DNA from: a virus
Lineage: Duplodnaviria > Caudoviricetes
Direction: 5' to 3' (one strand)
Virus record (IMG/VR): IMGVR_UViG_3300008050_000051
Location: 1-54,209 of that record
Length of the DNA stretch: 54,209 nucleotides
Part shown: piece after piece, positions 1 to 54,209 of the stretch
How the letters are laid out: each line of letters opens with the position of its first letter
How positions within the stretch are numbered: the first letter of the stretch is position 1
The notes under the pieces: generated by a model
What the model was told of the DNA's origin: nothing
Seen by the model: the letters and a program-made list of their open reading frames with translations, nothing else
Databases searched by the model: none
Position numbers and translations under genes: made by a program

Positions 1-60
1 CGCAGCCGCAGCGCAAGCTCATCATGATACAATTTTTGGAACTGGAGAAGAGGAATAATT

Positions 61-192
61 ATGAAACTTGAAATGACTGACAAGTGGGTTCACCGAGCCC
101 TGATCGCGTTCTTAGGCTTTGGTGCCTGTTCTTACGGGTGCATGTTTGTCACCTACGTCTTGTGGTTCATGGGAGTAATTGAGGGGCAGTAA
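61..192 (+). CDS. small hydrophobic (membrane) protein, 43 aa
   Basis: ATG at 61 after GAGG; MKLEMTDKWVHRALIAFLGFGACSYGCMFVTYVLWFMGVIEGQ; stop overlaps next ATG (TAATG). Confidence 0.55.
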   Translation: MKLEMTDKWVHRALIAFLGFGACSYGCMFVTYVLWFMGVIEGQ

Positions 193-563
193 TGGGATTC
201 TTTAGCTGGAACTGTAAAGGATGTGAAGAGAGCATTAAAGCTCCGTATGATATTCCTGAAAATATCAAGTGGCAGAACGATTGTGTAGTAATAATGGAGG
301 ATGAATCTTTTGTTACAGGCTGCTATGATGGGTATGGTCGTATAGATGACTTTGAGATAATGGAGGAGAGTGAACCTTCCCTGTGGCACAAAAGGTGTTG
401 GGAGAAGGCTGGTAAGCCAAAATATACTGGTGCTTCCAACCATGCAGCCGATCAAGGATTCTTTTACGATTACCCAACTAAGGCAAACATGCCTATTTCT
501 GAATACGAACCTTTTACTCAGGAAGAACTCTCTGCTAGAGATACTTATGAAAAGCACCCATAG
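192..563 (+). CDS. hypothetical phage protein, possible Zn-binding (CxxC...HxxC)
   Basis: ORF track; CKGC, YDGYGR, HKRC motifs; tightly packed in operon. Confidence 0.7.
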   Translation: MGFFSWNCKGCEESIKAPYDIPENIKWQNDCVVIMEDESFVTGCYDGYGRIDDFEIMEESEPSLWHKRCWEKAGKPKYTGASNHAADQGFFYDYPTKANMPISEYEPFTQEELSARDTYEKHP

Positions 564-569
564 CTCAAG

Positions 570-770
570 ATGAATAAAGAAATCACTGTACAATTAACGC
601 TTGAATGGACTTTCAATCAAAGAGATTGGAGCGACGAACAAAAACACATTGAAGAACTAAAAAAGGAGCCAAAAGTAACTTTGGGGTATGATTTAATCCA
701 TTCCCTTTTTATGTTAAATGATCTCGACTACCCCGCTATCACAAAATGTAAAGTAGTAGCACATGAATAG
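570..770 (+). CDS. hypothetical protein
   Basis: ORF track; packed between neighbours, overlaps next start. Confidence 0.65.
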   Translation: MNKEITVQLTLEWTFNQRDWSDEQKHIEELKKEPKVTLGYDLIHSLFMLNDLDYPAITKCKVVAHE

Positions 771-1320
771 TAATCAATTTCAACTAATTGAGAAGAAGTA
801 TGGGAAACTAATTCACAAAATCGGTCATTGGATCTCAGGAGATAATGCAATTTCTGGACATGAGGACAATACCCAGGACATTTGGATTGCAGCGATTGGA
901 GCTATTCGGGGTTATGAGAAGAAAGAGAACTTAACTTTTGACCAGTTCTGGGGTAGCAAAGGGTTTGACAAGTATCTTAAGACTTGCCTGTGGAATGTTA
1001 AAAACAGTAAGGGTGCGAAGATTACTAAGAAATACCCTATTACAAAAGGCACTGTGGATGTTGTGGGAAATGAGGAAGTTCTACAACGGGAGGATACTTC
1101 CGTAATATCCCCAGAGACAGAACTATTTTTGGAGGAGGTACATGAAATGCTAACGAAGGATGAATCTCAGGTAATTAAATCTATCTTAGATGACCCTAAG
1201 TACATTAAACCTTCTGGGAAAGTTAACGTGAACGCTCTAGCTAAGAAAATGGGAATGACTTGGAACGAGGTCCACATTATAGTGGGTCAGATTGGAACCA
1301 AAATAGAAAACGAACTTTAA
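763..1320 (+). CDS. phage sigma70-like (ECF-sized) RNA polymerase sigma factor
   Basis: Region-2-like YGKLIHKI...EDNTQDIWIA...FDKYLKTCLWN and C-terminal HTH-like NALAKKMGMTWNEV; 185 aa. Confidence 0.65.
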   Translation: MNSNQFQLIEKKYGKLIHKIGHWISGDNAISGHEDNTQDIWIAAIGAIRGYEKKENLTFDQFWGSKGFDKYLKTCLWNVKNSKGAKITKKYPITKGTVDVVGNEEVLQREDTSVISPETELFLEEVHEMLTKDESQVIKSILDDPKYIKPSGKVNVNALAKKMGMTWNEVHIIVGQIGTKIENEL

Positions 1321-1325
1321 GACAT

Positions 1326-1532
1326 ATGAAAACTATTTACACGAAAAAAGAGAGAAGAGAAGAACTACAAAATAAATTGGACCGTATGGAAGCTGCTCAT
1401 ACTAAAAAGTTCAGTCAACATATTGGCAGCGAAGGTGCATATAGAGATTCATGTAAAGCTAATCACTTGGTTTACTTGGAACTGTTTAAATTGTGTGAGG
1501 AGCTTGGAGATCCTATCCCCGTAAGAAGTTAA
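1326..1532 (+). CDS. hypothetical protein
   Basis: ORF track 1260..1532; ATG at 1326 just after the upstream stop is the more plausible start. Confidence 0.6.
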   Translation: MKTIYTKKERREELQNKLDRMEAAHTKKFSQHIGSEGAYRDSCKANHLVYLELFKLCEELGDPIPVRS

Positions 1533-1540
1533 AAAGAATT

Positions 1541-1867
1541 ATGAAAATTTACATTAGTGGAGCAATCACAGGGCTTGAGGAGAAAGAGTATAGAAAAGCA
1601 TTTTCGGATGCTTGTGTGTACTTGACAAGCAAGGGACATAAGTATGTGGATCCCAGCCAATTAGGGCAACCAGAACACCGTTCCTGGCACTATTATATGA
1701 AGGAGGCAATTCCTTTGTTATGCAAGTGCGATGCTATCTATATGTTGGAGGGCTGGTACAAGAGCAGGGGCGCACAATTAGAACACACGATTGCAAAAGC
1801 CTTAGATATGCCTGTATTTGAAGAATCCAGGGAAGTAAACTTAGACAAAGGAGGATATGGAAAATAA
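1541..1867 (+). CDS. DUF4406-family protein (nucleoside deoxyribosyltransferase-like fold)
   Basis: KIYISGAITG...CDAIYMLEGWYKSRGAQLEH signature. Confidence 0.8.
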   Translation: MKIYISGAITGLEEKEYRKAFSDACVYLTSKGHKYVDPSQLGQPEHRSWHYYMKEAIPLLCKCDAIYMLEGWYKSRGAQLEHTIAKALDMPVFEESREVNLDKGGYGK

Positions 1868-1936
1868 AATGCCTAATAAAAAAGACAAAACCGCAACCAA
1901 GAAGATTTGGAGGGTGCTAACAGGTAAGTAACTATC

Positions 1937-2059
1937 ATGGGTTTTTTTTCAAGACTAATTTACGCTACACTTGTCCCTAAAGAAGTTAGGGATGCTACTA
2001 TGATTGACGAACTAAAAAAATTAAACGCACAAAAGAAAAAGGAGAAAAAAAAGAAATGA
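1937..2059 (+). CDS. small Lys-rich hypothetical protein
   Basis: MGFFSRLIYATLVPKEVRDATMIDELKKLNAQKKKEKKKK; ATGA overlap with next gene. Confidence 0.45.
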   Translation: MGFFSRLIYATLVPKEVRDATMIDELKKLNAQKKKEKKKK

Positions 2060-2511
2060 AAAACATATTTACTAGATTTTCTAAAGATTACGAAACCTTT
2101 TCTTTGCTCTTTGCTTCCTTCATGTTATTTGTTATTTTTAACACACTGCTTTTTTCCTCCTGGGGATTTGTTTCCCCTCCACAAGTTTCGGGGAGCCCAG
2201 GAGACAATATCAGGAGGCTTTCTTCCTATAAAGGAAGCCATTACGCAGGGTTCGCTGAATTTAGGGTTAACGAATTTGAGTTTGATTCCTTTGGTCAAGT
2301 GCAACTAAAAGGAGAGCCTTACGATATTCTTCTTAATGTAACTAAGATTACCCGTGCCTATCGTCTAGAGAGTGGTAGTGTTAATAAGAAAACATTTTAT
2401 TCTACTCTCGTTTTTGTAGATTTCCAGAAAGAACCTTTGCTACTTCGCCAGTCTTACAAAGATGTGAGTAGCTCTATTAGAAAAAGTATGGAGTATTTGG
2501 CGAATGACTAG
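2056..2511 (+). CDS. membrane-anchored hypothetical protein
   Basis: N-terminal hydrophobic helix FSLLFASFMLFVIFNTLLF. Confidence 0.7.
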   Translation: MKNIFTRFSKDYETFSLLFASFMLFVIFNTLLFSSWGFVSPPQVSGSPGDNIRRLSSYKGSHYAGFAEFRVNEFEFDSFGQVQLKGEPYDILLNVTKITRAYRLESGSVNKKTFYSTLVFVDFQKEPLLLRQSYKDVSSSIRKSMEYLAND

Positions 2512-2678
2512 GAGAGGGGAGGTTAGTGCTAAGTTGATTATTAAGTGCTTGCTTGCCGTTTTGGCAGGGATGGGGGCTACATATCTTCTTATTAAATGGA
2601 CGTTTTCCAATATATAAAATTGAAGAATATAATCAAAACAATATAATACTTCGGGGAAAAGAGATAAGGGTAAACACA

Positions 2679-3251
2679 ATGCTAAAAAATACAATAAGAA
2701 ACTTACTGTTCTTGATTGGGATAGGAATATTAGGAGTAAGCTGTAGTCAAAATAGCGCACCCTCAGATGATGATGATGGTGGTGGGGATGATCCTCCCCG
2801 ACCTCCTGTGTACGATCACGACGAAGAGGAACCGAATGATGAACTCTTTGATGCTCAATTTATTGCAGTCCTTCCTAACTTCGCTGGCCCCGAAGTAATT
2901 CTAGGAGAGCATTGGATTCCTTATGACCCAGACTGTTATCAGTTTTGGCTTGACCCAAGTATGTCACACCCTTCTATTCATGTTAGCATTAATTTACTAA
3001 CAGACTCTATTCTTTCACCCAAAATTAAACTTTGGCAAACCACATATGATTCGGTAGGCAACCCTGACGGACATATCCTTAGAGGTACTTGGGTGGGACA
3101 AGATGGGCATTTATTTATTGACGCTTTTGAAGTTGAATATGGAGGTCTTCTTGTTGATAACGACCTGATTATTGAACTTATCCCATGGGGTGGCATCGCA
3201 GACCTAGAATTACTCGATGATGAATACTTACTAGAATTTTGGAGCAACTAA
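2679..3251 (+). CDS. putative lipoprotein (acidic)
   Basis: Start at ATG 2679 gives signal peptide MLKNTIRNLLFLIGIGILGVS-C with lipobox-like Cys, then a DDDDGGGDDPP linker. Confidence 0.7.
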   Translation: MLKNTIRNLLFLIGIGILGVSCSQNSAPSDDDDGGGDDPPRPPVYDHDEEEPNDELFDAQFIAVLPNFAGPEVILGEHWIPYDPDCYQFWLDPSMSHPSIHVSINLLTDSILSPKIKLWQTTYDSVGNPDGHILRGTWVGQDGHLFIDAFEVEYGGLLVDNDLIIELIPWGGIADLELLDDEYLLEFWSN

Positions 3252-3589
3252 TGTGCTATAGACCATTACCCGATAGCCTAACAATCAAAAAGTCAAGAAT
3301 AGAGGGATTAGGACTGTTCGCAAAAGAATTTATTAAAAAAGAAACAGAACTAGGAATCTCCCATTACTACTTTGAAGATGATTTGATTAGAACTCCACTA
3401 GGAGGGTTTTATAACCACTCAGATGCACCAAATTGCTACTCTAAAACAAAAGTTACCGAGACAGGAATAGATGAGGTAATCCTAATCACAGGAAGAGATA
3501 TTCAAGCAGGAGAAGAGATTACAACCTACTATATCATACAACCACTACCACTACCTAATCATGACAAAAAACACGCCATTTCAAAATGA
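3251..3589 (+). CDS. SET-domain protein (putative lysine methyltransferase)
   Basis: SRIEGLGLFA, GFYNHSDAPNC and RDIQAGEEITTYY are canonical SET motifs; ATG 3251 overlaps upstream TAA. Confidence 0.85.
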   Translation: MCYRPLPDSLTIKKSRIEGLGLFAKEFIKKETELGISHYYFEDDLIRTPLGGFYNHSDAPNCYSKTKVTETGIDEVILITGRDIQAGEEITTYYIIQPLPLPNHDKKHAISK

Positions 3590-3869
3590 CCTGCTTGTGC
3601 AATACGCAGGAATGCCCAGAGGAATTTGGAATCTTATCTGTACCAAACGTGACCTGACAATGTATGTCAAACAAGGAATAAAACCAAATAGGTACTGGAA
3701 GGTAACGGATGTTAAGAAGTATTTCGGCATCACCGGAACAGGCGAAACGCTACTGGAAAATTTTATGAAAGTGTTTCTCCAGTACGTTACTCTATTTGAC
3801 CGAGACCCCACATTACTTTGGCAAGTCCATGATGAGGATGGGGAAGTACGCCTAGAGCCCAATTCTTAA
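3561..3869 (+). CDS. hypothetical protein
   Basis: ORF track, operon context. Confidence 0.65.
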   Translation: MTKNTPFQNDLLVQYAGMPRGIWNLICTKRDLTMYVKQGIKPNRYWKVTDVKKYFGITGTGETLLENFMKVFLQYVTLFDRDPTLLWQVHDEDGEVRLEPNS

Positions 3870-3873
3870 AGTA

Positions 3874-4437
3874 ATGTATGAAGATTTTAAAATAAAAAGT
3901 ATAGTACTTAAACAATTCATCTGTACCAAACGTGATGTGGAGCTGCAAGATCAGAATCTATCTCTTTTTCGGCAGACAAAGAAACTACTATATGAAGAAT
4001 TCCCAGACCATGAAGATACTGATCTAGAAGAACAATACAAATGGATAGTAATAGCTACGAAAGATAGTGAAGTGGTGGGAGTAATAACAGCTAATAAGTA
4101 TATCCCTAAGAAAGCACTATTATGTGATATCGTAGTAAAGAAAAGCTATAGATCCAAAGGTATAGGTATAAAACTATTAAAGGGTATGGGAATAGAATTG
4201 AGGAGAGAAGGGTATACACACCTGTTAGGATTTACACCTAAAAAGTCAAAAGATGCACTTAGTACATATAAGAGGGTTCATACAAAACAAGAAGAGATGA
4301 TTGTTACTACTAGTGAACTGGATATTAGTATTGCACATATAGAACAGCTAGAAATGAGATTGATAAGTAGGGAGGATAGGAGGAAAAAGAGGTTGGAAAG
4401 GGATAGTAAGGGAGTAACAACCAAAAAGTCAAATTAG
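3874..4437 (+). CDS. GNAT-family acetyltransferase
   Basis: Acetyl-CoA-binding motif A IVVKKSYRSKGIGIKLL; EVVGVI strand. Confidence 0.75.
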   Translation: MYEDFKIKSIVLKQFICTKRDVELQDQNLSLFRQTKKLLYEEFPDHEDTDLEEQYKWIVIATKDSEVVGVITANKYIPKKALLCDIVVKKSYRSKGIGIKLLKGMGIELRREGYTHLLGFTPKKSKDALSTYKRVHTKQEEMIVTTSELDISIAHIEQLEMRLISREDRRKKRLERDSKGVTTKKSN

Positions 4438-4538
4438 AACAAAGTTTTCACTTTTTTTCTTGAAACTAAACCAAAAAGTCAAATCATTTAGAATTGAGTA
4501 ACAAATAAGTCAATGTACAACCAAAAAGTCAAATTAGA
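4417..4538. repeat. three AACCAAAAAGTCAAAT direct repeats at exact 50-bp spacing in an AT-rich intergenic region
   Basis: CCAAAAAGTC starts at 4421, 4471 and 4521; degenerate copy near 4496-4513. Confidence 0.85.
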
Positions 4539-4820
4539 CTAAATTGAAATTACTGTTTTGCTTGACCCAAAAATAGTAAAAAAACAAATTCAAACACCCG
4601 TTTGAAATTAGCTCCGAGCTTTTTTCAGATTTTGCATGGAATTGGGGGTCAAAACTAAATAATTCCAATTCCGATTTTTTTTCCAAAAACCTCATTTTTG
4701 ACCCCGTAAGAAAGGATTCTCTGAAGTGAAATACTAACTTTTTCCATTTTCAAAAAACCACCTAAATTTATGCTCAAAACTAAATAACAATAATCCAAAG
4801 CTGCGCCTGAAGAGGTACTA

Positions 4821-4858
4821 AAATACCCTCCAAACTAATCCAAGTTTGGAGGGTATTT
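4821..4858. terminator. perfect 16-bp inverted repeat, probable (bidirectional) intrinsic terminator between convergent gene blocks
   Basis: AAATACCCTCCAAACT-aatcca-AGTTTGGAGGGTATTT. Confidence 0.75.
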
Positions 4859-4874
4859 CTATTTATACTCTTTT

Positions 4875-5195
4875 CTACTCTGATTCTTCTTTCATGGGAA
4901 CATAAAATCCATCTGAGGTAGTACATTCCCAACCAGTGTAAACAACCAATTGCCCGTCAAGATCTTTCCCTAACTCCATTTCGGGGAAGATCTCTAACAT
5001 TATTCGCATAATATCGTCAAAGTGATAAGGTCCTAACCTCTTATCCTTGTCACCATCTGAGGGTGCGCTATATAAAAAAGACAAAACCGCAACATCGAGC
5101 CTATCCGCTGCCATTTCTTTACGCTTCTTTTCTAGACTTTCCTTTGCCATTTTTTTACGCTTCTTCCAAGCGTTGCTTTCGGGTTCTTTATCCAT
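4875..5195 (-). CDS. hypothetical protein
   Basis: ORF track; follows the 5205 gene on the same strand. Confidence 0.65.
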   Translation of the reverse strand: MDKEPESNAWKKRKKMAKESLEKKRKEMAADRLDVAVLSFLYSAPSDGDKDKRLGPYHFDDIMRIMLEIFPEMELGKDLDGQLVVYTGWECTTSDGFYVPMKEESE

Positions 5196-5204
5196 TTCAA
5201 TTCT

Positions 5205-5849
5205 TTAGTGTGAGAGAAACCTAACTGTTTTCGATACGCTCCAACATAATCCACAAGCTGCACAGCTTGCGGACTTTTCAGTTTGTTCCGGGCAGACAAA
5301 AGACTTGCCCTCGAATGATTCCTCGGCTGCGTAGAGATTAGATCCAGTGTACTCTTTTGAGCGGGAATAGCGAATTACGCAACGCTCCGAGAATTTTCTA
5401 TTTAGCTCCTGGATTGCTTTTCCGATTCGGCTTTCTTCTTCTCTACCAGTGTATCCAAACAAACATAGGGAAGAATACTTCCAAAGCATCTCATCCCAGA
5501 AATTCACATAATCCACGCTATAGAAATCACCTAGAACGTGGAGCCTAATTACAATCCCTTGCGGGTGCTTTTTCATTAGGGCTGCAATTTCAATTTCCAG
5601 CTTATCGGTTAGCCCGTTAGTAGAAAACCTATGGGCGAAAGGCATGTTATTACCGTAACAATCTTCCCAATGATGGCAAGAAGGGGGACACGTTTCCCTT
5701 TCAATCAAAGTGAGAGAGAATAGCTTTTTCCCCCTCCATTTCTTAGATGTAATCTTGAAACCAAGCTTCTTATTATTAGAGCCTTGCTTCAAGATTGTAT
5801 TTCCATCCACGGATCGGATGGATTTCTGAAACCGTGTAGATACTTTCAT
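5205..5849 (-). CDS. Gp88-like Cys-rich protein (radical-SAM-related, putative Fe-S)
   Basis: TCPPSCHHWEDCY, IRLHVLGDF, CPEQ...CAACGLCW; start placed at ATG 5849, 6 nt after a TG-N-TATGCT -10. Confidence 0.65.
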   Translation of the reverse strand: MKVSTRFQKSIRSVDGNTILKQGSNNKKLGFKITSKKWRGKKLFSLTLIERETCPPSCHHWEDCYGNNMPFAHRFSTNGLTDKLEIEIAALMKKHPQGIVIRLHVLGDFYSVDYVNFWDEMLWKYSSLCLFGYTGREEESRIGKAIQELNRKFSERCVIRYSRSKEYTGSNLYAAEESFEGKSFVCPEQTEKSASCAACGLCWSVSKTVRFLSH

Positions 5850-5915
5850 TAGGGTAGCATACCACACTCACGGCCAAAATGGGGGACTAATCCGAGAAAA
5901 GTTCAGAAAGTAGTT

Positions 5916-6031
5916 GTCGTAAGTGCTTGTCCTGTATAGACTTAGGGCCCCGGCCCCGGCGATTTTTGTAAAATCTATGTAAAAAGCCCCCGCTGTTACC
6001 AGCAGGGGCCTAATATATAAATAGTTATAGA
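5916..6031 (-). repeat. cassette junction repeat R1 (core plus terminator half only)
   Basis: Core TAAGTGCTTGTCCTGTATAGACTTAGG at 5920-5946, then GC box, TGTAAAA pair, hairpin 5981-6010. Confidence 0.95.
5981..6010 (-). terminator. intrinsic terminator carried by junction repeats (also in R2 ~7310-7339 and R4 ~10328-10356)
   Basis: Minus strand GGCCCCTGCTG-GTAA-CAGCGGGGGC-TTTTT. Confidence 0.75.
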
Positions 6032-6282
6032 GGTGGAGAGGCTAGAGTAGCGGGACTCACTTTATTACCCGCACCCCATGACAAGCTTCTACGGTGCTTG
6101 CAACCTATGAAACTGTAGTTCATTTCATGAGGCGTTACCTGTGTTTGGGTTCTCTGTCACATTAGACCGTCTTAGGGGTCTCCCCCTTCTCCCTTGTACA
6201 GTTATCCGAGGATACCCTCCAGTTACCGAGGGCATTACCTGATACTCTACTCCAGAGGTTTGCAACCCTCTGAAGTCTCTCC
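6032..6282 (-). ncRNA. candidate ~250-nt structured non-coding RNA
   Basis: No long ORF; terminal pairing GGAGAG/CTCTCC and TAGAGTA/TACTCTA; GNRA-capped hairpins (GCAA, GTAA, GAGA); lies between the mini-tmRNA and the terminator. Confidence 0.55.
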
Positions 6283-6297
6283 GTGTTTTCAATGTGC

Positions 6298-6378
6298 TGG
6301 TGGAGGTGCAGGGAATCGAACCCTGGTCCTAACTAGTTCCCCATGGGGTCTTAGCTAGTCGAACACCATATCACCCCC
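6298..6378 (-). ncRNA. minimal tmRNA-like RNA consisting only of the tRNA-like domain (81 nt)
   Basis: GGGGGTG-ATATGGTGTTCGAC...GAC-CAGGG-TTCGATT-CCCTG-CACCTCC-A-CCA; G3-U70 wobble, A73, encoded CCA, no D-stem; helix 2 closed by a short hairpin. Confidence 0.8.
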
Positions 6379-6455
6379 GAAGGGTGCCCCTTTTCCCGTA
6401 GGGGCCACACGCTTTCTTTTTAGTCGGTCAGGGGCTACCGTCCCGACTCAGAAGC

Positions 6456-6695
6456 CTAGAATCCTTGCGTAGCAAGATATGCCCTTGCATGACCTATATG
6501 CCGCTCACCCTTGCCGTTGTGTTCGAAGGGAAGCGCACGCCGTAGAGATTTGTACGCTTCTAACGCATGATCTGCGGCTTCCATGTTATCAGTTCCTGAG
6601 CGGTAGAGTTCTGCGTAGAGTTCTCCAACTTCAATACTTAGAGTATGGATTTTAGCTAGGAGGGTGGGTTGAGAAATGTTTTGTGTCTTATTCAT
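6456..6695 (-). CDS. hypothetical cassette protein
   Basis: ORF track; first 50 nt tandemly duplicated upstream. Confidence 0.65.
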   Translation of the reverse strand: MNKTQNISQPTLLAKIHTLSIEVGELYAELYRSGTDNMEAADHALEAYKSLRRALPFEHNGKGERHIGHARAYLATQGF

Positions 6696-6745
6696 TGGAT
6701 TTTAGCTAGGAGGGTGGGTTGAGAAATGTTTTGTGTCTTATTCAT
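6646..6745. repeat. exact 50-bp tandem duplication of a gene start
   Basis: TGGATTTTAGCTAGGAGGGTGGGTTGAGAAATGTTTTGTGTCTTATTCAT at 6646-6695 and 6696-6745. Confidence 0.9.
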
Positions 6746-6944
6746 GGGTGCATTCTACCTCATACTCAGAAAGATGTTCTTTCTTGTAATCTTCCCAGTC
6801 CTCCGCATGACTGGCGGGGTTATCTTCGGAATGATAACCAGCAGAGAATCCAGACGCGAAAGCATCTTCTAGAAGAGTCCGCATTGCCCTAAATGTGACC
6901 CTGAGAAGTTGTTTAGTACTACCTGAAGTGTGTGTCTTATTCAT
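6738..6944 (-). CDS. hypothetical cassette protein
   Basis: ORF track; consensus promoter immediately upstream. Confidence 0.7.
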   Translation of the reverse strand: MNKTHTSGSTKQLLRVTFRAMRTLLEDAFASGFSAGYHSEDNPASHAEDWEDYKKEHLSEYEVECTHE

Positions 6945-6950
6945 GGGTGC

Positions 6951-6979
6951 ATTCTACCTCAGAGGGGAGGATTTGTCAA
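6951..6979 (-). promoter_or_regulatory. sigma70-type promoter, leaderless geometry
   Basis: TTGACA-17nt-TAGAAT-6nt-ATG(6944). Confidence 0.8.
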
Positions 6980-7176
6980 AGGGTTTCCGTGATATTCCAG
7001 AGATAAAGGCTTCTCACAGCGAGGCCCTTAGGCCCAAACCGTAGCCTAGCTCTTTTGTGACGCATAACCCGATAGTGGGCGATTCTTTCTTCTAAGATCC
7101 TGCCGCTGGTTCCCCAACCCTCAGCAGGGGTTAGGCTGAAATGCCAGACGGTGCGTAGTGTGTCTCTTCTGCTCAT
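6976..7176 (-). CDS. hypothetical cassette protein
   Basis: First ORF after the R2 promoter. Confidence 0.6.
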   Translation of the reverse strand: MSRRDTLRTVWHFSLTPAEGWGTSGRILEERIAHYRVMRHKRARLRFGPKGLAVRSLYLWNITETL

Positions 7177-7360
7177 GTTCTCCAGTATATCATACTATCG
7201 GCAGGATGCAAGCCCCAGCAGAGGGGTATTTAGCTTTTCTTGCAATCCTAAGTGCTTGTCCTGTATAGACTTAGGGCCTCGGCCCCGGCGATTTTTGTAA
7301 AATCTATGTAAAAAGCCCCCGCTGTTACCAGCAGGGGCCTAATATATAAATAGTTATAGA
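7174..7360 (-). repeat. cassette junction repeat R2 (terminator + core + promoter)
   Basis: Core 7249-7275; promoter TTGCAT-16-TATACT-7nt-ATG(7176). Confidence 0.95.
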
Positions 7361-7419
7361 AAAAGAGAAGAGGGGGGCGTGGCCTATAACCCAGCACCAC
7401 GCCCCCAAGGGCAACCCTG

Positions 7420-7650
7420 TTACGCACCCATGTAGCGGTGATTTAGCCCGTTACGGGTAACAAACTGGCGGGAGTTTTTATAGGCTCGATTCCACCTAGA
7501 CTTAGCACCCGATAGCGTACCCGTATAGGTATTTTGCCTGGTTTTTAGATCAAAAATTGTATAGACAGCATTAGCCGCGCTGCCATTTCCTACGCGAATC
7601 ATGACGGCCTTAGAATTGGAGCGGACGATCTGGGTAATGTTATTCAGCAT
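7420..7650 (-). CDS. hypothetical cassette protein
   Basis: ORF track; followed by GC hairpin ~7373-7406 with a pyrimidine tail. Confidence 0.65.
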   Translation of the reverse strand: MLNNITQIVRSNSKAVMIRVGNGSAANAVYTIFDLKTRQNTYTGTLSGAKSRWNRAYKNSRQFVTRNGLNHRYMGA

Positions 7651-7719
7651 AATTTTTTGTTTTTTGTTAGAGTAGAGTTTGGGTTGAGAGGGGGAGCGTA
7701 TACTCCCCCAGTGGAAATG

Positions 7720-8094
7720 TCATGCCTCGATTGATTTATCAGGGCTATTTTTGAGGCTTTCTTGGATTAGGGTATCAATTTTTTGGTCTAGTTCTTCAAG
7801 GTCAGATTGTGCGGAGGCTTCTGTGATTTCTGCGGACTGGATCAAGAGATTGATATTTTCGATCCACGCCTCATGTTTCTCGATTCGTGCTATTCCAGAT
7901 TGTGGACCGCTACCCAGGATCTTCTTAGCTTCCCGAAGATCCTTTTGGATTTCTTCCCGCTCATTCATTAGAGCGGTAACTTCTGGGTTATCCAGGGCTC
8001 CTTTTTTTGCTTGCTTTAGCTTTAGACGCTTCAAACGATTCTCAGTTTCAGCGATGATTTCAGCAGGCGTGCGGTGTTTTCTTGTTTCTTTCAT
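7720..8094 (-). CDS. coiled-coil hypothetical protein
   Basis: ORF track; heptad-rich; has its own promoter. Confidence 0.75.
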   Translation of the reverse strand: MKETRKHRTPAEIIAETENRLKRLKLKQAKKGALDNPEVTALMNEREEIQKDLREAKKILGSGPQSGIARIEKHEAWIENINLLIQSAEITEASAQSDLEELDQKIDTLIQESLKNSPDKSIEA

Positions 8095-8100
8095 GGGGAT

Positions 8101-8129
8101 AGTATATCACAGGGATAGGCGGGTGTCAA
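8101..8129 (-). promoter_or_regulatory. sigma70-type promoter, leaderless geometry
   Basis: TTGACA-17nt-TATACT-6nt-ATG(8094). Confidence 0.8.
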
Positions 8130-8158
8130 TGGAGAGGGTGCTATCAGTATGTAAAAGG

Positions 8159-8401
8159 TTATTCGTCAGAAACTCCGAAGACGGAATCCTGGCAGGATTG
8201 GCACATTCCAGAGATGGTGTACTCCTTCTCGGAGAGAGCATCACGGAAGGAGGTAGCGTTACCGCTACAGGTAACACAAGAAGCCTCCGCCACAGCACCG
8301 ATACGGGAAACACCCGTAAGTTTGGAGAGCATAGCCTCCACATCGGAGTTCTTGAAGGTAGCGGAAAGGCTGTAGGGGGCGGTGTTCTGATCGTCTTTCA
8401 T
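8159..8401 (-). CDS. small C4 zinc-finger-like protein
   Basis: CVTC...FRDALSEKEYTISGMCQSCQD; first ORF after the R3 promoter. Confidence 0.7.
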   Translation of the reverse strand: MKDDQNTAPYSLSATFKNSDVEAMLSKLTGVSRIGAVAEASCVTCSGNATSFRDALSEKEYTISGMCQSCQDSVFGVSDE

Positions 8402-8542
8402 GTTCTCCAGTATATCATATTATCGGCAGGATACCAGCCCCAGCAGAGGGGTATTTAGCTTTTCTTGCGGTCGTAAGTGCTTGTCCTGTATAGACTTAGG
8501 GCCTCGGCGCCGGGGCTTTGTGTAAAATCTGTGTAAAAAGCC
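8399..8542 (-). repeat. cassette junction repeat R3 (no terminator hairpin)
   Basis: Core 8474-8500; promoter TGGTAT-16-TATACT-7nt-ATG(8401). Confidence 0.95.
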
Positions 8543-8561
8543 TCCCCAAAATTTTTCAAGC

Positions 8562-8768
8562 CTAATCTTCAGAAAGATCCCAAACTTCGTACTCTTGCAA
8601 ATAAGCTTGCTCCGTATCAAGCTCTAGGATCTTCATGATAGCGGCATGGATGAGGGGATTTTGTTTCTGCCACTGAGCGGCATACTCATCATTCATCCAT
8701 GCCACGCCTTGCTCTAGGTCAAGTTGGTAAGCCGTTGAAAGCTCGTCTTGGATATCTCGTAAATTCAT
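8562..8768 (-). CDS. hypothetical cassette protein
   Basis: C-terminal part of track ORF 8562..9128; ATG 8768 lies directly after the upstream gene's stop. Confidence 0.6.
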   Translation of the reverse strand: MNLRDIQDELSTAYQLDLEQGVAWMNDEYAAQWQKQNPLIHAAIMKILELDTEQAYLQEYEVWDLSED

Positions 8769-8769
8769 A

Positions 8770-9150
8770 CTAAGCCTCTTGGTGCTTATCAGGGAAGGAA
8801 TCGAAATCAGGCTCATCATTGAACCCACACAGGAACAGCGCACGCTCCCAATCAGCGCACTCGACAGCCTTGATGAGATCGCCAAGCTTGCGAATAGAGA
8901 TGTAGCCAACCACATCTTGAGGAATGACCACAAAATGACAGTTGAACCTATCATTAGGCTTGTAGGAACTGTGCGACTCATCGTACATGATAGCCACTTC
9001 CATAGTCTTGGTGAAATCGGCCTCACCATCAAAGGGCAGGCTGTAGTTGTCGCAGTAGTGACCAGCACCAAGACCGAGGGAGAGGATGAAACGGTTATCG
9101 GTGCGAACGTGAAGGTTGCGACCGCCAAGGATTTTCATTGCAGTGTTCAT
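8770..9150 (-). CDS. hypothetical cassette protein
   Basis: ORF track; co-oriented and tightly packed. Confidence 0.65.
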   Translation of the reverse strand: MNTAMKILGGRNLHVRTDNRFILSLGLGAGHYCDNYSLPFDGEADFTKTMEVAIMYDESHSSYKPNDRFNCHFVVIPQDVVGYISIRKLGDLIKAVECADWERALFLCGFNDEPDFDSFPDKHQEA

Positions 9151-9165
9151 ATGTGTATTACGCCC

Positions 9166-9576
9166 TTACTTTAGTAGCTTTACAACCTTCTTCCAGTATT
9201 TTTCCGTAGCTTTTTTGGTGTGCCCCTTAGGGCCTCCATTGTGCATTCTGGCGCACTTCTCAGCATTGAACTTCTTAGGGTTGGTCCATGCCTCCCTAGC
9301 GTACCGCTTCATGTATGCATCTACGATGCGCTTTGCATAAGCCCTGCGGAAGCAGTCCTTGTAAGTGCCCCCGATCCCACTGCGCTCTGTAGCGTCCTGC
9401 CAGTAGGGTTTCCAGATTTGCAGGCAGCCTATGGCCTTACCATTATCACCCACGGCATCGTCACGCCCACTAGACTCTACTTGAATCAGAGCAGTCAGTA
9501 GCTTTTCCTGCTGAGGGGTATAGGTTTGTGCCCAGCAAGGAGTAGCGAGTAGGATCGTAGCAAGTAGGGTTTTCAT
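9166..9576 (-). CDS. secreted lysozyme-like muramidase with i-type (destabilase-like) motifs
   Basis: Signal peptide MKTLLATILLATPCWA; ALIQVESSG (catalytic Glu), GCLQIWKPYWQDA, ARMHNGGPKG. Confidence 0.7.
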   Translation of the reverse strand: MKTLLATILLATPCWAQTYTPQQEKLLTALIQVESSGRDDAVGDNGKAIGCLQIWKPYWQDATERSGIGGTYKDCFRRAYAKRIVDAYMKRYAREAWTNPKKFNAEKCARMHNGGPKGHTKKATEKYWKKVVKLLK

Positions 9577-9583
9577 GTTTTCT

Positions 9584-10192
9584 TTATCGTTTGTTATTTG
9601 CTCTAAGAGCTTCGAGATCAATATTTGCTGATCTGGCTGCGTTGTATGCGTCTCTGGCTGCGGCTGCGAATGCGGATTTGGATTCATTTGCGGCTGCAAG
9701 TCTGGCTGCGGCTTCGACTGCCTCATCGGCTGCGGTCATGTATGCGGATTCTGAACCATGTCGAGAGTATGCGTACGCGAATAAGGCTGCGTTTGCCTTT
9801 TCGGCTGCGGCTGTGAATGCGGATTTGGCTGCGGCTGCGTCTGCGGATTTGGCTGCGGCTGCGTCTGCGGATTTGGCTGCGGCTGCGTCTGCTGCGGCTG
9901 CGTCTGCTGCGGCTGCGTCTCCTGGCGCGTATGCGGCTGTGGTTTCTTCTTGAGTGCTGTCTCTGAGGCAGTCGAAGCCGCACACGCAGCGGCTGCTAAT
10001 TGTCTCGATCAGGTCCTGATCGAGACGGCGCTGGTCCTCCAGCCGTGTAATTCGGGCGTATGCGTCTCGTATCGCTGATCCGGCTACGGTGTATGCGTCT
10101 CTGGCTGCTTTGTATACGTCTCTGGATGCATTGTATACGTTAGCAATATGCCTCTCTTGTTCTTCCATGTTTTGCCTCTCTTGTTCTTTCAT
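9584..10192 (-). CDS. Ala-rich repeat protein (DAAAAKSA repeats)
   Basis: First ORF after the R4 promoter; internal tandem repeats. Confidence 0.65.
   Translation of the reverse strand: MKEQERQNMEEQERHIANVYNASRDVYKAARDAYTVAGSAIRDAYARITRLEDQRRLDQDLIETISSRCVCGFDCLRDSTQEETTAAYAPGDAAAADAAAADAAAAKSADAAAAKSADAAAAKSAFTAAAEKANAALFAYAYSRHGSESAYMTAADEAVEAAARLAAANESKSAFAAAARDAYNAARSANIDLEALRANNKR
9818..9919. repeat. in-frame tandem repeats, 3x24 bp plus 2x15 bp
   Basis: TGCGGATTTGGCTGCGGCTGCGTC x3 (9818-9889), TGCTGCGGCTGCGTC x2 (9890-9919). Confidence 0.9.
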
Positions 10193-10363
10193 GTTCTCCA
10201 GTATATCATATTATCGACAGGATACCACCCCCAGGAGAGGGGTATTTAGCTTTTCTTGCGGTCCTAAGTGCTTGTCCTGTATAGACTTAGGGCCTCGGCC
10301 CCGGCGAATTTTACACAAATTTTACACAAAGCCCCCGCTGTTACCAGCAGGGGCCTAATATAT
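10190..10363 (-). repeat. cassette junction repeat R4 (terminator + inverted TGTAAAA module + core + promoter)
   Basis: Core 10265-10291; promoter TGGTAT-16-TATACT-7nt-ATG(10192). Confidence 0.95.
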
Positions 10364-10381
10364 ATTCCGATTTATACTTTA

Positions 10382-10648
10382 TCAGAGATCCAAGAACCGT
10401 TGTCGAACTCGTCCTAAGATCCCGTTAGTAATATCCCCCCCTGCTGCATTATAAACTACTGCCTCCTGCTCTGGATCCCAGCTCATGGTAAGATCCCCAT
10501 TGTCTACCATAGCGGATAGCAATTGAGAAAGGGCGTACAAATGTAATTCCTCCCATTCCCTTATACACTCATCCCCTTCCTGGGGCTTGTATCCTGTGAG
10601 GAACGCCATTTCCCTTTCCCAAAATTCTATTCTTTCCTGAGTTGACAT
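10382..10648 (-). CDS. hypothetical cassette protein
   Basis: ORF track; TAATG coupling with upstream gene. Confidence 0.65.
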   Translation of the reverse strand: MSTQERIEFWEREMAFLTGYKPQEGDECIREWEELHLYALSQLLSAMVDNGDLTMSWDPEQEAVVYNAAGGDITNGILGRVRQRFLDL

Positions 10649-10833
10649 TATTTTTCCTCTTTATTATCCCAAGCTGGGGACATTTCTTTTAGTAGTTCTT
10701 TCTCGCATGGCACGCAGATTGCTAACCATGACCAATTATCCGATAGATGCCCAGAAGGGAATCTAAGGCCACAAGCATCGCACTCAACCAGGGGAGATAT
10801 TCCTAAATGGTTTTGGGGGTAGGTGCTTCTCAT
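10648..10833 (-). CDS. small Zn-finger-like protein
   Basis: CDAC...CVPC. Confidence 0.6.
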   Translation of the reverse strand: MRSTYPQNHLGISPLVECDACGLRFPSGHLSDNWSWLAICVPCEKELLKEMSPAWDNKEEK

Positions 10834-11073
10834 TTACTCATCCATCGAATCGCAGTAGGTATGAAAATAATCAAAAAATTCTGCATATTCATCCCACTCA
10901 TCCCCCCTTTCGAGATGCTGCTGTTCCTCAATTTTCTTCTGAGCTTCTTGGTCATCCTCCCAAAGCTGGTGTAGTAAATCCTTTACTTCGTCGGGATCAG
11001 GCGTTTCTTCCAACAGGTCTTGGATTTCGAGGTATTCATCTAGTAGGTCTGACGTTGCTTCTAGGTCTTTCAT
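10834..11073 (-). CDS. very acidic small protein
   Basis: D/E-rich; start reassigned to ATG 11073, 7 nt after the -10 TATGAT. Confidence 0.65.
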   Translation of the reverse strand: MKDLEATSDLLDEYLEIQDLLEETPDPDEVKDLLHQLWEDDQEAQKKIEEQQHLERGDEWDEYAEFFDYFHTYCDSMDE

Positions 11074-11208
11074 GTGTTTCATCATACTCTATTATCGGCA
11101 GGATACAAGCCCCAGCAGAAGGGTATTTAGCTTTTCTTGCGGTCGTAAGTGCTTGTCCTGTATAGACTTAGGGCCTCGGCGCCGGGGCTTTGTGTAAAAT
11201 CTGTGTAA
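11071..11208 (-). repeat. cassette junction repeat R5 (no terminator hairpin)
   Basis: Core 11146-11172; promoter TTGTAT-16-TATGAT-7nt-ATG. Confidence 0.95.
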
Positions 11209-11224
11209 AGGTATTAGGGTATCT

Positions 11225-11479
11225 TTACCATCTCCCCCCAGGAGGAAGGTCGGACTCATCAACTCTAGTGGATAGGGGCGAATCAAACCAGAGAACAGAT
11301 CGCCCAATTTTTATACGTTGAGCTATTCGCTCGATGTGCTCAGGAGTTACTCCCCCCTGGCAATCGGCGCATTCATCGAAGGCAGATCTAAGCTCGACAG
11401 TATCCACTACGCCACAACGGCTAGCGGTTCTTACAGCGGTCAGGAAAGCACGGTAGGGGCTGGGCTTGTTTTCTTTCAT
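11225..11479 (-). CDS. hypothetical cassette protein
   Basis: Start reassigned to ATG 11479, 7 nt after TATAAT. Confidence 0.6.
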   Translation of the reverse strand: MKENKPSPYRAFLTAVRTASRCGVVDTVELRSAFDECADCQGGVTPEHIERIAQRIKIGRSVLWFDSPLSTRVDESDLPPGGRW

Positions 11480-11579
11480 GTGTTTCATTATAATATACTT
11501 ATCGACCAGATGTAAGCCCCAGGAGAGGGGTATTTAGCTTTTCTTGAGGTCGTAAGTGCTTGTCCTGTATAGACTTAGG
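11477..11579 (-). repeat. cassette junction repeat R6 (core plus promoter half only)
   Basis: Core 11553-11579; promoter TTACAT-17-TATAAT-7nt-ATG. Confidence 0.95.
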
Positions 11580-11608
11580 ATCGAGCCACCGGAAAATATC
11601 GCGTGAAT

Positions 11609-11759
11609 GGGACTCCTATGTACGGCTACGCGACCTATAGATACCAATACAATATATTCAAGGGACTCCAAAAAAAATTCAAACCTACTTAAAAAAATTC
11701 AAACCTACTTAAAAAAATTCAAACCTACTTAAAAAAAATTTTAAAAAAGTTGGGACTCC
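11609..11759. repeat. 3x20-bp tandem AAAAAAATTCAAACCTACTT (11671-11730) with three GGGACTCC boxes
   Basis: GGGACTCC at 11609, 11662 and 11752; lies at the divergence point between cassette array and late genes. Confidence 0.9.
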
Positions 11760-11782
11760 TTTGAAACTCCCCTAACTATAGT

Positions 11783-12571
11783 ATGAGTAAATTCGGAAAA
11801 ATACCTAGTAACTTCCTATTTGGCAACCCAAATGCACTTTCTGTACCCACACCTGTAGCACAACAAGTAGGTATGGGAGCTAATGTTCAACAAGGTCCGA
11901 CAGGAGGCACGATACCTCCATACATTCAAAGATACACCTACCGCAAACCTAATATAGATTTTTTCTTCTCGGATTTTGAGGTAGAGTTTAATCAATCCCA
12001 TTTAACCCCTGTGAGGATAGAAATATCCACCCCCATGGAGATCACAGAAACAATTGATTTTGAATTGGATTCTAATCAACAGCCTATGGGGTATGGGTGG
12101 GTTCTGAGAGGTCGCCAGAGTAGTGGACTGCCTCCTCTTATAATATTAACCCAACCAGGAGACCCAACTATGAAAGAGTTACGAGAACAGGCTCATCAAG
12201 GGGATGTTCCTGGAGATGTAACCACAACCATAAATGTTAGTAGGCCAGGGGAATTTTCACATAGTCATTTACAGTTTTGGCCTGTAGCTTTTAAAGAAGT
12301 TTGGGGGACGGGGGTAATAGGACATCAAGGCTACAATGACCAGCACTCATTCATTGTGTCCCACATTCTTCAAGATGATCCAGCGGGTAGTGTTAGTTTT
12401 TCCCTTACGGATCCATCGGTTATATCAAGTTTTGTTGGAACAGGGGTGGTTAGGCTTGATTTTTCTTTATACCATTCAGGGTATATTCCAGATTTATACA
12501 GTAGCGTTGGGGCGTGGCTAGTTAGATTTCAGTTTGCTTGTCCTATTACGGTTACTTATTACTATCAGTAG
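11783..12571 (+). CDS. hypothetical protein (possibly virion-associated)
   Basis: 262-aa ORF. Confidence 0.7.
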   Translation: MSKFGKIPSNFLFGNPNALSVPTPVAQQVGMGANVQQGPTGGTIPPYIQRYTYRKPNIDFFFSDFEVEFNQSHLTPVRIEISTPMEITETIDFELDSNQQPMGYGWVLRGRQSSGLPPLIILTQPGDPTMKELREQAHQGDVPGDVTTTINVSRPGEFSHSHLQFWPVAFKEVWGTGVIGHQGYNDQHSFIVSHILQDDPAGSVSFSLTDPSVISSFVGTGVVRLDFSLYHSGYIPDLYSSVGAWLVRFQFACPITVTYYYQ

Positions 12572-12625
12572 AAAAAATTGATATTTTCTACTAACTAAGA
12601 ACCTAGATAACTCGGAGGTATCCCT

Positions 12626-13006
12626 ATGCCTGAAAAACCGATGATCAATGAAAAGGGCTACATTGATGTTAACGCTGCTCTTAAGCTGAAAGCAGCGGAT
12701 GGCCGAGTAGAAGTTGAGAAATTAAATGCAGAATCTGATGCTAAATTTCGAGAACTTATAATAAAAGAAAGTGCGAAAGAAACTGCTTCAAAACATTTAG
12801 CAAAGTTTGCAGGATTTTACTTAACTTTTTTGGTAATGGCATTTATTATATCTATTAAATTTATTCCTGTAGAAAGTATTGCTGTGGTAGCTGGTCTTAT
12901 TACACTTGTTGTAACCAATCTTTCAACTATTCTTAAAGGCATTGTTGAGAACGGGGATCCAAAAGAAGAAGAGATTTTGGACAAAGTTAAAGAGCGGGGT
13001 AAATGA
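12626..13006 (+). CDS. two-TM membrane protein (holin-like topology)
   Basis: GGAGG SD; two hydrophobic helices and a charged C-terminus; function uncertain. Confidence 0.6.
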   Translation: MPEKPMINEKGYIDVNAALKLKAADGRVEVEKLNAESDAKFRELIIKESAKETASKHLAKFAGFYLTFLVMAFIISIKFIPVESIAVVAGLITLVVTNLSTILKGIVENGDPKEEEILDKVKERGK

Positions 13007-13152
13007 ATTCCTTTTGGGTAAACTGACGAAAAAAAATAAAAAGTATACTAACAAAGGCTCTAAATACTTTAGTAAAGTAGCACTTGTGCGAAAGAAGGTT
13101 AAAAACTTCTTAAGGTTAGAAACTAAAAGGAAACACAGTAAAAGGATAAACC

Positions 13153-13320
13153 ATGAGTAAAGAAAGAATCAGAGATAGAGCAGTAGCTAAATTAGCTAGA
13201 GCAAAAAAAGGTCATGCTAGGAGGCTTCGACGCAAGCTTGGATTAGATGTTGCGGTGCCAGCAATCGTATCTACGGTAGTGAAGACCGTTTCAAAAAGAA
13301 AAGTATCTAAGAAAAAATAG
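13153..13320 (+). CDS. small highly basic protein
   Basis: AAGGA SD; MSKERIRDRAVAKLARAKKGHARRLRRKLG...SKKK. Confidence 0.55.
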   Translation: MSKERIRDRAVAKLARAKKGHARRLRRKLGLDVAVPAIVSTVVKTVSKRKVSKKK

Positions 13321-13374
13321 ACCAACGGCAGGGGAGGCCAGTTGCGCCTTTCTGCGGTAGGAACTTCGCAACCG

Positions 13375-13403
13375 CTCCTCATCAGTAATGATGAGGAGTT
13401 TTT
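13375..13403 (+). terminator. intrinsic terminator
   Basis: CTCCTCATCA-GTAA-TGATGAGGAG-TTTTT. Confidence 0.8.
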
Positions 13404-14016
13404 ATACTTGCTTAATTACCCAGCCGCTTAGATGTTGTACACCCCCAACCCTATTTGCAAACTCATGACGGTGATTTCCATCCATAAGTTCTAGTAGTCC
13501 CTCTGGGGTTTCATATATCAAAACATCGTCTTGCTTTTCTACACTCCATTCGCAGTCTTTTATAGGGCGTACTGGTTGTAAGTATCTTATAATCTGGTTT
13601 AGAGGAATGCACGCTTCGTATCTCATTTCGAAAATAGGCTTATTTAGGGTAACACCTAAACGATACTCCTGATCCGCTTTCTTATCATTCCTCCAATTGC
13701 CTACACATAGGATGTAGCTGCACTCTTGGATGATTTTGTAGATGAAATCGTCACTTTTATTGAATCCATGTTCAATTTTTAGATTCATCACACGGTAATG
13801 CTCTTCGGTTTCTCGTTTAATTTTGTGATCAACGAGCCCATCTATACGGGATTTTAGGTATCTTCTACATTCGTGGAGCAAGTCTAGATCTTCTTTTGAT
13901 CCGATTCCAAAAATAGTAACAGTATTTCTAATCAGATCGTTGAAATCTTCGTTTGTGGGGTGCGGCCAACGATTTCTTTTGTTTTCGCCTCCTGTATATC
14001 CAACAAGGTTACTCAT
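13402..14016 (-). CDS. protein with C-terminal ParB/Srx-like motif
   Basis: LELMDGNHRHEFA (DGxHR motif). Confidence 0.55.
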   Translation of the reverse strand: MSNLVGYTGGENKRNRWPHPTNEDFNDLIRNTVTIFGIGSKEDLDLLHECRRYLKSRIDGLVDHKIKRETEEHYRVMNLKIEHGFNKSDDFIYKIIQECSYILCVGNWRNDKKADQEYRLGVTLNKPIFEMRYEACIPLNQIIRYLQPVRPIKDCEWSVEKQDDVLIYETPEGLLELMDGNHRHEFANRVGGVQHLSGWVIKQV

Positions 14017-14017
14017 T

Positions 14018-14710
14018 CTATTCCTTTATTTCTATTGGGAAGTCGTTATTTTCAATAAAAGCTTCCCGATTCTTATGCCAAGAGTCTCTTCCCACTAATT
14101 CTCCTCTTGAGTTGTGGAAAATATTGATATCCATTACTTTATTTGTGAACCCTTTTAAAAATGCTTGTGTGGTATAATAAATATCATAAAAATCCCACTC
14201 CCCTTCGAAATATTCTGGCTTCTCTAGGCCCACTGCCTCCAGAACATTCTTTTTGGCTGCTAGGAACAACCCATCTAGGGCTACTACATCTCCTGGAGGC
14301 CCGTAGGGAGTTTGGTACTCCCTTCCCTGCGGGTCAATGTGGGTTACCTTACCTTTGTGCTTGGCCTGTTGCCATCGAGTTTGATCCCACCAGACTGCAT
14401 CAGGCCCTAAGCAGGTAGTTCCTGCTGCTCCAACGAACCCTACTTCTGGTGAAGAGAATATATTTTTTAATTTTCCAACAAATTCAATAGGATCTTCCCT
14501 TATTTCAACATCATCATGACAAAAAATCATAATATCGTCTTCAGTAGGGTTAATATGGTTATATGCACCGTAATAAGCAGAAAATATGGATTTAGCGTTC
14601 GAAAGAATTAATATTTTTATTCTTGCCGAGCATAAGAAACTCATTAATTTATCTGTAGTCTCAGATACGTTGTTTCTATCTCTAGTACATACTATAGCAT
14701 AAATGTTCAT
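14018..14710 (-). CDS. GT-A fold glycosyltransferase (family-2-like)
   Basis: IFCHDDVEI (DxD-type), VGFVGAAG, VVALDGLFLA, WDFYDI. Confidence 0.8.
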   Translation of the reverse strand: MNIYAIVCTRDRNNVSETTDKLMSFLCSARIKILILSNAKSIFSAYYGAYNHINPTEDDIMIFCHDDVEIREDPIEFVGKLKNIFSSPEVGFVGAAGTTCLGPDAVWWDQTRWQQAKHKGKVTHIDPQGREYQTPYGPPGDVVALDGLFLAAKKNVLEAVGLEKPEYFEGEWDFYDIYYTTQAFLKGFTNKVMDINIFHNSRGELVGRDSWHKNREAFIENNDFPIEIKE

Positions 14711-14742
14711 ATACTATAATATATAGATACAGGCTAGTTTTT

Positions 14743-16287
14743 ATGAAAAATCAGAAATTATTAGAAGAATTTAAGAGGTGTGCAACTGATCCAGAGTACT
14801 TTATCTCCAAGTACATTAGGGTAACGCATCCTGTTCGTGGTCTTGTTCCATTTAAGTTGTACCCTTTTCAGAAAAGGATTCTTTCCGATCTAACGGATCA
14901 CAGATTTAATATTCTTCGTAAGTTTCGTCAGGCTGGAGCCACCACTCTAGCCGCAGGCTACTCTTTACACACGATTATTTTCCACAAGCATAAGCAAGTT
15001 GTTATTCTTTCTAAAGGTGATGCAGAATCTACAGAGGTTCTAGATAGAATTAAGTTAATGTATGATGAACTTCCAGAGTTCTTAAAGCCTGGAATTCAAG
15101 AGGATAATAAGCACACACTAAAGCTAAAAACAGGATCTACAATTAAATCTCGTCCATCTGGTAAGCAATCAGGTAGATCTTTGGCAGGATCTCTTCTTAT
15201 AATTGACGAAGCTGCATTTATTGAAAATATTGATACCATCTGGGCTGCTGTTTATCCCATCATCTCTACAGGGGGTAGGGCTTTTGTCCTATCTACTGTT
15301 AACGGTATAGGTAATTGGTATCACGAAGTATATCAAAAAGCAGTAACAGGGGATAACTCGTTTCACCCTATTGATATTAGGTGGCAAGAGCATCCAGAAT
15401 ATAGCTACAATGCAGATTTCACCCAGCTCTATGAGGAAATGGCTGAAAAAGGCTTGGATATCCATACATGGGAGGATACTACTAAGGCAAACATGCCTAT
15501 GAAGCAGTGGTTGCAGGAATATGAATGTTCCTTCTTGGGTACGGGAGATACTTATATTGAGGGGCAAATTCTTAAGGAAATTTCTTCTCAAACAAGTGAG
15601 GAGTATTTTACCAAGTACAATAACAGGATGCGCGTGTGGCAGGAGGCTAAACCTCAGTATACCTACTTGATTGCTTGTGATACCTCCCTAGGACGAGATC
15701 GGGATTATTCGGCTTTTCATGTGATTAACATGTATAATGGTCAGCAAGTAGCAGAATTTTATTCCAACAGGACTCCTATAAATGATTTTGCTAAAATTTT
15801 ATTCAGTGAAGGTATGCTATATAATATAGCTCACATTATCTGTGAGCGAAATACTATTGGAAACAACTTAATTGACTGGCTCTATAATATTTACGAGTAC
15901 GAAAACCTGTGGGCTGATGATAAAGATGATCTAGGCTTCCAGGTTACTGCTAAAAATAGAGAGAGCATACTGGCTGAACTAGAAGAAGCAATTCGAACTG
16001 ATTTAGTGAAAATTAACTCGACTCGGACTTGCGACGAACTGATGACCTTTATTATAAATGAGAATGGTAAAGTAGAGGCTGAGAAGAATCATCATGATGA
16101 TTTGGTTATGAGTCTCGCTCTTGCTGTTCATGCTTATAAAAACTTACTGGACACAACTCCTATAGAGTTTGTCTCTAAACTAGAAAAAGAACAAAAACCG
16201 CTTATGCCTAGTAAAAATTATAAGCATAGTTTCAAAACATCATATGGTGGCGTGACCGAGGAAGATTTTAAATGGCTGATGAAATAA
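14743..16287 (+). CDS. terL: terminase large subunit (T4 gp17-like)
   Basis: LYPFQ, KFRQAGATT (Walker A), LLIIDEAAF (Walker B), LSTVNG, QEYECSF, HDDLVMSLALA nuclease motif. Confidence 0.95.
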   Translation: MKNQKLLEEFKRCATDPEYFISKYIRVTHPVRGLVPFKLYPFQKRILSDLTDHRFNILRKFRQAGATTLAAGYSLHTIIFHKHKQVVILSKGDAESTEVLDRIKLMYDELPEFLKPGIQEDNKHTLKLKTGSTIKSRPSGKQSGRSLAGSLLIIDEAAFIENIDTIWAAVYPIISTGGRAFVLSTVNGIGNWYHEVYQKAVTGDNSFHPIDIRWQEHPEYSYNADFTQLYEEMAEKGLDIHTWEDTTKANMPMKQWLQEYECSFLGTGDTYIEGQILKEISSQTSEEYFTKYNNRMRVWQEAKPQYTYLIACDTSLGRDRDYSAFHVINMYNGQQVAEFYSNRTPINDFAKILFSEGMLYNIAHIICERNTIGNNLIDWLYNIYEYENLWADDKDDLGFQVTAKNRESILAELEEAIRTDLVKINSTRTCDELMTFIINENGKVEAEKNHHDDLVMSLALAVHAYKNLLDTTPIEFVSKLEKEQKPLMPSKNYKHSFKTSYGGVTEEDFKWLMK

Positions 16288-18032
16288 ATGATGAGCTAAA
16301 TGAGAGTGGGTATACTACATTCGGGGGCACCCAGAATAGAGCAGGGACGTTTTACACACCCACAGGCCCTATAGGCCGATTTTTTGCTAAATTTTTTGCT
16401 ACAAAAGCTCAAATTCCAGTTCAAAGAGCCGTTGATCAAGGGAAAGTTGTACCTGAAACAGGGGACACAGTTGTTAATACGGAGGTTATCAAAGACCAAG
16501 AAATTGATGGAGGCCCCGCTATTGGAGGAGTTCAAAGGAACCCCATCCTGCCCCAACTTGAGCTTAATCGTAGACGCAGGTACAAAGAATACGAGGAGAT
16601 GGATGAGTATCCTGAAATTGGCGCAGCGTTTGATATCTATGCAGATGATTCCACACAAAAAGGTACTAGATCGGAACGATGGACTATTAAATCAGAGAGT
16701 GACTTGGTAGTTGATGAGATTAATAAACTTTTTGAACAGGTTAACTTACACAAATTTCTTTGGGATATTGTCCGAAATACCGTTAAGTATGGGGATTGCT
16801 TCACTGAATTAATTGTAGATATAAATAAATCAGAAGAGGGAATTAAAAAAATTAAAATTCTTAATCCCAACTGGATTCTTCGCGTAGAAAATGAGTATGG
16901 GTATCTTAAAAAATTCTTACAAGAAATTCCTAATTTAGAATCCCTTCAATACTCCGAGGTGGGCCAGTCAGAACTAGCTCGTCCCGTTAAATATATTGAA
17001 CTTGATAAGAATCAGATTGTTCATTACAGGCTGCATACCTCTGATCCTGTGTTCTATCCTTATGGGAAATCAATTGCCGCACTATGCCATCGTGTTTTCC
17101 GTTCTCTTAAAATGATGGAAGATGCCATGATGATTTATAGATTATCCAGAGCACCAGAAAGAAGAATTTTCTATGTGGATACAGGGAATCTCCCCACTAG
17201 CAAAGCTGAGATGTTCATTGAGCGTCTAAAGCAGAAGTTCAAGAAAGAGAAATATTATAACTCTGGAAAAGGTACAGTAGACTCTCGTTACAACCCCATG
17301 TCGATGGATGAAGACTTTTTTGTTCCCACTAAGAATGGAAGGGGGACTAAAATTGATACTCTCCCTGGAGCTACTAACTTGGGGGAGATTGAAGACGTTA
17401 GATATTATCGGGATAAGCTCCTTGCAGCTCTTAAAGTTCCGAAAGATTATCTTGTAGAGAAAGATCAATCTCCTGAAAGGAAGGCTAACCTATCCCAGCT
17501 CGATGTGAAGTTTGCCCGAACTATTCAAAGAGTTCAGGTAGATATTGAAACTGGATTAGAAAACATGGCAAAGAGGCATCTTCAATTAAGAGGGTATCCT
17601 GCCGCTTTGATTAAAAAGCTTAGAATTTCTCTACCTGAACCTTCTGACATGTCTGCTAAGAGGAAACTCGATATTGATGAGCAGAAAACAAGAGTTATCC
17701 AAGCAGTCTTAGGATTAGGTCTTTTCTCTAAAGAATCCATCTATAGAGAGTTCTATGATATGACTGATGAAGAGATTAGAAGAATGCAGTCTGAAATTGA
17801 GGAAGATCAAGAGAAAGATTTAGAGCAGCAGGAAAAACAGGCTGAAGTAGCCAATCCTGGTTATGGAGAGGCTGGGGGTCAGGAGCCTGCGGAAAATGTA
17901 CCCCCTACAGCCAATGAAGATAATGTCTCAGAATTGGAGACTTTGAGAGAATTAGTTCTAGAAGACGATAAAAAAGAAGTTATTTCTAGGATAATCCAAA
18001 AACAACAACAAAAAGCGGGACATATAATCTAA
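16272..18032 (+). CDS. portal protein (T4 gp20-like)
   Basis: LKMMEDAMMIYRLSRAPERRIFYVDTGNLP, EDFFVP, TLPGATNLGEIEDVRYY. Confidence 0.95.
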   Translation: MADEINDELNESGYTTFGGTQNRAGTFYTPTGPIGRFFAKFFATKAQIPVQRAVDQGKVVPETGDTVVNTEVIKDQEIDGGPAIGGVQRNPILPQLELNRRRRYKEYEEMDEYPEIGAAFDIYADDSTQKGTRSERWTIKSESDLVVDEINKLFEQVNLHKFLWDIVRNTVKYGDCFTELIVDINKSEEGIKKIKILNPNWILRVENEYGYLKKFLQEIPNLESLQYSEVGQSELARPVKYIELDKNQIVHYRLHTSDPVFYPYGKSIAALCHRVFRSLKMMEDAMMIYRLSRAPERRIFYVDTGNLPTSKAEMFIERLKQKFKKEKYYNSGKGTVDSRYNPMSMDEDFFVPTKNGRGTKIDTLPGATNLGEIEDVRYYRDKLLAALKVPKDYLVEKDQSPERKANLSQLDVKFARTIQRVQVDIETGLENMAKRHLQLRGYPAALIKKLRISLPEPSDMSAKRKLDIDEQKTRVIQAVLGLGLFSKESIYREFYDMTDEEIRRMQSEIEEDQEKDLEQQEKQAEVANPGYGEAGGQEPAENVPPTANEDNVSELETLRELVLEDDKKEVISRIIQKQQQKAGHII

Positions 18033-18075
18033 AACTTACATATATAACTTTAGAGTCCTAAAAAGGAGATTAAAA

Positions 18076-19722
18076 ATGTTTTCGAAATTATTTGAGGAAC
18101 GAGATAAAACTATTACGCATCTGGTGAAGTTAGGAGATTGCCTCTCCAGGTCTTTGCGAGAGAATGTGAGTTTATTTGCTATTGATAGCAACAACTCCCA
18201 TGTTTCTTACCTAACAGAAGGAGGTAAAGTTATTAGTGGAGGGTATTCTATTGATAAAGATGTGAGGTTGAATTCTATTAGAATTCAAGATTCCTCTATT
18301 TTTGAAGAAGGGGAGCAGTTGGACTCCTTTGTCAATAAAAAAATTCATTCTTTTGTTGAAAGTATCCACTACGGAGAATATGCGTCAGCAGACGATTCTT
18401 TCTCGGATGTACTATCTCTTTGGGAAAATAGGCTCAAGCTATCCAGTGTACAAGCTAGACTACATGAGCAATCCAGTAGGTTGGCTGCTGTGGAGCGTAT
18501 TCTAGAAACTGAACAGTTTCAAAAGCTCCTTGAGATTACTCCTCAATTTCAAGAATTTCTAAAAGAAAACTTTGATAAAGTAACAAGTGTACCAGAAGTG
18601 AGAAATGCTATCAATCTTTCAAATGCAGTTTCACAAGCATTTAATTTCCCGAGGCTAACCTTAGAAGATTTAGAAAAAAGTAAGTCTTACATTCTAAAGG
18701 ATGGAGTTAGCCCTTCGATCTATGAAATGGTTTGCCGCCAGGAGCTAATTAAAAAAGAACTTATTGAGTCCAAACAAAATTTCGACACTATTTGGGCCAC
18801 TAACTCTGCTGTCCAAAAACTAGCAGGAATGATTTTTGAAGATAATGAGGCAGTTGTACCTGTTCTTTCTGAAGCTTTGAAAGAGGTTCCTTATCTTGCT
18901 TTGGCATCTAAAAAGAGCCTTTTTAATACATTTTCTAATTGTTTAGCCCAAACAGACGGAATTGGAGTTTCTGAAAAGGATATTCAATCTTTTGCTTCTA
19001 GGATTTTTGAATATAAGAAAGATGTTAAAAAAGTCTTTATCCAAAGTATAAATGAAAAATACGGAGTTAACATACAAAATCTTCAAAATCCTGCTTCCTT
19101 TAAAAGTTTAGCTAATACCCAAGTAGTTATTTTTGAAGCTCTTTCACGCTTATCTCCCAAAGGATCTTTACTTAAAGAAGTATTGCTTGAGATGGCTCAA
19201 AGCCTAAAAACTAAATCTGGCGTTGAGTGCATTGATGTGAACGATTATCTTCTAGAGACGTTTATTACTGTGGGCTACGATGAATTGTTAGAAGAAACAG
19301 GAAATAAGACTATCCCTAAAGCAAACTTTAAAAGAGTAACCAAAGATCTCACGGATATTAAGGAATTAGTACAAACTCTTCACGATAAAGTTACGAAAGA
19401 TCAAGAATACTCCAGCGATGAGAATTTAGATGACCAAGCTTTGGCCGATGAAGAGGCCACAGATGCTATCCCTGAGGTTCCAGCGGTGGACCCTAGAACT
19501 GGGGCCACTATTGCCCCTGAAGCGGTGACCCCTGGCCCTGAAGAGGCTCCTGTTGATCCTGGCACGGACGAGCCTCCTGTAGCGCCAACAACGGAATCCC
19601 CTGATGAGGTTGTAGGAGGATTAGCAGATCTTGAAAACATGGTGGCTGATATTGCTGCTGAATTAGGAGTAGGAGATGAAGAAGCTCCTGAGGAAGAGGA
19701 TAACAAAGAGGAAGTAGAATAA
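18076..19722 (+). CDS. hypothetical head-associated protein with acidic Pro-rich tail (possible scaffold/core)
   Basis: Directly after portal; AAGGAG SD; function inferred from position only. Confidence 0.6.
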   Translation: MFSKLFEERDKTITHLVKLGDCLSRSLRENVSLFAIDSNNSHVSYLTEGGKVISGGYSIDKDVRLNSIRIQDSSIFEEGEQLDSFVNKKIHSFVESIHYGEYASADDSFSDVLSLWENRLKLSSVQARLHEQSSRLAAVERILETEQFQKLLEITPQFQEFLKENFDKVTSVPEVRNAINLSNAVSQAFNFPRLTLEDLEKSKSYILKDGVSPSIYEMVCRQELIKKELIESKQNFDTIWATNSAVQKLAGMIFEDNEAVVPVLSEALKEVPYLALASKKSLFNTFSNCLAQTDGIGVSEKDIQSFASRIFEYKKDVKKVFIQSINEKYGVNIQNLQNPASFKSLANTQVVIFEALSRLSPKGSLLKEVLLEMAQSLKTKSGVECIDVNDYLLETFITVGYDELLEETGNKTIPKANFKRVTKDLTDIKELVQTLHDKVTKDQEYSSDENLDDQALADEEATDAIPEVPAVDPRTGATIAPEAVTPGPEEAPVDPGTDEPPVAPTTESPDEVVGGLADLENMVADIAAELGVGDEEAPEEEDNKEEVE

Positions 19723-20195
19723 TGAACTTACAAACAGGACAAAGAACTTTTTGTTTAGGTCTTTCTGGATTAGGATTGGCAAACGGTGCAACCCAGACTG
19801 TAGATGTTCCTTTTGTTGATTCGGCTGGAAACGGTATGAATTGTAATTATTTCAAACTCCATGTATCTGAAGGGAACATTACAGGTAACAAAAATTTTGC
19901 TGGTGTTATTGCTGAAGTTAGTGGAGTAGCTCATGAAGGGGATGCAGTAACTGATGCACTTTCTGCTCTTACTGCCTCTCCAAATACAAGTGGTATTTGT
20001 GGTGTTGGTGTTAGTCTTGGTGGTTTAGGAAGTGCGCAAAGCACAGAATGGCACGGCAGTAATGGGCAAGTTGCAACAGGAATAAAATTGATTATCACTG
20101 CTGATGAGGATGATTTTGTAGTAATGATAACCTACGGAAACTTGTACCCCTTGAATCCATTAAGGCTTGAACAGTCTTACGATGCGGGATCATAA
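19722..20195 (+). CDS. putative virion protein
   Basis: Gly/Ser-rich, beta-type composition; coupled start. Confidence 0.6.
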   Translation: MNLQTGQRTFCLGLSGLGLANGATQTVDVPFVDSAGNGMNCNYFKLHVSEGNITGNKNFAGVIAEVSGVAHEGDAVTDALSALTASPNTSGICGVGVSLGGLGSAQSTEWHGSNGQVATGIKLIITADEDDFVVMITYGNLYPLNPLRLEQSYDAGS

Positions 20196-20204
20196 AAATA
20201 AAAA

Positions 20205-22163
20205 ATGGTTGAATTTTCAGGATTAGTTGCCCTTCAAGTTGATGAAGCGGGAAGACCCCTAGGGCTAGAAGGCATGGCTGAGGGGGATACTATTGTTAGT
20301 AGCATCTTAGCCCCTGGTGTTAGAGACGCTGTAACCACAGTTGAAATTACGTCTGCTACCTGGAATGAGGGAGGAGCCGCAACTATACCAACAGATGTAT
20401 CCGCTCCTTGGCAAAATACTTTTGAAAATGTTGAAGATTCTTCTTCTCTTAGAGATCAAGTCCTAATTTTTATTAGAGATGGTTCGGGGGACTTACAAGA
20501 AGCTTCTACTATCACAGTAACTTCAGGACTTATGCAACTTAGTTCTGCTGGGATGTCTAGTGTTATTGATGCTCTAGAGCTTTCTACCTACAATATGTCG
20601 GCTATGGTAGTGGCTTCATCTACGGGCTTGTCAAGCCAAGTAGACGGTTTAGTCACTTCTTCAAACTTCCCTATTACAGTATTTAATAACGATATAAATG
20701 CTAAGAGTAATTCTATTTATAGAGTAACAAGTCTTTCAGGAGTACAGAATGGTGATCCGTTTACTCTTAGTGCGGGAACAATTAATTTATTAGGCCCTAC
20801 AGATATTACCGTCAATTCCAGCAGTGTTGGTACTGTTTTTGGGGATTTTTCTGGGTCCTTGGCTGATATAGGAGGGCCTTCAGCAGCGGGACACGCTGGT
20901 TGGGAATCTACAAAATCTACAGTAGATGATGGGGCTCCTGATTGGAATAATGCTTTTGCATATACGGATAGTGCTTCTGGCGATATAGGTGCTGTTTCAG
21001 CAGGAACTAATACTTCAGGAACTGCTTGGTTAACAGGGGATACTCCGACTTTATCAAATCCTTTACGAGGAGGTAATCTTACTGTTTGCTCTACTACTGG
21101 GGATTTAACTTTGTCAACAGTGGGCAATATTGTTCTCCAAAAAGATTTAAATCTATCTGAAAAGAATATCTATAATATTAGCAGCTTGTCAGGTACAAAC
21201 AATACAGCTCTTTCTGTATCAAGTCATCATCTATATTTACTTGGAAACGTACTAAGGATAGGTCAGAATTCAACCGATTCCGATTCATATTTTCAAACAC
21301 AAGATTTCCCAGCTTCCGCTAATAATTGGGCTAGTGTATATGAATCTTGTTTGGCAGCATCATCAGCGTCCAATTATCCTACTCAAGCTTTTGCTGGGTC
21401 TTCAGTTGCTAGTGGAATAAGGGTAGGAACTGCTGGATCAAGTTTAGAAATCGACGCTGCTAGTCTTCCTGATGATAATCAATATTTAGCCGCTAATACC
21501 GCACAGGAAAAGATGAAGTGGGTCACTCCCTTTATTATAGCGGATGGTGGTGAGCAATTTAGCGTTGCTGCTGGTGCTACTTTAAATTTGGGAGATTCGA
21601 CTATTACTCAAGATGCTGGTGGACTTTTCTCCATGAGAAATATCCATGCAGGTAACGTGCTTAGTGGAGGGCCTGATTGTGCCGTTACTTTTAGTAGTTC
21701 TAGCATAACTGTAAGCTCTTGCCCAGTTCCTGGTCCGTTTAGTTACGTTCAAATGGCAGCGACTAATGGAGAGAACTCTTCTGATCCATACTACTTTGCA
21801 TCGGGGGCTACTACAGCCTACACAGAAATAGATACACAAGAAATTTCTTGGGATGATACAAACAATTATTTTACTGTCTCCTCGTCTGGTTTTTATGAAC
21901 TTAATGTAGTAGGAAGCGTAATTATTACATCTTCACCTACTACTGTACAATCAGATATTATAAAAACAACGGGATTAGGGGGAACAGAAACCATACTAAA
22001 TTTACAAACACAAACAATTAGAACGAATATGGATCCCCACTATATGGGGGCTTTTTGGATGGGATATTTATCAGCGGGGGAGAAAGTAACTTGTAGGATA
22101 GATGGGACTTCAAATACCCAGCAGGTTAGAGGATCAGCTATGAGCTGTAAAAGAATTCACTAA
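20205..22163 (+). CDS. putative fibre/decoration protein
   Basis: Ser/Thr/Gly-rich 652 aa; C-terminal FTVSSSGFYEL...YLSAGEKV resembles a C1q/TNF-like head. Confidence 0.6.
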   Translation: MVEFSGLVALQVDEAGRPLGLEGMAEGDTIVSSILAPGVRDAVTTVEITSATWNEGGAATIPTDVSAPWQNTFENVEDSSSLRDQVLIFIRDGSGDLQEASTITVTSGLMQLSSAGMSSVIDALELSTYNMSAMVVASSTGLSSQVDGLVTSSNFPITVFNNDINAKSNSIYRVTSLSGVQNGDPFTLSAGTINLLGPTDITVNSSSVGTVFGDFSGSLADIGGPSAAGHAGWESTKSTVDDGAPDWNNAFAYTDSASGDIGAVSAGTNTSGTAWLTGDTPTLSNPLRGGNLTVCSTTGDLTLSTVGNIVLQKDLNLSEKNIYNISSLSGTNNTALSVSSHHLYLLGNVLRIGQNSTDSDSYFQTQDFPASANNWASVYESCLAASSASNYPTQAFAGSSVASGIRVGTAGSSLEIDAASLPDDNQYLAANTAQEKMKWVTPFIIADGGEQFSVAAGATLNLGDSTITQDAGGLFSMRNIHAGNVLSGGPDCAVTFSSSSITVSSCPVPGPFSYVQMAATNGENSSDPYYFASGATTAYTEIDTQEISWDDTNNYFTVSSSGFYELNVVGSVIITSSPTTVQSDIIKTTGLGGTETILNLQTQTIRTNMDPHYMGAFWMGYLSAGEKVTCRIDGTSNTQQVRGSAMSCKRIH

Positions 22164-22191
22164 ACCCCCGTACTATATTTTATATTATATT

Positions 22192-22428
22192 ATGACTCAA
22201 GAAAAGAAAACGATAATTTCTAAAGAAACTCTAATGCCTTTGGGATTAGTTATTATTATTTGTGGTGGCGTAGTTTGGATAAGTACGCAACTTAGCGGAA
22301 TTAACTATAAACTTGATATGCTAGAAGCAAAGCTGGAAGACCAGTGGACTAAGCGAGATATGGAGAATTGGGGTCTCAAGCTTAAAATGCAAAACCCGGA
22401 AATCAAAATACCTAATATAGATAATTAA
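22192..22428 (+). CDS. small single-TM protein with coiled coil
   Basis: LMPLGLVIIICGGVVWI helix. Confidence 0.6.
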   Translation: MTQEKKTIISKETLMPLGLVIIICGGVVWISTQLSGINYKLDMLEAKLEDQWTKRDMENWGLKLKMQNPEIKIPNIDN

Positions 22429-22652
22429 TCTATCATGTGATTTTGTTTTGCAGCTCTAATTAATCTCCACATATAATTATCTTTCATTGTAGATAAGACG
22501 GTTATAATATTGGTTAGTTTCTTTAGAGTTTCCTCACTAACTGTCTTTTTTTCGATTATTCGATTAATATCTTCTACAAGAGTCTGTAGACTGATTCTCT
22601 CTTCTTCAGAGATAACGAACATTTGTTTTTCTATTGATTGTCTTGTTTTCAT
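22425..22652 (-). CDS. hypothetical protein
   Basis: ATGA-coupled to upstream oxygenase. Confidence 0.6.
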   Translation of the reverse strand: MKTRQSIEKQMFVISEEERISLQTLVEDINRIIEKKTVSEETLKKLTNIITVLSTMKDNYMWRLIRAAKQNHMID

Positions 22653-23239
22653 CGGTTTATTTTTATTTTCCTATCCCAGGAACTAATTGTGAGCCCAATT
22701 CTTGATTTGTGAGGGGCTAGGTGCTTAATAGGCAGTATTGCATGAGGGTAATTGCTATCAAAAATTACTAATCTATTAAATTTGTAAGGAACTTTAATCC
22801 AAGAATTATCCAAATTCTTCTCTAAATCATAGATATTGTTGTAAAACACGGTAGTTTCCTCAAAGGCGTTTAGATTTATAGCTAATTCTCCACCTTCCAG
22901 GTTTTCTGAGTCTCCTAAGTAAATAACTGCTGTATTTTTTGCAGGGGCTATTTCTTCTGCAAACTCATCACAATCAACATGATGATTTAGGTGGTTTATA
23001 TCCTTTGTTAGGACATTAACCCAGGCTTCGTATCCTTTTCCAGAGAATCCAATCTCGTAAGTACAAATATCTTTAATGATAGAACAAATTAAATTATCTG
23101 TTCGTGAATTGTAGTTTCCCCCGAAAACATACTTGTGAGGAAGAAAGTCTAATTGCCAGGACCCAGAATAATGAAAATATTTGTATAATTCATCTAAAAT
23201 ATCTGTATTTTTAATGAAATTATCAATTATTTTTAACAT
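22649..23239 (-). CDS. 2OG-Fe(II) oxygenase superfamily protein
   Basis: HVD...AVIYL...GGEL...NRLVIFDSNYPH...R: HxD..H..R facial triad. Confidence 0.8.
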   Translation of the reverse strand: MLKIIDNFIKNTDILDELYKYFHYSGSWQLDFLPHKYVFGGNYNSRTDNLICSIIKDICTYEIGFSGKGYEAWVNVLTKDINHLNHHVDCDEFAEEIAPAKNTAVIYLGDSENLEGGELAINLNAFEETTVFYNNIYDLEKNLDNSWIKVPYKFNRLVIFDSNYPHAILPIKHLAPHKSRIGLTISSWDRKIKINR

Positions 23240-24606
23240 ATTCTAACCTCATGTCCTTCTTTTTCATAGTATCTTTTCCTTGAATAAGAGTGTTTTTTAA
23301 GGTATTTTTCTTTATCTAAAAAATCATAGATATATACAACCTCCTTACTATCGTGCCTCCTAAGTGCCCGTCCTAAGGCTTGTAATGTTGCTATTTCAGA
23401 TTTCATTCCTCTGGCGTTGATGAAATGTGTTATTTCCTCAATATTAATCCCTGTTTGGAGGATTTTAGTGCCAATGAGGACGCTAGAATCTCCGCATCCT
23501 CTGAATCTAGAAATAGCGTTATACCTTTCTCCGATTGAATCAGCCCCTTCGAGGAACTCACAATCCCGTCCAAGTACTTGCTCCAAGGCTCTTCCGTGAG
23601 CAAGTGACTTGGTAAGAATAAGGATGCGGCTTCTTTTGTTTTGTTTTCTAATATCATCTACTATCTCCGTTATAATTTTATTTCGTGCTTTGTTATTCAC
23701 AATATACTCTTCGTATACGTCTAAGTAGCCCATATCATCATCTAATCCACTTGCAGTATAAGGTCTGTTAATTAATTGGATTATAGGTTTTGTTAGATTT
23801 CCTGAGGTGATGAGGGAAGCGGTATCCACAACCTGTAGAACGTCCCCTAAGGCTCCTTCTAGGTTGTGTCTTGGAATAGGGTCATTCGGAGGCGTTGCTG
23901 TGAATCCAAAGCGGTAGAGAGCCTTAGGGAAGCTCCTGAGAGCAGCAAGGGTAGTCTTCCCGTTAGAGAACTCATGGCACTCATCAACCATTAGAACTTG
24001 GGTTTCTTCCAAATGAGTGTCGAGGATCCTTTCAATACTTTGGACAGTGCAAAGCATAATATCCCCATAAATAAAACCCTCACCATAACAAAGGCCAATA
24101 TTGTCCATCCCACAAGCTTTAGTAAGAAAATCATAAGTTTGTGTTAGTAGTTGTTTTGCGTTGAAAAGAATTACCATCTTTCTGCCTTCCAACGCTTTGA
24201 TTAGCCCCGCCATGATTAAAGTTTTTCCTGAACCAGTAGGGGATTTAATAATACCCCTCATCTTATCTAACCCCTGTTTAATAAGCTCCTTTTGATAATC
24301 ATAGTAGGTAAATCCAGAGATCTCATAGGAAGCTAGTAACTTACCATCAGACATATCTCCTGATCCCCAAATCTCTGGCTCACAATCAATCTTCTTTAAA
24401 TCTATGAGGAGCCTAGATAATAACCCTGTTTTAAAAATACCTGATTTAGATATAAAGTGAGTTTTCCCATCCCATTGTCTTCGCTTGTATGCAGCCGTGT
24501 ATTCGGCACCTTGGACTTTATAAGAATAAAGTTCGTATAAAGCTTGAAAAAGATCTGGGTTATCTGTTTCTATACGGGAATTTAGTATATCTATATGAAT
24601 CTTCAT
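23233..24606 (-). CDS. uvsW: SF2 DNA helicase, UvsW-like
   Basis: WDGK N-terminal motif, SPTGSGKT, VDECH, GFTAT, QALGRALR. Confidence 0.85.
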   Translation of the reverse strand: MKIHIDILNSRIETDNPDLFQALYELYSYKVQGAEYTAAYKRRQWDGKTHFISKSGIFKTGLLSRLLIDLKKIDCEPEIWGSGDMSDGKLLASYEISGFTYYDYQKELIKQGLDKMRGIIKSPTGSGKTLIMAGLIKALEGRKMVILFNAKQLLTQTYDFLTKACGMDNIGLCYGEGFIYGDIMLCTVQSIERILDTHLEETQVLMVDECHEFSNGKTTLAALRSFPKALYRFGFTATPPNDPIPRHNLEGALGDVLQVVDTASLITSGNLTKPIIQLINRPYTASGLDDDMGYLDVYEEYIVNNKARNKIITEIVDDIRKQNKRSRILILTKSLAHGRALEQVLGRDCEFLEGADSIGERYNAISRFRGCGDSSVLIGTKILQTGINIEEITHFINARGMKSEIATLQALGRALRRHDSKEVVYIYDFLDKEKYLKKHSYSRKRYYEKEGHEVRIC

Positions 24607-24647
24607 CAGACTATTATAGTTTAGAAATCCTATCCACAGGAGATGTT

Positions 24648-25394
24648 ATGCTACACAATAATCCGCAGAATGACGCTGCAAAACAAAAAATTGTAGAGGA
24701 TCTTTTAAAAGACCTACCCAGCGATACAGCTATCGAAGTTAATCTTCCTTCAGAGAACCGAGTTTATGAGCTAGAGGACTCTGATGCTCCAATTACTTTA
24801 CGCCCTATGACCTTTGATGACGAAAAAAGTATTGTAAGCGCAAAAAAAGATCAAGATCCCGTAAATCTAATTCTTCAAAGATGTACTACAAATATTAGTA
24901 TCAATACTTTATTGCCTATGGACAAGCTTTATCTTATTATGAAGCTTAGAGAAATCTCTTATGGGGATGATTATAATGTGTTACTTCTGTGCCCATCTTG
25001 CAAAGCAGAGAATCCTTCAGTAATCAAATTATCAGAACTTAATGTCAACCCTGTTCCAGATGATTTTGAAGACCCAATAACAATAGATTTTCCTAGTATT
25101 AATAAAAAAGCTAAAATTAGGTTACCTAGAGTTAAAGACGAACATCTTTTTTCTGATGCAGCGGGTGCGTTAGAGCAACTTTGGAGATTTGTAGTGGATA
25201 TTGACGGACATTCCGACAAGTCTATTATTGCTGCGGTTATTGACAAATTGCCCATTAGAGATGTTCGAGGCATCCTAAACACCATAAAGTCCGATTACGG
25301 TGTTGACACTAAGATTAAATTTGTATGCAAGGACTGTGGAGGGGCAGCAGTCATGGACTTGCCAATCGACGCAAATTTTTTCGATGTGAACTAG
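24648..25394 (+). CDS. tail/baseplate hub assembly chaperone (T4 gp26-like)
   Basis: LPS...LRPMTFDDEK...LREISYG...CPSC...CKDC...NFF; AGGAG SD before ATG 24648. Confidence 0.7.
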   Translation: MLHNNPQNDAAKQKIVEDLLKDLPSDTAIEVNLPSENRVYELEDSDAPITLRPMTFDDEKSIVSAKKDQDPVNLILQRCTTNISINTLLPMDKLYLIMKLREISYGDDYNVLLLCPSCKAENPSVIKLSELNVNPVPDDFEDPITIDFPSINKKAKIRLPRVKDEHLFSDAAGALEQLWRFVVDIDGHSDKSIIAAVIDKLPIRDVRGILNTIKSDYGVDTKIKFVCKDCGGAAVMDLPIDANFFDVN

Positions 25395-25573
25395 ATGAAG
25401 TAATAGATGTTGATTCTCTTCTTCTAGAAGCCTATATACTAGTAAAGCGAGCAAATTTTACATATTCCGATGTAAAAACTATGTCTCGTACAGAGCGAAC
25501 TATATTTTTAAAGCTTCTTAGGGAAGATCTAGAGAGAGAAAACGATGCAATTAAACGGAGTACCACTAGTTGA
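25373..25573 (+). CDS. gp51-like / GT-type chaperone extension, probably reached by -1 frameshift
   Basis: -1 frame ORF with YILVKRANFTYSDVKTMSRTER; slippery A-AAT-TTT / T-TTT-TTC at 25373-25382. Confidence 0.6.
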   Translation, partial: KFFRCELDEVIDVDSLLLEAYILVKRANFTYSDVKTMSRTERTIFLKLLREDLERENDAIKRSTTS

Positions 25574-26534
25574 TAGGTTTAATCGCCCAAGTGTTGAGGG
25601 TAAAGTGGCGATTAGAACAATGTTTATTAATGACGGAGAATTTTATGATCCTTATGATGTTAGTGCTTGCACTATATTCGCTAAGTTATCAAACGCTACT
25701 CCAAGCTCTATTGTTGATGTGGATGACGGCCTAATCAAGAGTGATGCTACTTCAGTAGTTTTAATGAACTTCAATATCTCAGGGGATCCTGATAATGCTA
25801 ATGGTCATGATGGGGTACATCCCAGGGTAACTAGTCTACGAATGACAACACCAGACCAGCAAACCGCTAATCTTTTATGGAACCCTCCCTATGTACCAGG
25901 GGATCGGGCAAGTGGAATTTTTAGAGTGGGCGTAGGAGACTATGTTGCTGTTCTAGATGGTAGTATAGACTTATCGGGTACTTATGATATACGATATCCG
26001 TATCAAGGTGGAATTGAGGTAGCTAATGCTGCGTCTGCCGTTCAGGACTATATTGATGTTTGGACCGTTAAGATGGCTCAAGGCTCTGAGTACCAACTGT
26101 TTATTAATAACTTCAGTCTCTATAATGATACCTTCACTACTATTACTGAACCCCTACTAATTACTACTCGCAATAAGTTACTCAACAAAAACTTAAGATA
26201 TGGTGAGCATTTAGATATGAAGATTACTACGGATATAACAGTCCAAAATAATACTCTTCCAGAGGAAACAAAAAATATATTACGAGATTACCAGATAACT
26301 AATCCGCAAATCAAGATTGAGAGAGTTAATGAAGATTCCATTAACCAGCCTGCGAGGACTGAAATTACACCATATGTAGATGCTAATCTTACAACGGAAA
26401 ACACTATTCTTTATAGTTTTAATACTACTAGTTTAGTTAATGTTGTTCCAGCGGGGACATATATTATTACTGCTAAGTATTCTTATTTAACTCAGGATTT
26501 TGTTAGTCCACCGTTCTATTTTACTATTACTTGA
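25545..26534 (+). CDS. putative virion structural protein
   Basis: 329-aa ORF in tail region. Confidence 0.65.
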   Translation: MQLNGVPLVDRFNRPSVEGKVAIRTMFINDGEFYDPYDVSACTIFAKLSNATPSSIVDVDDGLIKSDATSVVLMNFNISGDPDNANGHDGVHPRVTSLRMTTPDQQTANLLWNPPYVPGDRASGIFRVGVGDYVAVLDGSIDLSGTYDIRYPYQGGIEVANAASAVQDYIDVWTVKMAQGSEYQLFINNFSLYNDTFTTITEPLLITTRNKLLNKNLRYGEHLDMKITTDITVQNNTLPEETKNILRDYQITNPQIKIERVNEDSINQPARTEITPYVDANLTTENTILYSFNTTSLVNVVPAGTYIITAKYSYLTQDFVSPPFYFTIT

Positions 26535-26598
26535 ATTTAAATAATATTTTTTAAAAAACATTTAAGAGATAGCCTAGATATGTTAGAGGAAAAATATT

Positions 26599-27171
26599 AT
26601 GCCTACTACACCTTCGATACCTGATCCTATCCAACCCAATCCTAGCACCAACCAGGGATTGAATACTTCTGGAGATTCTAGTTCCTGTGAATTTGCCGAT
26701 TGGCATGTTTCAACACAAGTACTAAATGGTATGTGGAAGAGGGTTTTTGTTTACGATACCTCCCCTACTCACTCTAAAGGAGTCCTGTCTGGTAGTCCTG
26801 AAATTCTTTATAGTTATCTTGACGTTAATTATTCAGTGCAAGTTACTGAAGAAAAAGAGAAAGCTTCTTACTGTAGTGGCTTGTATAGTAAACAAGGACT
26901 ATCACTATTCAGTGACAGCACTACAGGGGGGTTAGGACTTTCAGGAACACTAACAACTAGTTCTGTAGGGTATACTCGCAGAAAATGGGTTCTAAACGAA
27001 GACACGGAAACTCACTGCCAGCAGACAGGCAATGTTGTTGTTGGAAAGATCCCAGGAGCTTACGATCCTACTTACGACACAGCAGCTACTATGGGATCCC
27101 ATGTGGCGCAAATTCTAATGGCTTGCGAAAATAGTTGCCCAACATTTAGACAGAGCTTAGTTGATTATTGA
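26599..27171 (+). CDS. hypothetical protein
   Basis: GAGG SD; 190 aa. Confidence 0.65.
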   Translation: MPTTPSIPDPIQPNPSTNQGLNTSGDSSSCEFADWHVSTQVLNGMWKRVFVYDTSPTHSKGVLSGSPEILYSYLDVNYSVQVTEEKEKASYCSGLYSKQGLSLFSDSTTGGLGLSGTLTTSSVGYTRRKWVLNEDTETHCQQTGNVVVGKIPGAYDPTYDTAATMGSHVAQILMACENSCPTFRQSLVDY

Positions 27172-28141
27172 TTTTATATTCAAAATTGTATGATTGAGAC
27201 ATTTTCTTAACCCAAGAAAATAAATCTTGATCTTCTATGTGTGCTTCGTTCCAATCTTTGTATCCCGAGGGTGGAGGGCAAATTTCAAAGCCCTCCACCC
27301 TCATTTCTTTCCTAACTTCGTCAAACCTCTCAATTCCTCGCTGACCAGCCTTGTCACTGTCATACCCTAGTATAATTTTTCCCTTGTAGGTAGATAAAAT
27401 TTCAGCTTGGTAAGGACTAACATAATTCTTCATGGTAGCAGTAGCATTCACTCCTTGCAGTTGCAAGGCTATAGCATCTAAAGGCCCTTCGCAGACTACA
27501 AGGGAATCAGCAGTTTCATCATAAGGATACAGTATATCGGAGGGCCTGGGAGCAATATCAGTTGAAGGGTTTAAGTATTTCGGGGATTGATTATACAGAG
27601 CGCGAGCTTGAAAGTAAAATACGGTTTTATCGTCTTTAAAGGGTATAATGATTCTATCTGCGAATTTACCTTCCGTGCAAAGGTAAAAAGGGGTCTCTCC
27701 TTCTTCAATTTCTAAATTAAATAGTTTACGCCCAAATAAGAAGTTCCAAGCATCCAAAACTTTTTGATCTTCTGAGAGACCTGAGGTTACAGTGATTGGT
27801 ATCAGCTTACTTGTGTCCAGCTCTAGTTTGTTATCGGACCTATCTAATTCGGGAAGTTCTTCCCCCAAGAATTCAAAGTTCCTAATAATAAGATCTCTCT
27901 GAGCCCTGAAGTAAGGAATGTTTTCTGCCTCTGCATACAGGCGAACAAAATTCCCTGACCTTCCAGTTTTAAAGCACTGCCAAAGACCACTATCTACATT
28001 GACGCTCATGTGCTTCTTCCAGTCATGCTCTGAGAATAAGGACTGCATAATAAACTCTCTCCCGCCAGCGGAGAGTTTTCCGATATGCCCGAAGTTTTCG
28101 TTCAAGTAGTCTCTAATAAACTGAGGTGCTATAATGTACAT
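27146..28141 (-). CDS. DNA primase (TOPRIM; T4 gp61/DnaG-like)
   Basis: RIIIPF, FQARAL, PKYLN, VVCEGPLDA, GYDSDKAG, KDWNE. Confidence 0.9.
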   Translation of the reverse strand: MYIIAPQFIRDYLNENFGHIGKLSAGGREFIMQSLFSEHDWKKHMSVNVDSGLWQCFKTGRSGNFVRLYAEAENIPYFRAQRDLIIRNFEFLGEELPELDRSDNKLELDTSKLIPITVTSGLSEDQKVLDAWNFLFGRKLFNLEIEEGETPFYLCTEGKFADRIIIPFKDDKTVFYFQARALYNQSPKYLNPSTDIAPRPSDILYPYDETADSLVVCEGPLDAIALQLQGVNATATMKNYVSPYQAEILSTYKGKIILGYDSDKAGQRGIERFDEVRKEMRVEGFEICPPPSGYKDWNEAHIEDQDLFSWVKKMSQSYNFEYKINNQLSSV

Positions 28142-28910
28142 AAAAACAATTTCCGAATCTAAGTTCCAAACATTTAAACAATGTCAACTGAAATACCGTT
28201 ATAGGTATGTTGATCGGCTTCCTGAGCCCCCCGAAACCAACACTGAAGCTCTTCACTTTGGGTCATATATTCACAAGATCCTTGAAGATGGAGTGAACGC
28301 AAAATCCCAAGAGGAGATGAAGTTGATTGCTGAAGAAGTAAGAGGCTCATACAAGGTATCAAAGAAGTATGAGGGCAAGGATTTAAAATGTATCGACAAT
28401 TTTCTTAAGTTTAATCCCAAGCTGGCAGAGACGGGAGTTACGGAACTCGTCTTTGAAGTTCCCGTAAAGGATGACATAACTCTGAATGGAATTATTGACC
28501 GTGTAGTAAAGGGTGAGGATGGAGGATATCTTATAATTGATTATAAGACTTCAAAGAGGGAAAAAACTAAAATTGAACTTTACCAGGATACCCAGCTTAA
28601 AGGATATGTTTACGCTATCAGTAAACTATACAAAGTTCCGATTTCAAGTATTGTTGCTGCCCATTACTACCCACTAACAAATAACTTTGTTCATGTACAA
28701 TACTCAGTACCCCAAATTAATGCTCATGTAAGGAAGATCGTTGATGAGGTCTGGAAGATCCGCAAGAAGAAGAAGGAAGAAATGAGGGCTAGTAGGAACG
28801 AATTTTGCTCATGGTGTGCTTATAAGACTGCTTGCCCTGAATTCTGTACCATGCATCAAGTACAAAAAACAATAGATGAACTAAAGGCTACGAAGAAAAA
28901 GAAGTCTTAG
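28134..28910 (+). CDS. PD-(D/E)XK Cas4/RecB-like exonuclease with putative Fe-S ligands
   Basis: CQLKY, GSYIH, GIIDRV, IIDYKT, QLKGY, CSWCAYKTAC. Confidence 0.85.
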   Translation: MYIKTISESKFQTFKQCQLKYRYRYVDRLPEPPETNTEALHFGSYIHKILEDGVNAKSQEEMKLIAEEVRGSYKVSKKYEGKDLKCIDNFLKFNPKLAETGVTELVFEVPVKDDITLNGIIDRVVKGEDGGYLIIDYKTSKREKTKIELYQDTQLKGYVYAISKLYKVPISSIVAAHYYPLTNNFVHVQYSVPQINAHVRKIVDEVWKIRKKKKEEMRASRNEFCSWCAYKTACPEFCTMHQVQKTIDELKATKKKKS

Positions 28911-29193
28911 GGTAAGTACCATATATAAAGGGATGATAGATATCTATCTCTATGGAAACAAAGAAGTTAGTTACTTGTTCTGGCGAGTACTTACATTTCT
29001 TTGTAAGATAATTATAAAGCATTTCTAGCTTGATAGGTTTTTGTTTGCTCATGGCATCCAGAACTTTAAATTGAAAGTGCTTAACAAACTTTTCAGAGTA
29101 TTTATGTCTCCATTTTTCTACAAACCCATAACTAAGCGTTTCATTGATTAGATCAAGAAAGTCTATAATCTCGATGTCTAGGTTATTACTCAT
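28888..29193 (-). CDS. hypothetical protein
   Basis: ORF track; divergent from 29223 across the palindrome TTATATA-T-TATATAA. Confidence 0.6.
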   Translation of the reverse strand: MSNNLDIEIIDFLDLINETLSYGFVEKWRHKYSEKFVKHFQFKVLDAMSKQKPIKLEMLYNYLTKKCKYSPEQVTNFFVSIEIDIYHPFIYGTYPKTSFSS

Positions 29194-29222
29194 GATTTAA
29201 TATTTATATATTATATAAGAGC

Positions 29223-29588
29223 ATGGCGAAATTTTCAAAACAAATTCAGAATTTTTTAAAAGAAGTTGGGGCACATCCAGATCTTCATGTACAATCGGTC
29301 CCTAAAACCGACTCTTGTGCAGTACCTGGAGATGTAGTATTTTTTAGGTATAAGTTAGGTACAGGAGTGGGGAGTAGGAAGGCTAGGTTATTATTGGTAA
29401 CCTTACCTATTACCAGAGTAGCCGGGACAGGCAATTTGTTACTAACAGGATTCAAACTACCTGAAGATGGCAATTATACTCCAGAATCTTTGGAAACCCT
29501 ATATAAAAATGGGAATTTACCTCTCGATAATTTTAGAACCTATATTATGAGTAACATATTTGGTCATCTTAGAAGAATAAGGAAGTAG
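29223..29588 (+). CDS. possible T4 gp2-like DNA end protector
   Basis: PGDVVFFRY...LLTGFKL...FRTYIMSNI is a weak resemblance only. Confidence 0.4.
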   Translation: MAKFSKQIQNFLKEVGAHPDLHVQSVPKTDSCAVPGDVVFFRYKLGTGVGSRKARLLLVTLPITRVAGTGNLLLTGFKLPEDGNYTPESLETLYKNGNLPLDNFRTYIMSNIFGHLRRIRK

Positions 29589-29590
29589 AA

Positions 29591-31330
29591 ATGGTATTAC
29601 CTGTAGTAGGCACAGTAGTAGGAGGAGCTTTAGATGCCACGATGGGGCAAATGATAAAAGCTATAGATAGTTTAAAATCTACTATAGTTGATAGCATTGC
29701 ATTCGCAGATAATGCTCAAAAAGCGTCTCTAGCTTTAGGCCAAACTTATAAAGATACTAATGATTCTTTAGGTCCTACTATGGAAAATCTTAGGGGGGAT
29801 ATGAATGAGCGTTTTGCTGCTGCAATTGTTGGTCTGGAGGTGGGACTTCAAGGAAGTACGCAAGGTATTGCTAGGCTAGTTAATCAACAAAGATTAACTG
29901 GAACTCAATCAGCTAATACAGCTAAAGCCTTTGCAGGGTTAGAAGCTACTTTAGGGTTATCGAGAGAAGAGACTAATAACTTGGCAGCAAGTTTAGTAGT
30001 GACAGGTGAAGAATGGCAAATTAGTACTGATAATTTAGTAGGTGCGATAGATTCACTAAAAGCCACCTTCCCAGCGCAAGCTCTTGCTGGAATGGGAGAT
30101 AAAGTCCAAGGAGCTATGGTTCAATTACAGGCTGAATTAGGCCCTCAGTTGGCAGGACCGCTCAGTAATGTAATGAAAATGGTTATGGATACAAGCATGG
30201 AAGGTTATGAAAAGCTAACCATGCTTGGTATTGGAGATGTGAGAGAACGCCTGTCTGCGTCTCAAAATGCTACAGAAGCACAAGAAATATTAAAAAATGC
30301 AATGGTTACTGCATCGGATAATTTTAAGAACGTTGCAGGAAACGCAGAAGAAGGGTTTTTCCAGATAGGTATTGCTACTGAGCTATTTGGACAGCAAGCT
30401 ATTAATTTTACGACTGTTGCTGATAATTTTGGTGTTAGAGTAAAGAGAGAAGCAGAGGAGTCAGATAAATTTGCTGATTCTCTAGAGGTTCTGCGAAGTG
30501 AAATTCTTCAACCGTTTGCTAAAGCTGTTGCTGAAAATGTCTTCCCTATACTGCTTAAACTTGTTCCATTTTTTCAAAAAGCTATTATCGCTGTAGTTCG
30601 TGGGCTAAGGATAGGTCTAAACTTGTTAGATCCTGCATGGAAGTGGCTTAAAAATTCTATAATGGAAATTTCAGATATGTTCACTTCTAGTAGTGACAAT
30701 ATTAAGACTGCTATTCATTGGGGTATTGTTGTTCCTGTGGAAAGTGTAAAGTTTGTTTTTGGTAGTTTAAAAGCAGGAGTAGGAGTACTACTTTTAGGAC
30801 TAATGAAACTTGCAGAAGGTATTGCGAGAGTAATAGAAAAGATTAGTAGTTTCTTTGGAGGGAGCCTTGAAGTAAATGAAGATCGTGTAAAAAAAATGCA
30901 GGATTTTGCCCTAGCTATGATTGAAAGCGGGGGAGATACTGCACGGTCCTCCTGGGATAGGATTACCATGGATTCTGAAAAATCTGGTGATAAGGCGCTA
31001 AAAGACTTGTCCGATTCATCTAAGATGGGTAATCAATTACTTGGGGGCATAGATGAAGACATGACTAAAAACTTTGCTACACTTGGGAAAATAGAAAAAA
31101 ATACAAAAAATATAGATGATAAGACCCCAGAACTTGTAATATCCCGGCCTAAATTTTTAGATGAGACTGCGGTAATGCTAGGGGAAAGTATAGAGAGGAT
31201 CCTTGGTGTAGGAGGGGATACCACTCCTGAGGAATCACTAGAAGAACAAAAAACTCAAACATCCCTCTTGGCTGGTATTCTAAACACAGCAGGAGGAGTA
31301 GGAACCCCAATTCTAACGGAGATGGAATAA
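29591..31330 (+). CDS. tape measure protein
   Basis: Ala/Leu/Gly-rich helical 579 aa directly upstream of baseplate genes. Confidence 0.65.
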   Translation: MVLPVVGTVVGGALDATMGQMIKAIDSLKSTIVDSIAFADNAQKASLALGQTYKDTNDSLGPTMENLRGDMNERFAAAIVGLEVGLQGSTQGIARLVNQQRLTGTQSANTAKAFAGLEATLGLSREETNNLAASLVVTGEEWQISTDNLVGAIDSLKATFPAQALAGMGDKVQGAMVQLQAELGPQLAGPLSNVMKMVMDTSMEGYEKLTMLGIGDVRERLSASQNATEAQEILKNAMVTASDNFKNVAGNAEEGFFQIGIATELFGQQAINFTTVADNFGVRVKREAEESDKFADSLEVLRSEILQPFAKAVAENVFPILLKLVPFFQKAIIAVVRGLRIGLNLLDPAWKWLKNSIMEISDMFTSSSDNIKTAIHWGIVVPVESVKFVFGSLKAGVGVLLLGLMKLAEGIARVIEKISSFFGGSLEVNEDRVKKMQDFALAMIESGGDTARSSWDRITMDSEKSGDKALKDLSDSSKMGNQLLGGIDEDMTKNFATLGKIEKNTKNIDDKTPELVISRPKFLDETAVMLGESIERILGVGGDTTPEESLEEQKTQTSLLAGILNTAGGVGTPILTEME

Positions 31331-32376
31331 TGGCATATATTGTAGATAGGAAGTTACCCGATAGAACAAAACTTATGTTTTACTATCCTAAACCTACGGA
31401 AGAGTCCGATTATTATGTTGTAGGACTTCCTTTTTTTGAGAATGTTAGTATAAAAGAATCCAAAAAAGCTAGGTATAAAAAATATTCTCTAATATCTAGG
31501 TCTAGTGACCTTTATAGCTATTTAGGAGCTAATTCCAGACAATTATCTTTAGCGTTCACTATCACGTTACCTCACATCGTAGATCTTCATGATGATATAA
31601 CTTTAGATAAATATATAAATTATCAATCAGATAAAGAAAATTTTGAAGCAGAAAAAAAGAAATTTTTAAAACCTTATGAAGCCCTGACTGGGGAGACTGG
31701 GATGGCTTTTAAATTAGGAACTAAGTATACTCAAGATTTAGCTAAAGATACTGCAAAAACTGTTCTGATGAATGCCACCATAACTAATTCTCTAAACTTA
31801 CAGGATAAGCATTTTATTCAAAGTCGCTATGGAATTAGTGAGGGGGATATGAATACTATAAATACTTTGGGGAATGTAACTAAAAATTGGGTTGGTAATC
31901 CCTTATCCACATTTGATGGAGCAGCTACGGCAGCTAATGTTGTAAATGCACAGGAAGCAGCACAGAAGGAAGCAAAACTTAATATTGAAAATAACCAAGA
32001 CTTGGAACTCCGGTATAGGATAATTGATATTATTATTTACTGGACTAATATTATTAGATCAAGTGTAGTTAATTATTCTAAAAATCCTATTTATGGGCCT
32101 CCAATTATTAGATTGAGACACGGAATTATGTACCAAGATATTCCATGTATTTGCACAGCGTATTCTATTGATTATGACGAGGCAGCAGGGTATGACGTTA
32201 ATACATTATTGCCTCGTAGAATAAAATATACTATGAAGTTAGAAGAGATTAGAACAGGTGATTTCGGAGAGTTCGACCCAGCGGATATTATTAAGAAAGA
32301 TAACCTAGCTGGTTGGGAAGCTGTGGTTACAGGGGATACTCATAGCATGGATCCTGGATACGGAGGGATTCTCTAA
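31330..32376 (+). CDS. tail tube initiator / baseplate protein (gp48/gp54-like)
   Basis: Position after TMP; YSYLGANSRQLSLAF, GPPIIRL, CICTAYSIDY. Confidence 0.6.
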   Translation: MAYIVDRKLPDRTKLMFYYPKPTEESDYYVVGLPFFENVSIKESKKARYKKYSLISRSSDLYSYLGANSRQLSLAFTITLPHIVDLHDDITLDKYINYQSDKENFEAEKKKFLKPYEALTGETGMAFKLGTKYTQDLAKDTAKTVLMNATITNSLNLQDKHFIQSRYGISEGDMNTINTLGNVTKNWVGNPLSTFDGAATAANVVNAQEAAQKEAKLNIENNQDLELRYRIIDIIIYWTNIIRSSVVNYSKNPIYGPPIIRLRHGIMYQDIPCICTAYSIDYDEAAGYDVNTLLPRRIKYTMKLEEIRTGDFGEFDPADIIKKDNLAGWEAVVTGDTHSMDPGYGGIL

Positions 32377-32684
32377 TGGCTTCTAAAGGGAACAGTAATG
32401 GTCCATATGTTTATGATGTTAAAGAAGTTAAGCACAGAGGAGTTACTACTACTACAATAGTGAATACTCCAATTTTTGATTCTTTATTATCAGATTTAGG
32501 TACAGCATATAGGTATGATGTTGGGTACGTTCCGAATGGATATCAACATCGACCTGATCTAATTTCTAATATATTTTATGGAAGTCCTAGGAACTGGTGG
32601 TTATTGATGCTTGTAAATGGCATTAGTGATCCAAATGAAGGCTTTAAACAGAATGACAGGATACTTATACCTAAGTTAGCATGA
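32376..32684 (+). CDS. baseplate wedge protein gp53-like (LysM-like)
   Basis: RPDLISNIFYGSPRNWWLLMLVNGISDP...ILIP. Confidence 0.8.
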   Translation: MASKGNSNGPYVYDVKEVKHRGVTTTTIVNTPIFDSLLSDLGTAYRYDVGYVPNGYQHRPDLISNIFYGSPRNWWLLMLVNGISDPNEGFKQNDRILIPKLA

Positions 32685-35323
32685 GAATCCCTACAACAAA
32701 TGTTATTATTGGTTTCGATAGAAAAATTATGGAAAGATTTTTCAGTAATGGGGCCACTTATACAAGTTTACTCAAAGGGCTTAGTTTGAGTGGGCAAGAT
32801 ACATTACTTTTTGATAACGAATCTAATCCTAATTTTATTTCTTTTGAGCATTCTTTAAATTTTGGAACTGGGATGAGAATGAAATTAGAATTCATAGATC
32901 CTAAAGGCCAGTTCGAAGAAAGATACATAAGCGATAATATAATAAAAAATATAGCAGGATTTGAACATAATGATCCAGGAAATAAGGATATAGATTCTTT
33001 TTCAGAGGAAATAAACAAACAAGTTGAGGAGTCTCAAAAAGAATATTCAAAAGAAAATTTTTTACTATATGCCAATGAGTATAAGAAACATTTTGGGACT
33101 AAAGAAATTTATGTTGCTTATGGATCAGGAGAAAATTTAAATCTTTGGTCGGGACCACATAGGACCATATTACAGGGAGTTGATATTGATGTTGCAGGAC
33201 CAAGAAAAATTACAATTACATTAGTTCCAACTGACCAAGCCCTTCAAATGTCCCACCGTCGAGGAGCATATAATGAACTAGTTAATTTAAATTTAGCTGG
33301 ACTTAGGATGCAATTTAGAGGGCAGTCAAAAAAAATTAAATTTGCTACACCAGAAGGAGAGAGGAGCACTGCACTTTATAGTCCGTTGCATTATTATGAT
33401 TTAGGGGAAAACTATTCAGATGACGTAGAAAAAGACACAGAAGAATTAAAAAGTTTTCTACAAAATGCAGATTTAGCTGATTTGGCCTCTAATCTAGGAG
33501 ACTTTGATTTTCATTCGATGATTGTGGATGCTTTAAGAAATTATATACAGCAAGCTACAAATAATCCCAATGTTATTGTACTTCTTCCAAATATAAATCT
33601 CATTTGTAGAAAGTATTTAAACGAGATGGTAAAAAATTCTAGATCTACTTTATCAATAGCAAAAAAATCATTAGAAATTACTTTTGGAAGTTTTGAAAAA
33701 TCATCAGAGTCTAAGAACTATTCTATAATTAAACAAAAGGAGCTTGCAAAAAAAGAATGGTTTGTGAGTTATTTTCTTCAAAGTTTCAATTGTAATCTAT
33801 ACTCACAGTCTAAAATTTCAAATTATCTAGCGGCACTTCCTAACTTTGTATTGGGAAAGTTTCTTTATACGGAAAAGAAAAAGGATTCTGTAGCTAGAGG
33901 AAAAGACTATTTTCTAAATAGGGATTTTTATGCTGTGCTTGAACAAAGTGATAGTGGAAAAATACCTGATCATATGAAGCTGGTAAAAGGGGTTCTTAAC
34001 AAGATAAAACTTCATTCAAAGGAGGAGTATCAGCTAGTGCCAGCGTATTTTTCAGAAACGGATACCAGCATTCTTAATTTCTGGTCTACAAAAAAGGGAG
34101 AAGGATTCCCATGCTCTATTTTCCCAACTCTAGGAGGGTATGATAATTTTAATGCTGAGAAAGAGGCTATTATCGTGGGAGATTTAGCTCTAATTCAAAA
34201 TTACTTATATAGCAAGATAAATTATGAAAAAGCTTTAACTAGTATATCAGAGTATAAAAACCAAGCCGTGGACTATAAAGGCCAACAGGAAACCCATGAG
34301 ACTTATTTTCCAAAGCCTCAAAACCCGTATCAAGATTTTTTAAAACCTGAAAGCAAGTACATAACTGCATCGAAGGGTTTTTTATCGGCTGCTGCAAAAG
34401 AGATACCTTTACATCCTCTTGATAAAATATTACTAACTAATTCTCAATATAGAAATAGAATGCGAAGTTATGTATTTCCAAAATATAAAAAGGGGTCCTC
34501 AGGGGCTTTTGGGGATACTGCATATTTGCCTGATGTATTTGCATACGAGGACGTTAACCTGTCTAAAAAGCAAAAAAAGTATATCCAAGATAATAATATC
34601 CCTGTATTCAGATATAACACTCAAAATCCTAATGTAATAGATATAAACTTTAAATTTGGGTCAATTTATTTTGCAAACTTACTTATGGGATTCAAAAAAA
34701 CAATAGAAAGAAAAGCCTCTGGCGTAGCAGCAGGAATTTTGCCTGTAGGAAATGGATCTTTTCCTATAAGAACTAAAGGTGATGCTATAGCTTATGTTAA
34801 GTTAAAAGAGTTTACTTTAGGTTTGGATGAAAAAGAGCGAAATAATTATTCGACTGAGTTAGCAGCATTGATGACTCCAGATCTCGTTAGTTCTATAGGT
34901 AAAAGTACTCCTGAAGAAGCAGCGGATTGGGTAGCAACATTTATAAAGGAATCAAAAGAAACAAAGTATAAAGGGCATGTGTTGATAGATCAATTATTGC
35001 CAGGAAATCCACAAAGTATTATGACTGATTTTATGGAAGAGACCTATAGAAAAGCCCTTCAAATGCAAATTAAAACCCTTCCAACTTTTCATTTATCAAA
35101 TATTTATAACATAAATACAGACACTCTTGTTTTCGCCCAGGACGCTAAAATTGCACAAACCTCTCCCCCAGAAAGAACTCTAATTAATTCGTTTTATAGT
35201 GGTATTTATAAAATAATGGGGTTCCGGCATATAATTAATTCTGGAAGTGCCCACTCAGAATTTAAATTAGTTAAGAATGTTGCAAAGTATAATATAGAGG
35301 AAGAAAGTCGAGAGGATTTATAA
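32681..35323 (+). CDS. baseplate hub protein (gp27-like, enlarged)
   Basis: Position between gp53 and spike; C-terminal YSGIYKIMGFRHII...SEFKLVK. Confidence 0.6.
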   Translation: MRIPTTNVIIGFDRKIMERFFSNGATYTSLLKGLSLSGQDTLLFDNESNPNFISFEHSLNFGTGMRMKLEFIDPKGQFEERYISDNIIKNIAGFEHNDPGNKDIDSFSEEINKQVEESQKEYSKENFLLYANEYKKHFGTKEIYVAYGSGENLNLWSGPHRTILQGVDIDVAGPRKITITLVPTDQALQMSHRRGAYNELVNLNLAGLRMQFRGQSKKIKFATPEGERSTALYSPLHYYDLGENYSDDVEKDTEELKSFLQNADLADLASNLGDFDFHSMIVDALRNYIQQATNNPNVIVLLPNINLICRKYLNEMVKNSRSTLSIAKKSLEITFGSFEKSSESKNYSIIKQKELAKKEWFVSYFLQSFNCNLYSQSKISNYLAALPNFVLGKFLYTEKKKDSVARGKDYFLNRDFYAVLEQSDSGKIPDHMKLVKGVLNKIKLHSKEEYQLVPAYFSETDTSILNFWSTKKGEGFPCSIFPTLGGYDNFNAEKEAIIVGDLALIQNYLYSKINYEKALTSISEYKNQAVDYKGQQETHETYFPKPQNPYQDFLKPESKYITASKGFLSAAAKEIPLHPLDKILLTNSQYRNRMRSYVFPKYKKGSSGAFGDTAYLPDVFAYEDVNLSKKQKKYIQDNNIPVFRYNTQNPNVIDINFKFGSIYFANLLMGFKKTIERKASGVAAGILPVGNGSFPIRTKGDAIAYVKLKEFTLGLDEKERNNYSTELAALMTPDLVSSIGKSTPEEAADWVATFIKESKETKYKGHVLIDQLLPGNPQSIMTDFMEETYRKALQMQIKTLPTFHLSNIYNINTDTLVFAQDAKIAQTSPPERTLINSFYSGIYKIMGFRHIINSGSAHSEFKLVKNVAKYNIEEESREDL

Positions 35324-36433
35324 ATGGCTGAAATAAATTTTAATACCGATATATCATTAGCAGAAGTTAGGGATACTGTTGATGTTACTCGTAATGGATC
35401 GTTCTTAGCATATGTAAACATATTGGATCAAGAACAGATAATACAATATGTAAGTCCTTATGCAAGTAATGGAGCGGGGGCGTTTATATCTATCCCAGAG
35501 GTAGGAACTTTGGTTTTAGTTTGTCAACCAACTAGATCGGGAGAATGGTATTACCTAGGGTCTACTTTTAGCCCAGAGCCAGAACAAGTTGAAGGGGCAA
35601 AAATTCCTGACGCTGATTTGTATCCTTTAGAGAGGGCTAATTCTAGAGTATACGAAGCCAGGGGAGTCCCTATGCGCCAGCAGTTCAAGGGGAGTAATGG
35701 TGGGGGGCTTACCATGTCCGAAGAGTACAATCCCACGTTTATTAGTAAAAAGACGGAACTTACATCGGAAGTTAATAAAAAAGTTAGTTTAATTGATAGT
35801 CCTGCTATTGATTCAATTATACTAGACTCAGGAAATGGGTCCAGAATTACACTTAGCGATAATCCACAAAATCAAAGTATTCCTTCCCGAGCTATACAGG
35901 TTGAAACCGTAGGGCCACAGAAATATATTAATGTTGAATCCCAAACGGATGTAGTTGTTGTGGATGGACGAGAGCTTCAAGTCCTTAATAATTCTACAGG
36001 AGCTAATGCTCCAGAAGGAGATCCAGATAAAGCAGGAAATGTTAATATTCAAAGTAAGTGGAAAGATATTAATGTCTTTACTCAGGCAGAGCAGGGAAGA
36101 ATTTTTATTGAATGTCTAAATGAGGGGGGTGATAGCCAGCTAATTCAGATTGAGACTAATGGTACTGGGGGAGCTATTGTTATAAAAACGAAAGGAGACA
36201 TTCGATTGGACGCAGGAGGGAATATAGATCTAACAGCAGGGAACCAGATAAGAATGAAGAGCGGGGCCGACTTTAGTGTAGGAAGTGGGGGAGCTGTCCA
36301 AGTAAAATCTTCCTCTGATACTAATATTGATGGGGATAAAATTCATTTAAATAGTGGAAATGCCTCTCCAAGTACCCCATCAATTCAAGGTCAGGAAAGT
36401 ACATATGGAAACACTGGTATTACTACATACTAA
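35324..36433 (+). CDS. baseplate central spike (gp5/VgrG/gpV-like, no lysozyme domain evident)
   Basis: OB-fold motif YVSPY...IPEVGTLVLV...YLGS; C-terminal beta-repeat ending IDGDKIHLN. Confidence 0.75.
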   Translation: MAEINFNTDISLAEVRDTVDVTRNGSFLAYVNILDQEQIIQYVSPYASNGAGAFISIPEVGTLVLVCQPTRSGEWYYLGSTFSPEPEQVEGAKIPDADLYPLERANSRVYEARGVPMRQQFKGSNGGGLTMSEEYNPTFISKKTELTSEVNKKVSLIDSPAIDSIILDSGNGSRITLSDNPQNQSIPSRAIQVETVGPQKYINVESQTDVVVVDGRELQVLNNSTGANAPEGDPDKAGNVNIQSKWKDINVFTQAEQGRIFIECLNEGGDSQLIQIETNGTGGAIVIKTKGDIRLDAGGNIDLTAGNQIRMKSGADFSVGSGGAVQVKSSSDTNIDGDKIHLNSGNASPSTPSIQGQESTYGNTGITTY

Positions 36434-36442
36434 GAGATTATT

Positions 36443-39175
36443 ATGGCATCATTTGATTTAGAAACATTCTTAAAAGTACAAGGGCAAACAGGAACGGGAG
36501 CGTTTCAGGCTTTGGGTATGTCATATGGGATGCCTAGTTGTATGCTTAATTTGGCTTCAGGAGCTATGGGACTACTACCAAGTTCTGTTTTGAGTAGTAT
36601 GCAAACCCAAATTATTGCAGGAAAATCCAAGGCCAATGAAGTAACCAAAGAAGTATTTAAAAAATTAATGCTCAATACAGGTATTATTGAGTTTGATACA
36701 GAAACAGGGTTATTAAAGTTCGGGTCTGATACTGCTTGGATGGGGATTGATAACGATAGTACACAAACTAAAAATAACTTAGCTGGTTTATTGGGGGCAT
36801 TTCAATATGCGAACTCAGTAGGTGCTCAACTTTATCAAAATTACACAGATATAGATAATCAGCTTGAGTCAATTCAAGACTGCTTAGATAAATATAACAA
36901 GCTTCAATCCTTCCAGTCAGGAAACTCCGCTGACGAAAAAGCTACACTATCTCCTCAAGAAGCCGATGAGTTGTTTAACACTGTTTACGCAGGGGATAAA
37001 GCTCAACTTGAATCTGCTAGTAATTTTATAAAAAAGTGTGATATTAAAATTTCTGAAATTAATACGATTCTTGAGGAGAGAAGTAATGATCCCTCTCTGG
37101 AGCCATGCCTGTTAAACTCCTCAGAGTTAGACCCCTATCTGAGTAACACTAACTTTACTAGATGCTCACCACTTGACCCAGCGATGGCAGACGATGCTAT
37201 GGGAGTTGGGGAGGAGGTGTTTAGGCTAACCTATGGCCCTCCTATCTCTGTTGCTGGTCAGTATGTGCTAACCTCAGACGGTCTTTACTACGATTCCCAG
37301 TCAGGAGGGTTGGACCCTATTTACTTGGCTATTTCTGGGATTATACCAGTAGGGGATAAGTGGAAATATGATTTTGACCCTAATTTAGGAGGCAAGGGGC
37401 AAGCTATCTCAATAAAGTCTCTTAGTAAGTTTACGGATAATATTTTTGATCCAGAAAGAATTGATGATAGCAAGGGACTTCAATTATACTATGACGAAGA
37501 CCATTTCCTCTCTGTCCTTCAACAACAAAGAAATAAGCTAGTTTACGATTTATCTTCCGATCTACAAGCTTATATTGATGAGTTTAGTGAAGATTCCTCT
37601 ATCGTAACTAATCAACGAAATTTAATTATATCTGAAATTGCTAATCATAATAATAAAATCAATAGAAGGAAAAAACAAATTGAAGTTGCTGTAAAAGCTC
37701 CTCAGATTTATGGGGATTCTGTGGGACCAAAGTTTCCTCCTGGAAAGATTCCTATAAATGATTTTTCCTACTTAGCTGATTACAATTTAGATGTAGATCT
37801 AGAAAAACAAAATGCTTTGATTTTTAATCAAGCTGATGTAGTTGGGATAGTATTACCTATTAATGCTAAGTTTGCTAAAACAAGTGCCAAGCCTACCTCC
37901 CTGTCCTTTGAGCATTTGAGTATTCCTACAGTAGGTAAGGGGTCTATTTTGTACTCCCCTTCATCAACTCAGGCGGGAACCGTGCTATCTTTAAATGATC
38001 AAATTACGTCAGATAGCTTGTTCGCTATATACAACTTTTTAGAGACTGATTTAGAACTTCCGTCCTCTACAAATTTTCAAGTTACTAATTGTGCAACTGA
38101 GGATATGTACAATAATGCTCAATTAGTTGCCACATCCAAAAGATCCGTATTTGTCTCAGGATTAGGAATTCCTTATTTTGAAGGTATTGTAAAAAACAAG
38201 TATCCTGATACTACGGCTGCCTCTGCGTTGGGGTCGTATGTCAAACTTCCTGATAATAAAGAATTCCGAGATCTAACTTATTCTTCCTTGGGATTTACTA
38301 TGGAGTGTTGGGCACATGTTCCTAATATTACAGATGCAGGAGTAGGGTGGCTAAGTGCCACAGCCTCTTCTTTAACCAAGGTTATTCTAGCAAGCGATAA
38401 TGTAGGTAATGCTTCTGGAGTTTCTGCTCTTGATCATACAGGTGCAGAAAGAGACTTGGACTACCTAAACAATGATAGGGGAGAGCAATTTGTTAGGGGG
38501 ATGGTATGTGGATTCACTAGGGATAGAAGGATCACCGAGGCAGGATACTCTTTAGGGTTATCAGGGTATAGTAATAGTAATCACGATAATGATCCCGCTT
38601 CTTCTTTAAGTTTCTTTATAGCCCCTACGCAATCCAGAGACCTATCTTCTGCTTCTTGGGTTAACAGCGATGATTGCCAGGACTTACCTACATTTTACAA
38701 AATGAAAGTGGACCTATCTGCTACTGATTTTGGGAATGTCTCTTCGCAGTTTGTATTAATTGATGTTACTTGCGATCCCGCTACGAATACTATTAAGATG
38801 TTTGCAGATGGGGCACTAGTTGCTACTTCTTCAATATCGGATGTATTCGGAGTTACTCCCAATATTCCTCCGAGTCTCCCCTCTTTTAAAAAGCCAAACA
38901 GTTTCCAATACTCGTCAACGACTGTTGACGGGCCAGATATACTAAAACAAGGCCCTCTTTTAAATCCCTTCTATACTCCTTGGATAGTTGGAGGTGGTTA
39001 TACTGATGGTATGTATAAATACGGAAACTTTTTAGGGGGAGATAGGAGTGGAATTACCAGTGGGTTGCGTGGACACTTAGGAAGTTTAAAATTTTACTCT
39101 AAAGCACTAGATAATGCAGAGGTTTTAAAAAATTACAAAGCTCAAAAAGGCTTCTTCAAGAATATTAAAATGTGA
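36443..39175 (+). CDS. virion protein with C-terminal LamG/ConA-like domain
   Basis: FTMECW...MFADG...LRGHLGSLKFYSKALDNAEVLKNY. Confidence 0.6.
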   Translation: MASFDLETFLKVQGQTGTGAFQALGMSYGMPSCMLNLASGAMGLLPSSVLSSMQTQIIAGKSKANEVTKEVFKKLMLNTGIIEFDTETGLLKFGSDTAWMGIDNDSTQTKNNLAGLLGAFQYANSVGAQLYQNYTDIDNQLESIQDCLDKYNKLQSFQSGNSADEKATLSPQEADELFNTVYAGDKAQLESASNFIKKCDIKISEINTILEERSNDPSLEPCLLNSSELDPYLSNTNFTRCSPLDPAMADDAMGVGEEVFRLTYGPPISVAGQYVLTSDGLYYDSQSGGLDPIYLAISGIIPVGDKWKYDFDPNLGGKGQAISIKSLSKFTDNIFDPERIDDSKGLQLYYDEDHFLSVLQQQRNKLVYDLSSDLQAYIDEFSEDSSIVTNQRNLIISEIANHNNKINRRKKQIEVAVKAPQIYGDSVGPKFPPGKIPINDFSYLADYNLDVDLEKQNALIFNQADVVGIVLPINAKFAKTSAKPTSLSFEHLSIPTVGKGSILYSPSSTQAGTVLSLNDQITSDSLFAIYNFLETDLELPSSTNFQVTNCATEDMYNNAQLVATSKRSVFVSGLGIPYFEGIVKNKYPDTTAASALGSYVKLPDNKEFRDLTYSSLGFTMECWAHVPNITDAGVGWLSATASSLTKVILASDNVGNASGVSALDHTGAERDLDYLNNDRGEQFVRGMVCGFTRDRRITEAGYSLGLSGYSNSNHDNDPASSLSFFIAPTQSRDLSSASWVNSDDCQDLPTFYKMKVDLSATDFGNVSSQFVLIDVTCDPATNTIKMFADGALVATSSISDVFGVTPNIPPSLPSFKKPNSFQYSSTTVDGPDILKQGPLLNPFYTPWIVGGGYTDGMYKYGNFLGGDRSGITSGLRGHLGSLKFYSKALDNAEVLKNYKAQKGFFKNIKM

Positions 39176-39639
39176 TGGCTGCTAACCAGGAAGTTATTGT
39201 ATATGGGTCAATCTCCCCGAGATACAACAAACAAAGTATTACTTCTCAGAAGCAAGAAGTATATGGTTTATCCTTTCCTTTAGGTTCAGCTAGTGATGGA
39301 TCTTTCTTTACTAAAAAATCTGGAATTAATATGATTAAGGAAGCGGTAACCCAACTTTTACTAACAGAGCGGGGGGAGAGAATAATGCTCCCTAATTTTG
39401 GATGTAACCTAAGAAAATATTTATTTCAGCCGTTGGATGAGGGTACTTTTGAAGGCATTAAAAGGGAGATTCAGTATTCATTCAAAAACTATATTGTAGG
39501 TGCTAATATAGCAAAGCTGGCTGTTTTCCCTTTGGGAGAGGCTGGCCCAGCAGGGGGAAACTCCCTTAAGGTAGTCTTGAGCTTAAAACTAGATACCGCT
39601 GATTTAGAAATCTTTGACGTTGAGGTGGATATATCATGA
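39172..39639 (+). CDS. baseplate wedge gp25-like protein
   Basis: LLLTERGERIMLPNFGCNLRKYLFQP. Confidence 0.9.
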   Translation: MMAANQEVIVYGSISPRYNKQSITSQKQEVYGLSFPLGSASDGSFFTKKSGINMIKEAVTQLLLTERGERIMLPNFGCNLRKYLFQPLDEGTFEGIKREIQYSFKNYIVGANIAKLAVFPLGEAGPAGGNSLKVVLSLKLDTADLEIFDVEVDIS

Positions 39640-41213
39640 ATTTTTCAGGAACTATAGAATCGGACTTTATGAAGTTAGCAGAGGTGCCTGTACGCAAAAG
39701 GCCCTCTTTAATAAATTTTGCGGCTACCGATTTTTTAACTCTTAGAAATTCTTTAATTGATTACGCAAAAGCAGTCTACCCTAGGGATTATAAGTATTTC
39801 GTTGAATCAGATCTTGGAATGATGTTTCTAGAATTAGTAGCTTATATGGGATCTGTTATGTCCATGAAAGCAGATATGTTAGCAAACGAGAATTTTTTAG
39901 CAACTGCAAATCAGAGGAGTAGTGTAAAAAAATTACTGCAATTGATAGGGATTAGGATGAAGGGGCCACTCTCCTCCGCTGCTGATGCGATGCTTACCTC
40001 AGGGACTACCTTAGGTGCTAGTGTGAAAATCCTTCCCTCTTCTAGAACGATAGAGACTACATCACCCGAGGACGGTGGAGCGGTTACATTTACTTTGTAC
40101 AAGGTAGTTAACGGGTTAGTTGATACTGCAAATCAAACGGGAGATATTGACTTAGCCTTGTCCGAAGCTGTAGGATCCCCAAAAACTGTTTTTGAAAATC
40201 TTGTTCTACAAGAAGGGGCTCTCGTTAGAGACACGGGGAGTTTCGCAGCTACTGAAGGTGTTAAGACGATTAAATTAACACAGGGGCCTGTTGTTGAGGG
40301 AAGTGTGCAAGTATTCACTGAAGGCCCAGATGCCTCAAAAACAGGAGCTTTTGTAGAAGTTCCAAATGTATTTTTTGCTTCCGGGTCATCTGATAAGATT
40401 TTCGAAGTTATTTATGATGATGATTTTAACGCTACTGTAGTTTTCGGGGACGGTAGTGTTGGGGTCTCCCCCGATGATACCTCTACTTACTTTGTACATT
40501 ATCGAGTAGGAGGAGGGACTAGGGGAAATATTGGTAAAGATTCTATAAACACTACAATACTCTCTAGGGTCGGCCAATCTTTAAGTCTTACAAACACTTC
40601 TGAAGCCACTGGAGGCTCTAATGCAGAAACTTTAGATCATGCAAAAAGATATGCCCCATTAAATTTTAGACGGCAAGATAGGTTAGTTACTTTGGAAGAT
40701 TACTCAGTATTTGCTAACACCTTTATCAGCAGTTTTGGGACCGTGGGTAAAGCTACAGCAGCCACTAGACAAGCCTACTCTTCTGCTAATGTTTTAGATA
40801 TTTACATTTTAGAAAAAGCATCAGATTTTCAGTTACAAAGAGCTACTACCAACTTTAAGACAGAACTTCTCTCTGCGGCGAACAAAAAGAAAATGGCAAC
40901 CGATGACATCGTTGTTGTAGATGGCTTGATTAGAACTCTGGACCTAGTGACCACCATTAGGATTGATAGAGAAGAAGAGGATAATCAAGATCAAATTAAA
41001 GCAAAAGTTAGAGATAAGCTTTTAACTTTTATGAATGTGGATAATAGAGAGTTCGGAGAAGATTTTAGTGTAGCTGATGTAAACCGACAGATCTTTGAAG
41101 TCGAGGAAGTGCGATTTTCAACCATAGATAATATTGATCAAGATATAACGATTGATTTTAATGAAATTATTCAACTTAATAACTTAACTATAAATATAGA
41201 ATTGTTAGATTAA
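39636..41213 (+). CDS. baseplate wedge gp6 / baseplate J-like protein
   Basis: DFLTLRNSL...LELVAY...NENFLATA; FGDG; GGSNAET...RLVTLEDY. Confidence 0.9.
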   Translation: MNFSGTIESDFMKLAEVPVRKRPSLINFAATDFLTLRNSLIDYAKAVYPRDYKYFVESDLGMMFLELVAYMGSVMSMKADMLANENFLATANQRSSVKKLLQLIGIRMKGPLSSAADAMLTSGTTLGASVKILPSSRTIETTSPEDGGAVTFTLYKVVNGLVDTANQTGDIDLALSEAVGSPKTVFENLVLQEGALVRDTGSFAATEGVKTIKLTQGPVVEGSVQVFTEGPDASKTGAFVEVPNVFFASGSSDKIFEVIYDDDFNATVVFGDGSVGVSPDDTSTYFVHYRVGGGTRGNIGKDSINTTILSRVGQSLSLTNTSEATGGSNAETLDHAKRYAPLNFRRQDRLVTLEDYSVFANTFISSFGTVGKATAATRQAYSSANVLDIYILEKASDFQLQRATTNFKTELLSAANKKKMATDDIVVVDGLIRTLDLVTTIRIDREEEDNQDQIKAKVRDKLLTFMNVDNREFGEDFSVADVNRQIFEVEEVRFSTIDNIDQDITIDFNEIIQLNNLTINIELLD

Positions 41214-44200
41214 TGTCTGATAGTAAGTACACCCCTAATCCTAGAAAATTCTACAAAACCAATTTTGTAGAACTAATTGAACTTATTACTCCTGAAGTTT
41301 ATAGGACTAAGGATTTTGAATTAAGCGGTACTGAAGTTAGTCCCCTGTCTAAAGTTATTAATTCCCACTTAAATGTTGCTTCAAATATAGCAAGTGTGAT
41401 TCCGTTATCCGCAGTAGCTAATACTCAGACTAGTAGTTTAGACGAGTTAAATGGTATAGCTCAATATTTTGTAAAGCAAAATGAATTAACAAAAATCAAT
41501 TCTTACCTGTTTGAAACTAAAATTCTACTACCTTTAGGAAGTACATTAGCAAACTTTGATACAAGTTCTGATTTTTCTAATTACCTATCCGCTACACTAC
41601 TTCCCAAAATAATCCCTCCTACAACTACCCAGGTTAATCCTCTACAAGCGAATATGGGGACGCTTTCTTCTTTGACAGGAAATGTAAACGCAAGTAGTGT
41701 TCATAATTACCTTGTTGACGCTTTGGGCTGGTTTTACTTTTTGAATACCTCAGCGCATGGAGGTTTAGATTATTCTCCATCTAGCTATGTTTTAGAGTCT
41801 CTAAACTCTTTATACTTAGGAGGAACTTTAGATACTGCTGATGGCATCAGAGGTCTTGTGGAGTATTTGTGGAAGAACAACGAAACCTGTTCCTTCGGAT
41901 CATACTTGCCTGAAGACTTTATTTCTGGAACTTTAGATGGAATCACGGAATCTAGTGCGGGGGTTCTGCCCACATATACAAGTGGCACCCAAAAACTTGA
42001 TGCGCTAAAGACCTTAGTAGATGTAGTTTATTCTCCTCTGTATATCGACCAGCAAGACTATACAGTAAAAACTGCATTCGATAATTATATTGATGCATCT
42101 TTGATTCTGGAGAATCGAGTTAACAAAGGTCCTCAAAGAAAGTTTAATACTTTACTTGGTTATGAGTTTGCTGATCTAAGTGATCAAGTAGAGAACATTA
42201 ATCTAATTTACGATATAGAAAATGTAAGTTCAGAGCAACTGCAATATATCGCAGACTTAATTGGATTTAAGCTTCGAGGAGCTTCCCCCGCAAAATGGCG
42301 ACATCAACTTAGAATAGCAGTAGATTTATATAAACAATCAGGAACTCTAGGAGCTATTCAAACTGCCATTAATGCTTTAATCACCGATTCCATTTTTGAT
42401 GTTTCCGGCAAAGTTGAAGAACTATGGGAATCCTATATCCCTTTTCTTATCTGGTATGCTTTGGGTACGGAATCACCATTATTTAAAGATTTGAATACTT
42501 GGACTCCTGGATTATCAATAGAGGGAGGAGTGTTCGCGTATAGTACTAGTAGCTTAGATGAAAATATTAAACTGGTTACGGATAGCATACTATTAGATCT
42601 ATACACATCTTTCCCTGATAATTTTCTGTTCCATGGGAAAAAGTTTGATGTCCCTCAATTATGGGTAGTAGATAATGATGGATGTACAACTGAAAGATAT
42701 ACTATAGTAAATCAAGGAGGTATGAAGCCTTTTCATGTTCATACCGTAGATAGTCCTGGATTCCAAGCGTACAAACAAGATGCTAAACTATTTGGGGAAA
42801 GTAACGCTTTTGAGGCTGCAACTGGATTTGGTGTTTTAGGTTCAGGAGTTTACATGGCGGGATTGGAACATCCTTCAACAGGGGAGCGTCCAGTATACCT
42901 AAAGCCTGAAGGGGATATAAGTTTCTTATTTAATTACAGAAACAAGACCAATTATCCTATGCCTCCTTTCGAGGATGTCAAGTACTATAGAGATTGCACT
43001 GTTACTGCGGACATGGTGGATTTCTTAGTTGAAAGATTAAAATGCTTTAAAGTGAAACCTTCTTTTGCTGATGAAGTTGGAAACTTTATCTTGAGCAGTG
43101 CAGTTACAGATGATTCTGATTTAGGGGCCTTAAACGAATTCTTAATGTTGTTTAGTTCGGTGCAAGTTCCATCGAATTTTAATGATGTAATGTTAAGCAT
43201 TTCTGATTACGAGAAAAACTTGCTAAACTTATGGAATGGCAAATCTTCTCATCTGTTTATTAACTTCAAGGACACAGATTTTGATTTTAGTAAAACTACT
43301 CTTGAGGGGGATGGGAGATATGCTTTATATGAAGCCTCTCGAATTGCTAGAGAGTTTTCCCCTGCTCATGCAATTACTAGAGTAAATCTAACAGCCAGTT
43401 CTGAGGACTTTTTTAGTACATCAAGTGCGAAGTATCAGTATTTAGGTTTAGATAACGATGATTCAAGAACAGGGTACACTTCAGGCTCGATTCTGTCCAA
43501 TTTTGAGTGGAGTGGAGTTGACATGGGGGCAGTGTCTCCAGGAACTACAACTGGTAGAGGGGGATTGAATACATTTAAACGTGAAGATGTAGATGATATT
43601 AGAGATGTTCTCCTTAGTTCGACTACCGCTGTTTCCCTTGGATCAGTCCCCAGGAGGGCACTAAGAAGACGAAATCTAAAGTACCTTCTACCTCACGAAG
43701 GGTACTACGATAGGACGGGCTTCAACGGGCCTGTAAGCTACGATCCCTCTACCTTGGAGGAGTCCATGCCTAGCTCGCTTGGTGAGCTTACGCTGGGTTA
43801 TGTAGCGTCTGCTGGCAAGTTCTATCCTGTGCTGGATCCCGTGAATCCTTCGGGCGTATGGCATGAATGCGAGAAGCTTGATTCTTCACGACAATTCTCA
43901 GGAGTTTATACTAGTGCTACCTTCCCGTATCGAGGGCTTTCTGCATTAGGATCTAATAGTAAGATGCCAGAGATTGCTTCTGCTACTGCGAGATATGTTG
44001 ATAGAGGGCAAGTCCCCAGGATATACAATACAATGCACCAATTGTTTGAATTAAAAGCTTATGACCAAGGATCTATGCTTTTAAGTTCCACAAGTGTATA
44101 TGATTCAGATGCTTATTGGAAAAACAATAAACAGAGCTTGGCTAATCTTGCTATTGCTAGTGGGTATGTTTTAAACTCTTTTACAGATTATGAAAACTTT

Positions 44201-45604
44201 AAGTTTGGCACAGGATTACAGCGAGCACATAGAGATTATTGTAAATATTTTGCAAAACATCCTTTGGGATTGAATGAGTTAGATAAGACAGGGGGTAATT
44301 TATTTTCTCAAGTATTTAATTTAGGGTTATTCAATTGTGATTTTGCTCTAGCTGGGTCTGCTGTAGGAAATATGATTGCTTCTACTACGGATAGCGCAAG
44401 CGCAATCAATAATGAAAACGTGTGGTACGAGGGCGCAGACGGAACTTACATTGCGGATCAAGCTAATCAGAGCGTGGTTCCCTTATCTGGGACCTGGGTT
44501 CAGGGAAATAGATATAATGCGGAATTAAGAAACCCAGCTATTCTTAGCGGAGTAGAATTCTGCGATATCTCTGGAGCACCTTCGGCTAATCAGTTTACTA
44601 TTTTTAAATTAGATTCTTCAACGGCAACTAAAGGAATGGAGAATACTCTAATTGATAATACTGTGGTTAAATGTAAATCAGTAGGAGGGTTGCCTAGAAT
44701 TAGGTTTGACCTCTCGGCTTATGGAGATAGACGAAATTACTTTATAAAAGATCACAAATTTAAATTAGATATTAAGTCCTTAGTAGCAGAAGAGAATAGC
44801 TCCCTTCTTGGAGGAGGTTCTGTGGGTGTCTGGATTCATACAGAACCTAAGGAGGGAATATTATGGAGCTGGACTCCGAAGCAGAAGTGGGAAGTATTAA
44901 AGCAATCTAGAATTTCTATTCCTTTAGTGAATAATGTTTTATCACATAAATATACTTTTTCTGAGAAGCCTCCTAGTTTTGTGGATAAAGAATACTGTTT
45001 AGGAAATTATTCAGATTCTAATATAGAAATAAATAATAATACGTTAAAAAATATTAAATCTAATTACTTTGAAAATTTTGTGATTGAGTTTGATACTAGA
45101 AACTATACTATACATAATAATTCAGAATATTTAGATATTATTCCCATGGATAACGAAGTTTATGAAATTACAGAGCAAGTAAATACGGAAGATACAAATT
45201 ATATTGTTGAAGTATTCTTTGTTCCAAATAGTAATTCCAATAAATACCTTCTTTTAGATTCAATTAATCTTCAGGATGTGACCCAAAGGGAAAATGCTGG
45301 TATTGGCACAGCACATGGAATAGAAACTAGTGGGATACCCTTAACACCTTTTGTACAAGAAGATAAAATATATTTAAATAAAGAGCAGCTCAGAGATGTA
45401 TTTAAATTCTATAATGGATTGATGGGACAAGGCACAGGACTTTATTCAACTTCTCTTGCTTCTAGAGATGCTGTAATTACTTCTAGCACATTAGAATTGA
45501 GTGGAGGAAGTAGGCTAAATTATAGAATACAGCCTGATTGGACTCCTGGCTATTCTAAATCAGCTAATTGGTTGCAATATACAAATGTGGAGTTTGATAA
45601 CTAA
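41213..45604 (+). CDS. baseplate wedge gp7 / P2 gpI-like large protein
   Basis: LQYIADLIGFKL...WRHQLRIAVDLYKQSGT; follows gp6. Confidence 0.65.
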   Translation: MSDSKYTPNPRKFYKTNFVELIELITPEVYRTKDFELSGTEVSPLSKVINSHLNVASNIASVIPLSAVANTQTSSLDELNGIAQYFVKQNELTKINSYLFETKILLPLGSTLANFDTSSDFSNYLSATLLPKIIPPTTTQVNPLQANMGTLSSLTGNVNASSVHNYLVDALGWFYFLNTSAHGGLDYSPSSYVLESLNSLYLGGTLDTADGIRGLVEYLWKNNETCSFGSYLPEDFISGTLDGITESSAGVLPTYTSGTQKLDALKTLVDVVYSPLYIDQQDYTVKTAFDNYIDASLILENRVNKGPQRKFNTLLGYEFADLSDQVENINLIYDIENVSSEQLQYIADLIGFKLRGASPAKWRHQLRIAVDLYKQSGTLGAIQTAINALITDSIFDVSGKVEELWESYIPFLIWYALGTESPLFKDLNTWTPGLSIEGGVFAYSTSSLDENIKLVTDSILLDLYTSFPDNFLFHGKKFDVPQLWVVDNDGCTTERYTIVNQGGMKPFHVHTVDSPGFQAYKQDAKLFGESNAFEAATGFGVLGSGVYMAGLEHPSTGERPVYLKPEGDISFLFNYRNKTNYPMPPFEDVKYYRDCTVTADMVDFLVERLKCFKVKPSFADEVGNFILSSAVTDDSDLGALNEFLMLFSSVQVPSNFNDVMLSISDYEKNLLNLWNGKSSHLFINFKDTDFDFSKTTLEGDGRYALYEASRIAREFSPAHAITRVNLTASSEDFFSTSSAKYQYLGLDNDDSRTGYTSGSILSNFEWSGVDMGAVSPGTTTGRGGLNTFKREDVDDIRDVLLSSTTAVSLGSVPRRALRRRNLKYLLPHEGYYDRTGFNGPVSYDPSTLEESMPSSLGELTLGYVASAGKFYPVLDPVNPSGVWHECEKLDSSRQFSGVYTSATFPYRGLSALGSNSKMPEIASATARYVDRGQVPRIYNTMHQLFELKAYDQGSMLLSSTSVYDSDAYWKNNKQSLANLAIASGYVLNSFTDYENFKFGTGLQRAHRDYCKYFAKHPLGLNELDKTGGNLFSQVFNLGLFNCDFALAGSAVGNMIASTTDSASAINNENVWYEGADGTYIADQANQSVVPLSGTWVQGNRYNAELRNPAILSGVEFCDISGAPSANQFTIFKLDSSTATKGMENTLIDNTVVKCKSVGGLPRIRFDLSAYGDRRNYFIKDHKFKLDIKSLVAEENSSLLGGGSVGVWIHTEPKEGILWSWTPKQKWEVLKQSRISIPLVNNVLSHKYTFSEKPPSFVDKEYCLGNYSDSNIEINNNTLKNIKSNYFENFVIEFDTRNYTIHNNSEYLDIIPMDNEVYEITEQVNTEDTNYIVEVFFVPNSNSNKYLLLDSINLQDVTQRENAGIGTAHGIETSGIPLTPFVQEDKIYLNKEQLRDVFKFYNGLMGQGTGLYSTSLASRDAVITSSTLELSGGSRLNYRIQPDWTPGYSKSANWLQYTNVEFDN

Positions 45605-46734
45605 TGAGAGGTGAAGTAGAAATTTGGAAAGGGAATACCTTACTTTATAAAGACTCCAATATGCTTGCTGATGGGGCTGGGGAGCTTTTAGCTGATATAA
45701 TGACTGTCTCCCCATCATTATCTGGGATTGAGGATCATGCAACTTCTTCAATACTCGATACCTCAAACTATACAATACAAGCTATTTCTTTCGGCACAGG
45801 GGCAGATGCTTTCAGAGATAATGCTTATAAATCAGGTTCTCTTCAAGATGCTACTAATGCGGTTAAACTACCTAATGAAAATGAAACTAACTCTTATGTA
45901 AGTCTAACTTATGAAGGAGATATAGAAAATTTTGATGGAAGTGCATATAGACCAGTTGTTGGAGTTCCTATCGCGCCAGATCCATCCTTAAAAACTTTAG
46001 AGTTGGATACTTCTGTATCTTCAGAGGTTAGCGGTATTGCAGTAAGTAGTGTAATTCCTGGAAATGGGCAACTTTTGAATTTTTTACCTAGTGCAATCTA
46101 TAGCGCAACTTTTGAAGGGGGACCTTTTGACAATGGATTATCTGGGTATACAGCCTCAAGATATCTTGGGGCATTTAGTAATGGGTCTTCAACTGCTGAA
46201 ACCACTCATGTAACTGTTAATAAGGGTGGAAGTACTGTGTTTAGTCCCTTTTTTCAGGGGGTCGGGACTGGAAGCTTTTTTAACGAAGTAAGCTCCATGG
46301 ATGTATCAGGATTTGTTAATATGGTAATGTCGGGCAGTCCAGGGACTACTACAGGGTATGGTATGAGTTCTACGGCTAGTGGATTGTGTGTTTCTGGGGG
46401 CCATAAACATACTTCATTAACTATTCAATTTACCGAACCTTTTGGAACGGTAGAGTATTCTGTCCAATTATCAAAGAATGATATTATCACTACAAATGTT
46501 TACGGTGGAATTTATCATTTAGGATTATGGACTATTGATATGCAAAAATCTCTGCTAAATGGAAATACTCCCCCTTTCGCCTTCAGTGTACTAAATAACC
46601 CTAGGAAATATAAATTATTTGCTAGGAAGGGGTTATCCAAAAATCTTGGGTGGATTGATCAACATTCGACTATTTCCCCTGCTTTGAATGAGCATTCTGA
46701 CCTAACTATTAAATGGAGATTACATTTCCTATGA
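45604..46734 (+). CDS. baseplate/tail-fibre attachment protein
   Basis: MRGEVEI...NML, ending LTIKWRLHF, similar in outline to the next gene. Confidence 0.55.
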   Translation: MRGEVEIWKGNTLLYKDSNMLADGAGELLADIMTVSPSLSGIEDHATSSILDTSNYTIQAISFGTGADAFRDNAYKSGSLQDATNAVKLPNENETNSYVSLTYEGDIENFDGSAYRPVVGVPIAPDPSLKTLELDTSVSSEVSGIAVSSVIPGNGQLLNFLPSAIYSATFEGGPFDNGLSGYTASRYLGAFSNGSSTAETTHVTVNKGGSTVFSPFFQGVGTGSFFNEVSSMDVSGFVNMVMSGSPGTTTGYGMSSTASGLCVSGGHKHTSLTIQFTEPFGTVEYSVQLSKNDIITTNVYGGIYHLGLWTIDMQKSLLNGNTPPFAFSVLNNPRKYKLFARKGLSKNLGWIDQHSTISPALNEHSDLTIKWRLHFL

Positions 46735-47333
46735 AAAATTTTACAGAAGAATTAGGTATTAACGGACATCTTACCATCATTAAGAAATTTACTGATGGTC
46801 AAGAAGAAGTTGTCTTCGATGACCATAATATTATTGTATCTGGTATGGGAGTAGGACTAACTTATATGTTTACTGGGTCGGGGTCAAACTCAGTTCTTGA
46901 TTATCAGATTGATCGCTTTCAGATCGGGGTTTCAGGACCTCCTGCTGGAGGGGTGACTAGTGCTATTTATGAGCTTTCTGGAGCCCTTGAAGAAGATGAA
47001 TACGGGGCAGGAAGTAATCTCTTTATAAAGAAGGGGTTTCAAATAAAAAACCAAGGTAGTTCTGACACGACTTATGCTGCATTAATTCCAGCTAATAAAA
47101 TAACTAAGATTGGAGATTCCTCTGTTAGGTATACTTTAGTTGTTGATGAGGAAGCTTGTAATGGCCTTGAGAGAGATAGTTTAGAAGCAAATATCAATGA
47201 AGTTGGATTATTAATGAAAAATCCTAAAGGGAGTACGGCAGGAGAGCCTATCCTAGTAGCCTATAGAACTTTTAGTAATATAATGAAGACTGATGATTTC
47301 AGTTTAATTTTTAGATGGACAATTAATTTCTAA
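46731..47333 (+). CDS. baseplate/tail-fibre attachment (collar-like) protein
   Basis: GHLTI...HNIIV...INEVGL...YRTFSNIMKTDDFSLIFRWTINF; ATGA coupling. Confidence 0.6.
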   Translation: MKNFTEELGINGHLTIIKKFTDGQEEVVFDDHNIIVSGMGVGLTYMFTGSGSNSVLDYQIDRFQIGVSGPPAGGVTSAIYELSGALEEDEYGAGSNLFIKKGFQIKNQGSSDTTYAALIPANKITKIGDSSVRYTLVVDEEACNGLERDSLEANINEVGLLMKNPKGSTAGEPILVAYRTFSNIMKTDDFSLIFRWTINF

Positions 47334-50300
47334 TGCCTTTTAATAGAAACGATATTTATACCAGTAGCGGTAATGTTATGCTATTTAACGCTTGGACTCC
47401 ATATGTCTCCAAGTATGATACCAGCTCGTTTTACAATTGGGAGCAAGATAATTTACCTTTGTATGACCTTGAGGAGCGTACTTATGAGCTTTGGGAACAG
47501 CAAGGTTTTACCACTTCGGCTGGAGTCCCAGGGCTTGCACTAACTGTCTCTGCTGATACTCCCACTGCAACTTTAGCTGCTAATAATAATATATTTACAG
47601 ATCTAAGCTCTTGTATAGCTGCGATCCCTAAGGTGGTTAGGTTTCCTGTACTAATTGAAGTAGGAAATTTTGGAGATCTTGGAAAATTAGAGCTACATAA
47701 TTTCCGAATTGAGGAGGAGGGGTCTATTGAGATTATTAATAGAGGGTTCAGCAGAGCCTATAATGCTTCTGCTTATGTTCAGACTTCCGAGACAAGCCCT
47801 CAATACAATTCCTCTCATGATTTAGTAAAACAAGTATCGAGTATAGATTTAAGTTCTACTCTTACTGATACGTCTTGTATTCATATTTCAACTACTGTGT
47901 TGAGTGCAGCAGGAGACACTAGGGTTCCTAATAACGTGAACACAGCTTTCTACCCAAGGCACAATTTTAGGGAAGCCCCGCTCTCTATTTCTATAGATAC
48001 AGCAAACTCATTTACGGGGTCGTTGAATGAATTCAGCTCTGATCCTTATGAAGAGAATGCAGGAACATCACCAGACAATACTTTAGGTACTATAGATGTT
48101 AGTGCTACTAACCAAAATACAGACTTAACTATCTATAGGCCAGGGACTGCTACAGGATCTATAGCTACTGCTGCTGTAGGTGGGAACTATTATCTAAACA
48201 AGTGCTCTGAAATCAGCGTTAAGAATTGTGACGGTCCTATTTATATTAGAAACTTCTTTGTTGATGGGGAAACTACTCGCAAGTATGCTATTGAAGTGAT
48301 AAATTCAGATGTGCTTCTTGAAAACTGTGCTGGGGTAAGGGCACAAGAGGCAGGATTTAAATTCAACAACTCCAAAATAACTCTTTCAAGATCTGCTGCT
48401 GCTTATAGAAACTATAAGTTAACAAGTACGACTACTAGGGAAGCTCAAACAGGGTATGGGTTCCATGCAGTTAATAGTGAAGTTCTTGTTAGCTCCCTCC
48501 CAACTGTAGTAGGGACTACTTATGCTGGGGATACAGGAGGTTCGGGGGTTGATTGCACTGTTATTGCTTCTAGAAATTATGCAGGTTTTGTTTTAGATAA
48601 TTCCAAACTAACAGGAGGTGTTCAGAGAGCAGTCGCTACAAATGCTTTGGGTGCTAGTATGGTAGGATCTGAAGTAAATACTGGGTACGGGGTTATTTTA
48701 AATAACTCAGAAATGAATATAAAAGGACTGCTGGATATCTATGGTAACGATAAAGGTATTCAAGCTGATGGATCAAAAGTAGTATTTGAAAATCTATGTA
48801 TTGATGCCCATAGTGGGGAAGCCATTAGATGCAGAAATTCAGCATTTATCTTCGATTCACCAGCCGCACCCACAGCAGCGGGACAACAGGATAGAATGCA
48901 GTTGGATATGTCCGCTAACGCCCAGCATATAGATTTAATGAAAAATAGTTCTTTCGGGTTTAGAAGGAAAAACCATATCCCAGAACTATATGGAAATACA
49001 AAATTCGAAGTTGCTCACGGGGTTTTAAAGTGGGATGGTTCCAATCAGGCTTGGTTACCAGCTTTATCTGTTAATGACAATTCAAATCTTGAGTTACTTC
49101 AAACTAACTTATCTGTTTCTGGTGCTGGGACTGGTAATTTTGATAGAACAAATCCTTCTTATGGAAGAGCAATTAGGGCTACAAAAAATTCTAAAATAAG
49201 TTGTTTCGGATCCAAGACGGGATGCACTTTTATATTTGGGCAAGCTCTTTATTCCCCAAAAATAGCAGGAATTTATGCTAATGAAGGATCTGAAATTAAT
49301 TTTCATGGGCCAACTGCCATAGGTCAATTTGCTGTAGACGTTCTGGTTGAAGATAATTCGGTACTTAATATTGAACCCGCACGAACTAGAGACTCCTTCG
49401 GATTAGAAGTTAGTGGATTTGATTTACAGAATGGGGAAAATCATACTTCTGTCGAGCTTCATTCCACTAGAGCGTGTCTTGTTGCTAATAAAAATTCTGT
49501 TATTAATATGCAAGATCTAGGAGCTTTTCCTGCATACTGGAAAAATACTTCTTTCGGGCAGGAAATGCTCGATGCCGGATTTGATTATACCATAAACACA
49601 TTCGAAACAAGTGCATACACCTCTTCTGGCTCTTTGCAATTTTACCCAAATCCTCAAAATCTAGGAGCTATAAATAATTATAACTTAGACGATCTTGCGA
49701 CAGGAGCTTCATTTAACCCTGCTAATATTCCTGTATTTACAGCTACAGCAGCGTATATCAATAGATTTTTCAAAACTACGGATGCTTTAGGTGGTGGCTC
49801 GCTTGATGATTTAGATTATATCACGCAAGGAGGAGTATGTGTTCGTGCTACAGAAGATAGTGTTGTTAATGTAAAAAATGTTCATTTCCCTGTAGGAACT
49901 AATACTAGCCCTTTAGATGGTTTTTATTACAATGTGAGTGGCTCTGATTGTGATAAACTAATGATTTGGAATATTGCAGATTCATCTAGACTTAATGCTT
50001 CCTTCCTTTCAGTGAGTGGTATGTGGCCTGGAAGTACTCAATATCACGGGCCTAGTGCTCTTTGGGCATCCTCTGTGGACGGGACTAATGCAGGGAATGC
50101 TTATGACAGTATAGCTTCTGGGGCTCCTGAAAACACCCCTGATACTGGATCCTTAAGTATTTTGGATGCTTTCGGAGCAGGAAGTTCAGTTTGGGTTATT
50201 CCTTCTGGGGTTAGTTTCGCAAGTCCTTTTGATGCTTTCTACCCTGTCTCAGGTCTTGTGAATGACGTAACTGCGAGAGCCCTAGAACAGGCTGGAATTA

Positions 50301-50893
50301 ATGTTAGTGGTACTAAAACATATAAGTGGGGCGCAGGCCCTCATGCTAGTAAAAACCAAGGGGTTTTTAGGATTTTTTGGACTGCGGCTCCTAGTGCTAA
50401 AGTACTTCAGAATGATTTAAGTGGTTATTTTAAAGGGGCTTTCCCTAATCCAAATTTTGCTGGAGGAACTTTTTCAGGTGTTGTAGGCCCAGCGTACCAG
50501 CTATTTTCTCAAGGTTATAATTGTTCGGCTCCTCTTTCAGCTATTCTTGCTGAGTCAGGGGATAATCTTAGCGGGACGTACCCTGATCTATTGAAACTTA
50601 GTTATGATTCTAACGGGGACGGAATTGCCGATCAGCTATGGACCTCTGGATTTTATTACTGTTCGGAATTCGTAGAAGATAATCCAACACAATGTATGCT
50701 AGACGAGTCTGCTGCGAAAACTTTTGCTAATTCCCAGAATGCGAGTGTTGGCAAAGCTGGAAGACCACAAAAAGTAACACTTTATAGATCTAGAGGAACT
50801 TCTGATAGAGGATCAGAGGCGTATCAAGGGGACGCATCGGGAAGTATAGGATTTAAATCCGCAGGAATTTTTGATCTTTCGAGGGATAACTAA
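47333..50893 (+). CDS. tail spike/fibre protein with probable beta-helix
   Basis: 1186 aa; repeated G-hydrophobic...NS strands; N-terminal YNWEQDNLPLYDL. Confidence 0.6.
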   Translation: MPFNRNDIYTSSGNVMLFNAWTPYVSKYDTSSFYNWEQDNLPLYDLEERTYELWEQQGFTTSAGVPGLALTVSADTPTATLAANNNIFTDLSSCIAAIPKVVRFPVLIEVGNFGDLGKLELHNFRIEEEGSIEIINRGFSRAYNASAYVQTSETSPQYNSSHDLVKQVSSIDLSSTLTDTSCIHISTTVLSAAGDTRVPNNVNTAFYPRHNFREAPLSISIDTANSFTGSLNEFSSDPYEENAGTSPDNTLGTIDVSATNQNTDLTIYRPGTATGSIATAAVGGNYYLNKCSEISVKNCDGPIYIRNFFVDGETTRKYAIEVINSDVLLENCAGVRAQEAGFKFNNSKITLSRSAAAYRNYKLTSTTTREAQTGYGFHAVNSEVLVSSLPTVVGTTYAGDTGGSGVDCTVIASRNYAGFVLDNSKLTGGVQRAVATNALGASMVGSEVNTGYGVILNNSEMNIKGLLDIYGNDKGIQADGSKVVFENLCIDAHSGEAIRCRNSAFIFDSPAAPTAAGQQDRMQLDMSANAQHIDLMKNSSFGFRRKNHIPELYGNTKFEVAHGVLKWDGSNQAWLPALSVNDNSNLELLQTNLSVSGAGTGNFDRTNPSYGRAIRATKNSKISCFGSKTGCTFIFGQALYSPKIAGIYANEGSEINFHGPTAIGQFAVDVLVEDNSVLNIEPARTRDSFGLEVSGFDLQNGENHTSVELHSTRACLVANKNSVINMQDLGAFPAYWKNTSFGQEMLDAGFDYTINTFETSAYTSSGSLQFYPNPQNLGAINNYNLDDLATGASFNPANIPVFTATAAYINRFFKTTDALGGGSLDDLDYITQGGVCVRATEDSVVNVKNVHFPVGTNTSPLDGFYYNVSGSDCDKLMIWNIADSSRLNASFLSVSGMWPGSTQYHGPSALWASSVDGTNAGNAYDSIASGAPENTPDTGSLSILDAFGAGSSVWVIPSGVSFASPFDAFYPVSGLVNDVTARALEQAGINVSGTKTYKWGAGPHASKNQGVFRIFWTAAPSAKVLQNDLSGYFKGAFPNPNFAGGTFSGVVGPAYQLFSQGYNCSAPLSAILAESGDNLSGTYPDLLKLSYDSNGDGIADQLWTSGFYYCSEFVEDNPTQCMLDESAAKTFANSQNASVGKAGRPQKVTLYRSRGTSDRGSEAYQGDASGSIGFKSAGIFDLSRDN

Positions 50894-53418
50894 TGGCAGA
50901 ACAAGTATACAAAGATAGTAACTATAGGTTTACAGAACCTATTAGATTTTTTAAAGCTAATGATCCTTATTACTTTGAGGTAGATAATATCCCTCTCAAG
51001 CAACTACAAGAAAACTGTTTGTGGTTGAAAGATCAGGTTCGTAAAGATGCAGATAAACTATTAGGTGTAAAGCGCAGTGATTTAGACGAACTAAGACCTT
51101 ATGCTACTGGTGGAGACCGAGTTGTTAGGGTTAAGCCTGGAAGATATTCGGCTAGAGTAAACGATGCATCTCAAAAAACTCCATTAGCTTACCTAACAAA
51201 AGTTATGGGGGAAGCTATTGGAGATGTAGATGCATGGTCAACAGCACTCCCTAACCCTGGAGTTTACCCAGATGGGAAGAATGCTGTCCTTCAGGCTGCT
51301 TTGGATACATTCAAAACTAACTTAGCAAACGGGCAAAATGCAATGGGTATGACAGGCTTGGCTGAAAGAGCATTTACTTGGCCTGTTGTAAATTCAGATA
51401 CTCCTATTGATTTTAACGGGGTTGATTTAGAGGGAATGTCTTACGGAGGACCTGATATAAATATCCCAGGAGGCGGGGCTTGGTACTCACCCATGGTTAT
51501 TACACAAGCTCTTACTTGGGCCAAGTCTCAAAATTCCACTGCTGATGCATATGCTCTTCCTAGTTTTGAGACCACTAATCCAACTAATGGTTGGGCTAAG
51601 TTTCCTAGAACGGAAAGTTACTTTATTAAAAAATGGCGAGGAATTTCTAGATTAGCAATTGTTGATGTAGATGATGAAATTACCATAGAAGTTCCTCAGT
51701 TTGATGCAGATGATTTTTCTTATACTGATTCTACTGGAGAAATTGCTAAAGTTAGTAATGTTACTAGCAGGGTTGATTTAGTATTTATTTATAGTAAACC
51801 AATAGATGCAAGTTCTGCTACCATTCTTAAGCCTGATGGGAAGCATACCATAACAAAGCCAGCATTAGGCATTGTAAGGGGAGCAGGAATCAGAACTAAT
51901 TTTAAAGAAACAACTGATTTTACTAAGGACTACATTAGTGATTTGGGATCTGAGAATAAAATTCTAGCCCACCCTGATGATCAGTATAATGATAACATGG
52001 GATTTACTTCTACTTCTGCTAACGACATAGCTGAAAGTGTTAGAGGATCCTTTCCTGCTCCAGATGATATTATTAACCTAGCCCCTCTAATTTCTGAAAA
52101 GCTGGAAGATAATGCTTACGAGCTAATCGGGCAATCAATTCTTCCTATTGCTTATATCTGGGTTCAAGATGGGAGCCAAGTAGTTTTAAGCACGGATGTT
52201 ATAGATATTAGGCCCATGTTCAGAACTGCGGAGTTAGCATACAACGAGAGGGCTGGTATTGGGGCTGCTTTCCCGCAATTATCTCTTGCTAATCCTGCGG
52301 TAGGTAAAGGCCAATTAGATTATGAACTTAAACGAGTTTATGATAACTTAAAAGGGCAGGTAGATATTTTATCTGACCAAGGTAGTCCTTCTCAGGTCTC
52401 TATGAATACACTAGCCACTGGCTACGTTTTCGGAGGATGGAATTTTGGTCCTGAAGGCGCACTGTATCATTATTACCAAGCCGTTTTCGCAGATGACGGA
52501 GGAACTAATAACCCAAACGATACAGATGCATATATTAAACAATATGTTAGGGGTAAGTACGGAATTGGAAGCACTACTGCACAGATAAATGTTCCTACCT
52601 ATCCAGATTGGGATTTAGCCCAATGGTGTATTGAGCAGGATATTGATTCCAAAGGATTATACCCTAATGATTACATAAACACGTTTATCTCAACAGCAGA
52701 GTATACAAATGATACTGATGCCCCAGGGTCTGATCCCTCTATTGTGGCAGGAAGCAATAGTCAATTAACTAATGCTGACGGTACTACGACTGGGGGAGGA
52801 GACCCACAAGCACTTAGGAACTTTAATAACACTCAAGTAAACGTAGCTGCGGGAATGATTTCCAAAGTAAATTTTAATTATGTTGCAAAAAAGATTAAGT
52901 TCAATAGACCAGAATGGTTAGCCGATTATAAGGTAGATGTTGATTTGGTAAATTGTTTAGCTGAGAATAATAGAGGAGCTTTTGTAGTTGATGAGGCAGG
53001 CAGTTACTTTGGACATTGGGTAGAAAAAGGTTTTGATGAGTTTACTATATATGTTGCTTTTGTTGCAAACTCAAACAATAATAGAAATGGAACCCAAAAG
53101 CCTGGGCTTCCTGCACCTCATAGTTTAACTTATACCTCTAGCGGTAAAAAGAAAAAAACTACAAGTACTATCACGGTATCTGAACGAGATGGGGGAAGGT
53201 TTAGCGGCTTCATTGTCCCTGTAGGAGATTTATTATATTCTAATACTAGCCCTTTGAGCCAAAGTCAGCGAGGTGGGTATGTTGGAAATCCAAGAGTTGG
53301 AAAATGTACTTACCCAACTGTTATGTGGAGTATGGTAGGAGTTCCATTACCAGATGCCCCATTCTTATACGGAAATCTAAATGGGACTAATCCTACTATT
53401 ACACTAAAAAGTACCTAA
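50893..53418 (+). CDS. tail-associated structural protein
   Basis: N-terminal YYFEVDNIPLKQL resembles the previous gene's N-terminus. Confidence 0.6.
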   Translation: MAEQVYKDSNYRFTEPIRFFKANDPYYFEVDNIPLKQLQENCLWLKDQVRKDADKLLGVKRSDLDELRPYATGGDRVVRVKPGRYSARVNDASQKTPLAYLTKVMGEAIGDVDAWSTALPNPGVYPDGKNAVLQAALDTFKTNLANGQNAMGMTGLAERAFTWPVVNSDTPIDFNGVDLEGMSYGGPDINIPGGGAWYSPMVITQALTWAKSQNSTADAYALPSFETTNPTNGWAKFPRTESYFIKKWRGISRLAIVDVDDEITIEVPQFDADDFSYTDSTGEIAKVSNVTSRVDLVFIYSKPIDASSATILKPDGKHTITKPALGIVRGAGIRTNFKETTDFTKDYISDLGSENKILAHPDDQYNDNMGFTSTSANDIAESVRGSFPAPDDIINLAPLISEKLEDNAYELIGQSILPIAYIWVQDGSQVVLSTDVIDIRPMFRTAELAYNERAGIGAAFPQLSLANPAVGKGQLDYELKRVYDNLKGQVDILSDQGSPSQVSMNTLATGYVFGGWNFGPEGALYHYYQAVFADDGGTNNPNDTDAYIKQYVRGKYGIGSTTAQINVPTYPDWDLAQWCIEQDIDSKGLYPNDYINTFISTAEYTNDTDAPGSDPSIVAGSNSQLTNADGTTTGGGDPQALRNFNNTQVNVAAGMISKVNFNYVAKKIKFNRPEWLADYKVDVDLVNCLAENNRGAFVVDEAGSYFGHWVEKGFDEFTIYVAFVANSNNNRNGTQKPGLPAPHSLTYTSSGKKKKTTSTITVSERDGGRFSGFIVPVGDLLYSNTSPLSQSQRGGYVGNPRVGKCTYPTVMWSMVGVPLPDAPFLYGNLNGTNPTITLKST

Positions 53419-53421
53419 TTT

Positions 53422-54209
53422 ATGGTAATTGGAGATCCCACATTCGGTTGCGGGACCTTTCTCCCAGGAGTGGGTCCTGGTAGCTTCCCAGATTTTGAAG
53501 GAGGGGGGACCATTGATGGTGGTGGGGGGGATGACCCCCCTGATCCTCCTGATCCTCCTGATCCTCCTGGGGATATACCTCCTATAATTAAAGACCCAGG
53601 TGGAGGAGACGGTCCTGGCCCAAGCGTGACTGACCCAGCCCCAGGGACTCCAGGGGATCCAGGGGGAGGGGGAGGAGGAGACCCAGGAGGTGGGCCTACC
53701 ACTCCAGGCCCTACAGGCCCGTCTGCGCCTGCTGGAAGTGCGCCTTCTTGTAAATGTATTTATGATCCTGTTCCAGTTATTACTGCATACAATAGTGGTG
53801 TAGAGGCGGGATGCACTGTCTACGAGGCAGTATTTGTGGGTCACTGCACTAAGACTGCAAGCGATTCTCCTCCTTCTGAGCCTTGGGTAACATTTGTAGC
53901 CGATTTAGAAGCTGATGACAATAATGAAAATGTAAGAACTGAAACTGGGCCAACAAATCTTCCTCAGTGTGGGCAAACGGATCCTCCAGGATGTGGGGGT
54001 AACTGTCCAGAAGTTTCTGTATCTTGGAAAGTGTGTGACCCTCCTGAAGACGTTTATCCTATTCCTGAGGATGAGCCCGACGATAGCCCTGGTACACTCC
54101 CTACAGGAGAGGGCACTCCAGGGACTCCAAACCCTCCTCCAGGAGGCCCTGGGGGAGGTTTTCCTGGTGGAGGTCCTTCAACGCCTGGAGGCCCTACAGG
54201 CCCGTCTGC
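53422..54209 (+). CDS. Pro/Gly-rich, Cys-containing protein (partial, runs off window)
   Basis: ATG 53422: MVIGDPTFGCGTFLPGVGPGSFPDFEGGGTIDGGGGDDPPDPPDPP...; 21-bp repeat at 53706 and 54189; missing from the track because it has no stop. Confidence 0.7.
   Translation, partial: MVIGDPTFGCGTFLPGVGPGSFPDFEGGGTIDGGGGDDPPDPPDPPDPPGDIPPIIKDPGGGDGPGPSVTDPAPGTPGDPGGGGGGDPGGGPTTPGPTGPSAPAGSAPSCKCIYDPVPVITAYNSGVEAGCTVYEAVFVGHCTKTASDSPPSEPWVTFVADLEADDNNENVRTETGPTNLPQCGQTDPPGCGGNCPEVSVSWKVCDPPEDVYPIPEDEPDDSPGTLPTGEGTPGTPNPPPGGPGGGFPGGGPSTPGGPTGPS

Follow-up and report, generated by a model that had tools for sequence, protein, structure and literature searches.

The locus examined here raises the question of why six identical copies of a short palindromic site should separate the gene cassettes of a phage array: do they move the genes, or do they serve their expression? 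The window, by which we mean the whole stretch of DNA that was analysed, is an entire viral record of 54,209 bp with a CheckV completeness of 48%. It belongs to a phage (denoted W) with a T4-type portal and baseplate, to which cultured phages are only distant relatives. The 27-bp core TAAGTGCTTGTCCTGTATAGACTTAGG is found exactly at positions 5920, 7249, 8474, 10265, 11146 and 11553 on the plus strand, with inverted arms TAAGT-N15-ACTTA; our search confirms both the positions and the arms reported in the first-pass annotation. No extra copy was present in the window when up to three mismatches were allowed, and 100 shuffles gave 0 matches. From the first unit of the array to the last, the features are as follows.

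11553..11579, minus strand: core R6, exact match, first unit of the array
11477-11552 (R6), 11071-11145 (R5), 10190-10264 (R4) and 8399-8473 (R3), minus strand: promoter segments equivalent to that of R2
11225..11479, minus strand: cassette R6-R5, one ORFan gene, of 84 aa if begun at the ATG homologous with that of other units
11146..11172, minus strand: core R5, exact match
10382..11073, minus strand: cassette R5-R4, three ORFan genes of 79, 61 and 88 aa
10265..10291, minus strand: core R4, exact match
8562..10192, minus strand: cassette R4-R3, genes for a 202-aa Ala-rich repeat protein, a lysozyme-like protein, a 126-aa protein (fam12) and a 68-aa protein
9166-9576, minus strand: secreted destabilase/SLT-like lysozyme, in cassette R4-R3
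8474..8500, minus strand: core R3, exact match
7420..8401, minus strand: cassette R3-R2, genes of 80 aa (fam6), 124 aa (fam3) and 76 aa (fam5)
7249..7275, minus strand: core R2, exact match
7174..7248, minus strand: spacer and sigma70-type promoter of R2 (TTGCAT, 16-17 nt, TG-n-TATACT at 7189-7184, 7 nt, ATG at 7176)
6298..7176, minus strand: cassette R2-R1, genes of 66 aa, 68 aa and 79 aa (fam4) and a tmRNA-like gene
6298-6378, minus strand: tmRNA-like RNA gene, in cassette R2-R1
5981..6010, minus strand: intrinsic terminator of R1 (hairpin and T run), from sequence and alignment
5947..5980, minus strand: GC box GCCGGGGCCGGGGC and TTTTACA module of R1, with counterparts adjoining R2-R5
5920..5946, minus strand: core R1, last unit, before the GP88-like gene; the 25-bp dyad is 5920-5944
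5847-5919, minus strand: promoter of R1, non-homologous (TG-n-TATGCT, 6 nt, ATG at 5849)
5205..5849, minus strand: GP88-family gene, 214 aa, conserved neighbour of the array end in 9/9 related loci

Repeat search and alignment place the cores in units of ~150 bp, with similarity reaching 99-176 nt. On the minus strand a unit reads terminator, TTTTACA module, GC box, core, 37-nt spacer, -35, -10, 6-7 nt and ATG, matching the order previously described (terminator, TGTAAAA module, GC box, core, promoter, ATG). The intrinsic terminator GGCCCCTGCTGGTAACAGCGGGGGCTTTTT is present in R1, R2 and R4 (identical copies of that in R1 lie at ~7310-7339 in R2 and ~10326-10355 in R4) and is weaker or missing in R3 and R5, and the 23-bp TTTTACAC module runs in the opposite direction in R4 compared with R3 and R5. 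The outermost copies had been described as half-elements, which holds except that R1 keeps 4 nt (CGAC) past the core and that a faint CCGG..GGC..CGA..CC pattern remains upstream of R6, where GGAGTCCC..TTCACGCGA..CCGGTGGC is shared with the first unit of the relative L009.

The -10 boxes given for the units are TATACT, TATGAT or TATAAT; a preceding TG occurs only in R1-R4. Of 36 units from W and five relatives, 30 have a TAnnnT box with an ATG 6-7 nt beyond it that starts an ORF of 30 aa or more, and the same pattern is found in 5/5 units read in the relative G008. With so short a distance the mRNAs would be leaderless, and translation of the leading gene in a cassette probably begins on such a transcript. 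Two promoters without a core lie inside cassettes, one serving the fam3 gene (8129-8101) and one the 68-aa gene of cassette R2-R1 (6979-6951); the fam4 gene sits behind a 50-bp tandem duplication (6646-6745). The cassettes carry their own promoters and are self-contained and expression-ready, as had been claimed.

We propose, with a probability of roughly 60%, that an uncultured marine myophage has its early genes, rich in ORFans, arrayed in this region; that the repeats resemble PeSL regulatory modules to which an operator or upstream site has been added, recognized by a dimeric or DNA-bending protein; and that, like PeSL, these modules are shuffled through homologous recombination and gene conversion. 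Each cassette opens with a composite module of a terminator or GC hairpin, a 25-27-bp putative protein-binding palindrome and a strong host-type sigma70 promoter, the terminator or GC hairpin closing the preceding cassette. The protein would bind the dyad on the same helix face as RNA polymerase and would switch all early promoters jointly, whether by raising their activity as infection begins or by silencing them afterwards; we infer both the binding and the direction of regulation from sequence. Being repeated, the ~150-bp modules would also offer general homologous recombination and gene conversion a place to act, which would account for the reshuffled cassettes.

The earlier comparison with PeSL is an apt one. 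PeSL of T4-type phages are regulatory cassettes of ~100 bp with a terminator and a sigma70 promoter (PMC2839356, PMC4122927). They too are composite motifs that recur among the ORFan genes of a plastic genome region in a T4-related myophage, and their neighbouring genes are gained, lost and reordered among relatives by homologous recombination. Genes in W begin 6-7 nt past the -10, whereas PeSL end in a Shine-Dalgarno sequence according to PMC2839356, and the W array is, unlike PeSL, ~10 GC points richer than the remainder of its own phage. The portions of PMC2839356 and PMC4122927 considered here describe no conserved palindrome of 25-27 bp between stem-loop and promoter, and no form of the word palindrome appears in PMC4122927; in the W module such a palindrome is present and sharply conserved.

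Underlying the core is a 25-bp palindrome with a 10-5-10 layout, TAAGTSCTTG-N5-CAAGSACTTA, of which the core is one version; 29 distinct proximal dyads give the consensus ccTAAGTCCTTat-N5-CAAGGACTTAcGAC. Arrays with the same dyad occupy the same place in 6/9 loci found via the neighbouring GP88-like gene, and also in G008. Exact cores are kept in contigs 82-91% identical to W around the units, where only the second and third cores count as independent evidence because the contigs were retrieved with the exact core. The dyads are confined to the arrays: all six in W lie inside 5.7 kb of 54 kb, all 11 in G014 inside 9 kb of 200 kb, and all 16 in G016 inside 13 kb of 138 kb, and a reversed-pattern control for the dyad search gave 0 matches.

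A palindrome of this kind could act as an RNA or single-stranded-DNA hairpin, namely a terminator, attenuator, RNase processing site or replication signal. In many other phages the dyad does form a perfect stem of 10 bp closed by a 5-nt loop, with a GC hairpin beside it, and in bacterial genomes the palindrome with a T run is found behind tRNA genes, resembling a terminator. The arms in W, however, pair over just 5 bp and leave a 15-nt loop, arms of mixed type that set C against C are frequent, phage units have the dyad with no T run after it, and the letters are conserved rather than covarying. Comparison of the sequences thus indicates that the dyad sequence is conserved and the hairpin is not, and we consider a hairpin function extremely unlikely.

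The same module design recurs in unrelated phages, beyond the W family, where it reads dyad, GC hairpin, dyad, TTGACx-N17--10, and ATG after 4-7 nt. G014, which is siphovirus-like, and G016 are joined to all W-family ORFs by only 4 blastp hits, and neither has a homologue of the W portal. This recurrence bears on the possibility that the core is functionless, being merely the best-preserved stretch of a terminator-promoter module homogenized by gene conversion, with incidental palindromic ends. Gene conversion is clearly active within the repeats, and the invariant block of the internal units extends past the core (CCGAGGC and the core, 3 polymorphic positions, then 20 more invariant nt). Yet the palindrome and half-site letters recur in unrelated phages and in relatives with unalignable flanks, and it is precisely the core that both terminal half units retain; a functionless core is therefore improbable.

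We favour a protein-binding site instead, and its placement relative to the promoter is consistent with this. The distances from dyad end to -10 fall into the classes 38, 44, 48-50, 55-56, 58-60, 66-67 and 105, and a Rayleigh test for a 10-11 bp period gave p = 0.004-0.01, equalled by 0.75% of random sets, on 18 distance classes that were chosen by the authors and are not fully independent. In R1 the distance between core and promoter is 58 nt, against 59-60 nt elsewhere, despite its unrelated spacer sequence. The dyad thus appears to behave like an element tied to the promoter at distances stepped by ~10 bp. Its centre would lie at about -85 if the A of the ATG is the start point, and the phi29 protein p4 acts from about -82. 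The p4 site is an imperfect inverted repeat of ~27 bp, CTTTTT-15 bp-AAAATG, to which a p4 dimer binds, bending the DNA and acting on RNA polymerase (PMC3100819). The p4 site resembles the core in having short arms 15 bp apart upstream of host-type promoters, and its two sites per control region recall the two dyads per unit in L009, L011, L012, G014 and G016. Its sequence is unrelated to the dyad, and p4 serves a single early/late switch region whereas W-type arrays repeat the site over a dozen cassettes.

Several observations count against the operator reading: -85 is an unusual position for a simple repressor, and a half core in L024 breaks off exactly at the dyad centre. In addition, all 27 bp are invariant among the W cores, asymmetric centre included, which exceeds the requirements of a symmetric dimer and might result from concerted evolution or from recognition by an asymmetric reader. 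Phage-specific promoters of the T7 type are known for complete invariance, and the wholly invariant asymmetric 27-mer could likewise be a promoter or specificity element for a second transcription mode, recognized by a modified host polymerase, a phage sigma factor or an activator (compare the MotA boxes of T4) and producing, at a later stage of infection, transcripts of these cassettes that have leaders. The strong half-site contains TGCTT, the MotA-box core as given in PMC4122927, and in L008, as in the half unit of L024, a half-site is close to a -10-like box. W lacks a -10-like box at a fitting distance from the core, though, the leaders in most units would have no Shine-Dalgarno sequence, and none of the subset of window ORFs searched stood out as a phage RNA polymerase. 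Dyad symmetry is moreover kept across phages, which a promoter would not need, and this second mode seems unlikely to us.

We then return to whether the sites move the cassettes. Relatives do differ in which cassettes they carry and in what order, in agreement with the gain, loss and reordering anticipated in the first-pass annotation, but the breakpoints expected in the core are scattered over the repeat. A four-gamete test gave at least 4 exchange intervals, at least 3 of them outside the core, with 53 incompatible site pairs spanning the core and 39 lying outside. The 202-aa gene has differing promoter variants between strains, the swap breakpoint being at the start codon, and the joint of a Logan contig lies inside the terminator hairpin. 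The relative G008 carries a RecA/UvsX-like gene.

These patterns weigh on an integron-like system, in which a recombinase, either of a novel family or encoded by the half of the genome that is missing, would bind the arms and exchange strands in the centre, so that cassettes are excised, captured or reordered as circles. Integrons likewise have tandem cassettes parted by a repeated imperfect palindrome, in an order that varies among relatives. The 9-10-bp arms and 5-7-bp centre fit the layout of tyrosine-recombinase core sites, and the asymmetric W sites, all in direct orientation, would yield excision. The different histories of the two flanks of the core, the L024 break at the dyad centre, the variable cassette order and the incompleteness of W are also in keeping with such a system. 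Still, searches for PF00589 and PF00239 (tyrosine and serine recombinases) gave no match in 16 records, including two genomes of CheckV completeness 100% (G014 and G016, with 11 and 16 dyads), and PF00665 and PF01797 (rve and Y1 transposase) had none in the five records G000 and G005-G008. Integron cassettes are promoterless and attC sites are long and structure-conserved, whereas here the cassettes come with promoters and terminators of their own, the site is a short dyad conserved in sequence, and exchange points spread beyond it. The stepped, promoter-tied position of the dyad, the two dyads per unit in many phages, and one L012 unit whose cassette keeps its direction while the dyad has its inner part inverted, argue in the same direction, as do shared cassette genes no closer than a backbone gene (35-68% against 55-69%). 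The reading of the core as a site for site-specific recombination is therefore not sustained, and we judge such a mechanism very unlikely.

For the dyad-binding protein that we propose, a host origin is somewhat more likely than a phage origin, because unrelated phages share the site. Pfam searches of window ORFs listed no classical DNA-binding domain, and the 10 small cassette genes searched had neither an HTH nor any other Pfam domain. An activator seems unnecessary, since the promoters look strong alone and the two predicted internal ones have no dyad. One candidate is IHF, known sites of which are asymmetric, unlike the symmetric dyad. As a DNA-bending host protein acting upstream of a phage early promoter it resembles the protein proposed here: the Mu Pe promoter is affected by an IHF site (PMC3820752). 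The full IHF consensus WATCAANNNNTTR (PMC9452768) is present in 57 of 100 unrelated-phage dyads, 5 of them on both strands, and in 0/23 W-family dyads. Every dyad arm contains CAA-N4-TTA, an element preset in the search pattern. Only one of 22 records has an HU/IHF gene.

Palindromes at strong early promoters are also known from anti-defence loci, where Aca-type repressors act on them (PMC11065993). The dyad in W lies ~50-60 nt upstream of the -10 whereas the Aca palindrome lies over the promoter, and the 10 small cassette genes searched included no Aca-like HTH gene. Any anti-defence function of the W cassettes is putative; as in Aca loci, a common palindromic motif marks the promoters of small early ORFans and could help to find such genes.

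The 27-mer TAAGTGCTTGTCCTGTATAGACTTAGG occurs in six exact copies in the window (R1 to R6), at plus-strand positions 5920, 7249, 8474, 10265, 11146 and 11553. No further copy with three or fewer mismatches was found in the whole 54,209-bp record, which is linear and 48% complete, and 100 shuffles gave none. The set of six cores is genuine and lies far above chance. In an alignment of the units, the repeats that hold the cores span 99-176 nt, and every gene of the region is encoded on the minus strand. Read in the direction of these genes, an internal unit consists of the following parts.

Parts of an internal repeat unit, in gene order (minus strand)
1. Intrinsic terminator GGCCCCTGCTGGTAACAGCGGGGGCTTTTT, at R1, R2 and R4; weak or absent at R3 and R5
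2. The word TTTTACA, once or twice
3. GC box
4. Core, reading CCTAAGTCTATACAGGACAAGCACTTA in the gene direction
5. 37 nt with a small CCCC..GGGG hairpin
6. -35-like hexamer: TTGCAT at R2, TTACAT at R6, weaker at R3-R5
7. -10 box: TATACT preceded by TG at R2-R4; TATGAT at R5 and TATAAT at R6, both without TG
8. 6-7 nt, then ATG

Sequence and alignment thus bear out the unit anatomy described in the first-pass annotation, with four details adjusted. The 27-bp core is invariant as stated there, but in internal units the invariant block exceeds 27 bp. The promoter at R1 is unrelated to the others, and its distance from the dyad (the 25-bp palindrome of which the core is the local version) to the -10 box is 58 nt rather than 59-60 nt. 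Two promoters without a core lie within cassettes, at 8129-8101 and 6979-6951, and homology between units places the beginnings of the first two cassettes at ATG 11479 and ATG 11073. At R4 (10306-10338) a 23-bp TTTTACAC-TTTTACAC module is inverted, together with the adjoining GGGGC/GCCCC, relative to R3 (8509-8538) and R5 (11181-11209); the inverted repeats are 93% complementary, and a contig from one public run has the R2-type orientation at this position. On the plus strand, antisense to the genes, terminator-like hairpins with a T-rich run lie between core and -35 at 7212-7227, 8437-8452, 10227-10243 and 11516-11531, and these four may halt antisense read-through.

The phage encodes a large terminase subunit, a T4-type portal, a helicase, a baseplate wedge protein, a T4 baseplate protein and a glycosyltransferase. 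The closest cultured match of the portal is Microcystis phage Mel-JY01 (35% identity), followed by T4-like cyanophages (27%). The portal also has 183 related stretches in IMG/VR, 80 of which were kept (71-90% identical), and the public runs that contain the array are marine metagenomes, with no RNA run among those listed. From the portal matches, the IMG/VR relatives and the marine runs, the phage belongs to a large group of uncultured marine myophages distant from T4. The array itself had no megablast match among cultured phages. None of the ten small cassette ORFs has a Pfam family, and the larger cassette genes include a secreted destabilase/SLT-like lysozyme.

The gene directly downstream of the array encodes a GP88-family protein of 214 aa, and a search with this protein retrieved nine related viral loci (42-69% identity). 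Six of the nine (L007, L009, L010, L011, L012 and L013) carry arrays upstream of the GP88-like gene; the dyad is absent from L008, L014 and L015. The units of these relatives have the 25-bp dyad TAAGT-N15-ACTTA after a GC-rich hairpin and before a TTGACA/TTGCAT-N17-(TG)TATAAT promoter. The longer related record G008 holds seven dyads at 30.9-36.8 kb, with synteny as in the window. In L009, L011, L012 and part of G008, each unit has two dyads, 51-53 bp apart, that flank the GC hairpin. For 29 distinct promoter-proximal dyads the consensus reads ccTAAGTCCTTat-N5-CAAGGACTTAcGAC, which forms a 10-5-10 palindrome (TAAGTSCTTG / CAAGSACTTA); the core of the window combines a perfect promoter-side arm, CAAGCACTTA, with a weak one, TAAGTCTATA. 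The arrays are also GC-rich: 48.7% in the window (5947-11552) vs 38.2% in the rest of the phage, and 49-53% vs 39-44% in L007, L009, L011, L012, L013 and G008, which puts the array roughly 5-10 GC points above the remainder in all seven phages. This excess could stem from frequent recombination with GC-biased gene conversion, or from genes of other origin.

In 30 of the 36 units examined, an ORF of at least 30 aa begins with an ATG 6-7 nt past the -10 box. This distance leaves no space for a leader, so each cassette probably has a leaderless mRNA for its first gene; leaderless translation is suggested as the rule for these first genes. In other respects the units are like the PeSLs (promoter-early stem-loops) of T4-type phages. 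The predicted early promoter, in the window and its relatives, is of near-consensus sigma70 type (TTGCAT/TTGACA-N16-18-(TG)TATACT/TATAAT). A predicted stem-loop terminator or attenuator is present: R1, R2 and R4 have a GC hairpin with T run, and in all relatives a GC-rich hairpin adjoins the dyad. The units also sit close together in a plastic stretch of a T4-type phage genome, beside ORFans that differ between relatives. They depart from PeSLs at the 3' end of the motif, where PeSLs have a Shine-Dalgarno sequence and start codon, whereas in this family the short -10-to-ATG distance would leave no space for a leader.

We propose, with a probability of about 0.6, that the array is a PeSL-like series of terminator-operator-promoter modules driving leaderless early genes. 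A putative dimeric or DNA-bending regulator would occupy the core, and recombination between the homologous modules would reorder the cassettes. Compared with the literature found, the conserved dyad and its stepped placement are new, as are the predicted leaderless starts, the GC-rich arrays and the recurrence in unrelated phages, and the concept of genes shuffled with their own regulatory signals would reach past the classical T4-likes. Searches for publications on PeSLs, leaderless early promoters and phage tmRNA gave background but no account of the dyad.

The dyad is kept as a sequence rather than as a hairpin. Its arms pair over 5 bp in the window, and clashing arms (TAAGTCCTTG with CAAGCACTTA) are frequent; in one unit of L012 the inner part of the dyad is inverted while the cassette is unchanged. 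Dyads are confined to the arrays, both in this family and in G014 and G016, two complete genomes of unrelated phages. The distances from dyad to -10 box fall into classes about 10 bp apart (38, 48-50, 58-60 and 66-67, with 44, 55-56 and 105 off the series). A Rayleigh test at periods of 10-11 bp gave p = 0.004-0.01, a value equalled by 0.75% of random sets; since the 18 distance classes tested were chosen by us and are not fully independent, the phasing of dyad to promoter is suggestive only. In the window the dyad centre lies at -85, taking the A of the ATG as +1. The dyad thus behaves like a protein-binding site tied to the promoter. A known system with like geometry is the regulator p4 of phage phi29: each of its control regions has two imperfect inverted repeats (CTTTTT-15 bp-AAAATG) as sites, which lie upstream of host-type promoters (PMC3100819).

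Some other known sites were considered and dropped. TGCTT in the window was taken up as a possible T4 MotA box and rejected, since a -10 box at the right distance is absent; likenesses to CIRCE, FNR and CRP sites fail in arm order or spacing. A literature search with the half-site strings returned unrelated primer matches only.

To follow the cassettes between phages, the array ORFs were grouped into families (fam) by blastp. The reordering that the annotation had anticipated is seen: several families are shared, and their order runs ... fam12 / fam6+3+5 / fam4 / GP88 in the window, fam4 / fam6 / fam14 / fam3+15 / fam16 / GP88 in L007, fam3+5 / fam6 / GP88 in L011 and fam15 / fam16 / fam14 / GP88 in L013. 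Shared cassette genes are 35-68% identical and the backbone gene 55-69%; as the shared genes are no closer than the backbone gene, nothing points to recent transfer among these phages. At closer range, the exact core was found on ten metagenome contigs, and on no IMG/VR contig besides the window. Seven of the ten are colinear with the window, one of them with a probable third copy of a 50-bp tandem. Contig L018 differs from the window by indels inside the array, in L021 and L024 the gene pair of fam12 and a 68-aa protein is relocated within it, and the 202-aa gene, which has an R4-type promoter in the window, is preceded by an R5-type one in L022, L024 and L025, the change of type falling at the start codon.

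These rearrangements allow the proposed mode of exchange to be weighed against site-specific recombination of the integron type, for which the annotation had predicted breakpoints in the core. Applied to 11 distinct internal units, the four-gamete test gave at least four exchange intervals, (-17..27), (27..56), (56..65) and (80..90) relative to the core start, at least three of them outside the core. Among incompatible site pairs, 39 lie entirely downstream of the core, 53 span it and none lies upstream. Two Logan contigs (assembled from public runs, and broken at every repeat) fuse R1-/R2-type to R4-type sequence inside a shared 37-nt stretch that is the terminator hairpin. Exchange therefore occurs also in the terminator and at the start codon, whereas in integrons the crossover is confined to the site. 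One observation counts toward site-specific recombination: an emptied mini-unit in L024 retains the left 17 nt of the core only, with the break at the dyad centre. The scatter of exchange points through the repeat is the pattern of general homologous recombination with gene conversion across the whole repeat, the mode proposed for PeSLs (PMC2839356, PMC4122927). A RecA/UvsX-like gene is present in the relative G008.

The recombinase that an integron-like system would call for was also sought. Neither a tyrosine (PF00589, Phage_integrase) nor a serine (PF00239, Resolvase) recombinase was found in 16 records, namely the window, nine relatives (16-69% complete) and six other dyad phages. Two of the latter are rated 100% complete: G014 (200,094 bp) has 11 dyads, all at 179.8-189.0 kb, and G016 (137,718 bp) has 16, all at 93.2-106.2 kb, with no hit to the reversed pattern as control. 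In the five records searched for them, rve (PF00665) and Y1 transposase (PF01797) domains were likewise not found. An integron has an IntI-type tyrosine recombinase beside the array, whereas the conserved neighbour here is the GP88-family protein; integron cassettes are promoterless and share a common Pc, whereas each unit here brings a sigma70-type promoter of its own and, in most cases, a terminator. Integron attC sites are long imperfect palindromes of variable sequence and conserved folded structure; unlike them, the present site is a 25-bp dyad kept in sequence whose arms pair over just 5 bp. The absence of a recombinase from these records, the cassettes' own promoters and the scattered exchange points do not support the integron-like mechanism first put forward, although a recombinase of an unrecognised family could conceivably act here. 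An integron-looking layout may thus arise without any site-specific recombinase.

The GP88-like neighbour was also considered as a recombinase or regulator. Its AlphaFold2 model is an alpha/beta fold of moderate confidence (pLDDT 61.9). Foldseek matched it to no PDB entry at E <= 0.001, and radical-SAM enzymes headed the weak rows; an Atlas search returned GP88 clusters only. There was no recombinase match, and neither search supported either role.

Returning to the module as a putative operator and promoter, the same design recurs in unrelated phages. When IMG/VR was scanned for the perfect form of the palindrome, 24 stretches came up, many in arrays. Their unit consists of a distal dyad, a GC hairpin, a proximal dyad, an A/T-rich spacer and TTGACT/TTGACA-N17--10, with the ATG 4-7 nt further on. 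No homologue of the window's portal was found in five of these records, both complete genomes included, and blastp of the ORFs of at least 50 aa from the window and the longer relatives G005-G008 against G014 and G016 gave four matches. G014 encodes a 4,218-aa tape-measure protein and a J-like tail fibre, which mark it as apparently siphovirus-like; its J-like protein gave distant matches to Proteobacteria phages only as a pointer to the host, and blastn of a further unit (L200) against cultured phages gave no match. The presence of the design in phages unrelated to the window implies either a single host protein that recognises the site in every one of them or a module that moves from phage to phage.

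As to the protein, a phage-encoded HU/IHF was considered and set aside, its gene being present in one of 22 records. The IHF consensus, WATCAANNNNTTR (PMC9452768), is found in full in 57 of 100 distinct dyads of unrelated phages vs 0 of 23 in the window's family, where the best arm of the window matches 6 of 9 specified letters by eye; given this split, IHF as the candidate binder is a lead, not a finding. The Mu early promoter is known to be affected by an IHF site (PMC3820752).

The same scan of bacterial genomes gave 75 stretches (L124-L198). Most consist of TAAGTCCTTG-N5-CAAGGACTTA plus a T run and immediately follow a tRNA gene; they come from many Spirochaetia (often at the same locus in related genomes) and some Bacteroidota, Firmicutes and Alphaproteobacteria; from their position we judge these to be terminators, uninformative on the host. 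Four MAG contigs hold at least three dyads (L146, L188, L193 and L196, binned as Enterobacterales, Flavobacteriaceae, Steroidobacteraceae and Planctomycetota). L146 and L193 have phage-design units with dyad pairs, and L193 also a -10 box just before the ATG. All four are probably phage contigs caught in bacterial bins, and the bins are possible hints to hosts.

A bolder and rather doubtful extension is that dyad, GC hairpin, dyad and leaderless sigma70 promoter form a portable adaptor of unrelated myo- and siphophages that share one host group. A single host protein, IHF-like or other, would dock there and license a leaderless early burst. Because each phage carries the same adaptor of roughly 100 bp, co-infecting phages could trade ready-to-express cassettes, in effect a cross-lineage gene marketplace driven by homology and not by an integrase.

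For the main reading, too, if the dyad is a true operator, it tags the entire early regulon of a large, widespread group of uncultured marine phages, as well as unrelated phages of the same design. In that case a simple sequence pattern would locate early host-takeover and possible anti-defence genes, and one factor, of phage or host, would govern them.

Two further elements lie among the cassettes.

6298-6378, minus strand: tmRNA-like gene, 81 nt, tRNA-like domain only
6646-6745: 50-bp tandem duplication, starting at the ATG of the 79-aa fam4 gene

The tmRNA-like gene scores 67.5 bits against the Rfam tmRNA model (positions 1-374, with the whole middle absent) and folds with a 7-bp acceptor stem, a G-U at position 3, a capped hairpin, a T arm and CCA; ARAGORN made no call on it. 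Its 3' end also precedes the last array unit in L007, L012, L018 and G008. The gene may encode a mimic that accepts alanine and has no tag template. Marine T4-likes are known to have full phage tmRNAs downstream of early promoters (PMC9004378). In the tandem duplication, the first copy retains a leaderless-type promoter (TTGACA-17-TAGAAT-gcaccc-ATG) and, on our reading of the sequence, meets a stop after roughly 17-18 codons; the full fam4 gene begins 50 nt beyond the first tandem ATG. The window has two copies, and contig L017 is 50 bp longer across the interval and so would hold a third. Copy number may toggle the fam4 gene on and off.

Upstream of the first unit, a divergent control region (11600-11760) has three exact 20-bp tandem copies of AAAAAAATTCAAACCTACTT and three copies of GGAGTCCC. 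The latter is found at the equivalent place in L009 (there a perfect palindrome), L007 and G007, and is probably a second regulatory site. No relatives were found for the neighbouring 262-aa protein at 11783. On the other side of the array, genes for a SET-domain protein and a GNAT acetyltransferase are adjacent on the plus strand (3239-3589 and 3874-4437). Three copies of AATTTGACTTTTTGGTT follow at 4440-4560, in a gap of roughly 430 bp between convergent genes, beside a bidirectional terminator with a 16-bp stem at 4821-4858.

Follow-up and report, generated by a model that had tools for sequence, protein, structure and literature searches.

What is the segment of about 250 nt that lies immediately behind a tmRNA-like gene in the early region of a virus record: the message that its neighbour lacks, a sensor, or an RNA with an activity of its own? 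The window, that is, the whole stretch of DNA analysed here, is a virus record of 54,209 bases with a completeness estimate of 48%, which codes for a terminase, a portal protein and a helicase. The portal protein shares at most 35% identity with that of any isolated phage (the best being a Microcystis phage) and the GP88-like protein, encoded next to the segment, at most 39%; an isolated close relative of the window phage was not found, and a BLAST search with the region against 50,697 phage records gave no match. DNA sequencing runs of at least 15 studies (marine metagenome) contain the stretch, so that the RNA described below is no rarity at sea, and the window phage is a marine phage, likely a cyanophage. 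A sequence-only reading had regarded the segment as a new class of non-coding RNA or, speculatively, as the missing mRNA-like module of the tmRNA-like gene, supplied in trans.

The segment belongs to the 3′ part of an early transcription unit, whose order is small ORFs, mini-tmRNA, a 251-nt RNA and a terminator (Table 1), in a minus-strand early region (5.2–11.6 kb) with a G+C content of 0.45–0.51, as against about 0.38 elsewhere in the window. The 25-nt repeat beyond the terminator occurs in six identical copies between 5920 and 11577 (seven pattern matches, with 1.11 expected), and the 79-aa ORF upstream belongs to no Pfam family. The alignment of the mini-tmRNA to the tmRNA model RF00023 retains the acceptor stem, the D-like loop, the tmRNA P2 and the T-arm, with four nucleotides standing for 290 model positions, i.e. 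for the whole mRNA/pseudoknot part; it is therefore a TLD-only mini-tmRNA. ARAGORN reported neither a tRNA nor a tmRNA in the window and did not call it. Its CCA ends at 6298, and the 251-nt RNA, its downstream neighbour in the same transcription unit, begins 15 nt further on. The terminator begins 20 nt downstream of the 251-nt RNA; its hairpin has a predicted stability of −25.5 kcal/mol (z = −6.0; none of 200 shuffled sequences was equally stable), and it was not listed by a consensus terminator scan.

Table 1. Coordinates of the 251-nt RNA, its helices and its neighbours in the window
Feature	Positions	Strand	Basis or remark
25-nt repeat TAAGTGCTTGTCCTGTATAGACTTA	5920..5944	+	Start of the next early unit (GP88-like gene, 5205-5867)
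Intrinsic terminator: 12-bp stem, GUAA loop, U5	5981..6011	-	Folding
Type-A structured RNA, 251 nt	6032..6282	-	End-to-end alignment with L146 and L147, compensatory changes
HPe (last hairpin): GCGGG, loop UAAUAAAGUGAGU, CCCGC	6050..6072	-	Abuts P2′
HPc: long-range GCCUCAUG/CAUGGGGU, encloses HPd	6073..6133	-	Compensatory pairs 154-208, 155-207, 156-206
HPd: GCAAGC/GCUUGU, inside HPc	6081..6101	-	Three compensatory pairs
HPb: CUGUACA../..ACACAG around GGG/CCC	6139..6201	-	Alignment pairs 82-144 to 93-133
HPa: outer AGGU/ACCU, inner GCCCUC/GAGGGU, invariant loop GGUAACUG	6210..6240	-	Alignment pairs 43-73 to 55-64
P2: 5′ strand UAGAGUA (partner UACUCUA, 6043-6049)	6243..6249	-	Changes in homologues
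HP1: CUUCAGAGG, loop GUUGCAAA, CCUCUGGAG	6250..6275	-	Directly 3′ of P1
P1: 5′ strand GGAGAG (partner CUCUCC, 6035-6040)	6277..6282	-	GGAAGG/CCUUCC in L146 and L147
Spacer, 15 nt, mini-tmRNA CCA to P1	6283..6297	-	Sequence
TLD-only mini-tmRNA	6298..6378	-	RF00023, 67.5 bits (gathering score 47)
79-aa ORF upstream of the mini-tmRNA	6456..6695	-	Homologues precede the mini-tmRNA in relatives

The 251-nt RNA opens with GGAGAG (6282–6277) and ends with CUCUCC-ACC (6040–6032), and both the coordinates and the sequence that had been given for it, between the CCA and the terminator, proved correct. A stretch of 255 nt folds at −94.2 kcal/mol, compared with −75.2 ± 5.2 kcal/mol for shuffled sequences (z = −3.63), and none of the 200 shuffles was as good. 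The architecture comprises a closing helix, P1, a hairpin, HP1, a second long-range helix, P2, four arms (HPa, HPb, HPc enclosing HPd, and HPe), the returning strands P2′ and P1′, and an ACC tail. Homologues came from a scan for the loop of the last hairpin, HPe, which returned 15 stretches; two of these, L146 (9805–10028) and L147 (3447–3669, minus strand), align end to end with the window RNA, at 66% and 68.5% identity, respectively. Left out of the last-hairpin alignment were L143/L150/L155, L144/L154 and L145 (AT-rich, probably coding). We refer to the three sequences, from the window, L146 and L147, as type A. A pattern on the tmRNA CCA plus GGAGAG yielded no further type A, a 22-mer pattern from the type-A interior had no matches, and a low-stringency BLAST of type A against the loci collected up to that stage revealed no interior similarity.

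Comparison of the window RNA with L146 and L147 gave 63 consensus pairs, 15 of which have changed in a compensatory manner; because type A consists of three sequences, two of which (L146 and L147) are 95.5% identical, this covariation is essentially one divergent comparison. The unconstrained minimum free energy (MFE) folds of L146 and L147 have the same architecture as the consensus. An environmental variant differs from the window at 6170–6175, within HPb, and a 300-nt environmental variant, with six substitutions and 33 gap letters relative to the window, was left out of the covariation analysis. Most of the helices named in the sequence-only reading are borne out by the homologues: the GGAGAG/CUCUCC helix (P1) is rebuilt with other letters (Table 1), the GCGGG/CCCGC stem of HPe becomes GUGGG/CCCAC around a conserved loop of 13 nt, and the CCCUC..GAGGG hairpin, HPa, carries two compensatory pairs (alignment columns 50–69 and 53–66) below its invariant loop. 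The GGTAACTG-loop helix is likewise real. HP1, the first hairpin, reads UGUCGGGG, loop GUUCGAAA, CCUCGACA in the homologues; its description as a hairpin capped by a GCAA tetraloop was mistaken, as the sequence shows a loop of 8 nt, GUUGCAAA, with no clean closure. HPc reads CCUCAUG/CAUGGGG in the window and CCUAGCG/CGCUGGG in the homologues, and HPb and HPd likewise count among the helices that the comparison supports. Finally, the GGGG-GAGA-CCCC element (6175–6186), within HPb, forms a perfect hairpin as had been stated, and is found in the window copy only; both L146 and L147 have a gap of 13 columns there, and the element is therefore a lineage-specific insertion.

The long-range pairing of TAGAGTA with TACTCTA, P2, is a case apart. 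It is absent from the single-sequence MFE fold of the window RNA, where its pair probabilities are 0.015–0.049, and a fold of the window copy constrained to contain it reaches −90.7 instead of −94.4 kcal/mol, a penalty of 3.7 kcal/mol. Its core, GAGUA/UACUC, is replaced by GAGCA/UGCUC in L146 and by GAGCA/UGUUC in L147. To judge from these substitutions P2 is a true helix, although thermodynamics alone would miss it. Conservation extends to single-stranded letters, namely the GGUAACUG loop of HPa, the 13-nt loop of the last hairpin, ACUACAGUU, and the U-N5-AAU that follows P2. We regard 6032–6282 on the minus strand as very probably a real structured RNA gene, a member of the type A/B group described below.

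That the segment is poor in ORFs is true with one exception: the only ORF of at least 50 aa on the minus strand inside it is a TTG-start frame of 55 aa (6125–6292). A shorter frame of 24 codons (6199–6125) had been linked to the tmRNA resume context; it does exist behind AUAACU followed by G and, together with the position of the type-A RNA next to the mini-tmRNA and in the same orientation, it is what would favour an mRNA-like module given to the mini-tmRNA in trans. The frame is, however, unconserved in the type-A and type-B relatives, and no frame is common to A, B1, B2, B3, B4 and B5. The peptide ends in ..NTGNAS, unlike ssrA tags, as had already been remarked, and the resume region lies within helices supported by covariation. 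Nor is there a match to a tmRNA model inside the type-A RNA: the score of 22.6 bits given by RF04321, against a threshold of 47, is owed to the mini-tmRNA, through its T-arm and CCA, together with a GGGGGAGA that occurs by chance.

The type-A RNA is optional and exchangeable cargo between the CCA of the mini-tmRNA and the terminator. This emerged from relatives of the locus gathered through the GP88-like gene (nine viral loci and the best 80 of 576 confirmed metagenome loci). One of them, L035, whose GP88-like protein shares 90% identity with that of the window, agrees with the window in mini-tmRNA, terminator and downstream repeat but lacks the type-A RNA; L035 reads ...CCACCAGCT/TCTATAAC... 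and ...CCACCAGCT/TCTATAACTATTT..., and the window is about 265 nt longer there. Among the best 80 of the 576 metagenome loci, 43 carry a tmRNA-like 3′ end ahead of the GP88-like gene; this end is at most 200 nt away from the gene in 24 of the 43, 201–500 nt away in 15 and over 500 nt away in four, and 24 of the 43 are without any cargo behind the mini-tmRNA. Alternative occupants of the slot are a tRNA-Asn (L081, L088) and several unrelated folded RNAs unmatched in Rfam, and environmental contigs with the same flanks diverge from the window exactly at 6297/6298 and 6031/6032. The mini-tmRNA can thus stand alone, in L035 as in those 24 relatives, which speaks against its receiving a message from the type-A RNA.

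In L012 (identical with L007 and L077), L022 and L038, a second kind of RNA, of 183–185 nt, lies about 16–23 nt past the mini-tmRNA (about 16 nt in the sequence called B1, about 23 nt in B2), opening with GG(G)AGAGAGAG and closing with CUCUCUCUCC(C). RNAalifold predicted 65 pairs for these three sequences, 20 of them with compensatory changes. A covariance model, R1, built from the same three sequences (B1, B1b and B2) matches L006, L005, L123 and L121 at 65–99 bits, as well as two incomplete copies, and a pattern on the HPa region added L127 alone to the known copies and, among genomes, matched nothing but the phage contig L128. This group, type B, comprises eight full-length sequences: L012/L007/L077, L022, L038, L006, L005, L121, L123 and L127. 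In seven of them, and in an alignment fitted to the model, 92.9% of cells are paired, compared with 76.8% in shuffles, and 32 of the 65 pairs change on both sides, compared with 3–9 in slid controls. HP1, which occupies the same place as in type A, covaries in seven of its nine pairs. R1 matches a single genome among the 151 of the family to which G001, a Prochlorococcus single-cell genome, belongs, and this match is the phage contig itself; the RNA is therefore phage-specific. As a separate observation, L006 is the same 130,604-bp contig that is filed under G001, which is a host hint only.

How closely are the two types related? Type B follows the order found in type A (P1, HP1, P2, arms, last hairpin, P2′, 2–4 nt, P1′), and type A in turn displays the scaffold of type B, with a purine-rich P1 followed at once by HP1, then P2, and the last hairpin abutting P2′. 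The P1 letters of B3–B6, GGAGAG/CUCUCC, are identical to those of the window, and the last loop of L121 has 12 of the 13 letters of the window loop, although the pattern that led to B3–B6 came in part from the window, so that their similarity to type A in fixed letters is not independent of it. No window-derived pattern entered into the finding of B1, B1b and B2, and an nhmmer profile of their 3′ module has its best match in the window at 6044–6073 (E 0.015; the next match has E 1.3); the 5′-module profile of type B had no match in the window. With R1 no full-length match was obtained on the window RNA, only one to model positions 144–166, the last hairpin (6050–6073; 8.9 bits; E 0.77 when the whole window is searched, 0.0041 when the slot alone is). 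The core arms of the two types cannot be aligned by sequence, and type A is 40–65 nt longer. Because R1 does not align the whole of type A, the relationship rests on P1, the architecture and the last hairpin. On these grounds type A is one type within a wider, uncatalogued group of marine-phage RNAs and not an isolated class. The earlier proposal of a new class thus survives in part: the RNA is discrete, structured and non-coding, and has no Rfam family at threshold, but it does not stand by itself, given type B and the likeness to manA RNA discussed below.

The two types also share their genomic settings. A mini-tmRNA precedes type A in the window as well as B1 and B2. In L005, L006, L121, L123 and L127 the type-B RNA follows a small ORF, and all four loci scanned with Rfam (L005, L006, L121 and L127) have a pistol ribozyme between that ORF and the RNA, the model match stopping about 6–12 nt before the type-B P1 where an alignment was given. 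The slot behind a pistol ribozyme is filled by type B and by the type-A copies L146 and L147, a match of 43.3 bits lying upstream of the copy in L146; no pistol accompanies the window copy. Where scanned, every full copy is located just downstream of an element that defines an RNA end, either a mini-tmRNA or a self-cleaving pistol ribozyme. Two further arrangements argue against a split tmRNA: the type-B copies of L005 and L006 are 2 kb away from the mini-tmRNA, and in L157 a B-like RNA directly follows a full-length tmRNA with its own ANTSYSLAA-type tag frame. Of the 11 records with type A (window) or type B, three yielded no tmRNA, and all three are fragments (20–55% complete).

A scan of Rfam, one of the checks that had been suggested, returned no known family for the type-A RNA: no family of Rfam 15 reaches its gathering score there, tmRNA being the only one to do so in the window, and a permissive scan (E ≤ 10) over 5900–6500 gave only spurious sub-threshold overlaps. 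Among the papers listed for tmRNA, its phage context and the discovery of structured RNAs we found no description of the type-A RNA. RNase P RNA, group I introns, Y RNA, tRNA with an intron and 6S RNA were considered and gave no Rfam match at E ≤ 10; conserved elements known from these families are absent from the sequence. A TROVE (Ro60) gene was found in neither of two records (the window, 48% complete, and G001), contrary to what a Y RNA/Ro60 system would lead one to expect, and SmpB turned up on a host contig only.

A single catalogued family comes near: the design of type A does recall manA RNA (RF01745), an orphan riboswitch candidate from marine metagenomes and T4-like cyanophages, according to excerpts of its description (Weinberg et al., 2010; PMC2864571). 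In P-SSM4 and P-SSM2, which served as controls (184.1 and 181.6 bits, respectively, with the manA model), manA is closed by a GGGAG/CUCCC helix, branches into several arms and ends with the hairpin GUUGG-UA(AU)ACAG..-CCAAC, which abuts the closing strand. When set against these two sequences, the type-A RNA resembles them in architecture, with a closing helix, a multi-arm junction and a last hairpin beside the 3′ closing strand. The closing helix is purine-rich in both (GGGAG/CUCCC in manA, GGAGAG/CUCUCC in the window RNA), U-N5-AAU comes right after it, several arms meet in the junction, and the last hairpin has 5 bp and a loop that starts with UAAUA or UACA and is closed by G-G/C-C; moreover, manA and types A and B alike are found in marine phages and measure about 185–250 nt. 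Differences are equally plain, since the outer P1 and HP1 of types A and B have no counterpart in manA, and both types are placed at 3′ ends, whereas manA is placed in the 5′ leaders of metabolic genes in the excerpted description (PMC2864571). The manA RNA of P-SSM2 is upstream of purL and that of P-SSM4 downstream of pstS; a 5′-leader position does not apply to the type-A RNA, which lies between mini-tmRNA and terminator.

Model scores point the same way. The manA model, with a gathering score of 55.2 bits, yielded 25.7 bits on B1 and 24.7 on B1b. At E ≤ 10 it matched neither the window nor any of four further type-B records, and in L146 its match was confined to the last hairpin (7.8 bits); the type-A RNA thus does not qualify as manA. 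Conversely, R1 matched only the last hairpin of the P-SSM2 manA (6.9 bits, E 0.3), and sequence profiles found nothing beyond this hairpin. When 13 distinct last hairpins (two of manA, three of other phage RNAs, the rest of types A and B) are aligned, all 65 of 65 cells are paired, a count that is partly selected, as the newly found loci were chosen for at least four of the five pairs; three of the five pairs covary, whereas both closing G-C pairs are constant, as is the beginning of the loop. The type-A RNA is therefore manA-like in design and not a member of manA; the resemblance is loose, and type A is a variant within a loosely manA-like design.

Two phage systems offer comparisons for the setting. 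A TLD-only tmRNA is known in print once, from the mycobacteriophage DS6A (PMC4131195; PMC11915505), which shares with the window phage a tmRNA gene devoid of a message; the excerpts of these two reports describe it as TLD and mention no downstream RNA, whereas in the window a folded RNA lies behind it. In the OM43 phage Melnitz, a glutamine riboswitch occupies the 3′ part of the tmRNA gene, according to an excerpt of its description (PMC9004378); as in the window, a marine phage thus has a structured RNA of the sensing type right behind the tRNA-like part of its tmRNA gene. The Melnitz RNA, so far as the same excerpt goes, belongs to another family (glnA, which has no match on the window RNA), and its tmRNA is a two-piece one with a tag frame (PMC9004378).

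What, then, might the type-A RNA do? We propose, tentatively and as a reading that falls somewhat short of probable, that it is a processed, partner-binding accessory RNA. It would be cut free from the early transcript, in the window phage through tRNA-type 3′ processing of the mini-tmRNA and elsewhere through pistol cleavage; once free, it would act in its folded form by binding a partner, a candidate being a small molecule or a protein, as suspected for manA; and it would serve an accessory function in host takeover and take no part in trans-translation. The 3′-end setting behind end-defining elements, and the exchangeability of the RNA in that setting, speak for an RNA that stands by itself and against a leader. 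We infer both expression and processing of the type-A RNA; the contigs of one RNA run include none over 6032–6297, a single run with no bearing on expression.

A cis-acting, riboswitch-like sensor would be a different matter: a metabolite bound by the RNA would set read-through at the terminator into the GP88-like gene, or the 3′ maturation of the mini-tmRNA. The resemblance to the manA riboswitch candidate (closing helix, multi-arm junction and common last hairpin; PMC2864571, in excerpt), the sub-threshold manA scores on type B1, the terminator-like hairpin present after every type A or B copy whose downstream flank is seen, and the precedent reported for Melnitz, whose tmRNA gene carries a riboswitch in its 3′ part (PMC9004378, in excerpt), all lend themselves to this interpretation. 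Against it, the downstream gene has an operator-like repeat and a promoter of its own, the genes that follow vary between contexts, and, because the terminator does not overlap P1, the sequence offers no obvious mutually exclusive pairing; the manA membership fails by score, and manA is found in 5′ leaders while the type-A RNA is at a 3′ end. We consider such a sensor unlikely, though worth keeping in mind. The RNA could also be a passive 3′ structure without an activity of its own, a bulky trailer that keeps 3′ exonucleases off the mini-tmRNA and the mRNA upstream, or guides the processing of both. Its invariable place at the 3′ end of the unit, with a processing element before it and the terminator behind, and the ease with which it is exchanged for other folded RNAs or dropped would suit that role, which we nonetheless rate as distinctly unlikely: the unit is already closed by a terminator hairpin, the conserved single-stranded letters (the GGUAACUG loop, the 13-nt loop, ACUACAGUU and U-N5-AAU) are not needed for bulk, and the cargo-free majority among the 43 relatives do without it.

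A new self-cleaving or otherwise catalytic RNA seems very improbable. The pistol ribozymes that immediately precede type B and the type A of L146 invite the idea, and new ribozyme classes were reportedly recognised beside known ones in the work that led to pistol, hatchet and twister-sister. Yet the type-A RNA matches no ribozyme family, the 185–250 nt of the group exceed the size of small self-cleavers, no conserved candidate cleavage site was found, and the window copy has no pistol beside it. As for a split tmRNA, the lack of a shared frame and of a tmRNA-model match, together with the mini-tmRNA that L035 keeps by itself, leave the in-trans module of the sequence-only reading with hardly any credibility.

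The recognition of the type-A RNA has several consequences. The tempting reading that mini-tmRNAs receive their message in trans from a type-A neighbour is removed. In its place there is a set of RNAs related to, but distinct from, the orphan manA, a candidate since 2010, with an architecture backed by covariation and a genomic setting unlike that of manA, and the window and L035 form a natural pair of near-identical phages, with and without the RNA, for tests of function. On a wider and decidedly speculative view, which we think improbable, types A and B, and perhaps manA, would belong to a single superfamily of phage RNAs, sensors or effectors, functionally coupled to a mimic of ribosome rescue; the RNAs lie directly 3′ of mini-tmRNAs, and one B-like RNA 3′ of a full-length tmRNA, in several lineages. 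By binding a metabolite, or a factor of rescue or processing, such RNAs may gate the release or the activity of the tmRNA mimic. If this were true, manA-type RNAs would be trans- or 3′-acting modules, with a constant scaffold (P1, HP1 and the last hairpin) and an exchangeable core, and not ordinary 5′-leader riboswitches.

The last hairpin common to the type A RNA, its sister group type B and manA (RF01745, the orphan riboswitch candidate of cyanophages) also ends further phage RNAs, listed with the other features in the table below. On one phage contig (L157), a tRNA is followed by a full-length one-piece tmRNA and, directly behind it, by a B-like RNA that carries this same hairpin. The L153 RNA, from another of the related loci, has UGACUGAAUAAUG after its closing helix, similar to the UGACUGAAUAAAC of manA; despite this resemblance, the manA model gave no score on the L153 RNA.

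Features of the window and of related phage or metagenome loci (L-numbers)
Feature	Location	Strand	Remarks
Full-length one-piece tmRNA with tag frame, then B-like RNA	L157:1501-1843 and downstream to about 2070		129 bits (tmRNA)
Phage RNA ending in the same last hairpin	L148:about 11900-12230		sequence identical in L152
Phage RNA ending in the same last hairpin	L153:about 3300-3515
Third cargo RNA	L105:about 1300-1420; L012:about 2735-2860		variants in L057, L061
GP88/DUF7227-like protein gene	window 5205-5867	-
Two hairpins	window 6379-6455	-	between ORF stop and mini-tmRNA
25-nt element TAAGTGCTTGTCCTGTATAGACTTA	window 5920-5944, 7249-7273, 8474-8498, 10265-10289, 11146-11170, 11553-11577		6 identical copies

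Other cargo RNAs, exchangeable in the slot between the mini-tmRNA CCA and the terminator, were also found. A second recurrent folded RNA, of about 90-150 nt, lies in the slot behind the mini-tmRNA in L049, L051, L052 and L055 and, unlike these copies, upstream of the mini-tmRNA in L022; it runs from near GGGGACAUACU to near GUCAAGUCC, inside a closing stem. The third cargo RNA has a GAGGAG/CUCCUC closing helix and a conserved GUAAGA-loop hairpin, the stem of which covaries (AUCG/CGAU versus UGC/GCA). Neither RNA has an Rfam family.

Upstream of the mini-tmRNA of the window, the second of the two hairpins ends in ...CACCCUUC, right before G1, and this ending was found again in many relatives; folded alone, the stretch that holds both hairpins was not more stable than its shuffles (z -0.39). 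Further upstream lies a 79-aa ORF, the start codon region of which is taken in by a tandem duplication of ~53 bp (about 6640-6750) seen in the sequence; the duplication could be real or, else, an assembly artefact. Downstream, the GP88/DUF7227-like protein has the invariant motif TCPxSCHHWEDCYGxNM and is very common in marine metagenomes (at least 576 confirmed relatives), and most copies of its gene are preceded by a promoter with almost no leader.

Each copy of the 25-nt element in the early region of the window is preceded by a G+C-rich run and placed ahead of a minus-strand early promoter. The layout recurs in relatives, each with its own version (e.g., four copies in L006), and the repeat has the appearance of an operator or an early-promoter module. 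Lastly, the 130,604-bp IMG/VR phage contig of L006 and L128 is one and the same record as a contig assigned to a single-cell genome of Prochlorococcus, a hint at the host of this phage group.
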